Of a stretch of 64,000 bases of DNA, positions 1 through 64,000 are shown piece after piece. Source of the DNA: Nibricoccus sp. (lineage in GTDB: Bacteria; Verrucomicrobiota; Verrucomicrobiia; Opitutales; Opitutaceae); contig JASGHG010000001.1 in assembly GCA_047602425.1 (NCBI GenBank), positions 3,904,001 to 3,968,000 on the forward strand, read 5' to 3'. The notes beneath the pieces were generated by a model. It had not been told where the DNA came from, made no database searches, and saw nothing but the letters and a program-made list of their open reading frames with translations. The translations under genes were made by a program, and so were the position numbers. Numbering within the stretch: position 1 is the first letter of the stretch; the number at the start of each line of letters is the position of its first letter.

Positions 1-2186
1 GCCCACGCGATGCTCAAACCGTCGTAGGTCGAGGTGCCACGGCCGATTTCGTCGAGAATGATCAGGCTGCGTTCGGTGGTGTTGTTGAGAATATTGGCGG
101 TTTCGTTCATCTCGACCATGAACGTGGAATTGCCACGCGCGAGATCGTCGCTGGCGCCAACCCGTGAGAAAATGCGGTCGACCAAGCCGACACGACAGCT
201 TTTCGCAGGAGTCCAGCAGCCAACCTGCGCCATCAAAACGATCAAGGCCACTTGGCGAATGTAAGTAGATTTACCGGCCATGTTCGGGCCGGTGATAAGC
301 GCGATCTGGACGTCATCTATCGAAAGTGCAGTGTCATTTGGGACGAATTTCTGGTTCCCCCCGGCGCTAATGGTGGAAAGACGGAGCATTTGCTCGACGA
401 CGGGGTGGCGACCTTCGACGATTTCGAGGACGTCGTCGTCATCGAGTACGGGCCGGCAATAGTCCCATTCGCGGGCGAGCATGGCCCAACCGGTGAGGAC
501 GTCGATTTCGGCGAGCGCGTCGGCCGTTTGGGCGAGGGCGACCGATTCGTCGAGGACGGCGCTGACAAGTTGACCGAATAATTCGAGCTCGCGGGCTAGG
601 GCGTTTTCCTCGGCGTGGAAAATTTCCTTCTCCTTTTTCTTCAGATCCTCGGTGACATAGCGCTCGCCACCAACGGTGGTCTGGCGGCGGATGTAGTCGG
701 CGGGAACCAGATGGAGATTCGCTTTGGTAACCTCTATATAATAGCCAAAATTATTCGTGAAACGGACCTTTAGGCTCTTGATGCCGGTTCGTTCCTGTTC
801 GCCGCGCTCAAGGTCGGAAAGCCAGGTTTTATTGTCGCTCGTGAGAGAGCGCATGCGGTCGAGTTCGGCATCGTAACCGGCGCGGATGTAATTGCCATCC
901 TGCAAATCGGCGGGCAGTTCGTCGGCAAGCGCGCGGGTGAGCAAGTCGCGCAGCTTGGGCAGATCGGTGATACGAGTAGCGACTTCAACGATAGCGGGGC
1001 TGCCGATGGCGGAAAGTTCGGCAACGATGACCGGCAACTGGGCCAGCGTGTCGCGCACGCCGCCGAGTTCGCGCGGATTGCGCAGACGGTTTTGCAGCCG
1101 GCCAAGGATGCGAGGGATGTCGCGAACTTGCTGGAGTTGCTCGCGGAGCGAGGCGATTGACGTCGAGTGACTGATGAAATCGCCGACGAACGTCTGACGC
1201 CGGGTGATTTCAACGAGGTCGAGCGTGGGGGCGGCGAGCCAGCGTTCGAGCAGACGCGCGCCGGCGGCGGTGACCGTGCGATTGATCGAGTTGATCAACG
1301 ACCCGTCGCGCTGGCCGCGGGTGGACTCGAAAATTTCCAGATTGCGCAGGGTTGCTGGATCGAGAAGCAGGGTTTTGGCGCTGCGGTATTCCTGGAGGCC
1401 GCGAAGGTTTTCGGGTTTTGCGCAAAGATTTTCCGTTGCGTAATAGACGAGTGCCCCGGCGGGGCCAAGGCCTGGATGATTTTGAGCGAGGCCGAAACCT
1501 TGGAGGTTTAAAACTCCGAGTGCAGTGGCAACCGTGCGCGCGCCATCGGACGTTTCGAAATGATAACCGGGGAGGTCTGTAACCAGGCGGCTGGAACAAA
1601 AATGGTGCAACGCGTGCAGCCCGGTTTGTTCATGCGGTGCGGTGCGCCAGTTTTCGACCGCACCTTCAATGGCGATCACCTCGGCGGGATCGAGCGCGGT
1701 GAGGACAGGCAGGAGATTCTCGATGCGGGGATCGCTGGCGATTTTGAATTCTCCGGTGGAGAGATCGAGCCAGGCGGCATGGAGGCCTGCTTTATCGCAG
1801 GAGATTGCGCAGAGGTAGTGGTTGCGCGCGGCGTCAAGTTGGTTGGCGGCGAGCGTCGTGCCGGGACTGAGGATGCGTGTAAGCTGGCGTTTGACGAGCT
1901 TACCGGGTTTGGCTGGTTCTTGTTGATCGCAAATGGCGACCTTTTTGCCGGCGGCGAGGAGTTTGGAAATGTAGTTGTCGGCCGCGTGATAGGGCAGGCC
2001 GGCCATGGGGGTTTCCTGACGCTTGGTCAACGTGAGCCCGAGGAGACGCGACGCGATTTCGGCGTCCTCGAAGAACATTTCATAGAAATCGCCCAGTCGG
2101 AAAAGCAGCAGCGTGCCGCGCGGCAGCCCACGCTTCACCTCAAAATACTGCTGCATCATCGGGGTCAGTTTCGTCTCCGAACTCAT
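1..2186 (-). CDS. mutS: DNA mismatch repair protein MutS (3' end runs off the window)
   Basis: Not in the ORF track; read by hand. ATG at 2186 gives MSSETKLTPMMQQYFEVK...LLFRLGDFYEMF. Walker A ITGPNMAGKSTY and FSRVGASDDLARGNSTFMVEM lie near the window start. Confidence 0.97.
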   Translation of the reverse strand, partial: MSSETKLTPMMQQYFEVKRGLPRGTLLLFRLGDFYEMFFEDAEIASRLLGLTLTKRQETPMAGLPYHAADNYISKLLAAGKKVAICDQQEPAKPGKLVKRQLTRILSPGTTLAANQLDAARNHYLCAISCDKAGLHAAWLDLSTGEFKIASDPRIENLLPVLTALDPAEVIAIEGAVENWRTAPHEQTGLHALHHFCSSRLVTDLPGYHFETSDGARTVATALGVLNLQGFGLAQNHPGLGPAGALVYYATENLCAKPENLRGLQEYRSAKTLLLDPATLRNLEIFESTRGQRDGSLINSINRTVTAAGARLLERWLAAPTLDLVEITRRQTFVGDFISHSTSIASLREQLQQVRDIPRILGRLQNRLRNPRELGGVRDTLAQLPVIVAELSAIGSPAIVEVATRITDLPKLRDLLTRALADELPADLQDGNYIRAGYDAELDRMRSLTSDNKTWLSDLERGEQERTGIKSLKVRFTNNFGYYIEVTKANLHLVPADYIRRQTTVGGERYVTEDLKKKEKEIFHAEENALARELELFGQLVSAVLDESVALAQTADALAEIDVLTGWAMLAREWDYCRPVLDDDDVLEIVEGRHPVVEQMLRLSTISAGGNQKFVPNDTALSIDDVQIALITGPNMAGKSTYIRQVALIVLMAQVGCWTPAKSCRVGLVDRIFSRVGASDDLARGNSTFMVEMNETANILNNTTERSLIILDEIGRGTSTYDGLSIAW

Positions 2187-2286
2187 GAAGCGGAAACGCT
2201 CACGCAAAGACGCCAAGTCGCAAAGGAAAAAGTGAGTTGGGCGAAAAGAGTTTTTGCGACGACCTTAAATTTGTTTTTGCGGAAAT

Positions 2287-2313
2287 AAAAAAGGCCGGCA
2301 TAAAGCCAGCCTT
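2287..2313 (-). terminator. Intrinsic terminator downstream of the substrate-binding protein gene
   Basis: Minus strand reads AAGGCTGGC-TTTAT-GCCGGCCTT followed by a T run. Confidence 0.7.
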
Positions 2314-2355
2314 CTTACCTTGCGGAAATCTTAATGCAGTTGGTTAAGCAGCGCC

Positions 2356-3240
2356 CTACTTCAATCGTTTCCAGTTTGCCGTCGTGGCGCTGATGAAGCC
2401 GGATTCTTTGTAGGCTTTTTCAAAGCGGCCCTCGGCACGGAGGGCCTTGAGGCCTTTTTCCAGCGCAGCGAAAATCTCCTTGGAATGCGGGAGGTCTTTG
2501 TTGATGTACCAGGACCGATTGTCGTTGATGGCAACTTTGAGGCCGGGAATCGGAACGAGGCGTACGCCGTTCGCTTCGATGCTGAGGTCGGGCTTGGCGG
2601 AGAATTCCTGAAGGGTAAAATCGGCGCGGCCTTTTTCAATCATGAGGAAAACGTTTTCGATGCGCGCGGGTTTTTCGATGCTCTTGGGATGAAGCTGCTC
2701 CAATAAGTCAACATCCAGACCCCACGGCGAAGGGATGGCGCCGACAAAATTTTTCAAATCGTCCAGACTTTTGACCTTGAGCGCGGCTTCGTTGGTGGAA
2801 AGCACGTAAAGGCCTTTCTCGAATTCGCCAATGCGAATCACAGGATCGGTCTTTTGGACCTTGTCGCCATACTCGGCGATTTCCTGGTCCCAAATGGTTT
2901 CGGCGGAAAGATCGGCGTGGCCGAGGGCGGCTTCGACCTTCGCGCGTTCATAACCGGGATAAAGAGCCAATTCGTAGTCGAAATCCAGACCGCCGGCCTT
3001 CAATGTTTGAAGCAGAAGGATCAGATCGACCACCGGACGAATGGCGTCGGGGTTTTTGTACTGATCAATTTTTTCCCAAGGCGTCGTGGCATTCCACCGA
3101 TTGAATGCTCCTTCGATGCGGGAATCGCCGACGGCGATTTTGAGATGCGTTTTGGCCTGCAAGGAAGAGGAGAGAAGGGCGGCCGCGAAAACGAAGAGAA
3201 CGCTGCGTATCACGAGACGCGCCTGACCGGATATTTTCAT
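2356..3240 (-). CDS. Secreted substrate-binding (periplasmic binding fold) protein
   Basis: Start taken at MKISGQ (3240). Signal peptide ending SSLQA; ENVFLMIEKGRADF and LEKGLKALRAEGRFEKAY resemble family-3-like solute-binding proteins. Confidence 0.7.
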   Translation of the reverse strand: MKISGQARLVIRSVLFVFAAALLSSSLQAKTHLKIAVGDSRIEGAFNRWNATTPWEKIDQYKNPDAIRPVVDLILLLQTLKAGGLDFDYELALYPGYERAKVEAALGHADLSAETIWDQEIAEYGDKVQKTDPVIRIGEFEKGLYVLSTNEAALKVKSLDDLKNFVGAIPSPWGLDVDLLEQLHPKSIEKPARIENVFLMIEKGRADFTLQEFSAKPDLSIEANGVRLVPIPGLKVAINDNRSWYINKDLPHSKEIFAALEKGLKALRAEGRFEKAYKESGFISATTANWKRLK

Positions 3241-3468
3241 GGTGGGAGTGGATTGTTGGGGTTGAGGTTTGACCGGACCGAACGCCGTGCCGGTCCTCCT
3301 TATATCGGCAAGCGACAGGCATACTTTAAGGCGGGCTGGCCAACAGATCGGACTTAAGTGTCCGGAGTAAAAAGGCATGCGTGGTTGTGAGGCTGATTTT
3401 GCGCCGCGCTAGCCGCAGAATATTCTTCACACCGGGCAAGCGAGGCCTGAGTTTCCATCGTTTTTAAC

Positions 3469-4239
3469 ATGACTCTCTTTCATCGCGACCTTGGTGGTGC
3501 AGGAAATCCGCCGCTAATCGTTTTGCACGGTTTGCTTGGTTCGTCGCGCAATTGGCAATCGACTGGCGCGGATTTGGCGAAGCGTTTTCACGTGTGGGCC
3601 CTCGATCTGCGCAATCACGGACGGTCGCCCCACGCGGACGAAATGACTTTTCTGGCGATGGTTGCCGATGTGTTGGCATGGATGGACGGGCAGGGGATGG
3701 ACCGGGCCTCGATCATGGGACACAGCATGGGTGGCAAGGTCGCGATGTTGCTCGCATGCCGGCATCCTGAGCGCGTGGAAAAACTCTACGTGGTCGATGT
3801 GGCACCGAAGGACTATGCGCTAATGGGGCACGCCAACGATTTTGCGGCACTCAACGAACTCGACCTGCGCACATTGCAATCCCGCGCTGAGGCGGAGATG
3901 CGCTTTGAATCGCGCGTGCCGAGTTTCGGCATGAGGAAGTTTCTTGCGACCAACTTGGAACGAGATCCAGAAACGAACGCATGGCGCTGGATCGTGAACC
4001 TCCCGGTGTTGACGGCGACGTTGCCTGAACTGGCGAAAAACTCCTTGGTATCTGGCGACCGGTTCGACGGTCCGACATTGTTTATAAATGGCGGCCGTTC
4101 ACACTACGTAGAATCGACCGACCACGCCGCCATCAAAACACATTTCCCACAAGCCCGCATTGAGGTCGTCGAAAACTCCGGACACAATCCGCATATGGAC
4201 GGACGGGTCGAATTCGTGAAGCACGTGTTGGACGAGTGA
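3469..4239 (+). CDS. Alpha/beta hydrolase, YbfF-like esterase
   Basis: HGLLGS oxyanion motif, DLRNHGRS, GHSMGGK nucleophile elbow, catalytic His in SGHNPH. Confidence 0.9.
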   Translation: MTLFHRDLGGAGNPPLIVLHGLLGSSRNWQSTGADLAKRFHVWALDLRNHGRSPHADEMTFLAMVADVLAWMDGQGMDRASIMGHSMGGKVAMLLACRHPERVEKLYVVDVAPKDYALMGHANDFAALNELDLRTLQSRAEAEMRFESRVPSFGMRKFLATNLERDPETNAWRWIVNLPVLTATLPELAKNSLVSGDRFDGPTLFINGGRSHYVESTDHAAIKTHFPQARIEVVENSGHNPHMDGRVEFVKHVLDE

Positions 4240-4337
4240 TTCTCCGCTGGGGAAGGAGGCGCAGTGGCATGACGTATGCTAATTGAAGCTATTAATTAAA
4301 CTTAACAACCCCACCTCAGGATTCTTCTCTTTTCGCC

Positions 4338-5039
4338 ATGAACACCGCCGCTCTCACTCACACAGGTAGTTATATTTTCGCAGAGTCGTTGGAGTCGCAT
4401 CCTCCTCTGCGGGCGAGCGACATGAGCAACGGATTTATAACTATTTCCAAACAATCGGGTTCTGGCGGATCCAGTTTTGCCCGGATGCTGGCTCGTCACC
4501 TGAATGCCGAGGCGCCGGCGGGAAAAACTTGGACGGTGCTGGAAGGCAATCTGGCTGCCCGTCTCTTGGAAGAATGTTCGATGCCGGCGTATTTATCGCG
4601 CTTTTTGCCCGAAGATAAGACCCCGGAGCCCCATGCCTTCATTGGCGAAATGATCGGATTACACCCGAACATTTGGAATTTGCTGGAAAAAACCAACCAG
4701 GCGATGCGCGAAATTGCCCGCCGCGGAAACGTGATTCTTGTGGGGCGCGGAGCTAATTTCGCGACGGCGGAGATTCCCGGCGGTATTCACATCCGGCTCG
4801 TGGCGCCACCGGAAAAGCGCGCCCGCTATTTTGCACAGCTCTACGACGTAACCGAAGAGGAAGCCCGGGCAATCAACGCCAAGCGGGATGCCGCGACTCG
4901 CCGATATGTCAGCGCGAATTTCAACGCGAACATCGAAGACGTTCGCGCTTACAATCTCGTGCTCAACACATCTCAGGTGCAGTTGGCGGAAGCAGTCGGA
5001 ATGGTCTCCGGGCTTTTGCACAAACGGCAACCGATTTGA
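4338..5039 (+). CDS. Cytidylate kinase-like family protein
   Basis: ITISKQSGSGG P-loop-like motif, VILVGRGANF, IHIRLVAP, YNLVLNTS. Confidence 0.8.
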   Translation: MNTAALTHTGSYIFAESLESHPPLRASDMSNGFITISKQSGSGGSSFARMLARHLNAEAPAGKTWTVLEGNLAARLLEECSMPAYLSRFLPEDKTPEPHAFIGEMIGLHPNIWNLLEKTNQAMREIARRGNVILVGRGANFATAEIPGGIHIRLVAPPEKRARYFAQLYDVTEEEARAINAKRDAATRRYVSANFNANIEDVRAYNLVLNTSQVQLAEAVGMVSGLLHKRQPI

Positions 5040-5071
5040 GCCGGAGACGCACGGCGAGGATTGCCGTACCA

Positions 5072-6319
5072 TCAGATAAAGCCAAGGGGCTTGTATTCCT
5101 TGCCAAGAACACTGGTTGCGGGACAGTGCAACCACCGATCCAAGATCGTGGCATACACCTGACGAAAATCGGTGCTGAAAGTGAGGTCCTGATTTCGTTC
5201 CAATTTTAGCGAGGGAGCTGTCCCATGCAGTCCGGCTTTCAGGCCGGTGCCCATGACAAACAGCGGTGCTGCGGTGCCGTGATCGGTGCCGTGGCTTTCG
5301 TTTTCCATCGGCCTGCGGCCGAACTCCGAGAACGTCGTGGTCAGCACCTGGCCATCGAGCTTATGGGCTTCGAGATCCTTCTGAAATGCCGCCAATCCTT
5401 CCGAAAGTGTCCGCAATAGATTCTGGTGCTGGTTGAGTTGGTTGGCGTGAGTGTCGAACCCGCCGAGAGAGACAAAATAGACGCGGGTCGAAAGGCCGGC
5501 GGCAATCAGTGCGGCGACATTGCGCAGCGACTGGGCAAACGGATTCCCGGGATAATTCGTGGCGGGCTGATACGCACCGAGCACCTTTTGCACGCGTTTT
5601 TCCGTCACCAAGGCGTCCATCATCGTCTGTTTGAGGAACGAAGCGTTGTCGTTTTCAGGGTGGTCGTGATGCACGAGATTTTCCAGCAGGCCGAGGTTTT
5701 GGCTGTTGCCCTGGCGATTGTATTGGTTCGGGTTGAATCCGAAGGTGGGATGTGAATGTTCGGCGAGGAAGGCGCCGGGCACTTCGGCGCTGAGGTGAAC
5801 GGCGGCAGGGTCTATGTTTTCGACCGGCATGCCGGCGCAGGTATTGTCGAGGAATCGGCCGAGCCAGCCGGTAGAGACAATCTGGTCGCTGTCGCTCGCG
5901 CTTTCCCAAATGTCGGTGGAGCGAAAATGGCTGCGGTTCGGATTGGGATAACCGACATTTTGGACAACACCGAGTTTCCCGTCCTGGAACAGGGCGTGAA
6001 GTTCGTTGCAGGACGGATGGAGGCCAATGGTATCCGAAAGGCGCAGCACTTTTTCCTTGGGAATGGCGAGTCCGGGGCGGAGTTGGTAATAGTTGGCGTC
6101 CTCGAACGGGATGACTGTATTCAAACCGTCATTACCGCCGGCGAGTTGGACGAGCACGAGGATGCTGCGATCCTTTTCCGGCGCCGGAGTCTGGGCGAGG
6201 GTGGATTGAACGAGGAAATCGGGGGCGAAACGGCTGAAGGCGAGCAAACCAATGCCCGTTCCGGTCAGCCGAAAAAATTCGCGGCGTGTGGTCGGTAAAA
6301 CGTTGGCGGGATTTTTCAT
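5072..6319 (-). CDS. DUF1501 family protein with Tat signal
   Basis: TRREFFR twin-arginine signal; LAGGNDGLNT, PNRSHFRS, GGFDTHANQ, FSEFGRR, GTDHG, DFRQVYAT. Confidence 0.9.
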   Translation of the reverse strand: MKNPANVLPTTRREFFRLTGTGIGLLAFSRFAPDFLVQSTLAQTPAPEKDRSILVLVQLAGGNDGLNTVIPFEDANYYQLRPGLAIPKEKVLRLSDTIGLHPSCNELHALFQDGKLGVVQNVGYPNPNRSHFRSTDIWESASDSDQIVSTGWLGRFLDNTCAGMPVENIDPAAVHLSAEVPGAFLAEHSHPTFGFNPNQYNRQGNSQNLGLLENLVHHDHPENDNASFLKQTMMDALVTEKRVQKVLGAYQPATNYPGNPFAQSLRNVAALIAAGLSTRVYFVSLGGFDTHANQLNQHQNLLRTLSEGLAAFQKDLEAHKLDGQVLTTTFSEFGRRPMENESHGTDHGTAAPLFVMGTGLKAGLHGTAPSLKLERNQDLTFSTDFRQVYATILDRWLHCPATSVLGKEYKPLGFI

Positions 6320-6326
6320 GTTTGGT

Positions 6327-7850
6327 TCAGCAGAGTTGATATTCCGGGGACTGGAGAAGGGCGATGATGGCGTTTCTCACCCGATCGTTGCGCTGGTTTG
6401 GAGAGCCCGCGGCGATAAAGTTGCGGAGCTGGGCGCGAAATTCGTCCACCGGCGCGACGGGAAGAAAAGTTTGCAGAATGGAGTCGGTTGCTTCTTTGGG
6501 ATTTCCGCCGGAAATCGTTTTAAGACGCTCCGGCTCGACGGTAAAGTGCACGCGTCCTTCAGCGCGCGCCGCGGTTAGCTCGGCTTGTTCGTCGGCGTTG
6601 AGATTGGCTTCGTTGATGGGATAGAAAAGACTTTGAACCAACTGACGGCGGGCGCTGAGCGTCGACGAGTTAATCCAATGTCTACCGCCAACCCAGCCGC
6701 GTACGTTGGGAGGGGTGAAAAGAGTTTGTCCCATCTGACGCAGACTGCCCAGGACGCGGCGTGCGAGCGGCGCGATGTCGAGCTGGAGATCCTGGACAAG
6801 GCCGAGGTAAAATTGAATCGGGCTTTTGATATAGTTGCCGCGGAAGGCTGGATCGTAAAACAAGCGGCTGCCGAAAAACCGATGGGCGAGCGCGCGCAAG
6901 TTGCTCTGCTGGCTTTGCCACCAAACGCCGAGCGTTGCCAGCGTGTCGGCGGGCAGGGGAGTCTCCGAAAGATAAAAGCGGGCCATTTCCCTCGGCAGAA
7001 ACAAACCCGCGGCGGGGAGCTTGTATGCGAGATCGATGACCTCGTCGCCATCGAAGCGGCCGGAATGGCCAAACACCGTTTTGCTCCCGGTGTCATGCTG
7101 TTTCGCCGCGAAACGAAAATTGCCGAACTGTTGTCGATATCCAGTGAAAGCGCGCGCAGCCTGCTTGATGTCCGCCTCGGTGTAATTTCCCTCGCCCAGC
7201 ACGAACAATTCGAAGAGCTCGCGGGCGAAATTCTCGTTGGGCGCGTCTTTTTTGCTCTCCTGCAAATCGAGATACTGAATCATTGCCGGGGAGCGAGAAA
7301 CGACTTTTGCGAGCGTTGGCGCCGGGCCGAGACTGTACTCGCGCAAACGCGCGAAATGGTCGTGGATCAGCGCGGCGTTCCGGACTTTTTCGAAACTGAC
7401 GACATAAATATCGCTGAGAAATAAAATCCATTTCTCAAGAGCGGCATTTCCGGGGATAGCGGCGAATTGCAGCCATCGCACTGCCATATCGGACAGTGCT
7501 TGTTGGGAGCGATCCCGTGCCTCTTTTTGCAGCAGGCGTTTTTCCTCGGGCGAAGCTGCCCGGAGTTTTTGCGTGAATTCCTGGGTGTCCTCCTGCAGCC
7601 CTTCGATCAGCTTAGGCTTTGGGGATGGTTTGGCTTCACGCGGGAAAAGGCGGTCGAGCGTCGCAGGCAGCCCGTCTTTTACCGCTCGCGCAACTTCCTC
7701 GGCCGGGGCGGACCAGGCCACGCGGCGAAGCAAGTGGCGCGCAGTTTCTTCATTCCACTGTTCGGCAGGCAGCGGCTGCCAAGCCTCTGTCGGAGTTGGT
7801 TTTTCTGCGAACGCGACAGCGGGGGTCGGGTTGGGAGAGGCTTTTTCCAT
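6327..7850 (-). CDS. DUF1800 family protein
   Basis: HLLRR, PAMIQYLD, PNENFARELFELF, YTEADI..AARAFTG, PPNVRGW, SPEYQL; lies directly upstream of DUF1501. Confidence 0.9.
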   Translation of the reverse strand: MEKASPNPTPAVAFAEKPTPTEAWQPLPAEQWNEETARHLLRRVAWSAPAEEVARAVKDGLPATLDRLFPREAKPSPKPKLIEGLQEDTQEFTQKLRAASPEEKRLLQKEARDRSQQALSDMAVRWLQFAAIPGNAALEKWILFLSDIYVVSFEKVRNAALIHDHFARLREYSLGPAPTLAKVVSRSPAMIQYLDLQESKKDAPNENFARELFELFVLGEGNYTEADIKQAARAFTGYRQQFGNFRFAAKQHDTGSKTVFGHSGRFDGDEVIDLAYKLPAAGLFLPREMARFYLSETPLPADTLATLGVWWQSQQSNLRALAHRFFGSRLFYDPAFRGNYIKSPIQFYLGLVQDLQLDIAPLARRVLGSLRQMGQTLFTPPNVRGWVGGRHWINSSTLSARRQLVQSLFYPINEANLNADEQAELTAARAEGRVHFTVEPERLKTISGGNPKEATDSILQTFLPVAPVDEFRAQLRNFIAAGSPNQRNDRVRNAIIALLQSPEYQLC

Positions 7851-7998
7851 GCCTAGACAGACGGGTGTTTTTGCGTCTTGTTACAAAAATAATAACACCC
7901 ATAAGCGCTGCTTTTTGACGCCGCATGTCGCTGCCGCTCCAAAAATTTGAGGCTTCAGGGGCCCGAACCATTGCGATGTCGAGCGATCCGAACCGAAG

Positions 7999-9147
7999 CT
8001 AGATTCCGAGTTGCGTTTTGTACACGCGAGGGACGCGTTTTGAGACGGAGCACAACGTTTCCCACGGAATCGTGTCGGCCCAGCGGCTGAATTCGGCGAT
8101 GGTAATCTCCGCGTTGCCTTGTTTGCCGAAAAGCACGGCTTGATCGCCGCGGGTGACACCGGGAACGTCCGTTACGTCGACGATAGTTTGATCCATCGTC
8201 ACGCGGCCAAGCACGGGGCAACGGGCGCCGCGAATGATCACTTGGGCTCGATTGCTGGAAGCGCGCAAAATACCGTCGCCATAGCCAGCGGTGAGCACGG
8301 CTATGCGAGTGTCGCGTTTCAACGTGTAGGTGCGTCCGTAGCTGACCGTATTGCCGGCTGGCAAATCTTTCACAAGCCCGACGCGTGTTTTGAAGCTAAA
8401 GACTGGTTCGGTGTGGACCTGCGCGAGAAGTGAGTTGGGGCGGGGCAATACGCCGAATTGGAGCAGGCCAATGCGCACGGCGTTGAACGGCTGCGAACCT
8501 TCCAGCGTTTCGAGGCCAGCGCTGCTGTCCGCATGCACGAAGAGCTGGTCGAGGCGAATGCCCGGGCAGCGTTGCAGTGCGGCGAGAAAACGTCGGCGTT
8601 GTTCGGCGGTGAAGGCAGGATCGTCGTCGGGGCTGCTGAAATGCGTGAATACCCCGGCCAATGTGACGTTTGGCGCGGCGACGATTTCGGCGTAAAGTTT
8701 TTCCGCCTGCTCGTGCCACACCCCGACCCGGCCCATGCCAGTATCGATTTTCAAATGGACGGCGATCGGGCGGCCAACGGACTGGCCGAGCTGGTTGAAA
8801 CGTTGGACCTCGTCACTGGTTGAGACGGTTGCAGTGAGATCGTATTCGGCGACGTAGGCATCTTCCTCGGGCAGGAGAGGGCTGAGCAGCAGGATGGGCC
8901 AGCCTGGACCAATTTCGCGCAGCGCCGCGGCCTCGGCGATATTGGCTACGGCGAAGAGATCGGCACCGGCATGCATGAGGCGTGCGGCGGCCTGCTGCAA
9001 GCCGTGGCCATAGGCGTCGGCTTTCACAACGGCGACGTAACGCATGTGTTTCGGCAATGAGGCGCGGATGAGACGAAGATTGCGCTCAAGGGCGGCGAGA
9101 TCGATTTCGGCCCAGCAGCGGAGCGGCAGACGCGAGAGATTTTGCAT
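7999..9147 (-). CDS. alr: Alanine racemase
   Basis: Start MQNLSR at 9147. AVVKADAYGHG PLP-lysine motif, HLKIDTGMGRVG, GYGDG, GRVTMDQ. Confidence 0.96.
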   Translation of the reverse strand: MQNLSRLPLRCWAEIDLAALERNLRLIRASLPKHMRYVAVVKADAYGHGLQQAAARLMHAGADLFAVANIAEAAALREIGPGWPILLLSPLLPEEDAYVAEYDLTATVSTSDEVQRFNQLGQSVGRPIAVHLKIDTGMGRVGVWHEQAEKLYAEIVAAPNVTLAGVFTHFSSPDDDPAFTAEQRRRFLAALQRCPGIRLDQLFVHADSSAGLETLEGSQPFNAVRIGLLQFGVLPRPNSLLAQVHTEPVFSFKTRVGLVKDLPAGNTVSYGRTYTLKRDTRIAVLTAGYGDGILRASSNRAQVIIRGARCPVLGRVTMDQTIVDVTDVPGVTRGDQAVLFGKQGNAEITIAEFSRWADTIPWETLCSVSKRVPRVYKTQLGI

Positions 9148-9149
9148 GA

Positions 9150-9824
9150 TCAGGAAGCAGTTGGCGCGCGATGAACCTGCGGCGTCCAAGTTTGGTACAC
9201 GGGTTCTTCGTGCAGAAAGGCGTCGGGTTCGGCCGCAGGAGCGAACAAGTCGATATCGACCAAGGGCGGGAGCAGCGCCTCGAGCGAGTAGGGGACCGTC
9301 TGGAGTTGCGTGGGCGGTGTGGACCACGCGCGGAAACCCTCAGGCGTGAACAACACCCCTGACAATGCCGCCGTGGGAATGCGTTTTAAGGGAGAAATGT
9401 TTCCGGCAGAATCGACGTCGACGTGGTGCCAGGAATCGCGACGGGCATCGGCGACGATTGCGAATTCGCGTTTGTTCTGGATGAGTGCGAGCTGTTGCGC
9501 GACGACCGTGAGTCCGCAAAACGCATAGGCTGGCCGCTTGCGCAGCATGCTCCACGTCCGCAGCGCCACGGCGGCGGTGCGAATGCCGAGGACCGAGCCG
9601 GGACCATCGCAAAAAACAAAAGCGTCGACCGAATCGAGCGACACACCGGAGCGGGTAAGCACGTCATTGACGACGGCGAAAATCTGTTCACCGGCCTCGC
9701 CAGTCTTGGCAGACCAGACGGGCTCGCGGTTTTGTTGCCATACCGCGGCCTGCACGACGGTTGAGGACGAATCGATCAGCAGGATCGTCGGGTGCAGGTC
9801 GAGCAATTGGCGAAGGGACGGCAT
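9150..9824 (-). CDS. tsaB: tRNA threonylcarbamoyladenosine biosynthesis protein TsaB
   Basis: ILLIDSS, GPGSVLGIRTA (GPGSFTGxR-like), ADARR. Confidence 0.8.
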   Translation of the reverse strand: MPSLRQLLDLHPTILLIDSSSTVVQAAVWQQNREPVWSAKTGEAGEQIFAVVNDVLTRSGVSLDSVDAFVFCDGPGSVLGIRTAAVALRTWSMLRKRPAYAFCGLTVVAQQLALIQNKREFAIVADARRDSWHHVDVDSAGNISPLKRIPTAALSGVLFTPEGFRAWSTPPTQLQTVPYSLEALLPPLVDIDLFAPAAEPDAFLHEEPVYQTWTPQVHRAPTAS

Positions 9825-9983
9825 GGCGCAGGTTTGTGATGTTTGTTATTCATAACGACTCGGGCGGCGAGGGCGAAATGCGGTGTCGTTGGCGCTCTGC
9901 AATCCGGGCTAGCCAGCCGTTAAACCACTTGCCACCCCGCGCGGCGGTTGGTTGGCTCGGCGGTTTCCAAAATTTCATTCCAC

Positions 9984-12752
<2,769 letters not shown>

Positions 12753-13007
12753 CCATTTTTCCGGGCATATTTTCGCGACGTCGTCGCTCGCCAGCGGGCC
12801 GCTGGCACGGCGGACGTGCGAGGATTTGGAAGTTGTTAGCTATTAAATGGTAAAGGCGTGCGTCTTCGCCTCCCAGCTGCACGGCCTATCTTCAGTCGGA
12901 CCGGACAATCTGTCTTAAAAATACCTAAGATACGCCGATTAAACGTAATGGCGCGCCTCTACATCGGGCCGATACATCGGCTTTCGATCAATTGAGGCGC
13001 CCCTTGC

Positions 13008-17144
<4,137 letters not shown>

Positions 17145-17212
17145 GTCCAAATTTTTAGTGTTACTTAAGACATTAAAAAACAAAAAGAAGCGAAAATTAA
17201 CGATTCAATCTT

Positions 17213-17234
17213 TACTTAGGACATGTCCTAAGTA
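17213..17234. promoter_or_regulatory. Perfect 22-bp palindrome, candidate operator of cysH
   Basis: TACTTAGGACATGTCCTAAGTA equals its reverse complement and ends 19 bp before the cysH ATG. A near-identical half site TACTTAAGACAT sits at 17162-17173. Confidence 0.65.
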
Positions 17235-17253
17235 GGTTCAGCGAACCTAATTC

Positions 17254-17973
17254 ATGTCCAATCTTGTTCCTGCGCCTATTTCCACCACGCCCGACCTCGA
17301 AAAAACTTCCGCTGAAGAACGGGTTCGATGGGCGGTGGACACCTACGGCGACGGCTTGGTGCTGACGACCAGTTTTGGCATTCAAGCGGCGGTGATGTTG
17401 CATCTGGTGACGCAAGTTGCGCCGAAGATTCCCGTGATTTTTATCGATACCGGTTACTTGTTCCCGGAAACGTACCGATTCGCGCGCGATCTCACGGCCC
17501 GGCTGAATCTGAATTTGAAGAAATATGTGCCGGCATCGACCGCGGCTGAGCAGGAGGCGCTGTTTGGCAAGGAATGGGAACAGGGCGTGGAAGGACTGAA
17601 ACGCTATAATTTCCTCAACAAAGTCGAACCAATGGACCGCGCCATTCGCGAACTCGGCGCCACGGCCTGGCTGGCGGGCTTGCGACGTTCACAATCGAGC
17701 ACTCGCGAGGCGGTGAAAATTGTTCAACAGCAAAATAAAATCGCCAAAATTCATCCCATTGCCGACTGGGACAACAAGCGCGTGCATCAATATCTCACCA
17801 AATATGAGCTGCCTTATCATCCGTTGTGGGAAGAAGGCTATGTCTCGGTGGGCGACTGGCACAGTACGACCAAGCTACTCGATGGCATGAAGGAAGAAGA
17901 CACGCGCTTTGGCGGCCTCAAACGCGAATGCGGCCTCCACGAAGTTTCCGGCCGCACGGATTTTTCGATTTAG
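17254..17973 (+). CDS. cysH: Phosphoadenylyl-sulfate (PAPS) reductase
   Basis: [30 protein letters not shown] and C-terminal RECGLH. It lacks the CC/CxxC Fe-S motif of APS reductases. Confidence 0.93.
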
Positions 17974-20015
17974 GGCGTAAGCTTAAACTGCGGGTGATCT
18001 TCGATGCTCTGCGCGAAGGCGTGTTTGTCGTCCTCCGACAAATGGGCGGGATATTTGGAGCTGCTGCGGCGCCAGCGCGCGAGCCACTCGCTGTCGAGCA
18101 ATTTAGGTCTGGCGGGATGTTCGTTTGCGCCGCTGATCCGGTTGAAGGCCACGGTTGTGCTGGCTTTGGGACCGGTGCCGAGGCCTTCGCCCACGAAGAA
18201 ACCGGTGCTCAGCAGGGCGACACGCACGGCCGTCGCGGCGGAATAAGTGTAGAGCTCCGTCGACTTTGAACCGCAGTGTTGGACGATGCGGGCAAAAACC
18301 TCGGACGTCCAAAGCGCGGAGTCGGTCTTGGCGGAAAACGGATCGTAGAAAATAAGGTCGGGCACGGCCGCTTCTTCCAAGTACTCGAGGAAATCGCCCG
18401 CGAGTAGTTCCCACTGCATCAAGCCGGATGCGTGCGACCAGCGGCCATTGGCAAGAATCGCATGCGGTGCACCGTGTCGCAGATGGAGAAAGTGCGAAGC
18501 GTGGCGGGAGGCGAGTTTGAGCGGATCGAGATCGCATTCGAAACTGACCAGCCGAAGCGGACGCACCGCATCGGGGCCTTTTGCGGCGAGCGTTTGCTCG
18601 AAGCATTGGAGCGCGGCCATAGCATTGGAGGCGGCGCCGAGGCCGACATCCCAGATCACCAATTCGGAACTGTTCTCGCCGGAAGGCTTGAGCAAACGGT
18701 CGGCAAGGTGGGATTGCTCGATGTAGAGCCGGTTGGCTTCGTCGTGCGGGGCGGAAACGGAGTGCATCACTTCACCGGAGCTAACCTGTCGAATGCTGGA
18801 AAATCCCTGGGGCGATGTGATCATTTCATAGTCGCCGAGTTTCCGCCGGGCCGTCGAAGTGCCGCGCGTTTTCTTTGGGTGCAGGCACGGGTTGTCCTCG
18901 TCATTGCGCATGAGTTCGGGCCGTTTGCGTTCGTAGTAGGCGGGAAATTCGTTTCGCAAAATGCTCTCTCGCATCTCGCGCATGAGACGGTGATAAAACG
19001 CGATGTTGTGGGTGGCGAGGAGTTGCCAGGCGAGCATCTCGTCAGCTTTGACTAGGTGGTGAATGTAGCCGCGCGAATGATTGCGGCAGGTATGGCAGTC
19101 GCAGCGGGCATCGAGCGGCTCGTCTTGAAATTTGTAGACGGCGCGACGGAAGTGCATCCGGCCATGCGAAGTAAAGGCGGTGCCACGTTGCGCGAGTTGC
19201 GAGGGGATGATGCAATCGAACATGTCTACACCGCGGTGGACGGCTTCGAGAATGTCGATCGGTGTTCCTACGCCCATCAGATAGCGTGGCAAATGGTGCG
19301 GCAGGTGATCGGTGGCGAGATCGGTGAAACGATAGCGTTCTTCATGCGTTTCTCCGACGGCAAGCCCGCCGATGGCGAGTCCGTCGAACGGTAGTTTGCC
19401 GAGAAAAGCGGCGCTTTTTTTTCGCAACTCCGGATGGCAGGCGCCCTGGACGATGCCGAACAACGCCTGCGGGGAATCGCCACGGGCGCGCAGCGAGCGC
19501 TCGGCCCAGCGATGCGTGAGATGCATGGCGGCCTCGGCTTGTTCATAGGGAGCGGTTGAGGGAATGCACTGATCGAGCACCATCATGATGTCGCTGCCGA
19601 TGGCCTTTTGCATCTCGATGCTGGATTCGGGCGACAGGAGATGAACGGCGCCATCCACGTAACTCTTGAAACGCGCGCCGTCCTCGTTCATCACGCGGTC
19701 GCTGGGCAGGGAAAAAATCTGGAAGCCGCCGGAATCGGTGAGCACGGGTCCATCCCATTTCATAAACCTATGAATACCGCCAAACGCCCTGAACACCTCG
19801 GGACCGGGACGGAGCATCAAGTGATAAGTGTTGGCCAGCAGGACGGTGGAACCGGTGGCCTTGAGGCTTTCAGCGGTTTGTCCCTTGACGGTGGCTTGGG
19901 TGCCGACCGGCATGAAAACAGGGGTTTTGACCTCGCCATGGAGCGTTTGAAAGGTTGCCGCGCGGGCCTTGGAACCAGTGGACGTGTTTTCGAGTTTAAA
20001 GTTGAGACGGGACAT
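17970..20015 (-). CDS. tgt: tRNA-guanine(34) transglycosylase fused to a C-terminal MnmC/MnmD-like SAM methyltransferase
   Basis: [33 protein letters not shown] and the Zn site CDCHTC..H. The C-terminal ~290 aa carry [16 protein letters not shown] and TYSAATAVR. Confidence 0.93.
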
Positions 20016-20183
20016 GTTTGACGAGGCGTGTAGTCAGGTGTCGATCCCTGATAAAATAAACGCGTTGGCAGGCTGTTACACGGAGGGCAGTTGGCCAATG
20101 GAAATCTATTTCGTGCTGAAACGGGTTGTCGCCCGCGAGCCGTGCTGGCAGTTTCGTACGTTTACTCACAATGCGTTCCGCCA

Positions 20184-21434
20184 ATGATTTCGATTCCTGA
20201 ATTGCTCGCCCCTGCCGGGGACTGGAAAAGTCTCGACGCCGCGCTCGATGCCGGCGCGGACGCGGTGTATTTTGGTGTGCGTGGCTTCAACATGCGTGCG
20301 GCGGCGAAAAACTTTACGACGCGAGATCTGCCGAAGATCGTTGCGCGCTGTCACAAGCGAAAGGTGCGGGCTTATCTTACGCTCAACGTTGTGGTATTTG
20401 AGCGTGAAATGGTGGCGTTGCAGCGCTTGTTGAAGGCGGCGAAAAAGGCGCAAATCGACGCGGTCATTGGTGCGGATTTCGCGGTACTGGCGGCGGCGCG
20501 AAAACTCGGCCTGCAAGTCCACGCCTCGACCCAGATGTCGGTCGCGAATTCGGCGGCAATTGCATTTCTTCACGGGCTGGGCGTGCGGCGTTTCGTTTTG
20601 GCGAGAGAGTGTTCGATCGAGGACATTCGCAAGATCAAGCAATCCCTGCGAACGGCCCTCGGGAAAAAGGCCGACGCTGTGACGATCGAGGCGTTTGGCC
20701 ATGGCGCGATGTGTGTCTCGATGAGCGGACGTTGTTTCCTATCCAATTTCGAAGGCGGAAAATCCGCCAATCGCGGCGAGTGCTCGCAACAGTGTCGACG
20801 GGAGTATCGCATCGTGGAGACACGTGCCGGTCAGGAATGGACCTTGGGCAAGGACTATATTCTCAGTCCAAAGGACCTTTGCACCCTGCCATTTCTGGAA
20901 AAACTGATCGACGCCGGCGTGGGCTCATTGAAAATCGAGGGTCGAAATCGCGGTCCGGAATATGTTTCGACGGTGGTCGGCGCTTATCGCCGGGCTTTGG
21001 ATTTTTACGCGAAAAATCGAGGCAAACGTGGGTGGTTAAACCAATTCGAAGAGCTAAAAACTTCGCTGGTAAAGGAAGTGGGCGATGTCTACAATCGGGG
21101 CCTCTCATCAGGTTTCTATTGTGGAAAGCCGATCGGCCAGTGGAGCACGAAACCCGACAATGCGTCGCCGATGCGGAAGCGTTTCGTCGGCACCGTGGTG
21201 AATTATTTCAAGAAACCCGCCGTGGCTGAGATTGCAGTGCAAGACGAACCATTTGGCATCGGCGATGAACTTTTCGTCGAAGGCCACACGACCGGCTTTT
21301 TCCGGCAAAAAGTGGAATCGCTTCAGATCGATTCGCAGCCGGTCGACAAAGCCCCCTCAGGCGTTCACGTCGCCCTGCGCGTCACCGAACCAGTCCGTAG
21401 AGGCGACAAGCTCTACGTCATGCGCGCGAAGTAA
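20184..21434 (+). CDS. Peptidase U32 family protein (TrhP/RlhA-like Fe-S hydroxylation factor)
   Basis: Start MISIPELLAPAG. GADAVYFG, HASTQ, LARE, HGAMC..SGRC, NRGECSQQCR, SLKIEGR. Confidence 0.9.
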   Translation: MISIPELLAPAGDWKSLDAALDAGADAVYFGVRGFNMRAAAKNFTTRDLPKIVARCHKRKVRAYLTLNVVVFEREMVALQRLLKAAKKAQIDAVIGADFAVLAAARKLGLQVHASTQMSVANSAAIAFLHGLGVRRFVLARECSIEDIRKIKQSLRTALGKKADAVTIEAFGHGAMCVSMSGRCFLSNFEGGKSANRGECSQQCRREYRIVETRAGQEWTLGKDYILSPKDLCTLPFLEKLIDAGVGSLKIEGRNRGPEYVSTVVGAYRRALDFYAKNRGKRGWLNQFEELKTSLVKEVGDVYNRGLSSGFYCGKPIGQWSTKPDNASPMRKRFVGTVVNYFKKPAVAEIAVQDEPFGIGDELFVEGHTTGFFRQKVESLQIDSQPVDKAPSGVHVALRVTEPVRRGDKLYVMRAK

Positions 21435-21512
21435 CCACGTTGGCTGATCTCGGCCGTTCCTACCACGGCTCAACATTGGCCTATAGCCCCAGGAGCCCAG
21501 ACCCCGCAGAAA

Positions 21513-21615
21513 GTTTGTCATCTATTAAATGACAACGGGGTTCGGTGCTGCATTTTTACCTGCGAAAAAGATTTTTTGTGACCGAACGTTGGTTGTCATT
21601 TAATAGATGACAAAC
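21513..21615. repeat. Inverted doublet of the TTGTCATC-N5-GATGACAA palindrome (REP/REPIN-like)
   Basis: 21513-21536 GTTTGTCATCTATTAAATGACAAC is the exact reverse complement of 21592-21615. An inner inverted pair GTTCGGT/ACCGAAC is also present. Confidence 0.85.
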
Positions 21616-21696
21616 CCACGTGCGCGGCGGGCATCTTTTTTAAAGGAAGTGCGGCTCGTGATTTTTGATGTTGGCGAAAGTCTCTTCAGCTTCGGT

Positions 21697-22569
21697 CTAG
21701 GCGCGGCGGAACTTTTTTGCGATGGCGGCGATGAAGGCGGGGCTTGTACCGCAGCAACCGCCGATGAAATTAGTGCCGGTGGCGACGACTTCGGCGGCTT
21801 TGTCCGCGAAAAATTCCGGAATCGCCGGATAAACGGTCTGGCCTGCGACGATTTCAGGCAGGCCGGCGTTGGCTTTGATCCAAACGGGCAGGGTGGTTGC
21901 GGCGCGGAGGCGTTTGGCAATGCTCAGATAGCCTTCGATGCCGCGTCCGCAATTCGCGCCGACCGCATCGACTCCCGCTTCGGTGAGTGCGGCGACGGCT
22001 TCTTCGGGCGTGGCGCCCATCATGGTGCGGTCGCGTTGCGCGCCGGAATCGAAGACGAGGCTGGCGATGACGGGCAAGCCAGAGGCTTTCGCGGCGGCAA
22101 TGGCGGCGCGGGTTTCATCGAGATCGGCGAACGTTTCGAGCAGAATCGCGTCGGCACCGGCGGCGGCCAGGGCATTGATTTGTTCGGCGAACGTGGCGCG
22201 CAATTCCTCCTCGGTGGCTTCACCCATCGCGAGCATTTTTCCGGTTGGACCCACGGACGCAAAGACCAGGGCTCGGCCGGCCGCCGCACGCTTGGAAATT
22301 TCCACGCCTGCCTTGTTGATGGCGGCGGTTTTGTCTCCAGCATTGTGATCGGCAAGGCGCATGCGGGTTGCGCCAAAGGTGTTGGTTAGAATCACCTGGC
22401 TGCCCGCGTCGACGTAGGAGCGGGCGACTTTTTCCACTCGGTCCGGATGTGTGAGATTCCAGAGATCCGGACATTCGCCGGCGCCGAGGCCTTGGGCCTG
22501 AAGTTGCGTGCCCCAGGCGCCGTCGGTAATGACTGGGCCGGGAAGGAGTTTGGCGATGAGGGGATGCAT
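21697..22569 (-). CDS. Homocysteine S-methyltransferase family protein (stand-alone MetH N-terminal-like domain)
   Basis: ITDGAWGT, AGSQVILTNTFG, SVGPTG, GANC, ANAGLP and GGCCGTSP Zn-ligand motifs. Confidence 0.9.
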   Translation of the reverse strand: MHPLIAKLLPGPVITDGAWGTQLQAQGLGAGECPDLWNLTHPDRVEKVARSYVDAGSQVILTNTFGATRMRLADHNAGDKTAAINKAGVEISKRAAAGRALVFASVGPTGKMLAMGEATEEELRATFAEQINALAAAGADAILLETFADLDETRAAIAAAKASGLPVIASLVFDSGAQRDRTMMGATPEEAVAALTEAGVDAVGANCGRGIEGYLSIAKRLRAATTLPVWIKANAGLPEIVAGQTVYPAIPEFFADKAAEVVATGTNFIGGCCGTSPAFIAAIAKKFRRA

Positions 22570-22620
22570 GACTATTCGAGACGGAGGAACTTGAGAGGTT
22601 GAGGGGGACGTGGAGGAAAA

Positions 22621-22869
22621 TTATTGGCGCGATTTATTTTGTTTAGCCCGGATGACACAGGCCACAAGCGCGATGCCCGGCGCCCAGACGAGGGCGATAA
22701 AACCGAGGTGGCGCGCACCGGCCACGACATGTGAGAACACGGAATGGTCGCTTCCGAAGAGGGGCCCGAGCAAGGGGAAACTCACGGCGCCGACCAGTGC
22801 GCCACCGCCAACAACGGCGAGCAGCCAAACAATAAAGTAAACAGCCCAATGGCTATCTCGCAGTTTCAT
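22621..22869 (-). CDS. Small membrane protein, hypothetical
   Basis: 82 aa with two hydrophobic segments; ATGA overlap with the upstream reductase gene. Confidence 0.7.
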   Translation of the reverse strand: MKLRDSHWAVYFIVWLLAVVGGGALVGAVSFPLLGPLFGSDHSVFSHVVAGARHLGFIALVWAPGIALVACVIRAKQNKSRQ

Positions 22870-23393
22870 TTTTCGACACGGTATTTCAACAGCAGGGTAT
22901 CGGGCGAAAGATTTTCCCGGGCCAGCAGCTTGAGTTGGGTTGAAGTGCGGCGAGCGAGGAGGGGAATGCCACCGCCGAAAAGAAGCGGTTCCACCGTGAG
23001 CCAGAATTCATCGATGAGAGCGGCCTCCAGAAAAAGGCTGTGGATTTGGGAACCACCCAAGATCGCACAACGTTGAAAACCGCGAGCGTGGAGAGTGGCC
23101 ACGAGTGCAGCGGGTTGGCTGGCGACAAATTCCAGTTTACCCGGCGTGGCATCCCGAACAAAAGCATCGGGCGAACGCGTGACCACGACGCGCAGGCGTT
23201 CCGGCATGAGTGACGCGCGAATCATTTCGCGGGCCGTGCGGTAAGTTTCTCCGCCCATCACGCAGCAATCGAAATCGCGCAGCGCTTCTCGGAACCACGT
23301 ACGATCTGCTTCCGACGCAAAAGCGCTTCCGGGCATGTCGTGCCTGGTGATGAAGCCGTCGAGCGATTGGGCGGCAATGAGCGTGAGACGCAT
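22866..23393 (-). CDS. Dihydrofolate reductase / RibD C-terminal domain protein
   Basis: Start [49 protein letters not shown]. Confidence 0.88.
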
Positions 23394-23531
23394 AGGTGTG
23401 GTTATGCGTGCTTGGCTCCTGGGCACAAGTCCCCTGTTTTGCTGTCCGAGGGGAACGTTTGCGTTAAATCACGACTTTGGCACCCGCAGTGCTTGCGCAA
23501 AGACGGCGGGTTCCACAACGTTTTATATTTC

Positions 23532-24551
23532 ATGAAAAAAGCACTCATCACGGGCATCACTGGACAGGACGGCAGTTATCTCGCGGAACTACTTTTATCC
23601 AAGGGCTACGAGGTTCACGGCGTGATTCGTCGTGCGTCGACGTTCAATACCAGCCGCATCGATCACCTTTATCGCGATCCGCATGTCAACGATGTGCGCC
23701 TTTTCCTGCATTACGGTGACCTTGCCGATTCCGTGCAGATGGTGAAGTTGCTCTATCAACTGCAACCGGATGAAATCTACAATCTCGGCGCCCAATCGCA
23801 TGTGCGTGTTTCCTTCGATGTGCCAGAGTACACGGGCGATGTAGTGGGTCTCGGCGCTCAACGTATTCTTGAGGCCATTCGTGAAGCCGGCCTCGTGGAA
23901 AAATGCCGTTACTACCAAGCTTCCTCTTCCGAAATGTTCGGCAAAGTTCAAGAGGTTCCTCAAACGGAAAAAACGCCTTTCTGGCCCCGTTCGCCCTACG
24001 GCTGCGCTAAAATGTACGCCCACTGGCTCACGGTTAATTATCGCGAGTCTTACAACCTCCACGCGAGCAGCGGTATTCTTTTCAACCACGAGTCTCCCCG
24101 CCGTGGCGAAACATTTGTCACCCGCAAAATCACCCGCGCGGCAACGCGCATCAAGATGGGCCTTCAGGAATCTCTTTACCTCGGCAATCTCGACGCCAAA
24201 CGCGACTGGGGCTACGCCAAGGAATACGTCGAGATGATGTGGGTCATGCTTCAGCAGGACAAACCCGACGATTACGTCGTGGGTACCAACGAAACTCACA
24301 GCGTGAAGGAGTTTTGCCAGGTTGCTTTTGCCCGCGTCGGACTCGACTGGGAAAAGTACGTCAAATACGACCAGCGCTACGAACGTCCGGCTGAAGTGGA
24401 TCTCCTCATCGGCAATCCGGCTAAGGCCAAAAAGCAGCTTGGTTGGGAGCCAAAGGTTCGGTTCAAGGAACTCGTGGAGCTGATGGTCGACCACGATCTT
24501 GAACTCGCCAAACGCGAAGCGAAAATCGCCGCCATCGACGCCAAACCATGA
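23532..24551 (+). CDS. gmd: GDP-mannose 4,6-dehydratase
   Basis: [55 protein letters not shown]. Confidence 0.98.
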
Positions 24552-25483
24552 AAATTTTCATCGCAGGCCACAAAGGCATGGTGGGAAGCGCCCTCGTGCG
24601 CCGTTTCAAAAACGAACCCGGCGTCACACTCGTCCTCCGCGCGCGCCAGGAACTCGATCTCACGTCGCAGGCCCAGGTTGACGCGTTTTTCGCCGCGGAA
24701 AAACCGGACATCGCCTTTGTCGGCGCGGCCAAGGTCGGTGGTATCCACGCCAACAATACCTATCCGGCCGAGTTCATTTACGAAAATCTCGCCATCGCCT
24801 CCAACACCGTGCACGGCGCCTACAAAGCCGGCGTGAAACACCTCTTCTTCCTCGGCAGCTCCTGCATCTACCCAAAGCTTGCGCCCCAGCCGATGACCGA
24901 GGACTGCCTGCTTACCAGTCCGCTGGAGCCGACTAACGAAGCGTACGCCATCGCCAAAATCGCCGGGCTCAAGCTCTGCCAATATTACCGCAAGCAATAC
25001 GGCGTGCTATACCATTCCGGCATGCCGACGAATCTCTACGGCCCGGTCGACAACTATCATCCGCAAAATTCGCATGTGCTTCCCGCACTGATCTCGCGTT
25101 TTCACGCAGCCAAGGAGGAGAAACTCCCCGAAGTCATCGCTTGGGGCACGGGCAAACCGATGCGCGAGTTCCTGCACGTCGACGATCTCGCCGACGCCTG
25201 CGCCTTCTTGGTGAAACTCGAAAATCCGCCCGACTGGATCAACATCGGCACGGGTATCGATGTCTCGATCAAGGAGCTGACCGAAACCGTCGCCACCGCC
25301 ATCGGCTATCAGGGCCGCATTACGTGGGACACGACAAAGCCTGACGGCACGCCGCGTAAACTCATGGATGTTTCCCGCCTGACTGCTCTCGGCTGGAAAG
25401 CGAAAATCTCTCTCCGCGACGGCATCGCCAAAACCTACGCTTCTTATCTTGCCGAAAAAGCCGCCGGAACGCTGCGCAGCTAA
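24548..25483 (+). CDS. fcl: GDP-L-fucose synthase
   Basis: [50 protein letters not shown] overlap with gmd. Confidence 0.97.
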
Positions 25484-25581
25484 GATCTTTGAATCTTTGA
25501 CCGCAATGCCCGCCTACGCGCTTTTCGGATCGTGGTGAGGCGGTCGCGCTTCATTTCCATCGCACCGGACACTCCGCCCTT

Positions 25582-25618
25582 CAAACCGTTTGTCATCCAT
25601 TAGATGACAAGCGGTTTG
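25582..25618. repeat. Single copy of the dispersed palindrome with extended arms
   Basis: CAAACCG-T-TTGTCATC-CATTA-GATGACAA-G-CGGTTTG; core at 25590-25610. Confidence 0.85.
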
Positions 25619-25727
25619 GGCCTATCGGATCGTTGTCTATGGAGGTCTGTGGTGAGAGAATAAGAGGTTTATAAACGTCGACTGGACAAAATGCTTCTTT
25701 GGGTTACGGTGACGCTCGTTTCCAACC

Positions 25728-25811
25728 ATGTCCGCTCTACGCTCCATTATTATTGCGATTAGCAGCTCGATTATTTCGGGCCGCGGGCCCGGGCATGGAA
25801 ACAGCGCGTAA
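25728..25811 (+). CDS. Ile-rich attenuator leader peptide MSALRSIIIAISSSIISGRGPGHGNSA
   Basis: Read by hand (too short for the ORF track): ATG 25728 to TAA 25811 with six ATT codons, followed by a terminator and cimA. Confidence 0.85.
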   Translation: MSALRSIIIAISSSIISGRGPGHGNSA

Positions 25812-25837
25812 TCGCAAAACGCACTACGATTTTCCTG

Positions 25838-25867
25838 AACCCGGGCCTGCAAAAGCCCGGGTTTTTT
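25838..25867 (+). terminator. Attenuator terminator upstream of cimA
   Basis: AACCCGGGC-CTGCAAAA-GCCCGGGTT-TTTT. GGCCCGGG in the leader (~25786-25793) can pair with the 5' arm as an antiterminator. Confidence 0.85.
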
Positions 25868-25916
25868 ATTCTCCACACTCTAAATTTCTCTCGTAACACT
25901 TCCAACATCCCCGCCC

Positions 25917-27488
25917 ATGAAATCCAATCAAGTCCTCATCTACGACACCACTCTTCGCGACGGCACGCAGGGCGAAGGCATCAGCTTTTCCGTGACGGAC
26001 AAACTCCTCATCGCCGAGAAGCTCGACCAATTCGGGGTGGACTACATCGAGGGCGGGTTCCCGGGATCCAACCCGCGCGACATAACCTTTTTCCAAGAGG
26101 TAAAAAATCTCCGCTTGAAGCACGCGAAGATCGCCGCCTTCGGTTCGACCCGCCGCGCAGGAGGAAAAGCCTCCGACGATCCGCAACTCCGCACGCTCCT
26201 CGACAGCGGCGTGCCGGTCATGACGCTGGTGGGCAAAACTTGGACGCTCCACGTCACCGAAATCCTGCGCACGACGCTCGAAGAAAATCTCGCGATGATC
26301 GAAGACTCGATCGCATACCTCGTCGCCAATGGTCGCGAGGTCGTGCACGACGCCGAGCATTTCTTTGATGGGTACAAAAATAATGCCGACTACGCGCTGC
26401 GCACGCTCGCAGCGGCGTTGAAGGGCGGAGCCAGCAACCTCACGCTTTGCGACACCAACGGCGGCACGATGGTCGACGAATTCAAGGAAATCGTCGGACG
26501 CGTGGTGAAGGAATTCGGTGCGGATAAAGTCGGCGTGCATTGCCACAACGACAGCGGCCTCGGCGTCGCCGTCTCGCTCGCGGGTATCGCCGCCGGCGCC
26601 ACGCTCGTGCAGGGCACGGTGAATGGTTATGGTGAGCGCACCGGCAACGCCAATCTCATCACCATCCTGCCGAATCTCTTCCTCAAGATGGGTCGCACCG
26701 CGCATTGCGCGCCCAACCTTGGCCAGCTGCGCGAGCTCTCGCTCTATTTCGATGAATTGGCGAACCTGCGTCCAGATACCAAATCGCCTTATGTCGGCGC
26801 GTCGGCGTTTGCGCATAAGGGCGGACTCCACGCCAACGCCGCGCAAAAAGTCAAAAGCAGCTACGAGCACATCGATCCGGCGCTTGTCGGCAACCGCACG
26901 CGCGTGCTCGTTTCCGATATGGCCGGCCGCAGTAGCGTCGCGATGAAGGCGAAGGAACTCGGTTTCGATCTCGACGAAAAATCACCCGCCATGAAAGGGC
27001 TGATCGACGAATTGAAGGACCTCGAATTTCGCGGCTATGAATTTGAAGCCGCCGATGCCTCGCTCAAACTCCTCCTCGCAAAATGGCTTGGCCATAAAAA
27101 ATCGTCATTCGAACTCGAATCGTATCGCGTGATCGTCGAGCGCCGCGGGCCGGAATCGAGTCTTGTTGCGGAAGCGACGGTTAAACTCCGCATCAACGGC
27201 GAAGTTGTTCATACGGTCGCTGAAGGCACCGGCCCGGTCGGCGCGCTCGACAAGGCTCTGCGCCTTGCCCTCGAGGGCGTTTTCCCGTCGCTGAAGGCCA
27301 CGCGCCTGACCGATTACAAGGTCCGCATCCTCGACAGCCGCCAGAGCGCCAATGCCCGCACCCGCGTCCTGATCGAGACGACCGACGGCCATTCCATCTG
27401 GGGAACGGTTGGTGTGAGCGACAATATCATCGACGCCAGCTGGGAAGCCTTGCGCGACGCCGTCGAGTACAAGCTCCAGCAGGGTTGA
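25917..27488 (+). CDS. cimA: Citramalate synthase (LeuA/CimA DRE-TIM family)
   Basis: YDTTLRDGTQGEG, IEGGFPGSNP, DAEHFFDG, LCDTNGG, HCHNDSG, GYGERTGNAN, SAFAHKGGLH, WGTVGVSDNII. The Ile leader supports an Ile-pathway role. Confidence 0.92.
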   Translation: MKSNQVLIYDTTLRDGTQGEGISFSVTDKLLIAEKLDQFGVDYIEGGFPGSNPRDITFFQEVKNLRLKHAKIAAFGSTRRAGGKASDDPQLRTLLDSGVPVMTLVGKTWTLHVTEILRTTLEENLAMIEDSIAYLVANGREVVHDAEHFFDGYKNNADYALRTLAAALKGGASNLTLCDTNGGTMVDEFKEIVGRVVKEFGADKVGVHCHNDSGLGVAVSLAGIAAGATLVQGTVNGYGERTGNANLITILPNLFLKMGRTAHCAPNLGQLRELSLYFDELANLRPDTKSPYVGASAFAHKGGLHANAAQKVKSSYEHIDPALVGNRTRVLVSDMAGRSSVAMKAKELGFDLDEKSPAMKGLIDELKDLEFRGYEFEAADASLKLLLAKWLGHKKSSFELESYRVIVERRGPESSLVAEATVKLRINGEVVHTVAEGTGPVGALDKALRLALEGVFPSLKATRLTDYKVRILDSRQSANARTRVLIETTDGHSIWGTVGVSDNIIDASWEALRDAVEYKLQQG

Positions 27489-27586
27489 ACGACCGGCGCC
27501 AAGAGGCGCCTTGCTGTGTCAATTGGCGTGCATTGACAGTTCCGGGCCGTATGATCCGGACCGTTACACATCCTTTTTGACTCAAT

Positions 27587-28150
27587 ATGGCCGACACATT
27601 CTCTCCTTTCTCGGGCGCGCTTCTCATGTGCATCGATTTTCAGGCGGTATTCCTGAAATCCGTTGCCAACAGCGAACAACTGCTCAAGCGCAGCAGCTTC
27701 GCCATCCAGGCCGCCAAGGGTTTTGGGATGCCGGTTGTATTCACGGAACAAGTACCGCAAAAACTCGGCGGCACCGTTCCCGAACTGCTCAAGCTGGCGC
27801 CTGGCGCGAAGCAACTTGGAAAAACGAATTTTTCCGCGATGGCCGACGACGGCATTCGTGACGCGATTCGCGCAATGGACGTCGAACACCTCATCATTTG
27901 TGGCCTCGAAACGTCGGTCTGCGTTTACCAAACGGCCCTCGACGCGCTCGACGCCCAATTGCAGGTCACGATTCTCTCCGACGCGATCAGCGCCCGCCGT
28001 CCGGACGATGCGAAGACGTGTCTCGATGCGCTTAGGGCTCGCAATCACGTGTACATTCTTCCGTCCGAAACTGTTTTCTACTCGATGATGCAAGATGTGA
28101 AACACCCCTTCTTCAAAACCTTCACTCAACTCGTCAAAGACCATGCCTGA
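27587..28150 (+). CDS. Isochorismatase family hydrolase
   Basis: IDFQ, TEQVPQKLGGTV, KTNFS, GLETSVCVYQT. Confidence 0.88.
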   Translation: MADTFSPFSGALLMCIDFQAVFLKSVANSEQLLKRSSFAIQAAKGFGMPVVFTEQVPQKLGGTVPELLKLAPGAKQLGKTNFSAMADDGIRDAIRAMDVEHLIICGLETSVCVYQTALDALDAQLQVTILSDAISARRPDDAKTCLDALRARNHVYILPSETVFYSMMQDVKHPFFKTFTQLVKDHA

Positions 28151-29132
28151 GGAAACGCTTCTCTCCGTGCGCCTGCTCAAGGCGCTTGAAAACGGCACCG
28201 GCCAACCCTTCGCCAGCGTGTTGCTCCTGCGACGGCTCACGGCGAAAACCGCCTCCAACGGGAACCCTTTCCTCAGCATCGAACTCGGCGATCGCTCCGG
28301 CACGTTTTCCTGCACCATCTTTGCCGATCATCCGCAATTCGAGCTTCTCAAGTCTCTGGCGGAAGGTTCGGCCATTCGCGTTGCGGGAAAAATCGATTAC
28401 TACCAAGGACGTCTTTCGCCGAAATTGCATAAGCTCGCCGCGCTTTCCGACGAGGAACTCGCGGCGCCCGGCATGCTCGACAACCTTGTTGAGGCAGCGC
28501 CCGAGGATCCGGAGGCGATGTGGACCGAATTCAACGCCTTTATCGACGCCATCGGTCACGATGAACTCCGCATGACGGCCCGCGCCGTTTTTGAGGAGAT
28601 TGGCGATAGCTTCCGCACCGCTCCCGCTGCTGTGGCGATGCATCACGCCTATCGTCACGGTTTGCTCGAACACACGCTACACATGGCGCGCGCGGCGAAG
28701 GCATTGCTTCCGCTTTATCCCGAGGTTCACGCCGACCTCGCGATGACCGGTATCCTGTTACATGATACAGGCAAAGTGGTCGAATACGAAGGCTCGCTTT
28801 CGACAAAACGCAGCCGCAAAGGCCAGTTGCAAGGCCACGTGGTCCTTGGCTACCAGATCGCGCGCAAAGCCGGACTGAAGGCGAAACTCGCCCCCGACTT
28901 GCTCGAACGGCTTGAGCACATTGTGCTCAGCCACCAAGGCGAACCCGAATGGGGCGCGGCCGTTTACGCTGCGACGCCCGAGGCCGTGTTTGTATCCATG
29001 GTCGACAACCTCGATGCCAAGATGGGCATGGTTCAACGCGCCCTGCGTCAGACCGATGAAAGCGAAGAATTTTCCGAACGCCTTCCCGGCCTGAATAGCT
29101 CGCTGCTTGTGACAAAACCGATCGCCAAGTGA
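28143..29132 (+). CDS. 3'-5' exoribonuclease YhaM family (OB fold plus HD domain)
   Basis: N-terminal OB-like LGDRSG; PAAVAMHHAYRHGLLEH, LLHDTGK, HIVLSHQG, DNLDAK. Confidence 0.9.
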   Translation: MPEETLLSVRLLKALENGTGQPFASVLLLRRLTAKTASNGNPFLSIELGDRSGTFSCTIFADHPQFELLKSLAEGSAIRVAGKIDYYQGRLSPKLHKLAALSDEELAAPGMLDNLVEAAPEDPEAMWTEFNAFIDAIGHDELRMTARAVFEEIGDSFRTAPAAVAMHHAYRHGLLEHTLHMARAAKALLPLYPEVHADLAMTGILLHDTGKVVEYEGSLSTKRSRKGQLQGHVVLGYQIARKAGLKAKLAPDLLERLEHIVLSHQGEPEWGAAVYAATPEAVFVSMVDNLDAKMGMVQRALRQTDESEEFSERLPGLNSSLLVTKPIAK

Positions 29133-29252
29133 TGGCTGTAAAACCAGCTACTAGGTTCAATTGGCTCGACTTCTCCCGGGAGGTAAGCGTGATTGGTTCG
29201 GCTCGCATAGAAAACCATTATCTAGCTCCTAACAGTTACATTTTCATTAAGT

Positions 29253-29657
29253 ATGAAACCACGACCGACTTCAGTCAGCATTATCGCCTGGATATTAATC
29301 GTGATCGGAGGCCTCTCCTTCATCACTAGCACGCTGACGATAAATAATCCAATGGTTCGGGACCTTATGAGCAAAAGCCCTATTCCAGTGCCGATTCAGT
29401 TTGTGATGATGTATGTCGGCCTTGGCGTAAGTATTTTGTCGGGAGTTTTTATGCTAAAAGCCAAAGCTTGGGCCCGGATGCTTTACATTGGATGGAGTTT
29501 GATTGGATTTACCATAAGCTTCAGTACATCCCCAATGAAAGCGGCAATCATTCCTGGGTTCATTGTATTTTTGATCATCGCGTTTTTCCTGTTCCGTCCG
29601 AAGGCAAACGAGTTTTTCTCGCAGGCGATTTCTCAAAATGACAGGCCGAGTTTTTAG
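29253..29657 (+). CDS. Hypothetical membrane protein (AT-rich islet)
   Basis: 134 aa with four hydrophobic segments; RPTSVSIIAW start and FLFRPKANEFF end; lower GC than its neighbours. Confidence 0.7.
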   Translation: MKPRPTSVSIIAWILIVIGGLSFITSTLTINNPMVRDLMSKSPIPVPIQFVMMYVGLGVSILSGVFMLKAKAWARMLYIGWSLIGFTISFSTSPMKAAIIPGFIVFLIIAFFLFRPKANEFFSQAISQNDRPSF

Positions 29658-30069
29658 CATTCTTTGTTATATAGTCGCTGGTTTTTTTGTATACTTGATT
29701 TCGTTTTTAGGCTTCGCAAAAATGCCGTCGATAGCCGTAAAATCGGTGTTTCTCGCGGGGTTTTCCATTCCTGCGATGATTGCACTTTTTGCTGGATTCG
29801 CGTGTGATCAATTCCGCCACAAACTGCGTGATGCCGGAATCGTGTTTTTGTCCGCGTCCGCAATGACAATATTTGTGGTGCTTACGCTTGTCTGCCTTCA
29901 GACGACGGAGGAATTCAAGAAGCTAGCCTCGCCGGAATCGCTAGATTTTTTCAGCGACTATTGGTTCGGCACTGCATTTTTATTAGCGATCGTTTTGATC
30001 GGGCTGGCCGCATTGCACAAGGGATATATGTCACGCAATGGTCCAAGAGAAAATGGTCATCCAAGATGA
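29638..30069 (+). CDS. Hypothetical membrane protein (AT-rich islet)
   Basis: 143 aa with about four hydrophobic segments; overlaps the previous ORF by 20 bp. Confidence 0.6.
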   Translation: MTGRVFSILCYIVAGFFVYLISFLGFAKMPSIAVKSVFLAGFSIPAMIALFAGFACDQFRHKLRDAGIVFLSASAMTIFVVLTLVCLQTTEEFKKLASPESLDFFSDYWFGTAFLLAIVLIGLAALHKGYMSRNGPRENGHPR

Positions 30070-30184
30070 AGGAACGGTTGTATCGATTTTTTACCTACTG
30101 ACGATTTTTGGACAAAAAAGCGCGAGGCGTGGGGTTGGCATGCGGTAAGCAACAGCGAGAGGTGTTATGAAACTTCAATAATAT

Positions 30185-30234
30185 AGCCCTGCCCGGTGGT
30201 GCTCAGAAGCCTGCCGGGCGGGGCTGAGTTTTTT
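30185..30234. terminator. GC-rich hairpin between convergent genes
   Basis: AGCCCTGCCCGG (30185-30196) pairs with CCGGGCGGGGCT (30214-30225), followed by GAGTTTTTT. Confidence 0.55.
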
Positions 30235-30277
30235 GAAGGCCGTATATTCGCCTTCCCGCTGGCACCCAGATCAACGG

Positions 30278-31312
30278 CTACGGTTTATTGGGGTAGGCCG
30301 CGCGAAAGACCTTGAGGCGATCGCCGGTCGGAGGATGAGTGCTGATATAACGGGGCGGGACGCCGTGCTTTCGCGTGGTTTCCATGCGTTCCATGATGTC
30401 GACGAAGCGGTGAAGCGGAATTTCGGCCCGTTGCATGGCGCGAAGCGCATATAGGTCGGCCTCAGTTTCGAAATCGCGGGAATATTTTTTGGAGGTCAGC
30501 AAAAGCGGCAGAGTGCCGGCGATATTGGTGACGGCGGAGGCGTCTCCGAGCAACGAAACTGCAAAGACGAACGCGGCTGAATCCTGCAACAGCATGCGAA
30601 CCGCGTGGTGGTTTTCGCAGTGGCCGATTTCGTGGACGAGTACGGCCATAAGTTCGTCATCGTCTTGGGCAAGATTAACCAGTCCGTCCGTGAGGATGAG
30701 CGTGCCATCGGGGAGGGCGAAGGCATTGGCGGAATCGTCGGCCATGCGGCGGAGGATCAACTTCAGCGGTTTCCCGGTGTAACCGGTGGCGGAAAGCAAG
30801 GAGGTAAACGACGTTTGGAGCTCCTGCTGGCGTTGCCAGCCCAGCGCGGAATAGTCGAAAACGCGGCGATCCAAAACCTGCATCGTATGCAATGAAATGC
30901 GTTTTTCGACGGTAGCCGGGATTGCGCCTGCGATGTGCGCAGCCAGACGGGGCAGTGAAAAGTAGAAAGCGCCGACGAGGCCTGTGACGAGCACGAGGGT
31001 CGCGGCCGCGACCAGGCGCGCCCGGGCTTCGAGGCGTGTAATGATTTTGTCGATACGCGAAGACTTGGCGCTGGCTAATTGTTCGAGTTGGACGAAGGCC
31101 TCGACGTCGGTGACCTGGCAGCGTGCGCCTGCCGGAAGTCGGAGAAACCGAGTGGACTGACCGACGGCGGCGGGGAAGCCAACCAGGTCGCAAGGCAAGC
31201 GCAGATTGACGCTTTCACCTTTGATCAGCCAGACGTCACCCTCGCGCGAAAGTGTCGCGGGGTGAGGAAGGGTGTTCCGGCCATCGAAATAGTGAACGGG
31301 AATCGTGTTCAT
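30278..31312 (-). CDS. M48 family metalloprotease
   Basis: Start MNTIPVHYFDG. NAFALPDG, HEIGH, YSRDFETEAD, STHP. Confidence 0.92.
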   Translation of the reverse strand: MNTIPVHYFDGRNTLPHPATLSREGDVWLIKGESVNLRLPCDLVGFPAAVGQSTRFLRLPAGARCQVTDVEAFVQLEQLASAKSSRIDKIITRLEARARLVAAATLVLVTGLVGAFYFSLPRLAAHIAGAIPATVEKRISLHTMQVLDRRVFDYSALGWQRQQELQTSFTSLLSATGYTGKPLKLILRRMADDSANAFALPDGTLILTDGLVNLAQDDDELMAVLVHEIGHCENHHAVRMLLQDSAAFVFAVSLLGDASAVTNIAGTLPLLLTSKKYSRDFETEADLYALRAMQRAEIPLHRFVDIMERMETTRKHGVPPRYISTHPPTGDRLKVFRAAYPNKP

Positions 31313-32436
31313 AAGCCGATATCGAAGCCGAGGAAATCGGTCGCCGCGTCGCCGAGGGCAGCGCCTTTGTTGGTGCCGAGTTGTTCGATTTTGTCCAGAT
31401 TGCCGTCGGGCCAGATTTCGAGGCACGAGAGAGTGTAGCGCGCGAGTCGGACGGAGGCCCAGGGAAAGGCGAGACCGAGCGTTCCGATGACAGCGGCGGC
31501 GTTGGTGAGCTGGATTTTTAAGTAGGTGCCGAGCGCCATGCGTGCGTGGAATCGGTGGCCATCAAGCCAGGTATTGTTCCAGACATGGTTGAATTTTTTA
31601 ACGCGCACAATCATGCGCGAGAACCAAAAGACGCTGATCGAACCGACGCTGCCGAGCATCAACCAGTTTTCATTGAAGTCGGCGCGGGTTTGGCCGGTAT
31701 TCACGGCGATGATGCCGAGGGTCATGGAGAGTGCGATGAACCAGGCGATGAAAGGGAGAACGCCAACGAAATAAAAACCGTAGAACGTGCTCACTTTGCC
31801 ATCGAAATGGAAAACGCCGTCGCCGAAGCGAAGGCGGTCGATGGCGAATTGTTTTCTTTTGTACGAGAAATACGGATACAGTCCGCCGAGGGTGATCACG
31901 CACAGGATGGGCAGCACCACAAAGTTGAGGAAAGCGCCGGGATAGTAGGGCCGGTAGCGGAAGGCGAGGCCGCGGTGGACGGTGTTGCGGGCGTTGAAGG
32001 AAAGCGCGCGGATGATGAGCCATGGCAGCACCGGTGCGGCGAACACCAAGGTGAGAAACTTAACGACCGGATAGGCGGCGCCGAAAAAGGCGTAGCCGAG
32101 AAAAAGCACGAAAACGATGGCGTTGCCGGCCAGCAGTCTTTTGGGCTCGGCCGTGTAGTCAAAAGCGTGACCGAGCAGACGGGTATGGCCGTAGAAGTAC
32201 CTTTTTTTGCGGACCTTGGCCCAGGCCGCGTAGACCCCGAAAGTGGCGAGAGTCAGAAACGTATTAACGATCCAAATACGAAAGTACTCGCGGTGATTGG
32301 CGGTGAATTCAAAACTCCAAACCGTCGGTTTGGGTGGAGGCAATGATTCGGGCGGTGGCGGGATTATCTCGCCGGCCAACGATTGCAGTGGAGGGGTGAG
32401 GGCGGGGTCGACCTCTTGTGGGGCTGGATCTCCCAT
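31309..32436 (-). CDS. YjgN (DUF898) family inner membrane protein
   Basis: EYFRIWIVNTFLTLATFGVYAAWAKVR..YFYGHT, repeated TLG..PW/PY units, FDIGL end; overlaps the M48 gene. Confidence 0.9.
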   Translation of the reverse strand: MGDPAPQEVDPALTPPLQSLAGEIIPPPPESLPPPKPTVWSFEFTANHREYFRIWIVNTFLTLATFGVYAAWAKVRKKRYFYGHTRLLGHAFDYTAEPKRLLAGNAIVFVLFLGYAFFGAAYPVVKFLTLVFAAPVLPWLIIRALSFNARNTVHRGLAFRYRPYYPGAFLNFVVLPILCVITLGGLYPYFSYKRKQFAIDRLRFGDGVFHFDGKVSTFYGFYFVGVLPFIAWFIALSMTLGIIAVNTGQTRADFNENWLMLGSVGSISVFWFSRMIVRVKKFNHVWNNTWLDGHRFHARMALGTYLKIQLTNAAAVIGTLGLAFPWASVRLARYTLSCLEIWPDGNLDKIEQLGTNKGAALGDAATDFLGFDIGL

Positions 32437-32784
32437 TTCTCAAGGTTGCCGATTTATTCGTCGCAGGGAAAGGCCGAACTGCGCAGTTTCGAGGACGGAG
32501 CCGAGGGGTTGCGTGGCGATTTTCGTTGATCCGGCGGGGCTTTTGCCGGAGGCGGTTAGTTTCGCATGAGCGGCAGCTGACGACAGAGATTGCCGGTTGC
32601 TCGCACTCACGCCTGCCCATCGGTCTGCCATGGGGTCGGTGGCCTGGCCGGCGGGAAAAGGAGAACATCGGATAGGAGAAACACCCCGGAAATCGGGGAT
32701 ATGGTTTTGTTTTTACCGGCGTTGGCTTGACGGTTCGCAGGCGTCCGGCATTTCCTTCCCCGGCACACGAGAACTGTACCCCCT

Positions 32785-33531
32785 ATGAATTCTTCCGCAT
32801 CCCGCAGGTTGCTGGTAGTTGAAGACGAGCCGTTGGTGGCGAACAGCCTCATGCTCGTTTTGCGGCGGTTGGGCTACACGGTGGTCGCGCTGGTCGACAA
32901 CGGCGAGGAGGCGGTGAAACTCACTTTTTCCCTCGTGCCCGATCTCGTGCTGATGGACATCAACCTGCGTGGAAAAATGGATGGCTCGGAAGCGGCGCGG
33001 CAGATCCGGCTGACGACGGGCCGCCCGGTGGTTTTTCTCTCCGGGCATTCGGATCCCTTGACGTTGAAAAAGGCGCGCGAGTGCGAGCCCTACGGTTTCA
33101 TTCTAAAACCCTTCGGAGAACGCGAACTGCTCGTGCAGATTGATCTAGCTATTCACCGGCACGAAGTGGAAACGCAGCGCGAACTGGCGCGGCGCGAATT
33201 GGAAATTGCAGAGGAAAAACTCAAGTCCATGCGCGGACTTTTACCGGTATGTGCTGGTTGCAAAAAAATCCAGGAAGCCAACGGCAAGTGGCTGGCTCTG
33301 GAAGATTATTTCAAGCAGCACGCGAACATCGAGTGTACGCACGGCTTTTGTCCCGATTGCGAAGGACGGCTTTACGGCACGCATTCGCGGGCGCCCTTTC
33401 CCTACGTGCTGCCGATTTTGCAGTCGGCCGAGCAGTTACCTCTCACGGTCGACAGCCCGCCGCCGGAAACCGGCACGAAAAAGCCCGCGACCAAAAAGCC
33501 GCGGGCGAAAGAAAACGAAAAAGGGAGCTAA
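32785..33531 (+). CDS. Response regulator with a C-terminal Cys-rich domain
   Basis: LVVEDE, LMDINL, GFILKPF, then LPVCAGCKKI...THGFCPDC. Confidence 0.9.
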   Translation: MNSSASRRLLVVEDEPLVANSLMLVLRRLGYTVVALVDNGEEAVKLTFSLVPDLVLMDINLRGKMDGSEAARQIRLTTGRPVVFLSGHSDPLTLKKARECEPYGFILKPFGERELLVQIDLAIHRHEVETQRELARRELEIAEEKLKSMRGLLPVCAGCKKIQEANGKWLALEDYFKQHANIECTHGFCPDCEGRLYGTHSRAPFPYVLPILQSAEQLPLTVDSPPPETGTKKPATKKPRAKENEKGS

Positions 33532-33533
33532 GC

Positions 33534-33764
33534 TCAGGCTTTCTCGACGAGGCCGGCTTTAATGGCCTTGACCGAGACGAGGACGCGCTTGGTGCCGCCA
33601 TTCGCGAGCTTGATGCGGATGCGCTGGAGGTTAGGCCGGAATTTGCGCTTCGTGATGCTGGTCACGTGCGTGCCGATGCCGCCGCTCTTCTTGGACTGAC
33701 CTTTACGGTTGATGCTGTTGCCCTTGACGGGGCGTTTGCCTGTGATTGCACAAATTCTGGCCAT
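33534..33764 (-). CDS. rpmB: 50S ribosomal protein L28
   Basis: MARICAITGKRPVKGN...TKRKFRPNLQ. Confidence 0.96.
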   Translation of the reverse strand: MARICAITGKRPVKGNSINRKGQSKKSGGIGTHVTSITKRKFRPNLQRIRIKLANGGTKRVLVSVKAIKAGLVEKA

Positions 33765-33839
33765 GGTTTCGAGTTGGTTAAAGGGTCGTGAGTAAAGGGC
33801 GGCACTCCCGCGAAGCAAGGGGAAACTTTGAACGACGAA

Positions 33840-34895
33840 TCATTGGCGTAAAGCCCACAGGACCTGAAACTTTTGTCCGAGGTGGTGGAGCAGTTGGAGC
33901 AGGCCGAGCTTGCGTTGGCTCAATTGCGACGCCTCGGCGGCCACGGTAGCGGACATAAAATCGGCGGCGCGGCGGATCAAAAAGGCTTCTTGGGTCTCCA
34001 ATTGCGGCGGGGCGAAACCGGCCCCCGCGAGCTTATCGGCGAGCCAATCCCAGCAAATGTGGCAGGTCAGATCCTGTTGGCCGGGGCGGGCGAGCAGATC
34101 GTTGGACTGCTGGTGTTGGAAATACGCGCGGGCGGTCCCAGCCGGAGTCGCGGCGATGAGCTCGCGCCAGGATTTCCCGTAGTCAAAAGCGAGAAATAAC
34201 CCTGTCCAAGGTTGTGCGGAAATTTGTTCGGCGAGCGCGACGGAGGCCAGCGGCAGATCGATGCGGTAGCCTTCGGGCGCGACGGTGGGAAGGGTGGAAA
34301 ACAGGGATGCGATTGCGCCGGGCGCCGAGAGACTAGAAGGAGAGGTCAAGGCAGCGACGGGAGCGAGTGCGATTTCGCGGAGTTCGCCAGAAAGAAGTTG
34401 CACGCCCATTTCGTACCAGGATCCGCCTTGAAACTGAAGGCGTCGAAACGGCTGCGCGTCGAACAGCTCGTTGGAAAACACGACGCAACGTCCTGAAAGC
34501 GCAACCGTTTCCCCAATACGAATGTTGCGGGTGGCACCGAACGAATGTTGGGCACCGGCAAGGATGCCGGCTCCGGGCTCCGCGCCGAGTTCGACGAAGG
34601 TGTAGTCTTTGAGTTTTTCCTGACCAAGCAACGACCGGCAGGCTGCGTGGACAAGTTCGCCAAAAAGCGGCCCCGTGGAGGTCGCGGTGTAAAAATCCGT
34701 GCCGCGGCCGTAACCAACGCGTTTTTTTTCAGCCCGGTAATAACCCACGGCGGGATGGTACAGCGCGAGCGACATGAACCGATCGAATGACATCGCTCCG
34801 GCCTCGCCGGCTTCTGCGCGAAAAACGGCCTGAAACTCGGGCGAGGGGCGGCGATCTTGAGCGGCGGAGGTGGGCATGGAGGAAGTTTGCGGCAT
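33840..34895 (-). CDS. SAM-dependent methyltransferase, MidA/NDUFAF7 family
   Basis: FDRFMSLALYHP..GYY, DFYTA, ELGA, SNELFDAQP, DYG, GQQDLTCHI. Start uncertain (34895 or 34877). Confidence 0.85.
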   Translation of the reverse strand: MPQTSSMPTSAAQDRRPSPEFQAVFRAEAGEAGAMSFDRFMSLALYHPAVGYYRAEKKRVGYGRGTDFYTATSTGPLFGELVHAACRSLLGQEKLKDYTFVELGAEPGAGILAGAQHSFGATRNIRIGETVALSGRCVVFSNELFDAQPFRRLQFQGGSWYEMGVQLLSGELREIALAPVAALTSPSSLSAPGAIASLFSTLPTVAPEGYRIDLPLASVALAEQISAQPWTGLFLAFDYGKSWRELIAATPAGTARAYFQHQQSNDLLARPGQQDLTCHICWDWLADKLAGAGFAPPQLETQEAFLIRRAADFMSATVAAEASQLSQRKLGLLQLLHHLGQKFQVLWALRQ

Positions 34896-35039
34896 GAAGT
34901 TGGTTGTAAAACATGCCCCTGCTGCGAGGAAAATGTTCACGTGGAAATCGGCTTCCGCCCTGCTGCGAAAAAATCCTCAGTTTCCAGTCTGGCAAACGAA
35001 CCCATTTACAAACCTCTCCGGATTCGCACAGTCGCCAAC

Positions 35040-36359
35040 ATGGTTAAACGGATCCTCACTATTGCGCTCGGCGTCGTGCTGGGCAGTTGCGTCGCTTTAG
35101 GCGTCGCAAAACTCGCATTTTTGTGGGGACTGTTTTCCGACCGCGATCTCGAACGCTCGTCCGAATACGTACGCGAGGTTCTCCAATTGGTGAACGAAAA
35201 TTACGTCGACGAAAAAGCCGCGCAGTATCCCGCCATCACGCGTGCCGCAATCCATGGCATTGCCGATTCTCTCGATCCGCACACCGAGTTCATGGAGGCC
35301 AAAGACTACAAGCAACTCCAGGAAGACATCAGCAGCGAGTTTGGCGGCGTGGGCATCCAGATTGAGCAACGCAAGAACCGCGTGGTGGTCGTGGCCCCGG
35401 TTGCAGGCGGTCCGAGCGAACGCGCCGGTATCATGCGCGGTGACGAGATCATGACCATCGATGGCCAGAAACTCGAAAAGTTCTCCGTGGATTTCGTCGT
35501 GGGCAAACTTCGCGGCAAACCCAAGTCTCGCGTGAAAATCGGATTTTTCCGTCCGAGCACAAAAAAGGACTATGAGGTTACCATTGTGCGCGAACTGATC
35601 AAAACCGAGAGCGTACGGGACGTTCAATTGCTGCCCGAGGGAATTGGCTACCTTCAGATCACGCAGTTCACCGAGCGCACCGCCGACGAATTCATCAAGG
35701 CGATCAACAAGCTCGCCGAGCAGAAAGCCACAGGCCTTATCATCGATCTGCGCAACAACCCCGGCGGCCTGCTCGATTCCGCTGTGGCCGTGGCTGAGCC
35801 ATTTTTCAAGAAAGGCGACACCATCGTCTACACCCAGGGCCGCAAGCCTGGCGATCGCGAAGACTACAAGGCCGAGTCTGACGAGGCGCCCATCGACGTT
35901 CCGGTCGCCGTGCTCATCAACGCAGGCAGTGCCAGCGCCGCCGAGATCGTAGCCGGCGCGCTCAAGGACACCGGCAAGGCCGTGATTGTCGGTGAGCGTT
36001 CGTTCGGCAAGGGGTCGGTCCAGTCGATCTTCAAGTTGAAAAACGGCGAAGGCATGCGCCTGACCACCGCGAAGTATTTCACGCCCAGCGGCGTGACCAT
36101 CCATGAGAAAGGCGTGCTGCCCAACGTCGAAGTGGTGATGACGCCCGAGGACGATCAAAACGTCCGTCTTCAACGTGCACGCCGCGACGTGAAAGATCCC
36201 TCCGAGTTCAAGGAACGCTTTGGCTTTGAGCCGATCGAGGACCGCCAGCTCCAGGCCGCGATCGACGTTCTTCGCGGTGTCATGATTCTCGAAGAGCGCA
36301 AACCCCAGTCGCCTGCGCCGGCAACTTCCGCCCAACCGGCCGCACCCGCCAGGAAATGA
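35040..36359 (+). CDS. S41 family carboxyl-terminal processing protease (CtpA-like, PDZ domain)
   Basis: Start MVKRILT with a signal anchor. LDPH, FGGVGI, DLRNNPGG, SASAAEI, SFGKGSVQ. Confidence 0.95.
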   Translation: MVKRILTIALGVVLGSCVALGVAKLAFLWGLFSDRDLERSSEYVREVLQLVNENYVDEKAAQYPAITRAAIHGIADSLDPHTEFMEAKDYKQLQEDISSEFGGVGIQIEQRKNRVVVVAPVAGGPSERAGIMRGDEIMTIDGQKLEKFSVDFVVGKLRGKPKSRVKIGFFRPSTKKDYEVTIVRELIKTESVRDVQLLPEGIGYLQITQFTERTADEFIKAINKLAEQKATGLIIDLRNNPGGLLDSAVAVAEPFFKKGDTIVYTQGRKPGDREDYKAESDEAPIDVPVAVLINAGSASAAEIVAGALKDTGKAVIVGERSFGKGSVQSIFKLKNGEGMRLTTAKYFTPSGVTIHEKGVLPNVEVVMTPEDDQNVRLQRARRDVKDPSEFKERFGFEPIEDRQLQAAIDVLRGVMILEERKPQSPAPATSAQPAAPARK

Positions 36360-37390
36360 TCCTTGCGCTCGAAACTTCCTGCGACGAGACGGCGGTGGCC
36401 GTGTTCGATCCGGCACGCGGACTGGTGGGAGAATGGGTGCACAGCCAGATCGTGCTGCATGGTCGTTACGGCGGCGTCGTGCCCGACCTCGCCACCCGTG
36501 AACATCTGCGCACCATCGGTCCATTGCTCGAACGCGCCCGGGAAATCACGGACGATTTTCGCACGGTCACAAAATTGGCGGTGACAAATGGTCCGGGACT
36601 CGCCGGCTGCCTTGCCATCGGCACCGCTGCGGCAAAATCGCTTTCGCTGGCGCTCAAACTTCCTTTGGCTGGCGTGAACCACTTGCGTGGGCATGCCTTT
36701 TCGCCCTTCATCGCGCTGCATGCCGAAGCTCCTGCAGCGTTCGACGAGAAATTATCCGCCCTGCTCCCGCACCTCGGCCTAATTGTCTCGGGCGGCAACA
36801 CGCTGCTCTTTCACCTCGATGCGAATCGACGCATCACGATGATCTCCTCGACGCGGGATGACGCGGCGGGCGAGGCGCTCGACAAAGGCGCGAAACTTCT
36901 CGGGCTCGGCTATCCTGGCGGCCCATTGATTGAAAAACAGGCTGCGAACGGCAAAGCCGATGCATTCGATTTTCCGCGTGGCATCGGCCCGCGCAGCGAC
37001 CTCGATTTCAGCTTCTCCGGCCTCAAAACGAGTCTGCGCTATCTGCTCGAAAAAATGTCGCCCGCGGAAATCGCCGCGCGCATGCCTGACCTCTGCGCGA
37101 GCTACCAACAAGCCGTGATCGACGCGCTCGTGCGCAAAACGACCGGAGCGCTGGAGCAAGGCGCTTATGCGAGCATCGGTCTTTCCGGCGGCGTGGCCAA
37201 CAACCGCCCATTGCGCGCCGCGGTGGAAAAACTCGCCTCGAAGCGCCGCCTGCCCGTGCTGATCGCCCAACCCAAACACACCGGCGACAACGCCGGCATG
37301 ATCGCCTTCGCCGCCTGGGCTGACCCAACTGCCACCGCCAGCATCGACTCCGCCGCGCTCAAGATCGAGCCGAGTTTGGCGCTCGGATGA
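36356..37390 (+). CDS. tsaD: tRNA N6-threonylcarbamoyltransferase TsaD
   Basis: LETSCDET, YGGVVP, NHLRGH, VSGG, DDAAGEALDK, GYPGG, FSFSGLKT, GGVANN, DNAGMI. Confidence 0.96.
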   Translation: MILALETSCDETAVAVFDPARGLVGEWVHSQIVLHGRYGGVVPDLATREHLRTIGPLLERAREITDDFRTVTKLAVTNGPGLAGCLAIGTAAAKSLSLALKLPLAGVNHLRGHAFSPFIALHAEAPAAFDEKLSALLPHLGLIVSGGNTLLFHLDANRRITMISSTRDDAAGEALDKGAKLLGLGYPGGPLIEKQAANGKADAFDFPRGIGPRSDLDFSFSGLKTSLRYLLEKMSPAEIAARMPDLCASYQQAVIDALVRKTTGALEQGAYASIGLSGGVANNRPLRAAVEKLASKRRLPVLIAQPKHTGDNAGMIAFAAWADPTATASIDSAALKIEPSLALG

Positions 37391-37400
37391 ATCATGCTAT

Positions 37401-38024
37401 CTAGATACCCATTCCGTTATTTTTTAGGTCAGCAAGATTGCGCTTAATCCACTCTTTACGATCGCTATCCTGCGTTTGCGCGGGATTGAAATAGAGATCG
37501 TAGAATTTCTCGGCACTGCATGGCAATTGGTCGTATTCCCAAGCGTTGTCTTCGCTATAAATTATTCCGTTTGTTATCTCTGCGAGTGCCGCGGCCAAGA
37601 ATCCATAGCCGAGATTAACTATTGCAGGCTGTCCGGCTGATCGGCGGAAGTACCACCAGCGGCGGGTATTGACGCAGCGCCGAACGTGTGAAGCGATTGA
37701 ACGGGCAGGTTCGTGTACTTTGATTTGCTCTTCCCAACACGCCAAACCCTCCTCGTCCAATATTCTACAATAAGCATCAGAACCGCCGAGTATATCTCCG
37801 AACTGAAACCAGACGTAATTGTCTTCTGGCCAGATCATCGGTGCGTCTCTGCCAATTTCAGATACTTCCTCGTCTTGATTGTGAAGAGTAAAAGTCAGAG
37901 GCGGAATAGTGCCAAGTCCATGTTTGGTCCCAAATTCAGTCAACCGACGATGGGCCAGCATTACCACTTCGGAGAAAATTGGCGGTGTTGTATTTGATGG
38001 GTAAATATCAAATGTAGTCGCCAT
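37401..38024 (-). CDS. Hypothetical protein (AT-rich singleton)
   Basis: ~207-aa ORF filling the gap between convergent tsaD and the aldo/keto reductase; WYFRRSAGQP motif; lower GC. Start may be 38036. Confidence 0.7.
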   Translation of the reverse strand: MATTFDIYPSNTTPPIFSEVVMLAHRRLTEFGTKHGLGTIPPLTFTLHNQDEEVSEIGRDAPMIWPEDNYVWFQFGDILGGSDAYCRILDEEGLACWEEQIKVHEPARSIASHVRRCVNTRRWWYFRRSAGQPAIVNLGYGFLAAALAEITNGIIYSEDNAWEYDQLPCSAEKFYDLYFNPAQTQDSDRKEWIKRNLADLKNNGMGI

Positions 38025-38064
38025 GAATCTCTTCAATTTAGAGAGCGTGTGAGAGGTCTTTTTT

Positions 38065-39066
38065 TTATCCGGCTAGGATTTGTTCGATGGTAGAGAGTTC
38101 GGTGGGGGTGAATGCGAGTTTTTTGATCGCGCCGATGTTGTCGTCGATCTGGCTGACTTTACTGGCGCCGATCAGCGCGGTCGTTACGGCGGGTTGGCGA
38201 AGGACCCAGGCGAGAGCCATTTGGGCGAGGGTCTGGGCGCGGTCTCGGGCGATCTCATCGAGTTGTTTGGTCTTGGTGAGAAGTTCGGGTGTGATGTCGC
38301 CAGCTTTGAGGAAGCGCGGATCGCGGATGGCGCGGGCGTCGGATGGCAGGCCGGCGAAGTAGCGGTTGGTCAGCATGCCCTTGGCCAGCGGAGAGAAAAC
38401 GATGGAGCCGATACCTTCGCGCAGGAGCACGTCGAAGAGTCCGTTTTCGGGCGTGCGTTCGAGCATGCTGTAGCGCGGCTGATGGATGAGGCAGGGTGTG
38501 CCGAGGCGGCGGAGGATGGCGGCGGCTTTGGAGGTTTGCGTGGGGTTGTAGTTGGAAAGGCCGACATAGAGCGCTTTACCGGAACGGACGGCGTGGTCGA
38601 GCGCGCCCATGGTTTCTTCGAGCGGGGTGTCGGGATCGGGGCGATGGCTGTAGAAGATGTCGACGTAGGGTAGACCGAGGCGTTTCAGGCTTTGGTCGAG
38701 GGAGGCGAGGAGATACTTGCGCGAGCCAAAGTTGCCATAGGGGCCGGGCCACATGTCGTAGCCGGCTTTGGTGCTGATGATGAGTTCGTCACGGTGGGCG
38801 GCGAGGTCCTCGCGGAGCACGCGGCCGCAGGTGGACTCGGCGGAGCCGGGAGGCGGGCCATAGTTATTGGCGAGGTCGAAGTGGGTGATCCCAAGGTCGA
38901 AGGCGCGCAGGAGGAGGGCGCGGGAGTTCGTGTAGTCGTCGGTGCCGCCGAAATTGTGCCAAAGGCCGAGGGAGAGCAGCGGGAGTTTGAGGCCGGAGTG
39001 GCCGCAGGTGCGGTAGAGGCCGGGATTGTCGTAACGGGTCGGCGCGGGTTGATAAGGCGAAGACAT
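38065..39066 (-). CDS. Aldo/keto reductase, YghZ/Gpr-like
   Basis: SLGLWHNFG, FDLANNYGPPPGSAE, STKAGYDMWPGPYG, IFYSHR, IHQPRYSM, FSPLAKG. Confidence 0.93.
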   Translation of the reverse strand: MSSPYQPAPTRYDNPGLYRTCGHSGLKLPLLSLGLWHNFGGTDDYTNSRALLLRAFDLGITHFDLANNYGPPPGSAESTCGRVLREDLAAHRDELIISTKAGYDMWPGPYGNFGSRKYLLASLDQSLKRLGLPYVDIFYSHRPDPDTPLEETMGALDHAVRSGKALYVGLSNYNPTQTSKAAAILRRLGTPCLIHQPRYSMLERTPENGLFDVLLREGIGSIVFSPLAKGMLTNRYFAGLPSDARAIRDPRFLKAGDITPELLTKTKQLDEIARDRAQTLAQMALAWVLRQPAVTTALIGASKVSQIDDNIGAIKKLAFTPTELSTIEQILAG

Positions 39067-39223
39067 GAAGCGAACCCTAGGCAGGAATCGCGGGTTGTCG
39101 CGTCGGAATTTGTCGTGACGTCAGATGGGCGGCGTGGCGCGGTAGACGGCGAATTTGTTTTAACAAGAGGGAACGAAGAAAACGGAGAGGGAGCGGCAGG
39201 GGCTGCGGGCTAAACCCGAAAGT

Positions 39224-39254
39224 TTGTCATCTAATGGATGACGAGCGTTGCGAG
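39224..39254. repeat. Dispersed palindrome copy 4
   Basis: TTGTCATCTAATGGATGACGAGCGTTGCGAG; 29/31 identical to 39446-39476. Confidence 0.85.
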
Positions 39255-39445
39255 GACAATCGGTGAAATTTGGTTTTGAGACGAAGGGCGGCGATTCTTT
39301 TCGCGAGAGATGAACTGATAGAAAACGCCGATGGGGCGTGTTTCCGTGCGCGGCTTCGGCCAACGGCCTTCGCGGGGAAATTGTGGCAAATGGCCGATGC
39401 TTTCGAGACAGGCCAAACGCGCCCACTACTACGATGTCGGACGAA

Positions 39446-39476
39446 TTGTCATCTAATGGATGACGAACGTTGTGAG
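39446..39476. repeat. Dispersed palindrome copy 5
   Basis: TTGTCATCTAATGGATGACGAACGTTGTGAG; direct repeat of copy 4, offset by 222 bp. Confidence 0.85.
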
Positions 39477-39551
39477 CGGCGACTATTTGGTACTGGGATT
39501 TCGACGGGAAGTGGGGCAGTGATCGCGGATGCGCGGAGGAGACGGTTGGCG

Positions 39552-42512
39552 CTAGCGATGTGTTTGGGTTTTGGCGGGACGAAGGGCGCGGGCGCTGAGG
39601 AGCAATGCGAGGGCGCCAAGATAAAGGGGGCTGGGGGCGCCGCCCCGGGTGGGCGGAGTGACCGGGCCGGAGGAGGAGCCACTGCTGCTGCTGCTCGACG
39701 AGGAACTGCTGCTGGAGGACGAACTGGAACTGCTCGAGGAGGAACTTGAGCTGCTGGACGACGAACTTGAAGAAGACGACGAGGAACTGGAACCGCTGCT
39801 GGAGCTCGACGACGAGGAGCTGCTGGAAGAACTGGAACTACTGCTGCTGGAGGACGACGAGGAGCTTGATGACGAGGACGAGCTACTGCTGGAGCCGCCG
39901 TAATTAGTTTTGAGCCAGTTGGACTTTTCCCATGTGACGACACCGGCGCCGGCAGCACGGGCGAGAATGCTGGGGAGTATGTCGGGATCGTCCGTCGTAT
40001 AGGTGTAGGGAATGGTTGTGAACGTATTCCAAGAGAATGGGATTATCGGGGCTTGAAAGGGCCCCATGGGGTTGCCGGTATCGGTGCTGGCGCCGCGGAC
40101 AGTGGTCGTCGTACCGTCGGCATTGTGCATGACGTAGATGGTATCGGTGGACAGGATTTTGCCGGTGTAAGTCGGATTAGTGATGTCGGTCTGGTTGTTG
40201 CGCAGCGGGGTAAGGCAGTCCTGATAGATGGATTTTTCGACGAGGATGGCACCACCTTCCGTGGAAATGGAGCCATTGAGGAACGGGTTGAAAGAATACG
40301 TGTTATTAATCGAATTCTGCGCGGAAGTCGTCATGGCGGTGACGCGAGTGTCGCGCAGGCGTTTAGCGACGAGGCTTTTGGTATCGTCGACGAAGATATT
40401 GTAGTTGTGCACTTGGCCGCCGCGAAGACGGGGCACGCAGCGATCCCAGATGTTTTCAAACCACTGATGGTGGAACGTGGCGGAAAGCAGGGCGTTTTCG
40501 GCGTCGAGTTCCGTGGCTCCGAGGAGATGGCACTTATCGTGGCCCTGAATGATCTGGACAATCTCGGCAGAGGAGAAACCGTTATTGCGAAGAAAATTGT
40601 AGAATGTGTAGGAGGCACGGTTGGCTTCGAGGGCGGCGATTTGTTGGCGGACAAAGCTGTCGGCGTTGGTGGCGCCGTCGTCGCCGAGGTAGCGACACCA
40701 CGATAGGGTGACGTACTGCGTACCTTTTTTCATGTCGACAATGCCGTCGTAGGTTTTGGTGAACGTGCAATGGTCGATCCAGATGTTAGAGACAGCGGTG
40801 CCGTTGCTAAGATCGATGAAGTCCCAATCGTTGGAATCGTAGTCCCCTTTGGACGCCTCATCCCATTCCCACATTTCGTCAAAGATCAGGTTGCGGACGA
40901 TGATGTTGGAAGTGCTTTTGATATTAAGGGTCGTGTGGCGGATCGTGGCGCCGTTGGCGGAAAAGATCGTGAGGCCGCCATTCTTGGTGGTGACATCGAT
41001 GAGGCTGACGCCGGTGGCAATGAGTCGCGGATGGAGTTTGGGCGTGGCGTGTGCGCGGAAGTTGCTGAGGGCGAGCGTGGCGGCGTCGACCTCGTTGTAA
41101 CCGAGATCGAGATCGTTCATGACTTCGATCACGCGAACGGCGCCGGCGGTTTTGTTGGAATCGTAGACGGCCTTCACGAAATCGTAAGCGGTATAACATT
41201 TCCTGTAGGTGGCATCTGTTTCGGCAATTTCGCCGCCGCCGGTGGTGCCGGTGCCCTGGGTGGCGAAGCCCTGAAGATTGAAAGCCGAATTGGGCAGAGC
41301 GGGCGCCACGGTGAGCGTGGCGTCGCTGCTGGTGGCGTTGCCGAGACTATTGGTGACAGTAACCTTGTAAGTGCCGGCATCGGCTGCAGTGACGGCTGTG
41401 ATCGTATACTTGGATGCCGTAGCGTTGGGAATAGCGGCATTGTCCTTGTACCACTGGTAGGAGAGCGATGCGTCACCACTGGCGGCGGTGGTAAATGTGG
41501 TATTGTGGCCGCTCATTGTTGTCCGGCTGAGCGGTTGTTTTACGACGAGCGGGACCGCACCGGAAGAGCTGGAGGACGAACTGGAGGATGACGAAGACGA
41601 GGAAGAGCTGGAAGACGATGAGCTTGAGCTGGAAGAGGAAGAACTCGACGAAGAAGAGCTCGAGCTGGAGGAAGAAGAGGATCCCGAGGAAGAGCTACTG
41701 GAACTGGAGGAAGATGAACTGGAGGAAGAGGAGGACGATGATGAACTGGAAGAGCCGCCGCCATTGCTGAGGACGACGGTGAAACCGGTGAGGTTGAGTG
41801 AGCTGACAGCTCCACTGCCACCATTTATGTAAATGGCGAACTCGCTGAAAGAGGTGGGTATGCCGGCGGTAGCGTCGTTGGCCGCTTGGGTGTAGTTGGA
41901 AATTGCGCCGCCGTTGAGGGTGGTAGTGCAGGTGTAGCCAGAGGCGGTGCGGGTGAGGGCGAGGGTAAGGGTGTAAGTAGTATTGGCGGCGAAGGCAGCG
42001 ATTGTGCCGCTGGAGGTGGCGGTGAGATTGGTCCAGCCTGAGGTGCTGGAGAGAAGTTGGTTGACGGTCGTGATGGCGTCGACCGCGAGAGTGCCGCTGG
42101 AGCCGTTGAAATTCAGACCGTAGACGTAACCGATGTCGTCGGTGAAGGACGCGCTGCTGTTAGAGTTTGGGCTGGTGGTGAGCAGGGTGCCGGCGTTGTC
42201 GAAGAGGCCGAAACGAAAGGAATTCGAAGCGGTATTCAGCGTGCCGCCGGTGGTGAAGGTCGCGGTGACGGTGATCGTTTGATCGATAGCGACGGGCGTG
42301 GCGGTGAAGTTGGTGACGAAGGACGAGCCACTGGTTTGGCCTTCGGTGAAGAGCACGCTATGATTGGCGGTGTCGGGCGCAATCGTGTCGGAGTTGCGTG
42401 TTTTTACCCACGTTAGAGCGGATGGATCGCTGACTATGGTTTGAGCGTGGGAAGAAAGTGCGAACGCGAGCGCGGCGGCTGCGGCGGGGAGGAAGCGAAG
42501 ACGGAGGTGCAT
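39552..42512 (-). CDS. Secreted multidomain pectate lyase (PL1) with an Ig-like domain, poly-Ser linkers and a C-terminal sorting signal
   Basis: Signal peptide ending SSHA; GTTGG, NIIVRNL, NIWIDHCTF, DGIVD, VTLSW, RCVPRLRGGQVHNYN; Ig motif YQWYK...DAGTYKV. Confidence 0.9.
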   Translation of the reverse strand: MHLRLRFLPAAAAALAFALSSHAQTIVSDPSALTWVKTRNSDTIAPDTANHSVLFTEGQTSGSSFVTNFTATPVAIDQTITVTATFTTGGTLNTASNSFRFGLFDNAGTLLTTSPNSNSSASFTDDIGYVYGLNFNGSSGTLAVDAITTVNQLLSSTSGWTNLTATSSGTIAAFAANTTYTLTLALTRTASGYTCTTTLNGGAISNYTQAANDATAGIPTSFSEFAIYINGGSGAVSSLNLTGFTVVLSNGGGSSSSSSSSSSSSSSSSSSSSSSSGSSSSSSSSSSSSSSSSSSSSSSSSSSSSSSSSSSSSSSSSGAVPLVVKQPLSRTTMSGHNTTFTTAASGDASLSYQWYKDNAAIPNATASKYTITAVTAADAGTYKVTVTNSLGNATSSDATLTVAPALPNSAFNLQGFATQGTGTTGGGEIAETDATYRKCYTAYDFVKAVYDSNKTAGAVRVIEVMNDLDLGYNEVDAATLALSNFRAHATPKLHPRLIATGVSLIDVTTKNGGLTIFSANGATIRHTTLNIKSTSNIIVRNLIFDEMWEWDEASKGDYDSNDWDFIDLSNGTAVSNIWIDHCTFTKTYDGIVDMKKGTQYVTLSWCRYLGDDGATNADSFVRQQIAALEANRASYTFYNFLRNNGFSSAEIVQIIQGHDKCHLLGATELDAENALLSATFHHQWFENIWDRCVPRLRGGQVHNYNIFVDDTKSLVAKRLRDTRVTAMTTSAQNSINNTYSFNPFLNGSISTEGGAILVEKSIYQDCLTPLRNNQTDITNPTYTGKILSTDTIYVMHNADGTTTTVRGASTDTGNPMGPFQAPIIPFSWNTFTTIPYTYTTDDPDILPSILARAAGAGVVTWEKSNWLKTNYGGSSSSSSSSSSSSSSSSSSSSSSSSSSSSSSSSSGSSSSSSSSSSSSSSSSSSSSSSSSSSSSSSSSSSSSSGSSSGPVTPPTRGGAPSPLYLGALALLLSARALRPAKTQTHR
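39669..39893 (-). repeat. Poly-serine linker (75 codons)
   Basis: Mixed TCN/AGY codons inside the pectate lyase gene. Confidence 0.9.
41562..41753 (-). repeat. Poly-serine linker (64 codons)
   Basis: Mixed TCN/AGY codons inside the pectate lyase gene. Confidence 0.9.
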
Positions 42513-42711
42513 GTGGGTGGGCAGAAATGAAGGCTCTGCAAAACCTGGTGTTTTCCGGATGCGCTGCCTTTAAGTGATGCGGCAGAACAACGGGAAGCTG
42601 GGGTGGGAGGGTGGGGTGGCGTTGGCAGTGCCTCAGGAAAGAATGCACCTGTCAAGACGCGGTTCGGCGTCGTGTCCGAAAATGCCGTTTTAAGCCCGGG
42701 CGCGGCGGAAG

Positions 42712-45700
42712 TTACCAGTCGGAAAGAAAACGATATTGGCCCGAGGCAACGGTGAAGAAGCATTCGTTGCCGGTGCGGGAGATTTCCTGAACCCAAGGAG
42801 ATTTAGTGGAGGCACCTGTAGGGTCGACCAGCTGGGCATTGCGACCGGGCACGCGGATAGTCGCGGTGGCATTGGGCGGAATCTCGACGTGAAGTTCGAA
42901 GCGGCCATCGGCGATCTTCCATTGAACCGTTGCCGAACCATAGGGCGTCTGGTGGCGGGCATTGGCCCAAGTGAGGTCTCCGGTGGGACGCGGTTGGATG
43001 AGGATGTTTTTAAAACCGGGCGCGGCGGGATCGGGAGCGAGTCCGGCGACGTCGGCGTAGAACCACTCGATGATGTGACCGAGCATGAAATGGTTTTGCG
43101 AGGCGTGGCGCTCGGCGTTCCAAGCTTCAGCCAGGCTGGTGCAGCCATGTTCAAGCTGGTAGCCATAGCCGGGTTTTTCCTTCTGGCTATTGATTCGGAA
43201 GATCACATCGGAGCGTCCGGCGTCGGCGAGCGCGCGCAGGAGGTAACGATAACCGATGTCGCCCGCGGTGACGGCGTAGTCACGGGATTCGATGTCGCGG
43301 AGCAAGACGGCTACGACGGCAGGACGTTTTGCCGGTGGCACGAGGTTCAAGACGAGCGGAAGGGATTGGGCGGTTTGCGAGCCGGTGGCATAGGTGGCAG
43401 TGGCGAGATTGAAAAAGGCGCGGTTGAAATCGTCGGCGATCTTCGCGGCCTTTTGCTCGTACGCGGCGGCTTCGTCGGCTTGGCCGAGTTGTTGTGCGAT
43501 CTTTGCGAGCGTTTCAGTGGTATGATAATAAAACGCCGTCGCTGGCAGCGCGATAGGAGTGAGCTGCGGCAAGCCGGGACGATTCGGGCCTTGATCATAC
43601 CAATCACCAAGACCGTGGTTGAGCAGGCCGTTGGGTTGAACCTTGGTGTCAAGATAGGCGAGGTACCGAACCATTGCAGGGTAACAATGACGGAGCACGG
43701 TGTCGTCACCGGTCCATTGGAAATGTTGCCAGGCGGCGAGGACGAGAGCGCTACCCCATTCGGGCGAATCGCGGAAACCGCCATCGAAGATCACAAATTC
43801 CGGCACGATGCTCGGAATCAGCCCGACGGGAGTCTGGGCTTCGAGCATGTCGTCGAAGTTTTTTGAATACAAACGGTCGAGCTCGAATTCGTAACGGAGC
43901 GAAGGGCCGTTGAGGTGATATTGTTCGAGCCAGCCGAGGCGCTCGCGGTGTGGGCAATCGGTGAGGACGTGCGCAAAGTTACTGCGTTGCGCCCAACGGA
44001 CGAGCTCGCGAATGCGGTTGAAAAGCTCGTTCGAACACGAGAACTCGCCGGCGGGTAAAGCATCCGAATGTGCGACGCGGGCAGAGATGGCTTCGATCAC
44101 CGGCAGGGCTTCGGGCGAACTCAGGGGTGCAACGCAACGCACCTCCAGATAGCGGGCCCCATGATAGAAGAAACGCGGATGCCATTCTTCACCATCGGCT
44201 TTGCCGGCGAGCGTGTAGTTCCACGACGCGTCGCCACCACCGGACGAGCCGCGCTCAACCGAACCATCGGCTTTCAGTAATTCAGCGGGCAGAATCTTGA
44301 CGCTCGCGCCGGCCGGGCCACGGACCTTGAGGTCGAGCATGAGCGAGGCATTTTGTCCCAGGTCGTAAACGGTTACGCCGGGCTTGAGCTCTTTTGTCGA
44401 AATGGGATTGAGGGTTTCGAAAAGCTTGAAGGGTGGAGAAGCATGGGAGAAACCGCGAAGCGCACCGGCGGGAGCGTGTGGATTGACGACGGCGGAGCTC
44501 CATTTTCCGTCGTCGAAACCCGGTTGATTCCAGCCATCGATCGCGCGGCGTGCATCGAAATCCTCGCCGCTGTACATGGAGGCGAGGACGGTGGGGCCGG
44601 GGGCAAGACGCCAGGTATTGTCGGTGGGGATAGTTTCGACAAAGCCACCGTCGTATTCGAGGCGAACGAGTCCTTTGGCGGTGAGGGCGTGAAAGCTGGT
44701 GGCAAATTTGTTGTAGCGTTTTGGTGCCACCTGCACGTTGTACATTCCGCCAGCGAGGCTTAGGCCGATGGTATTGCGTTTGGTCGGTTGGAGGAGGTTG
44801 GTGATATCGTAGGTTTCGTAAAGGCAGGTTTTTTCGGTGTCGGTCCAGCCTGGCGTGAGCAAGCCTTCGGTGACTGGCCGGCCGTTAACCGTAACCTGAC
44901 AACTGCCTTGTCCGCTCACATGAACGATGGCGCGGCGCAGACGCGGACGGACGAGGAAATCGCGACGCAGGAGTAAGGTATCGGAAGAGCGCGGATTGAC
45001 GCCGGGGAGGCCGAGCCCATCGGTCACAGCGGCGGCAGCAAAAGGCGGTTTTTCAATGCTATCGCTGGCGGTGACCTTGGCCCCGGCGGCAATATTGCGA
45101 TCACCGGAATAAACGACGATCTGGCTGAGCCCGAGGCAATGGACGCCGCCGATGTCGCGCAGTTTGGTGGCGGTCAGGCGTAGGTAGCGCGCGGATACAT
45201 TTTTGACCGGAAAATCGAGCCGGCGAAACCAGATGTTAGGCGGTGTGACCGTGTGATCGGCGAGGGTGACGGCGCCAGCCATGTCGGCGGAAGAGGACGC
45301 CTCGATTTTAAAATAGTAGGGGAAGCCGAGGCGTTCGCTGACGCCCTGTTCGAGGGCGAGAAGGTGCACGGAGTCGATGGACTGGTCGGCGCCGAGATCG
45401 ATTTGGATCCATTTGGTGGTTTCGGCGCGGGGGGCTTCCTCGGAACGATAGCCGATGGCCGGCCGGACCCATTTGAGCAAATCGGGATCGGTGATCCATT
45501 GGGCTCCGCACCAATCTTTTTCGGTGAGAAGACCCATCGTGAACGTCGCGGTTTTGCTCCAAGCAGTTGGTTTTCCTTTGCGATCCCAAAGCTGGACCTT
45601 CCAAAAAATCTGCTGGCTGGAGGCGAGGAGCTTTCCTTTCCAGGAAAGATTAATGCAATCGGCCGAGTTGATTTTGCCGGTATCCCAGAGGTCGCCGCGG

Positions 45701-45933
45701 TCTTGTTCTAGCATCCCGGCGGAACTGGAGGCTATGATACGGTAAGCAGTTTGAAGCTGGCCGGGCTCGTCGGATTGCATCTGCCAGCTCAAGTGCGGGG
45801 AAGGGGAATCGACCCCCAAGGGGTCGGTGCCGGAATCGCAACGAAGCACAACAGGCAGAACGGCCGCGCCGGCGTTGAGGTGGAGAGTGAAACAAGCCAG
45901 AATGAAGAAGAGCTTCGAGGCGCGCATTTTCAT
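42712..45933 (-). CDS. Alpha-L-rhamnosidase, GH78 family, with an inserted F5/8-type (CBM32-like) module
   Basis: Start taken at MKMRASK with a signal peptide. LTPGWTD, YDLGQN, TDCPHRERLGW, GLGDW, EAWN, SQNHFMLG; insert WIQIDLG...ARYLRL. Confidence 0.92.
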   Translation of the reverse strand: MKMRASKLFFILACFTLHLNAGAAVLPVVLRCDSGTDPLGVDSPSPHLSWQMQSDEPGQLQTAYRIIASSSAGMLEQDRGDLWDTGKINSADCINLSWKGKLLASSQQIFWKVQLWDRKGKPTAWSKTATFTMGLLTEKDWCGAQWITDPDLLKWVRPAIGYRSEEAPRAETTKWIQIDLGADQSIDSVHLLALEQGVSERLGFPYYFKIEASSSADMAGAVTLADHTVTPPNIWFRRLDFPVKNVSARYLRLTATKLRDIGGVHCLGLSQIVVYSGDRNIAAGAKVTASDSIEKPPFAAAAVTDGLGLPGVNPRSSDTLLLRRDFLVRPRLRRAIVHVSGQGSCQVTVNGRPVTEGLLTPGWTDTEKTCLYETYDITNLLQPTKRNTIGLSLAGGMYNVQVAPKRYNKFATSFHALTAKGLVRLEYDGGFVETIPTDNTWRLAPGPTVLASMYSGEDFDARRAIDGWNQPGFDDGKWSSAVVNPHAPAGALRGFSHASPPFKLFETLNPISTKELKPGVTVYDLGQNASLMLDLKVRGPAGASVKILPAELLKADGSVERGSSGGGDASWNYTLAGKADGEEWHPRFFYHGARYLEVRCVAPLSSPEALPVIEAISARVAHSDALPAGEFSCSNELFNRIRELVRWAQRSNFAHVLTDCPHRERLGWLEQYHLNGPSLRYEFELDRLYSKNFDDMLEAQTPVGLIPSIVPEFVIFDGGFRDSPEWGSALVLAAWQHFQWTGDDTVLRHCYPAMVRYLAYLDTKVQPNGLLNHGLGDWYDQGPNRPGLPQLTPIALPATAFYYHTTETLAKIAQQLGQADEAAAYEQKAAKIADDFNRAFFNLATATYATGSQTAQSLPLVLNLVPPAKRPAVVAVLLRDIESRDYAVTAGDIGYRYLLRALADAGRSDVIFRINSQKEKPGYGYQLEHGCTSLAEAWNAERHASQNHFMLGHIIEWFYADVAGLAPDPAAPGFKNILIQPRPTGDLTWANARHQTPYGSATVQWKIADGRFELHVEIPPNATATIRVPGRNAQLVDPTGASTKSPWVQEISRTGNECFFTVASGQYRFLSDW

Positions 45934-46011
45934 AAAAGGGCTAGACTGGAGGTCCCAGGGACGGTTCCGCAAAGCCAAACTCCCGTGACAGTTCGAGGCG
46001 GTTTTGTTTCC

Positions 46012-46027
46012 GGGGAAGCGGTTCCCC
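46012..46027. promoter_or_regulatory. LacI-family-like operator candidate
   Basis: GGGGAAGCGGTTCCCC, an imperfect palindrome with an AAnCGnTT core, about 80 bp upstream of the rhamnosidase start. Confidence 0.4.
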
Positions 46028-46110
46028 TGGCTGGAGGCAAGCGCGGAAAACGGAGGGGCAGGCGATTTCGTGATTCCCGCCAGCACCGCGGGGCGTATAG
46101 TGGCGGGCTG

Positions 46111-46713
46111 ATGTTTACCGGAATCATCGAAGAAACAGGTCGTGTAGAGAGTTTCGTGCAAGGCGCGAACTCGTGGCGTCTGCGCATCGCGGCGAAAGCT
46201 GTGCTGCAAAATCTGGCGCTCGGCGACAGCATCGCGGTCAATGGCTGCTGTCTCACCGCGACGAAATTCGACGCGGGCATACTTGAATTCGATGTATTGG
46301 AAGAATCGCGACGGCTGACGAATTTCTCCACGATCGGTGCCGGTGCGGCGGTGAATTTGGAGCGTAGTCTGCGGTTCGACGGCAAGGTCGGCGGGCACTT
46401 TGTGACCGGTCATGTCGATGGATTGGGAAAAATCGAGATCTTTGAACAGCGCGGCAAAGACCATTTTCTCAAGATCCGTGGACCGCTCGGTTGCGGACGT
46501 TATCTGGTGCACAAGGGCAGTATCGCGATCGACGGCATCTCGCTCACGGTCGCGGAGACAGAGGGTGACACGCTTGCGGTATGGCTGATCCCCCATACAA
46601 TCGCCGTGACAAACCTTCATACAAAATGCGCGGGCGGCCTGGTAAATTTGGAGTTCGACTTGTTAGGCAAGTATGCGGAAAAGCTGCTTGCCCCCCGCAT
46701 TCCCGTTGCTTGA
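46111..46713 (+). CDS. ribE: Riboflavin synthase (alpha chain)
   Basis: Canonical N-terminus MFTGIIEE; GDSIAVNGCCLT, VNLER, GGHFVTGHVDG, KGSIAIDGISLT. Confidence 0.97.
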   Translation: MFTGIIEETGRVESFVQGANSWRLRIAAKAVLQNLALGDSIAVNGCCLTATKFDAGILEFDVLEESRRLTNFSTIGAGAAVNLERSLRFDGKVGGHFVTGHVDGLGKIEIFEQRGKDHFLKIRGPLGCGRYLVHKGSIAIDGISLTVAETEGDTLAVWLIPHTIAVTNLHTKCAGGLVNLEFDLLGKYAEKLLAPRIPVA

Positions 46714-46716
46714 ACC

Positions 46717-47679
46717 ATGCGCGCTTCGCTCAACGCTCTTACCGACGAACTCAAGCGTCTGAAAGCCTCGGGCGTGAAATCGGTCGTCGTATCGGACGAG
46801 AGCTTGGCGCGTTTGAAAAAGATTGTTCAAGCCCGGGGGAAATCCGCGGCTTCCGCGCCTGCACGCGAACCGGTTGCACCCGGTCCGATTTCGACGATGG
46901 AGACGACTACGGCTCCGACGAAACCACAACCTCAGCCTATCGCCAGTTTCGAGCCGGTGGCAAAGGCCTTTGTCGTTAAACCATTGCCTTCTTCGACCGA
47001 AACCTTTCCTCCGGCGCCAAAAGTGGTGCTGCCGGCCGGCGACAAGAAAAAGCGCTGGAATGCGCTGCTGCAGATGGTGCTCAACGACCCGGTTTGCAAG
47101 TCTCACGTTCGCCCTGGCAAAAAAGTCGTGCTTGGCGTGGGCGATCTTGATGCGCGGATCTTTTTCTGCGGCGAAGCGCCCGGAGCGGAGGAGGAAGAGC
47201 AAGGCGAGCCGTTTGTTGGACCTGCCGGACAGTTGTTGACCAAGATGATTCAGGGCATGGGCCTGAAACGCAGCGACGTTTATATTGGCAACATCATGAA
47301 CTGGCGGCCGCAATTGCCTCTGTCTGGCGGTGGCGCGCAGATCGGTAACCGCCCACCCACACCCGATGAGATGGCTTATTGCCTGCCTTACCTGAAGGCA
47401 CAGCTCGAAGTGGTGAAGCCGGAGATTATCGTGGCGCTCGGCGCGACCGCCGCGACCGGGCTGTTTGGTGCGGGGTCATTTAAAACTTTGGGAGAAATTC
47501 GGTCCAAATGGAAACTGTTTGACGAAATACCGGTCATGGTGACGTACCATCCGTCTTACATTTTACGCAACCCGACCAACCGCTCCAAACGGGCGATTTG
47601 GGAAGATTTGCTAAAAGTTATGGAACGTGCCTCACTGCCCATCTCGGAAAAACAACGGAATTTCTTCTTGGAAAAATGA
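46717..47679 (+). CDS. Uracil-DNA glycosylase, family 4-like, with an N-terminal extension
   Basis: GEAPGAEE, PFVGPAGQLL, YIGNI, GNRPP, ALGATA, TYHPSY. Confidence 0.9.
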   Translation: MRASLNALTDELKRLKASGVKSVVVSDESLARLKKIVQARGKSAASAPAREPVAPGPISTMETTTAPTKPQPQPIASFEPVAKAFVVKPLPSSTETFPPAPKVVLPAGDKKKRWNALLQMVLNDPVCKSHVRPGKKVVLGVGDLDARIFFCGEAPGAEEEEQGEPFVGPAGQLLTKMIQGMGLKRSDVYIGNIMNWRPQLPLSGGGAQIGNRPPTPDEMAYCLPYLKAQLEVVKPEIIVALGATAATGLFGAGSFKTLGEIRSKWKLFDEIPVMVTYHPSYILRNPTNRSKRAIWEDLLKVMERASLPISEKQRNFFLEK

Positions 47680-49208
47680 AACGCCTGACGCTCGCCGTCC
47701 TTCTCTGCCTGAGCCCCTTCAAAAGCGCCATTGCCGCGGTGCCGTTCGATTTTGAAGTGCTGCAATTTCGCGCCAAGACGCTTGCGGCCAGCCCCTATGT
47801 GCCCCGCGCCTCGCGCGTGCCGAAGGAACTTCAGGATCTTTCCTACGACGACTACCGTATGATTCGTTTCGATACGAATCGTGCCTGGTGGAAACGCGAG
47901 CAGCTGCCCTTCCAACTTCAGTTTTTCCATCCAGGCTTTATCTACAACAAGACTGTTCAGGTTTCCGAAATTCAGAATGGCGAAGCGGACCTGATCGATT
48001 TCAGCGCGAAATTTTTCGAATACAACATGAAGGCCCGCTCGATCGGGCGCATCCCGTCCGACATGGGCTTTACGGGCTTTCGCGTGCACTATGCGCTGAA
48101 CAACCCGAACTACCTCGATGAACTAGCCGTGTTTCAGGGTGCGAGTTATTTCCGGGCTTTGGGTCAGGCGATGCGTTATGGCATGTCGGCACGCGGTCTG
48201 GCGCTCAATACGGCTGAGGCGCCGGCCGAGGAATTCCCCATTTTTGAGGAATTCTGGGTTGTAAGACCGCAGACCGACTCGAAGGAACTGACCGTTTACG
48301 CGCTACTGGACAGCCCGAGTGTGGCTGGCGCTTATCGTTTCATTATAAAGCCCGGTCAGGCGACGGTGATGCAGGTGCGTTGCGCAATATACCAGCGCGC
48401 TGGTTCGGCTATCAAAGCCTTCGGCGTGGCCCCGCTCACAAGCATGTTCTGGCACGGCGAGAATTCTGCGAGCAAGGAAGGCGATTTGCGTCCTGAGGTG
48501 CATGATTCGGACGGCCTAATGCTCGAACGTGGTAGTGGCGAATGGTTGTGGCGTCCGCTGGTCAACCCGACCGGAGTCCGTGTGACCTCTTTCAACGACG
48601 AAAACCCCAAAGGCTTTGGCCTTGTGCAGCGCGACCGGAATTTCTCCAGTTACGAAGACATGGAAGCCGCTTACCACCTGCGGCCCAGCGTGTGGGTCGA
48701 ACCGACCGGCGCTTGGGGACGTGGTGCGGTACGGTTGGTTGAGCTTCCGACTCCGGATGAAACAAATGATAACATTGTGGCCTTCTGGGTGCCGGAAAAA
48801 CTTCCGGCGGTGGGCGAACCGATCGAATTTGAATACAAACTTCACTGGTTCATCGAAGGTTCGGGCGGCAAAAAACCGCCGGCAGGCTACGCTGTAGCCA
48901 CGCGAATTGGTCATTCCAAGACGCATGAACGCGATCTGGAACGGTTCTGGGTGGATTTCGATAGCCCGGTTTTGCGCAACCGTTCGGCGGACTCAGGCAT
49001 TCAAGCCATTGTCTCGGTCGGCGAAGGTGCAACCCTGGTTCACCAGAGTCTGCAAAAGAATAATTTTAACGGCACCTGGCGCGTCGCTTTTTCCATCAAA
49101 CCTGATGGCAGCGGAAAGCCGGTGGAACTCCGTTGCTTCTTGAAACGCGAGCCCCATATCCTAACCGAGACATGGAGCTACCTTTGGAACCAGTCGACGC
49201 CCCGCTAA
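47676..49208 (+). CDS. opgG: Periplasmic glucan biosynthesis protein OpgG/MdoG
   Basis: Signal peptide; YDDYRMIRF, FQGASYFRA, SARGLA, EEFP.F, APLTSMF, RPEVHDSDGL, DETNDNIVAFW, ETWSY. Confidence 0.93.
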   Translation: MKRLTLAVLLCLSPFKSAIAAVPFDFEVLQFRAKTLAASPYVPRASRVPKELQDLSYDDYRMIRFDTNRAWWKREQLPFQLQFFHPGFIYNKTVQVSEIQNGEADLIDFSAKFFEYNMKARSIGRIPSDMGFTGFRVHYALNNPNYLDELAVFQGASYFRALGQAMRYGMSARGLALNTAEAPAEEFPIFEEFWVVRPQTDSKELTVYALLDSPSVAGAYRFIIKPGQATVMQVRCAIYQRAGSAIKAFGVAPLTSMFWHGENSASKEGDLRPEVHDSDGLMLERGSGEWLWRPLVNPTGVRVTSFNDENPKGFGLVQRDRNFSSYEDMEAAYHLRPSVWVEPTGAWGRGAVRLVELPTPDETNDNIVAFWVPEKLPAVGEPIEFEYKLHWFIEGSGGKKPPAGYAVATRIGHSKTHERDLERFWVDFDSPVLRNRSADSGIQAIVSVGEGATLVHQSLQKNNFNGTWRVAFSIKPDGSGKPVELRCFLKREPHILTETWSYLWNQSTPR

Positions 49209-49771
49209 GCAGTTTTCGTCCCCGCACCGGGACGATGGAGGCGTGGAACGCGGCCTATGTGCGCGTTGAGGATTACCTGCGTGCGCATCGGACACATAAT
49301 CGTCTGCACCAAAGCCGGCTCATTCAAGCCGTGCTCGAGCGTGCCGCGCGGCGCCACGCGCAAAATCCCGCGATCGAGCCCACGACGCTCGCCGCCGAGG
49401 AATGTGAGGCGATGATGGCGGCGTGGTTCAGGGAAATTCTTGCAGACAAAGATCTGCCTGACGACCGCGTGCCGGCTGCGGGCCGCGTGGCTCTGCTGCT
49501 TTCCGACGGCCCCGAAAAATGGCCCTACGCGTTTCTGCAACGCGAAACCATTCCCGAAGAATTCAGAAAGGCGATGCGGGCAAGTTCGATGGAGGCCGGG
49601 CCGGATATGTCCGTCTCCAACATGGTTCCGCGTCAGATCGATCTTGGTGCGATCAGTGAGGCGGCGGGTGAAACCCTCGAGCAGATCGAGAGAATTCCCA
49701 TCCTGAGCACGCTCTTGCTTTGGGCTCTCTTTGTAGCCGCTCTCGCCAGTATTTTCTACCTAACGCGCTGA
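49172..49771 (+). CDS. Hypothetical protein with a C-terminal TM, between opgG and opgH
   Basis: Fills the opgG-opgH gap and ends in hydrophobic LLLWALFVAALASIFYL. Start at 49172 or 49235. Confidence 0.75.
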   Translation: MELPLEPVDAPLSSFRPRTGTMEAWNAAYVRVEDYLRAHRTHNRLHQSRLIQAVLERAARRHAQNPAIEPTTLAAEECEAMMAAWFREILADKDLPDDRVPAAGRVALLLSDGPEKWPYAFLQRETIPEEFRKAMRASSMEAGPDMSVSNMVPRQIDLGAISEAAGETLEQIERIPILSTLLLWALFVAALASIFYLTR

Positions 49772-49789
49772 AGACGACCACGCCGACCC

Positions 49790-51937
49790 ATGCGCATCAT
49801 CAACGCAGATTTTATTGACCCAAAGCGACTGAAGCGCCGCCGTTTCATGTTTTTCACGGCGGTCTTTATTCTGACCAGTCTTGCGACGTGGTTTCTCGCG
49901 GACCTTTTCTGGCAGAACGACAAAATCCGTGGAGTCGAATGGCCTTTGCTCGCGCTGTTCGTGATTTTGTTTTCGCAGATCGCCGTCGGCTTCGTGACGG
50001 CGTTGATCGGCTTCTACGTGATCAACCGCGGTGGCGACAGTCGCCTCATCACCAAAACGGTCAAACCCGACGAGGACATTTCGCTCGCCAGCACGGCGAT
50101 CGTCATGCCGGTGTTCAACGAGGACGTCAGCCGCGTGTTCGAGGCGCTCCGTGTGATTTATCGCTCGGTGGAGGCGACAAAGAAACTGGAGCACTTCGAC
50201 TTTTTCATCCTCAGCGATTCCACAAAGCCGAACCAATGGATCCAGGAAGAGGTCGCCTGGGTCGAGCTCTGCAAACAGGTTGGCGGCTTCGGGCGGATCT
50301 TTTACCGCAAGCGCCGTCAGCAGATCAACAAGAAGGCGGGCAACGTTGCCGACTTTCTGCGCCGCTGGGGTAAAAATTACCGCTATATGGTGGTTTTGGA
50401 CGCCGATAGCGTCATGAGTGGCCAGGCGTTGGTCGATCTGGTGGCGACCATGCAGAAGAATCCCACGGTCGGCATCATCCAGACCGCGCCGCGGTTGGTT
50501 AACGGCGAGACTTTTTACGCGCGCCTGCAACAGTTTTCCAACCGCCTCTACAGTCCACTCTTTCTAGCCGGCTTGAATTACTGGCAGCAGTACGACGGCA
50601 ATTATTGGGGTCACAACGCGATCATTCGCGTGCAGCCGTTCATCGACCATTGTGCGCTGCCAAGTCTTCCCGGTAGCGAGCCGTTCGGTGGACGTATTCT
50701 CAGCCACGATTTTGTGGAGGCCGCACTGATGCGCAAGGCGGGGTGGGGCGTCTGGCTGGCGCCCGACATTGAGGGCACCTACGAGGAGGGACCGCCGACG
50801 TTGATCGACAGCGCGAAGCGCGACCGGCGCTGGTGTCAGGGCAACATGCAGCACAGCTGGCTGCTCTTCGCGAAAGGCTTCCGTCCGGTCAACCGCTTCC
50901 ATCTTTTCATGGGAGTGATGGCCTATGTGTCGTCGCCGCTCTGGCTGCTTTTCCTGCTGTTGAGCACCATTCACGTCTTCAATCTCGTGCGTTTCCCGTC
51001 GGCCGGGCATCTGCGGCCTGAGATCATGACTTCAATTTTTGGATACATGCTGGAGGTGCCGGAGGCGTTTACGCTCTTCGTGCTGACGATGCTGCTGCTT
51101 TTTCTGCCGAAATTCATCAGTGTCTTCCTAACCGTGCAGAAAAAGGCCGAAGCAGAGCGTTTTGGCGGTCGTGTGCAGGTGGTATTGTCAGCCCTGCTCG
51201 AAATTGCGATTTCCACGCTGCTGGCGCCCATCAACATGCTTTTCAACAGCAAGTTCGTGCTCTTTATTTTGCTCGGGCAAGGAGTGAACTGGGTGACACA
51301 AAACCGGGGTGGCGACGACGGCACGGACTGGCGCGAGGCGATCCTTACTCACGGGCCGCAGATGGTTTTCGGGCTTGTTTGGGGTGCGTCTTCCTTCGTG
51401 ATCTGGCCGGCTTACTTTTGGTGGTTGAGCCCGGTTTTGGCTGGCATCGTTTTTTCAATCCCACTGTCGATTGCCTTGAGCAAGCCGAGTTTTGGGCGAC
51501 AGTTGCTGCGCTGGGGCATGTTCATGACCCCGGAAGAGGCGAATCCGCCATATGAATTGAAACGGTTGAAGACGAACCTGGACGAATGCTACAAACACAT
51601 GCAGCCAATCGAGGTGTTGCGCGCCGATTATGGCCTGCTGCAGGCGGTGCTCGATCCCTACATCAATGCGGTGCACGTTTCATTGTTACGTCAGCGCAGG
51701 CCGAGCGAGGAATCGCGCGATTATTTCCTGCAACTGCGCGTTCGATTGCTGCGGGACGGACCGGCGGAATTTACGACCAAGGAAAAAATGGCGCTGTTGC
51801 TGGATGCCGAATCGATGATCTGGTTGCACCGCGAGCTTTGGCGTGTTCCAGCTCAATCGCTCGCCGAATGGTGGCGGCTGGCCGTGCGTCAGTATAACGT
51901 GCTTACGACCGCGCCCACAACCGCTTTGTACCGCTAA
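49790..51937 (+). CDS. opgH: Glucans biosynthesis glucosyltransferase OpgH/MdoH (GT2)
   Basis: MPVFNED, FILSDS, KAGNVADF, LDADS, YWGHNAIIR, ILSHDFVEAA, RDRRWCQGN. Confidence 0.96.
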   Translation: MRIINADFIDPKRLKRRRFMFFTAVFILTSLATWFLADLFWQNDKIRGVEWPLLALFVILFSQIAVGFVTALIGFYVINRGGDSRLITKTVKPDEDISLASTAIVMPVFNEDVSRVFEALRVIYRSVEATKKLEHFDFFILSDSTKPNQWIQEEVAWVELCKQVGGFGRIFYRKRRQQINKKAGNVADFLRRWGKNYRYMVVLDADSVMSGQALVDLVATMQKNPTVGIIQTAPRLVNGETFYARLQQFSNRLYSPLFLAGLNYWQQYDGNYWGHNAIIRVQPFIDHCALPSLPGSEPFGGRILSHDFVEAALMRKAGWGVWLAPDIEGTYEEGPPTLIDSAKRDRRWCQGNMQHSWLLFAKGFRPVNRFHLFMGVMAYVSSPLWLLFLLLSTIHVFNLVRFPSAGHLRPEIMTSIFGYMLEVPEAFTLFVLTMLLLFLPKFISVFLTVQKKAEAERFGGRVQVVLSALLEIAISTLLAPINMLFNSKFVLFILLGQGVNWVTQNRGGDDGTDWREAILTHGPQMVFGLVWGASSFVIWPAYFWWLSPVLAGIVFSIPLSIALSKPSFGRQLLRWGMFMTPEEANPPYELKRLKTNLDECYKHMQPIEVLRADYGLLQAVLDPYINAVHVSLLRQRRPSEESRDYFLQLRVRLLRDGPAEFTTKEKMALLLDAESMIWLHRELWRVPAQSLAEWWRLAVRQYNVLTTAPTTALYR

Positions 51938-51970
51938 ATAGATTCTACGGACAATTTCAGTCCGGAAAAT

Positions 51971-52336
51971 TCAGGCCTTGTTGACGGTGTACTTTTCCAG
52001 TTCCGCCTTGGCGATGGCGAACTCGCTCACGAGATCCGCGATCAACGGATCGAGACCGTCCAAACCGCTGTTGCGCGACTGGTGCTCCAGTTTCTCGGCG
52101 GTGGCGCGCACCCGAGTGGCGCCGAGGTTGCTGGCGCTGCCTTTGATGCTATGAGCGGCGCGGGTGAACTTGGGCTGATCATAGGAGGTCAGGCACTGTT
52201 TGAGCTCCGCGATGCGCTCGGGGGTGTCTTCCAAAAAAATGCCGATGATATCCTTCAGAAAGGCGTCTTCGTCGCCGGGGTTGAGTGCGCGGAGGTTTTC
52301 GATGGCCTCGGGGTCAATGGGGAGTTCGGTCGACAT
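51971..52336 (-). CDS. Stand-alone Hpt phosphotransfer protein
   Basis: AAHSIKGSASNLGA Hpt signature. Confidence 0.92.
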   Translation of the reverse strand: MSTELPIDPEAIENLRALNPGDEDAFLKDIIGIFLEDTPERIAELKQCLTSYDQPKFTRAAHSIKGSASNLGATRVRATAEKLEHQSRNSGLDGLDPLIADLVSEFAIAKAELEKYTVNKA

Positions 52337-52409
52337 GGGTAACCTTTCTGGAATTTGGCGGACGGAAAATTTTCGTCGAGTTTAAGTGTTTCGAAAAAAC
52401 AAAAATGAG

Positions 52410-54122
52410 TTAACCGACCCATTCGACTGAGGTGTTTTCCTCGACTTGTTCGATGGTGGTAAGGCCGAGCAGAACTTTTTTCAGGGCGTCGTAGCGCAGC
52501 GGCTTGTACCCAACTTTCGCGGCGGCGCGGGTGATCTCCTGCGCGCTTTTTCTATCCGAGATCATGGTGCGAATTTCTTCGGTGATAAGAACGAGTTCAT
52601 GAAAGGCTACCCGGCCCTTGTAACCCGTCCCGCGGCAACTGGGGCAACCGCGACCACGGTAGAATGTCACATCGTTATCGGCAAGGCCGTCATCGTGAAA
52701 ATAGCGTTGCAGGGTTTCCCGCGTGGGAGTGTACGGCTCCTTGCAGCTTTCGCAGATGCGGGCGACGAGGCGCTGGGCGAGCACGCCAATGACCGAGGGC
52801 GCAACCATGTAGGGTTCGACCCCGATTTCCATCAACCGCACGATAGCTTGCGCGGCCGTGTTGGTGTGGAGCGTCGCAAAAACAATATGGCCGGTTAGCG
52901 CGGCTTCCGTTGCGATTTTGGCGGTTTCGAGATCGCGAATTTCACCGACCAGAATGGCATCCGGATCCTGACGGAGGAGGGAACGCAGGATGGTGGAAAA
53001 CTTCAGATCGATGTGGGAATTGACCTGCGTCTGCGTGACACCGTCGAGCTGGATTTCCACCGGATCCTCGATTGTCGATATATTGATGTTCGGCGTGTTG
53101 ATCTCGTGGAGCGCGGCGTAAAGTGTCGTTGTTTTTCCCGAACCGGTGGGACCCGTGACAAAAATGATGCCGTTTGGATTCTGGATGAGCTGCTTGAACG
53201 GCTGCAGGACCGATTGCGAGATCATCATCTTGTCGAGGGTGAGCATCGACTTGCGCCCGGTCATGGCGAGGATGCGGATGACGGCTTTTTCGCCATAGGC
53301 AGACGGAATGCAGGAAAAACGGAAGTTCGCGGTCAGGCTGCCGATCGGCATCGAAAAACGTCCATCCTGGGGAAAACGCGACTCGGCGATATTGAGGCTG
53401 CACTGGATCTTGAGGCGTGAAATGATGGCGCGATGGAGCTTGCGCGAGTAGGTGAAAATCTCGCGGAGCATGCCATCGACGCGGAAACGCACGCGGGAAA
53501 TATTTTCCTGGGGTTCGATATGAATGTCCGTTGCGCGTTCACGAAGGGCGAAGTGAATGATTTCCTCAACTATCTGAATGAGGGAATCGGCGTTCGCGAG
53601 CTGGGCGATCTTGTCGGCGGCGAGCTCTGGATCGGTGAAAAGGCGGGAGCGTTCGAGTTCGTTGAGACTTTCCTCGAGGCTTTTGTCGGAAGAGTAGCTG
53701 ATGACGATGGCGTCGTCGATGTCGTGCGGGAGCGCGAAGACGGGGCTGATGGGAATCTGCGCGATCTGCGAAAGGCGTTTTACGAGCTCCGCATCGTCGG
53801 GCGCGGCCATCGCGGTGGTGAGCACGCCATTGAAGACGTAGAGGCCGATGGCGCGGGCTTTTTTGGCGATTTCAACGGGGATTTTATCGATGGCCTCGTC
53901 GGTGATAAGGGAGGCAAAGGGATCGACGTGGGCGAAGCCGAGGCCGTCGGCCCAGATGCGGCAGGCATCGTCCTTTGTGGCATATTTTCGATCGATCACT
54001 TCTTGGAGCAAAGCCGTGGTTATGCCATGCTGCTGGGCAAGGGCATCGACCTCGTCCTTGTAATCGAAATGCGGCAGCTGTTTGAGCTGCTCGAGAAACT
54101 GCGTGTTACTCGGGTTTGCCAC
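52410..54122 (-). CDS. GspE/PilB-family secretion or pilus assembly ATPase
   Basis: GTG start at 54122. ATDIHIEP, PQDGRF, GPTGSGKTT, TIEDPVE, LRQDPD..VGEIRD, TGH..TLH, Zn motif CESC...CPSC. Confidence 0.92.
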   Translation of the reverse strand: MANPSNTQFLEQLKQLPHFDYKDEVDALAQQHGITTALLQEVIDRKYATKDDACRIWADGLGFAHVDPFASLITDEAIDKIPVEIAKKARAIGLYVFNGVLTTAMAAPDDAELVKRLSQIAQIPISPVFALPHDIDDAIVISYSSDKSLEESLNELERSRLFTDPELAADKIAQLANADSLIQIVEEIIHFALRERATDIHIEPQENISRVRFRVDGMLREIFTYSRKLHRAIISRLKIQCSLNIAESRFPQDGRFSMPIGSLTANFRFSCIPSAYGEKAVIRILAMTGRKSMLTLDKMMISQSVLQPFKQLIQNPNGIIFVTGPTGSGKTTTLYAALHEINTPNINISTIEDPVEIQLDGVTQTQVNSHIDLKFSTILRSLLRQDPDAILVGEIRDLETAKIATEAALTGHIVFATLHTNTAAQAIVRLMEIGVEPYMVAPSVIGVLAQRLVARICESCKEPYTPTRETLQRYFHDDGLADNDVTFYRGRGCPSCRGTGYKGRVAFHELVLITEEIRTMISDRKSAQEITRAAAKVGYKPLRYDALKKVLLGLTTIEQVEENTSVEWVG

Positions 54123-54306
54123 GGCGGCGCCTTTGCTTGGATTGGAAGAGATTACCGATGTCGGCTTGTTGCAGTTTTTCCATGGCGAGCGTGCCGGTGG
54201 CACGTTCGAGTTTGAGTTCAGCCAGGAGCTCGGGGAGCGAGTATTTGACCATCTCGATCGGATGCGGTCTGACCGGAGTAGTGGAGTTGTGCGGATGAGC
54301 GCTCAT
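54106..54306 (-). CDS. Small hypothetical protein (66 aa)
   Basis: Starts 6 bp after the receiver gene's stop and overlaps the ATPase start; helical YSLPELLAELKLER and a basic tail. Confidence 0.65.
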   Translation of the reverse strand: MSAHPHNSTTPVRPHPIEMVKYSLPELLAELKLERATGTLAMEKLQQADIGNLFQSKQRRRRGKPE

Positions 54307-54312
54307 GGCTGG

Positions 54313-54699
54313 TTACTCGGCGCTGAAGCACTCGGCGATCGTGGCCCGGAGTGAGGCGAGGATTTCGTCCTTGGGCGTGTCTTTGCGGATGTAATTGTCG
54401 GCTCCGAGATTGAGAGCCTCCTCGACCGTCTGCCGGTTGGCGAGCGAGGTGAGCATGACGACGACACAGTCAGTGGAAAGGGTGCGAATTTCCCGTAGCG
54501 TTTGAATGCCGTCCTGGATGGGCATGTTAACGTCGAGCAGAACCATATTGGGTTGCGCGCTTTTGAAAACCTCCACCGCGTCCCTGCCATTGGACGCCTC
54601 CATGATGGACGTGGCGCCGAGCTGTTTCAGGATGAGCGCAATGAATTTCCGCACGTGGGCTTCGTCGTCGACGAGAAGAATTTTACCTTCGTATTTCAT
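54313..54699 (-). CDS. Single-domain response regulator (CheY-like)
   Basis: MKYEGKILLVDDE, LLDVNMP, MLTS, YIRK. Confidence 0.92.
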   Translation of the reverse strand: MKYEGKILLVDDEAHVRKFIALILKQLGATSIMEASNGRDAVEVFKSAQPNMVLLDVNMPIQDGIQTLREIRTLSTDCVVVMLTSLANRQTVEEALNLGADNYIRKDTPKDEILASLRATIAECFSAE

Positions 54700-54703
54700 G
54701 GGT

Positions 54704-55897
54704 TCAGGCGGGAAGCATGATTGAAAATTCGCAGCCGCCATGAGGCAGATTTGTGGCGGTGATGGCACCGCGATGGGCTTCAACAATCTTGCGACAGATG
54801 GCGAGGCCGAGGCCGGTGGCTTTTTCGCCGCCGGTGGGTTTGGAGGAAAGCGTGACGAAGTCCTTGAAGAGCTGATGGCGTTCGCTCTCGGGAATTCCGG
54901 GGCCCTGATCTTGCACCGCCACGGTGTACGCGGGATGAAAGCCGGAGATGCGCACGTTGATCGTGGAACCCGGGGGAGAATATTTCACGGCGTTGCTTAA
55001 CAGATTGTCCATGACCTGCTTTATCTTGGCCTGATCCATTCTCACTATCGGCGCTTCGTAAGGCGGACTGTAGACGATCTTGGTGTTTTTCTTGGTGGCG
55101 TTGATGTTGTTCAGGTAAACCGCCTTTTCCACGAGTTCGGCCAGGCTGTGCGGCTCCTTTTGCACCTTCAGTTCGCCGGCCTCGATCGTGGCGACGTCGA
55201 GCAGTTCGTTGAGCAACGTCAGCATGGACTGGCTGGTATCGAGAATCGTATTGGCGAGGTCGAGTTGATCGGGAGTGAGCTGGCCCACGGTGCCGTCGGT
55301 CAGAAATTCCGCCAGGCCGCGAATCGAAGCCAGGGGATTGCGCAGGTCGTGCGCCGCCATGCCGAGGAGTTTATTTTTCGCTTGATTAGCGGTTTTTAAT
55401 TGGTCGACCAATGCCTTTTGGTGCTCGATGAGCAGCTTGTTCTGCAAATGGGTGCGGATGCGGGCCAGGGATTCCTTGCGACGGAAGGGTTTTGGAAGGT
55501 AGTCGACGCCACCCGCGGCCAAACCTTCGACGATATCGTCGGACTCGGTTTTTGCAGTGATGAAAATGACGGGCGCGGCATTGTCGCCGTGGCGGGTGCG
55601 AAGCTCGCGGCAAACGGCGAAACCATCGATTCCCGGCAAAACCACGTCCATGAGCACGAGGTCGGGTTTGAACTCGTCGTAAAGCGTCAAAGCCTCTTCG
55701 CCCGAAGAACCTTCCTGGGTAACATAACCCTCCGATTGGAGAATGCTGCTCAGGATCTTTATATTCATCCGGTCGTCATCGATCATCAGAATCTTACGTC
55801 CTTTGAGACTTAACGCCTTCTTTTGCTCCATGGCGGCACGTGCTGCGGGGGATGGCGCCCCAAAGCCAAAGGGAAGGGTTCCTGCGGTTAACTGCAT
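54704..55897 (-). CDS. Cytoplasmic hybrid kinase (receiver-HisKA-HATPase)
   Basis: [43 protein letters not shown]; no TM segment. Confidence 0.93.
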   Translation of the reverse strand: MQLTAGTLPFGFGAPSPAARAAMEQKKALSLKGRKILMIDDDRMNIKILSSILQSEGYVTQEGSSGEEALTLYDEFKPDLVLMDVVLPGIDGFAVCRELRTRHGDNAAPVIFITAKTESDDIVEGLAAGGVDYLPKPFRRKESLARIRTHLQNKLLIEHQKALVDQLKTANQAKNKLLGMAAHDLRNPLASIRGLAEFLTDGTVGQLTPDQLDLANTILDTSQSMLTLLNELLDVATIEAGELKVQKEPHSLAELVEKAVYLNNINATKKNTKIVYSPPYEAPIVRMDQAKIKQVMDNLLSNAVKYSPPGSTINVRISGFHPAYTVAVQDQGPGIPESERHQLFKDFVTLSSKPTGGEKATGLGLAICRKIVEAHRGAITATNLPHGGCEFSIMLPA

Positions 55898-56045
55898 GAC
55901 GTTTGACGGTGCGGTGAAGAGAGTTCCCTACGTTGGTCGTCACAGATTAAGGAAACTTAAGTTGGTTCTCATATCATGAAATGCGGATACGTTGATATTA
56001 GACTTGCCCGCCTCCGAGCCGATGGTTTTAACCCTCCTTTATCTT

Positions 56046-57212
56046 ATGGCAAAATCCTTTGTTTTCTCTTCCGAATCTGTTGGTGAAGGTCACCCCGACA
56101 AGGTCGCTGACCTCATTTCTGACAGCGTCCTCGACGCCTGCCTCGCCCAAGACAAGTACTCGCGTGTCGCCTGCGAGACCATGGTGAAATCCAACATGGT
56201 CATTCTCGCCGGTGAAATCACCACCAAGGCCAAGCTTAACTACGAATCAATTGTCCGGGCTGCGATCCGGGACATTGGCTACGTCAATAACGACGACGTT
56301 TTCCACGCCGACTGTGTATTCATAAACAACTACCTGACGAAGCAGTCGCCCGATATTTCGCAGGGCGTCGACGCCAAAAAAGCCAAGGGCAAGAAGACCG
56401 CCGAGCAGGGCGCCGGCGACCAGGGCCTCATGTTCGGCTTCGCTTGCAACGAAACGCCCGAGCTTATGCCGACGCCGATCATGTTCGCCCACCGCCTCGG
56501 CCGCGAGCTGACCAAGATCCGCAAGAGCGGCAAGGTCGCCTGGCTCCGCCCGGACGCGAAGTCCCAAGTTTCCATCCGCTATGAAGACGGCAAGCCCGTC
56601 GCGGTCGAAAACGTCGTTATCTCCACGCAGCACACCGCCGACGTCGCGCACGGCACGATTGAGGACTACCTCATCGAAAACGTGATCAAGAAGGTCATCC
56701 CGAAACGTTTGCTCACCGACAAAACCGAGTATCTCATCAACCCGACCGGTCGCTTCGTCGTCGGTGGTCCGCAGGGCGACTCCGGCCTCACCGGTCGCAA
56801 GATCATCGTCGACTCCTACGGTGGCTGGGGCCGTCATGGTGGCGGCGCCTTCTCCGGCAAGGATCCGTCGAAGGTCGATCGCTCGGCCGCCTACATGTGC
56901 CGCTGGGTCGCGAAGAACATCGTCGCCGCCGGCCTCGCCGACGCCGTCGAACTCCAGCTCGCCTACGCTATTGGTCATCCCGAGCCGGTCAGCGTCTACG
57001 TTGACACGCAGGGCACGGGCAAAGTGGACGACGTGAAGATCGCCAAAGCGGTCACCAAGGTCTTCGGCTTCAAGCCCGCCCAGATCGTCGAGCAGCTCAA
57101 TCTCCTCCGCCCGATCTACCGCGAGACGACCAACTACGGCCACTTCGGCAAAGCCAGCCTCCCGTGGGAACAGACCAACAAGGCCGCCGCCCTCAAAGCC
57201 GCCATCAAATAA
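56046..57212 (+). CDS. metK: S-adenosylmethionine synthetase
   Basis: [47 protein letters not shown]. Confidence 0.98.
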
Positions 57213-57242
57213 CCCGCGCTCCGCGCGACAACCTTCATCAAA

Positions 57243-58679
57243 ATGGTTTCTACACTCTCTGCGCCGACCAAGGCGCAACAGGATTATCACGTTAAAGACA
57301 TCTCCCTCGCCGACTGGGGCCGGAAAGAAATTTCCGTCGCCGAACACGAAATGCCCGGCCTTATGTCCGTGCGCAAAAAGTTCGGCCCGTCCAAGCCCCT
57401 GAAAGGCGTACGCGTCACTGGCTCGCTCCACATGACGATCCAGACCGCCGTCCTCATCGAGACGTTGGTCGAACTCGGCGCCTCCGTGCGCTGGGCGTCG
57501 TGCAACATCTTCTCGACGCAGGACCACGCCGCTTCGGCCATCGCCAAGGCCGGTGTCCCGGTCTTCGCTTGGAAAGGCGAAACGCTCGAAGAGTACTGGG
57601 ATCTTACGTGGAAAGCCCTCAGCCACCCGAATGGCACCGGCCCGCAACTCGTCGTCGACGACGGCGGCGACGTCACGCTCCTGCTTCACAAAGGCTACGA
57701 GCTCGAAAAAGGTAGTGACTGGGTGAATACCGCTTCCGGTTCGCACGAAGAGCAGGTCATCAAAAACCTTCTCAAGCGCATCCACAAGGAACAGCCCGGC
57801 ATATTCACCGCGATGGTGAAGGAATGGCGCGGCGTCTCCGAGGAAACTACCACGGGCGTCCACCGCCTCTACCAGCTCCACGAACAGGGCAAGCTCCTCG
57901 TCCCATCGATCAACGTCAACGACTCCGTCACGAAGTCGAAATTCGACAACCTTTACGGTTGCCGCGAATCTCTCGCCGACGGACTCAAGCGCGCCACCGA
58001 CGTCATGATCGCCGGCAAAGTCGCCTGCGTCTGCGGTTATGGTGACGTAGGCAAAGGTTCGGCTTTTTCGCTCAAAGGTTTCGGTGCCCGTGTCATCGTC
58101 ACCGAGATCGATCCCATCAACGCCCTTCAAGCCGCGATGGAAGGTTTCGAAGTCAATACAATCGAGAGCACGCTCGGCGTCGCGGACATTTACGTCACGA
58201 CGACCGGCAACTGCGACATCATCACGCTGGAACACATGCAGCAGATGAAGGACCAGGCCATCGTTTGTAACATCGGCCATTTCGACAACGAGATCCAGGT
58301 CGACCAGCTCTACAAAGCTCCCGGCGTGAAGCGCGTCACGATCAAGCCGCAGTACGACATGTTCACGTTCCCCAAAGGTAACAGCATCTACCTGCTCGCC
58401 GAAGGCCGCCTCGTGAACCTCGGCTGCGCAACGGGCCACCCGTCGTTCGTCATGTCAAACAGCTTCACGAACCAGACGCTTGCCCAGCTCGATCTCTGGA
58501 AAAACAAGGACACCTACAAGATCGGCGTCTATCGTTTGCCGAAGCACCTCGACGAAGAAGTCGCCCGGCTGCACTTGGAAAAAATCGGTGTGAAGCTCAC
58601 GAAACTCACCGAGAAACAAGCCAAGTACCTCGGAGTCCCGGTCGAAGGCCCTTACAAGCCCGAACACTACCGGTACTAA
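57243..58679 (+). CDS. ahcY: Adenosylhomocysteinase
   Basis: [59 protein letters not shown]. Confidence 0.98.
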
Positions 58680-58702
58680 ACCGATATACAGAACTAATAT
58701 CC

Positions 58703-58733
58703 AAACGCGTGGCCTCTCGCCGCGCGTTTTTTT
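58703..58733 (+). terminator. Intrinsic terminator of metK-ahcY
   Basis: AAACGCGTGGC-CTCTC-GCCGCGCGTTT followed by a T run. Confidence 0.85.
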
Positions 58734-58829
58734 ATTTTCTATTTCTGAATCGGGAACCCGGCTCAGAAGTGCAATTTCATGCGTTCAGGCCGTGAGTTTT
58801 TCGGCCTGCGCAGCGTCATGAAGTTATGT

Positions 58830-59075
58830 TCACTCCATGCAGTCTTTGTGTTTTTTTTGAGTGAGATCGGAGAGGGCGGCTTGAATTTGGGCGCGAACGC
58901 GGACGTTGCTCAGTTCTTCAGCGAGGCTATGGATGATGATCGAAAGAAGCATGTCGCGGGTGGCTTTGGGCGTTTTCCCATGAAGCGAAGTGCGGGCATT
59001 ATTACCGGACCATTCACGCAGCTCTTGGCGCACGGCGGAGAGGCTGTCGAAGGTGACGTCTTGCAGAAGTTTCAT
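58830..59075 (-). CDS. Small hypothetical protein (81 aa)
   Basis: ATG preceded by the C/A-rich leader seen on other genes here; no recognised motif. Confidence 0.5.
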   Translation of the reverse strand: MKLLQDVTFDSLSAVRQELREWSGNNARTSLHGKTPKATRDMLLSIIIHSLAEELSNVRVRAQIQAALSDLTQKKHKDCME

Positions 59076-59214
59076 CGGTGGTTGGATCTGGGTTCTGTGA
59101 GCTGAAGCTGGTGTGGTTGTTGGTATATATATATTAGGAATTTTCGGCGGGTTGTTTCAGAAAAAGTGAACCGAAGTGGATACGACTGCGCCGGGCGGAT
59201 GTTTGTTTTTGTAC

Positions 59215-59246
59215 AAAAAAAGGCCGGCATCGTAAGACGCCGGCCT
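59215..59246 (-). terminator. Intrinsic terminator downstream of the 77-aa gene
   Basis: Minus strand reads AGGCCGGCGTC-TTAC-GATGCCGGCCT-TTTTTT. Confidence 0.85.
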
Positions 59247-59271
59247 CGGAAAGACGCAAGATGCGTTGAGA

Positions 59272-59505
59272 TTATTTGGCTTTGCTGAGCTTTTCCCCAG
59301 CAGCGTGCGCGAGTTTAATTGCACCTGCTTTGATCTCGGCGACGCCCGGTGTTTTTGGAGGGAGGGCCTTGATCAGTTTTAGGACTTGGGCGGCAACAAG
59401 CGCCTCTTGCAGGCCGGGCAGGGTTTTGCCTGCGGCAGCGGTTGAACTGGGGGCGAGAAGGAATGTTTCGCCCGGATTTTCTGGTGGCGGTACTTCGTCT
59501 GGCAT
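59272..59505 (-). CDS. Small hypothetical protein (77 aa)
   Basis: Lies between the kinase stop and a strong terminator; Ala/Lys-rich helical C-terminal half. Confidence 0.6.
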   Translation of the reverse strand: MPDEVPPPENPGETFLLAPSSTAAAGKTLPGLQEALVAAQVLKLIKALPPKTPGVAEIKAGAIKLAHAAGEKLSKAK

Positions 59506-59564
59506 AGCGTTTTGGCGGGTTGACTGTTTGGATGGATTCTAACGGAGAATGGGTGGAGGGCAGG

Positions 59565-62500
59565 TCATCGCCAATTGAGGCCAAGGTTGTTCAATTCATT
59601 CCTCAGTTCCTGGAGGTTCCAGAGGACGAGGGAATTGTCCAAGCCATGCAGCGCCAGTTGCGAACCGTCGGGTGAAAATTTAAGTCGGCTGGCAGTCGCG
59701 GGGAGAATACGCTGCTCCAGCATCGCGAGCAGTTCTCCGGAGGGCAGCGCGAGGATTGCAGTCTGATCGAGTATCCGCACGGCTAAGAACCGTTCATCGT
59801 AAGAGAATGAAATGGCCGATGCTTTCTCCTCAATTTCGCGGGGTAATGCGGGGCCTTTGGTCCAATGCTCGGTTTCCCAAAGGATATTTTCGGATTTCCC
59901 CGTCACGCCCAGCCATCGACCGCTGGGACTGAAGGTGATTGTACCTCCTTGGACGCCCGAGAGCTCAGCGATTTTTTCAGCTGTGGCTAACGACCAGATG
60001 GTGTGCGTGCGATTTAGATAGGCTATGACGGCCCATTTTTTATTGGGGCTTATCGCGAGGTCTTGGATCGCTTGGGCGTTGTCCACGCAAAGAAGGGTTT
60101 TGCCTGTGGCGTGGTCCCAGACGATGCCCTTGGTCTCTTTATCGGAAGTCAGGCCGAAATAGGCGGAGCCATCGTAGGATGCCGCGCCGAATGCGTAGGT
60201 CGCCCACTCTGACTGTGGGTCGCCGAGCGATATTTCGAACTTCTCGCCTTTATACGAATACCGATGGAAAGAGAGCCCTGACTTGCGGGAAAGCACAGCC
60301 AGTGTCTGGTTGTCGGCGAGAAACCGGAGAGAAGTCTGGGTCGCGGAGGGGAGGGATATCGTGGACAGAGGCAATCCTTTCTTTGCGTCAACTATTTGAA
60401 CGGAATTGATGGATGCCCTGGCGAGAAGCTTCGAGTCGGGAGAAAAATCGAGAGAGCTGACTTTTTGCGTTTGTTCGTTGGTTGAGGACGGTGCAAATGT
60501 CATGCAGATCCGGCGGAGCCCGACGATTTCGTTAATTTTGGCGGACTGGCCCGAAAACGTGCCGAGAAATCGGTCATCGGGAGAAAAGTTGGCAGCGCTC
60601 TCGGAGCCGTGGCCCGCGGCTTCAACCAGTTGAGTCAAGGTTCGCACGTCCCAAAGACGCAGAGTGAATTCGCCCGAATTGGAGACGATCATGTCGCTCC
60701 GATGATTGAAGGCGATTTTTGCTGGCGGCTGGCGATGTCCAATCAACGATCCGACATTTTGCCAGTCGCTTGTGCGAAAGATTTGGATTGAGTAATCGGA
60801 GCAACCAACGGCCAGCCACTGCAAATCGGGACTCCAAGCGAAGCAACTCGGATACGAATTCAACGCCACCTTTGCAACGGGCTCGTCGTCTTTGAAAGAC
60901 CAGAGGTAGAAAAATTTCTCTTTGTAAGGGACCTGTGTCGGAATGGGAGCGTCGAACACTGCAAGTCGATTGTCGGGAGAGATGGCAATTTGTTCTGGAT
61001 GGATGGTTTTGGTTGTGGCGATTGTTTTGGCCGTGAGCAGGTCGATCACGTCAACGCCGTCGCTCGAGCCCAGGGATAGCAACGTCTCGTCCTGCGAGAA
61101 CATGCAATCGGCCGAGGTGTATCCGATCTGGCGGGGAATTTTCCGGTTTGGAAAAAGGGCAACTCGACGTCCTGTGGCGCACTCATAAATGTACACGGCG
61201 TCGTCAGTACAACGGGCCGCAAGGTAGCGGGTGCCGCTGTGGATCAATGAGAGTATGGGCTTGCCCGCGCCTTTGATTATGCGCTGAGACTCGCCATTTT
61301 TTAGGCTCAGGATATTGATGTCTCCCTCCTCGGTGGCGACTGCAACGGTTTCGAGTTTTGTGTCGAACGCAGAGGGTTGTTGAAGGGGGGCTTTGCGAAC
61401 TTTGAGGGACTTTGTTGTTTTGACGTCGACCAGCGTGAGGGCCGCGATGGCTTCATTGCGAAGCTCGATGCTGGGGCGGATCGCGGCGGCCTTTTTAATC
61501 GCTTCGAGGGCTTCGATGCGATGGCCGGCCTGGTTGGTCATGCGCGAGGCGCGGGCTTGGGCGAGGAGGGCATTATAGAGCTGTTCCACCGCGTCTTTTT
61601 CGGCGATGACGGCGCGTTTGCGCGCGGCGTTGATGTTGATGGCCGCGATGGTCGAACCAACGGCCAGAGCCGTGATGGCGGCGGCGAGGACGGCGCCGAG
61701 GGTGGCGGGCAAAGGATTGCGGCGGGCCCAACGCCAGAGTTGTTCGGCGGCGCTGACGGGACGGGCGCGGATTGGGCGGCCTTCGATCCAGTTTTCAAGA
61801 TCCTGGGCGAGCGCGAGGGCTGTTTTGTATCTGGCCTCAGGTTCGCGTTCGAGGGCCTTGAGGCAGATGATCTCCAGATCGCGTGGAGTGTGGTTGACGA
61901 TGGAAGATGGTTTGGCTGGGGTGCACTCGGACGCCTGCCGGAGGGTGTCGATGACGGATTCGCCGACGAACGGAGGGCGGCCGGTGAGAAGTTCGTAGAG
62001 AATGGCGCCGAGGCTGTAGATGTCGGCGGCGGTGGTGAGGCCTTTTTTTCCGCTGGCCTGTTCGGGTGCGATGTAGTGCGGCGTGCCCAGCACGGCGGAA
62101 GTGATGGTGAGGCGGCGATCGTCTTCGATCCATTTGGCGAGGCCGAAATCGCAGACATAGGGTTCGCCTGCGTCATCGAGGAGGATGTTGCCGGGCTTGA
62201 GATCGCGATGGAGGATGCCGTGCTCGTGGGCATGCTGGATGCCCCGGGAAATCTTGGCGAGAAGCTCGGCGCACTGGCGTGGATTGCCGAGATATTCGGG
62301 AAGGCGTTGCGCGAGGCTGCCGCCCGTGGCGAGCTTCATGCTGAAGAATGGAATACCGTCGTGCTCGCCGACCTCGTGAATGGGAAGAATATTGCGGTGA
62401 TCGAGACTGGTGACAGCGCGGACTTCGGAGCGGAAGCGTTTGACCAAATCGGGCTCGTCGAGGTGATGCGCCTGAAGGATTTTCAGCGCGACGGTACGGC

Positions 62501-62750
62501 CGGTCACGTGGTCGCGGGCACGATAAACGGTGCCCATGCCGCCGCGGCCGAGTTCCTCGATGATATCAAAATGCGAGAACGCGCGGCCGAGCGACGGCGC
62601 GGGTTTTTCGTCCTCCCAGAACGCGTGTTCCTCGCCGCGGTCCTCCAAGTCGAGGGTGTTGGTGAGCAGGCAGGAGGGGCAAAGGCCGTCCAATTTTTCC
62701 GAGACAAAAACGAGTCCGCAGCGATGGCAGGTGCGTTCGGCTTTTGTCAT
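59565..62750 (-). CDS. Hanks-type Ser/Thr protein kinase with a TM segment and WD40 repeats
   Basis: N-terminal CHRC...CPSC; LGRGGMG.V, VALK, HRDLKPGN, DFGLAK, GTPHYIAPE, DIYSLG; WD40-like FSPD and LWDV repeats. Confidence 0.95.
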   Translation of the reverse strand: MTKAERTCHRCGLVFVSEKLDGLCPSCLLTNTLDLEDRGEEHAFWEDEKPAPSLGRAFSHFDIIEELGRGGMGTVYRARDHVTGRTVALKILQAHHLDEPDLVKRFRSEVRAVTSLDHRNILPIHEVGEHDGIPFFSMKLATGGSLAQRLPEYLGNPRQCAELLAKISRGIQHAHEHGILHRDLKPGNILLDDAGEPYVCDFGLAKWIEDDRRLTITSAVLGTPHYIAPEQASGKKGLTTAADIYSLGAILYELLTGRPPFVGESVIDTLRQASECTPAKPSSIVNHTPRDLEIICLKALEREPEARYKTALALAQDLENWIEGRPIRARPVSAAEQLWRWARRNPLPATLGAVLAAAITALAVGSTIAAININAARKRAVIAEKDAVEQLYNALLAQARASRMTNQAGHRIEALEAIKKAAAIRPSIELRNEAIAALTLVDVKTTKSLKVRKAPLQQPSAFDTKLETVAVATEEGDINILSLKNGESQRIIKGAGKPILSLIHSGTRYLAARCTDDAVYIYECATGRRVALFPNRKIPRQIGYTSADCMFSQDETLLSLGSSDGVDVIDLLTAKTIATTKTIHPEQIAISPDNRLAVFDAPIPTQVPYKEKFFYLWSFKDDEPVAKVALNSYPSCFAWSPDLQWLAVGCSDYSIQIFRTSDWQNVGSLIGHRQPPAKIAFNHRSDMIVSNSGEFTLRLWDVRTLTQLVEAAGHGSESAANFSPDDRFLGTFSGQSAKINEIVGLRRICMTFAPSSTNEQTQKVSSLDFSPDSKLLARASINSVQIVDAKKGLPLSTISLPSATQTSLRFLADNQTLAVLSRKSGLSFHRYSYKGEKFEISLGDPQSEWATYAFGAASYDGSAYFGLTSDKETKGIVWDHATGKTLLCVDNAQAIQDLAISPNKKWAVIAYLNRTHTIWSLATAEKIAELSGVQGGTITFSPSGRWLGVTGKSENILWETEHWTKGPALPREIEEKASAISFSYDERFLAVRILDQTAILALPSGELLAMLEQRILPATASRLKFSPDGSQLALHGLDNSLVLWNLQELRNELNNLGLNWR

Positions 62751-62774
62751 GATGGGCGAGACACTCTGGATGGG

Positions 62775-63536
62775 TCAGCTGGTTGGCTTCGCAAGGACCG
62801 TCCGCAGGTGGCGCATTTCCTCGTCAATCTGGTCGGGGGAATCGACGGTCTTGGCGACTTCGCGGCGGAGGTGGGTGCGGAATTCGTGACGCAGACGGTG
62901 GACGCCGGTGCGCAGCGCGCCGGAAGACTGGTTGAGCGTGGCCGCGGCGTTTTCGTAGGCGCCAGCGGAAGGTTCGTCGACGAGGAAGGTTTTGAGGATG
63001 TTGAAAACGTCGCGTTTGCCTTTGCGGGCGAAATCTTTTTCCAGCTGGACGAGCGCGACCTCGACCGCGGCGACGGCCCATTCGCGTTCGAAAACGGCTT
63101 CCGCTGGCACGGGGGAGGCGGACTGGGAGGATTCGAATTTCAGCAAAACCTCCTGGTCGTCGATCGAGACCGGTTGGGACCCGCCGCCTCGTTTTTGGGC
63201 GCTATTGCGGGCGACCTCATTGGCCATGTGGTGCTGAAGCGACGCGAGCAGGTAGTTGCGAAATTTTCCCTTAAGCGGATCGGCCCGGGAGAGGGACTTG
63301 TTTTCGATCAAATGAAGGAAAAAGTTTTGGATGGTATCTTGTGCGTGGTGATGGTCGAGGCCACGCCGGCGAGCGAAGGAATAGAGCGGCTGCCAGTAGG
63401 TGCGACAAAGCTCGGCCAGGGCTTCGCCGGCGCCGGGAGCCTGGGTCTTCGCGGAAGCCAGCACGACGCTCCAACGGGTTGGCTCAAAGCGGGCCTGCGC
63501 GGATTTATTGGGCGTAAGCGGTGCGTCGTTATCCAC
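62775..63536 (-). CDS. ECF-type RNA polymerase sigma factor (kinase-associated)
   Basis: GTG start at 63536. F..TRWSVV, LCRTYWQPLY, GKFRNYLL, AQKRGGG, FEREWA, VHRLR. Confidence 0.9.
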   Translation of the reverse strand: MDNDAPLTPNKSAQARFEPTRWSVVLASAKTQAPGAGEALAELCRTYWQPLYSFARRRGLDHHHAQDTIQNFFLHLIENKSLSRADPLKGKFRNYLLASLQHHMANEVARNSAQKRGGGSQPVSIDDQEVLLKFESSQSASPVPAEAVFEREWAVAAVEVALVQLEKDFARKGKRDVFNILKTFLVDEPSAGAYENAAATLNQSSGALRTGVHRLRHEFRTHLRREVAKTVDSPDQIDEEMRHLRTVLAKPTS

Positions 63537-63776
63537 AGTGCGCACTGTGCAAACTAATCTCGCGATTGTCGATAGACGACTTGGTCGTGAAATTGCATAT
63601 AAATGGACACGGCGGAACGGGGCTGAATGGCCCAACTGTTGTGTGTCCGGTTGTCGCTGGAATCGCGGCTTGCGCACATATAGGTATTACGAATTCCGCG
63701 CTTTGTGTTACAAAGTTTCCGCAAAAATATGCGCCGCCGGCCACGTGGCGGGCAGGGAGTTGGGTTTTACGACTGT

Positions 63777-64000
63777 CTAGCGAACAAAAAACGGATTGTT
63801 GCGCCGTTCCTGGGCCACGGTCGTCAACGGCCCATGGCCGCAGGCGAGCATGGTGTCGTTGGGCAAAGTCATGATTTTTTTTATGTTGTTCTCGTAGGCG
63901 TCGGCGAAGGCGGTCGCGGTTCCACCCATCGAACAGGAGAACATCGAATCACCCACCACCGCCAAAGGCCAGGAGAGTCCTGTCACAAAATAGGTCGTGC
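63777..64000 (-). CDS. Metallo-beta-lactamase fold hydrolase (C-terminal part only)
   Basis: VVGDSMF..SMGG, LACGHGPLTTV.QE..NPF; the 5' end lies outside the window. Confidence 0.85.
   Translation of the reverse strand, partial: TTYFVTGLSWPLAVVGDSMFSCSMGGTATAFADAYENNIKKIMTLPNDTMLACGHGPLTTVAQERRNNPFFVR

Follow-up and report, generated by a model that had tools for sequence, protein, structure and literature searches.

Arg-less Tgt paralogs coupled to an MnmC2-like methyltransferase, a candidate module for inserting and N-methylating preQ1

One gene with a Tgt and a methyltransferase domain

Does a protein that joins Tgt to an MnmC-like methyltransferase carry out two unrelated modifications, or could the second domain methylate the base that the first has inserted? 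The question is raised by a single open reading frame of 681 amino acids without internal stop (P0001), located at 17970..20015 on the minus strand of the window (the whole 64-kb stretch of Nibricoccus sp. DNA that was analyzed). A sequence-only reading had described it as one ORF holding a Tgt and an MnmC-like methyltransferase, and translation, Pfam, TIGR00430, and structure comparison agreed with this description; the motifs named there (DSGG, DQC, GGLAVGE, and a zinc site) were all present in the translation. The HMM domain assignment that it had proposed placed Pfam TGT (PF01702) at residues 16 to 364 (E 3e-145) and Methyltransf_30 (PF05430) at residues 524 to 624 (E 3.7e-14), with no other Pfam domain in P0001. 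P0001 passed the cut-off of the Tgt model TIGR00430 (446.4 versus 306.75 bits) but not that of the MnmC2 model NF033855, which matched residues 413 to 623 with 71.7 bits versus a cut-off of 136. None of 23 relatives of the methyltransferase domain reached this second cut-off either (best score, 104.3).

An AlphaFold model of P0001 built on an alignment of 40 fusions (pLDDT 91, pTM 0.58) had a low-confidence linker at residues 381 to 387. Its Tgt part matched Z. mobilis Tgt (3unt) with a Z score of 50.9 (rmsd 1.8, 365 aligned), and its methyltransferase part matched Aquifex MnmC2 (3vyw; Z 23.9, rmsd 2.7, 236 aligned) and 2qy6 (Z 22.2), with spermidine synthases next at a Z of 17.5 or less. A complex prediction with the Tgt and methyltransferase domains returned no answer (score 0.00), and single-sequence fold prediction of the methyltransferase domain gave a pLDDT of 38. 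Mean identity was 80% for the Tgt domain, 68% for the methyltransferase domain, and 36% for the linker, making the Tgt half the more conserved one. The features are as follows, with Tgt residues also given in Z. mobilis numbering.

17970..20015, minus strand: whole gene, 681 aa, Arg-less Tgt paralog plus MnmC2-like methyltransferase (ORF, HMMs, homologues, structure comparison)
18906..20015, minus strand: Tgt domain, residues 1 to 370 (PF01702, TIGR00430, Z 50.9 to 3unt)
19725..19736, minus strand: DSGG; Asp94 corresponds to Z. mobilis Asp102, the general acid/base (120/120 proteins)
19566..19574, minus strand: DQC, residues 148 to 150, corresponding to Asp156, Gln in place of Glu157, and Cys158 (Asp and Cys in 120/120)
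19350..19370, minus strand: GGLAVGE, residues 216 to 222, containing the preQ1-pocket residues Val233 and Glu235 (40/40 and 120/120; role according to the available text of PMC3660597)
19215..19217, minus strand: Asp267, corresponding to Asp280, the nucleophile (120/120 proteins)
19182..19205, minus strand: helix after the nucleophile, residues 271 to 278, with Gln273 and Gln276 replacing Arg286 and Arg289; mark of the paralog clade (alignments)
19008..19103, minus strand: zinc site Cys305, Cys307, Cys310, and His336 (invariant in the alignment of 40 fusions)
18840..18905, minus strand: variable basic linker, residues 371 to 392 (36% mean identity; low pLDDT at 381 to 387)
17973..18839, minus strand: MnmC2-like SAM methyltransferase domain, residues 393 to 681 (NF033855 at 413 to 623, below cut-off; Z 23.9 to 3vyw and 22.2 to 2qy6)
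18636..18650, minus strand: SAM-binding motif I, residues 456 to 460 (alignments)
18336..18344, minus strand: Asp558-Pro-Phe560, corresponding to E. coli MnmC Asp178 and Phe180, with a proposed base for the amine (120/120; role according to the available text of PMC3648344)

The best 120 homologues listed were all full-length two-domain proteins (71 to 92% identity), the whole fusion was found at 78 of 85 genomic loci (six were cut by contig ends, and L073 ended early), and 15 divergent fusions of 657 to 736 aa were present among 150 listed representatives. The fusion is therefore no sequencing accident. Relatives made up 549 of 600 pattern matches in GTDB genomes, and the best 80 of them came mostly from Opitutaceae, but also from Binatia, other delta groups, and Riflebacteria; the GGLAVGE motif was also seen in the alignment of P0230. 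The fusion is accessory, being present in 6 of 201 and 14 of 401 phylum genomes in two surveys and absent from a sampled genome of the same genus. The GC content of the gene was 0.59, compared with 0.57 for the genome. Annotation pipelines label all these fusion proteins plain Tgt.

The Tgt/MnmC2 fusion itself is already known. TGT/MnmC2 fusions with the same domain pair (PF01702 plus COG4121/MnmC2) are mentioned in a single sentence, as one of four kinds of fusion, in bioRxiv 2023.12.21.572861, and these same proteins may be included in its supplementary data S3. In the available part of that preprint, the fusion is only named, with no mention of a second Tgt, lost arginines, or split operons.

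A Tgt clade apart from the housekeeping enzyme

The present genome (99.97% complete) encodes a separate stand-alone canonical Tgt together with QueA, QueF, and QueG. At least two Tgt matches were found in all of 50 fusion genomes, which had been drawn from the best 80 loci with preference for long contigs and varied taxa and which included G217 (flagged unpublished); five of the second copies were incomplete or fragmented. In 19 of the 50 genomes the second copy could be read, and all 19 were canonical, as were those of 3 of 3 further fusion genomes. QueA was detected in 68 of 68 genomes (55 fusion-positive handles, including two duplicates, and 13 fusion-negative ones) and QueF above its cut-off in 61 of them. 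For phylum genomes at large, we rejected the equation of two matches with two Tgts: most second matches in the many genomes concerned were other MnmC2 homologues, and a YtqA motif was found in 4 of 14 that were checked.

When 44 stand-alone and 39 fused Tgt domains were placed in one tree, all 39 fused domains formed one clade (support 0.975, stem 0.50), and a larger tree with split and solo forms likewise united all 82 paralogs (support 0.78). With a separate canonical Tgt in the present genome, a second Tgt match in all 50 fusion genomes, and a clade of its own, the Tgt half is distinct from the Tgt that serves the host's queuosine pathway. The clade differs from stand-alone Tgts at four positions (Z. 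mobilis numbers): Arg286 was present in 44/44 stand-alone versus 0/39 fused domains, Arg289 in 44/44 versus 2/39, Glu157 in 44/44 versus 2/39, and His127 in 42/44 versus 2/39. Exceptions were few, with Arg286 in 2/120 of a separate protein set, one of which, P0317, had both arginines, and Arg289 in 4/120 of the best homologues listed. In the close clade, an arginine was found one position later (Arg277; 119/120), which might stand in for Arg289 there, as judged from the alignments.

Asp102, Asp156, Cys158, Gln203, Val233, Glu235, Asp280, and the zinc site were kept in the fused Tgts, with the catalytic and preQ1-pocket residues conserved in 120/120 proteins, and Lys52 was also retained. The description of the Tgt half as a complete bacterial Tgt was thus sound as to motifs and TIGR00430, but it had overlooked the loss of two otherwise constant arginines. 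Arg286 and Arg289 are said to read U35 and its phosphate, according to the 2003 paper on the Z. mobilis Tgt-RNA structure. Arg286 lies beside the ribose-34/phosphate-35 pockets (PMC5395182, available text). The loss of both residues suggests that the loop read by the paralogs is not, or not only, the housekeeping U33-G34-U35 loop. Cys158 and Val233 had been taken as the mark of a preQ1-inserting Tgt, in agreement with PMC3660597 in its available part. Among the stem-binding residues of E. coli Tgt given in the available text of PMC13416341 (Lys285, Lys292, and Arg320), the latter two correspond to Lys295 and Lys323, found in 120/120 proteins; an equivalent of Lys285 was not kept in the fused Tgts.

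Paralogs with no fused methyltransferase, or a damaged one, also occur. About 20 solo paralogs are stand-alone proteins of 378 to 418 aa (two named Bdellovibrionota by the source), and in 11 paralogs of 523 to 540 aa the methyltransferase half is truncated, without motif I and the catalytic Asp. Both kinds were nested among fused forms in the tree.

The Tgt half might make nothing new, acting as a back-up queuosine Tgt with GUN specificity or mainly as a tRNA-presenting module. It does pass the TIGR00430 equivalog cut-off, it keeps Lys52, Asp267, and stem binders, Arg277 may compensate for the lost arginines, and P0317 even has both of them. A back-up enzyme would, however, be expected to have replaced the stand-alone Tgt at times, which had happened in none of the 50/50 and 3/3 genomes described above, and a module for binding only should have lost Asp102, Asp280, and the base pocket, all of which are invariant in a half that is, moreover, better conserved than its partner. 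We consider this explanation improbable.

A coupled module might also follow a different sequence of steps or modify a different molecule, with free preQ1 being methylated and then inserted, or with rRNA, mRNA, DNA, or protein as the acceptor. The Tgt fold has indeed moved to DNA in DpdA (Z 26.4) and to protein in Cap10 (Z 20.1), bacterial Tgt accepts non-tRNA hairpins (PMC4425180, available part), and the arginines on the anticodon side are lost. Yet identity is about 46% to canonical Tgt versus 15 to 16% to DpdA and Cap10, tRNA-stem binders are kept, and no link to defence or phage was seen. No conserved neighborhood was found, the commonest neighbor occurring at 13 of 80 fusion loci, and the TrhP-like U32 gene that adjoins the present copy lay close to the module at only 2 of 160 loci. 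At 19 viral Tgt loci there was no match outside the Tgt domain, viral Tgts were canonical in 15 of 15 readable loci, and searches for plasmid matches to the module and for a defence link in the neighborhoods found none. We regard a different order or target as improbable as well. Within the 64-kb window there were no Rfam matches, and no promoter or terminator above chance was found. A search of sequencing runs returned one DNA row (share 0.09) and no RNA run among those listed.

The methyltransferase half and its unfused relatives

The residues of E. coli MnmC to which roles in MnmC2 amine methylation are assigned in the available text of PMC3648344 (Glu101, Asp178, Phe180, and Lys236) have equivalents in Glu493 (119/120), Asp558 (120/120), Phe560 (120/120), and Lys/Arg617 (120/120). 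With these residues and the MnmC2 fold, the C-terminal domain is predicted to be MnmD-like, as the sequence-only reading had proposed. It belongs to a subfamily of its own, with E values of 1e-71 or less within it versus 1e-41 or more for other MnmC2 homologues of the phylum.

Many relatives of this domain are unfused. An alignment of 32 of them fetched 80 metagenome loci (the best of 569), at which the methyltransferase was fused to Tgt (22 loci), lay directly downstream of a Tgt gene (17 loci), or followed a Tgt located 1.5 to 4.8 kb upstream (3 loci); these counts, like the others given here, overstate the case, as kin are not independent. Of the other 38 loci, 19 had no Tgt despite at least 1.5 kb of upstream sequence in view and 19 had too little flank. 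Among the 42 Tgts fused to or near a methyltransferase, 39 were readable, and none of the 39 was canonical, all lacking both arginines. At 11 of the 17 adjacent loci, an ATG or GTG overlapped the Tgt stop codon, with CTG at 3 more. The split junction is no read error, because six contigs that differ in sequence all show it. Since the query was chosen as kin, kinship to the fused domain was expected; the operon layout and the lack of canonical Tgts are what is informative. Split forms branched early, and the fused members were spread over three positions among them, a pattern indicating that fusion or fission happened more than once. Trees of Tgt and methyltransferase were correlated (Mantel r 0.88 for 34 pairs and 0.88 for 15 unfused pairs), but shared descent accounts for this correlation, which we therefore do not count as independent evidence.

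The 401 phylum genomes contained 16 with the methyltransferase subfamily, 14 fused and 2 unfused. The two unfused cases (G551 and G530, 98 to 99% complete) had one canonical Tgt only and no paralog. Host genomes of more distant MnmC2 homologues had one Tgt in 4 of 5 cases.

In the present genome, the fused domain was the only PF05430 member, and it was the only strong PF05430 match in the 55 fusion-positive handles. MnmE and MnmG were present in the same genome, and a search there for MnmM, MnmL, and MnmC1 found none of them, so that the domain fits the slot of MnmD.

The methyltransferase could accordingly be an ordinary MnmD that converts nm5(s2)U34 to mnm5(s2)U34 by the ammonium route, as in Aquifex, with the paralog having a separate job and the two forming co-regulated anticodon-loop accessories. 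Aquifex MnmC2 is its nearest solved fold, every MnmC2 catalytic residue is kept, it is the sole nm5U methylase candidate of a genome that has MnmE and MnmG, it stands alone in 2 of 16 genomes, it has decayed in 11 paralogs, and fusions of MnmC2 to several partners are on record (bioRxiv 2023.12.21.572861, available part). An ordinary MnmD leaves unexplained, however, why the partner is always the Arg-less clade and never a canonical Tgt (0/39), and why stop and start codons overlap and fusion was repeated. The score of the domain is, moreover, far below the MnmC2 equivalog cut-off (71.7 versus 136), more distant MnmC2 homologues mostly do with a single Tgt, no PF05430 match was found in 13 fusion-negative genomes, and G192, a single case, has both the fusion and an MnmM-like gene. 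We hold this explanation, the chief rival of the one preferred below, to be a tentative but credible one, at less than even odds. The simpler alternative in the sequence-only reading, two independent wobble-modifying activities within a single chain, was weakened in its Tgt part by the Arg-less paralog clade and stayed viable, to the same tentative degree, in its MnmD part. The MnmM profile itself was discarded as evidence: MnmM was detected in 1 of 51 fusion genomes, but the base rate was 4 of 151 in one host phylum, with 0 of 3 in fusion-negative kin.

Proposed insertion and subsequent N-methylation of preQ1

The reading that we prefer, at a probability of roughly 0.45, is a module acting in two steps, insertion of preQ1 and its subsequent N-methylation, perhaps in non-GUN tRNAs. 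The gene would represent, in fused form, an accessory RNA-modifying module made of two parts. In the first step, the specialized second Tgt would bind a tRNA-like stem-loop and exchange guanine for preQ1 supplied by the host's normal queuosine pathway. In the second, the MnmC2-like partner would use SAM to N-methylate the newly placed preQ1 at its free aminomethyl group, by the chemistry that MnmC2 performs on nm5U34. The product would be 7-(methylaminomethyl)-7-deazaguanosine and should not be open to extension by QueA. QueA requires a primary amine. Since methylation should block QueA, a module acting on GUN tRNAs would be in competition with queuosine formation; reading of a different loop, which the loss of the arginines may permit, would avoid this. 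The simplest way to connect an enzyme that inserts preQ1 with a family that methylates an aminomethyl group at position 34 is sequential action, to which we give slightly less than even odds.

Several observations speak for the two-step module: both domains retain their catalytic residues, the Tgt half belongs to a clade of its own, the host has another Tgt and the queuosine pathway, the two parts are genetically coupled, and N-methyl-preQ1 does exist in nature, in phage DNA. Against it stand the 2 of 16 positive genomes with the methyltransferase but no paralog, the 19 of 80 loci without a Tgt in at least 1.5 kb upstream, the 11 paralogs with a truncated methyltransferase, the about 20 solo paralogs, and the place of the fused domain as the only MnmD candidate in the present genome. 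The earlier suggestion of a methylated preQ1 has hence gained from the separate housekeeping Tgt, the dedicated Tgt clade, and the fusion and operon coupling, and it has lost from a methyltransferase that also occurs without the paralog and is the sole nm5U methylase candidate; as a prediction from sequence it stays provisional.

Compared with known systems, the protein resembles both Tgt and MnmC2, yet fails one defining test of each. With the bacterial Tgts (Z. mobilis, E. coli; TIGR00430) it shares the fold (TM 0.95 of target), the catalytic and pocket residues, and the zinc site, but it belongs to a separate clade with Arg286, Arg289, Glu157, and His127 replaced, was always accompanied by a second Tgt in the sampled fusion genomes, and carries or adjoins a methyltransferase. 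The other half shares with MnmC2 (3vyw, 2qy6) the fold, the SAM motif, and the four catalytic equivalents, but has about 20% identity, scores below the NF033855 cut-off, and is linked to an Arg-less Tgt, not to MnmC1 or MnmL; its activity is a predicted one. The same logic and the same proposed base are known from phage, where N-methyl-preQ1 occurs naturally in DNA (mdPreQ1) and is made by DpdA2, which inserts preQ1, and DpdM, which then N-methylates it (bioRxiv 2023.04.13.536721, available text). The phage pair acts on DNA, however, and according to the same text DpdM belongs to the metal-binding DUF3109 proteins and not to the SAM methyltransferases of Rossmann fold; P0001 had no match to DUF3109 with its cysteine metal motif, and its methyltransferase domain has the MnmC2 fold. 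The literature searched, with subscription papers mostly outside its scope, contained methylated preQ1 as phage mdPreQ1 only, and otherwise O6-alkyl or synthetic analogues. It yielded neither an Arg-less Tgt clade, nor its constant co-occurrence with a canonical Tgt, nor operon coupling to an MnmC2 subfamily, and no account linking a second Tgt with a methyltransferase, including in the available part of a 2026 review.

It seems unlikely, on present grounds, that the Tgt subfamily, with changed anticodon reading, writes N-methyl-preQ1 at the wobble position of non-GUN tRNAs (e.g., those for Phe and Cys and Ser-GCU). The hosts of such a non-GUN writer would be Verrucomicrobiota, Binatia, Bdellovibrionota, and other environmental phyla, which would then have a second 7-deazaguanine wobble pathway beside queuosine, an outcome that we rate as equally doubtful.

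Bacterial Tgt is currently regarded as a single enzyme serving a single set of targets. If a second clade is widespread, keeps its active site intact, differs in residues facing the RNA, and has a methyltransferase partner of its own, as seen here, a tRNA base is to be expected that was not found in the literature searched. Even if the partner is an ordinary MnmD, the target of the paralog is directly testable. If the two-step reading is true, it would open a new branch of deazaguanine biology and provide a Tgt of different loop specificity, useful for site-specific RNA labelling.

Genes flanking the fusion

The fusion of an Arg-less Tgt paralog with an MnmC2-like methyltransferase (minus strand) is accompanied in the window by the following genes:

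20187-21434, +, member of the peptidase U32 family; TrhP (tRNA U34 hydroxylase) is the top match, scoring under the cut-off
17254-17973, +, cysH (PAPS reductase), convergent with the fusion
13008-17144, +, hybrid sensor kinase of 1378 aa; N-terminal part of beta-propeller type, judged from the translation only

The U32 (TrhP-like) gene and the fusion are arranged head to head, and such a gene was found close to the module (i.e., the Arg-less Tgt and its methyltransferase partner, fused or as neighboring genes) in only 2 of 160 loci. The end of cysH overlaps the fusion stop by 4 bases; cysH is not conserved as a neighbor of the fusion. Queuosine genes occurred within ∼10 kb of the fusion in 4/50 genomes (tgt at locus L062, queF at locus L163, queA in genome G223, and queF in genome G234), a raw count that is weak as an association.

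Zinc motif and a truncated form

The host's stand-alone housekeeping Tgt (L001:1459-2595; G000:C1:3678984-3680057) lacks the CxCxxC zinc motif, as do those of all 9 other Opitutales-type genomes examined (L154-L162). In contrast, the motif is retained in the fused paralog, and also in 10 Tgts from other phyla. A conserved form of 523 to 540 aa (11 proteins: P0365, P0366, P0374, P0375, P0380, P0381, P0384, P0388, P0401, P0410, and P0413) combines an intact Arg-less Tgt with half a methyltransferase domain, which is apparently dead.

tRNA arrays and MnmC2 homologues

Outside the window, the host genome contains a pair of tRNA arrays that are related to each other (G000:C1:2388522-2391778 and 2425174-2431080). 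They comprise 16 and 22 genes, including tRNA-Arg(GCG), and are probably carried on mobile elements. Other classes of Verrucomicrobiota possess MnmC2 homologues of 570 to 640 aa (L295-L308), and 4 of the 14 examined exhibited a YtqA radical SAM motif, a feature they share with the published MnmL/MnmC2 fusions.
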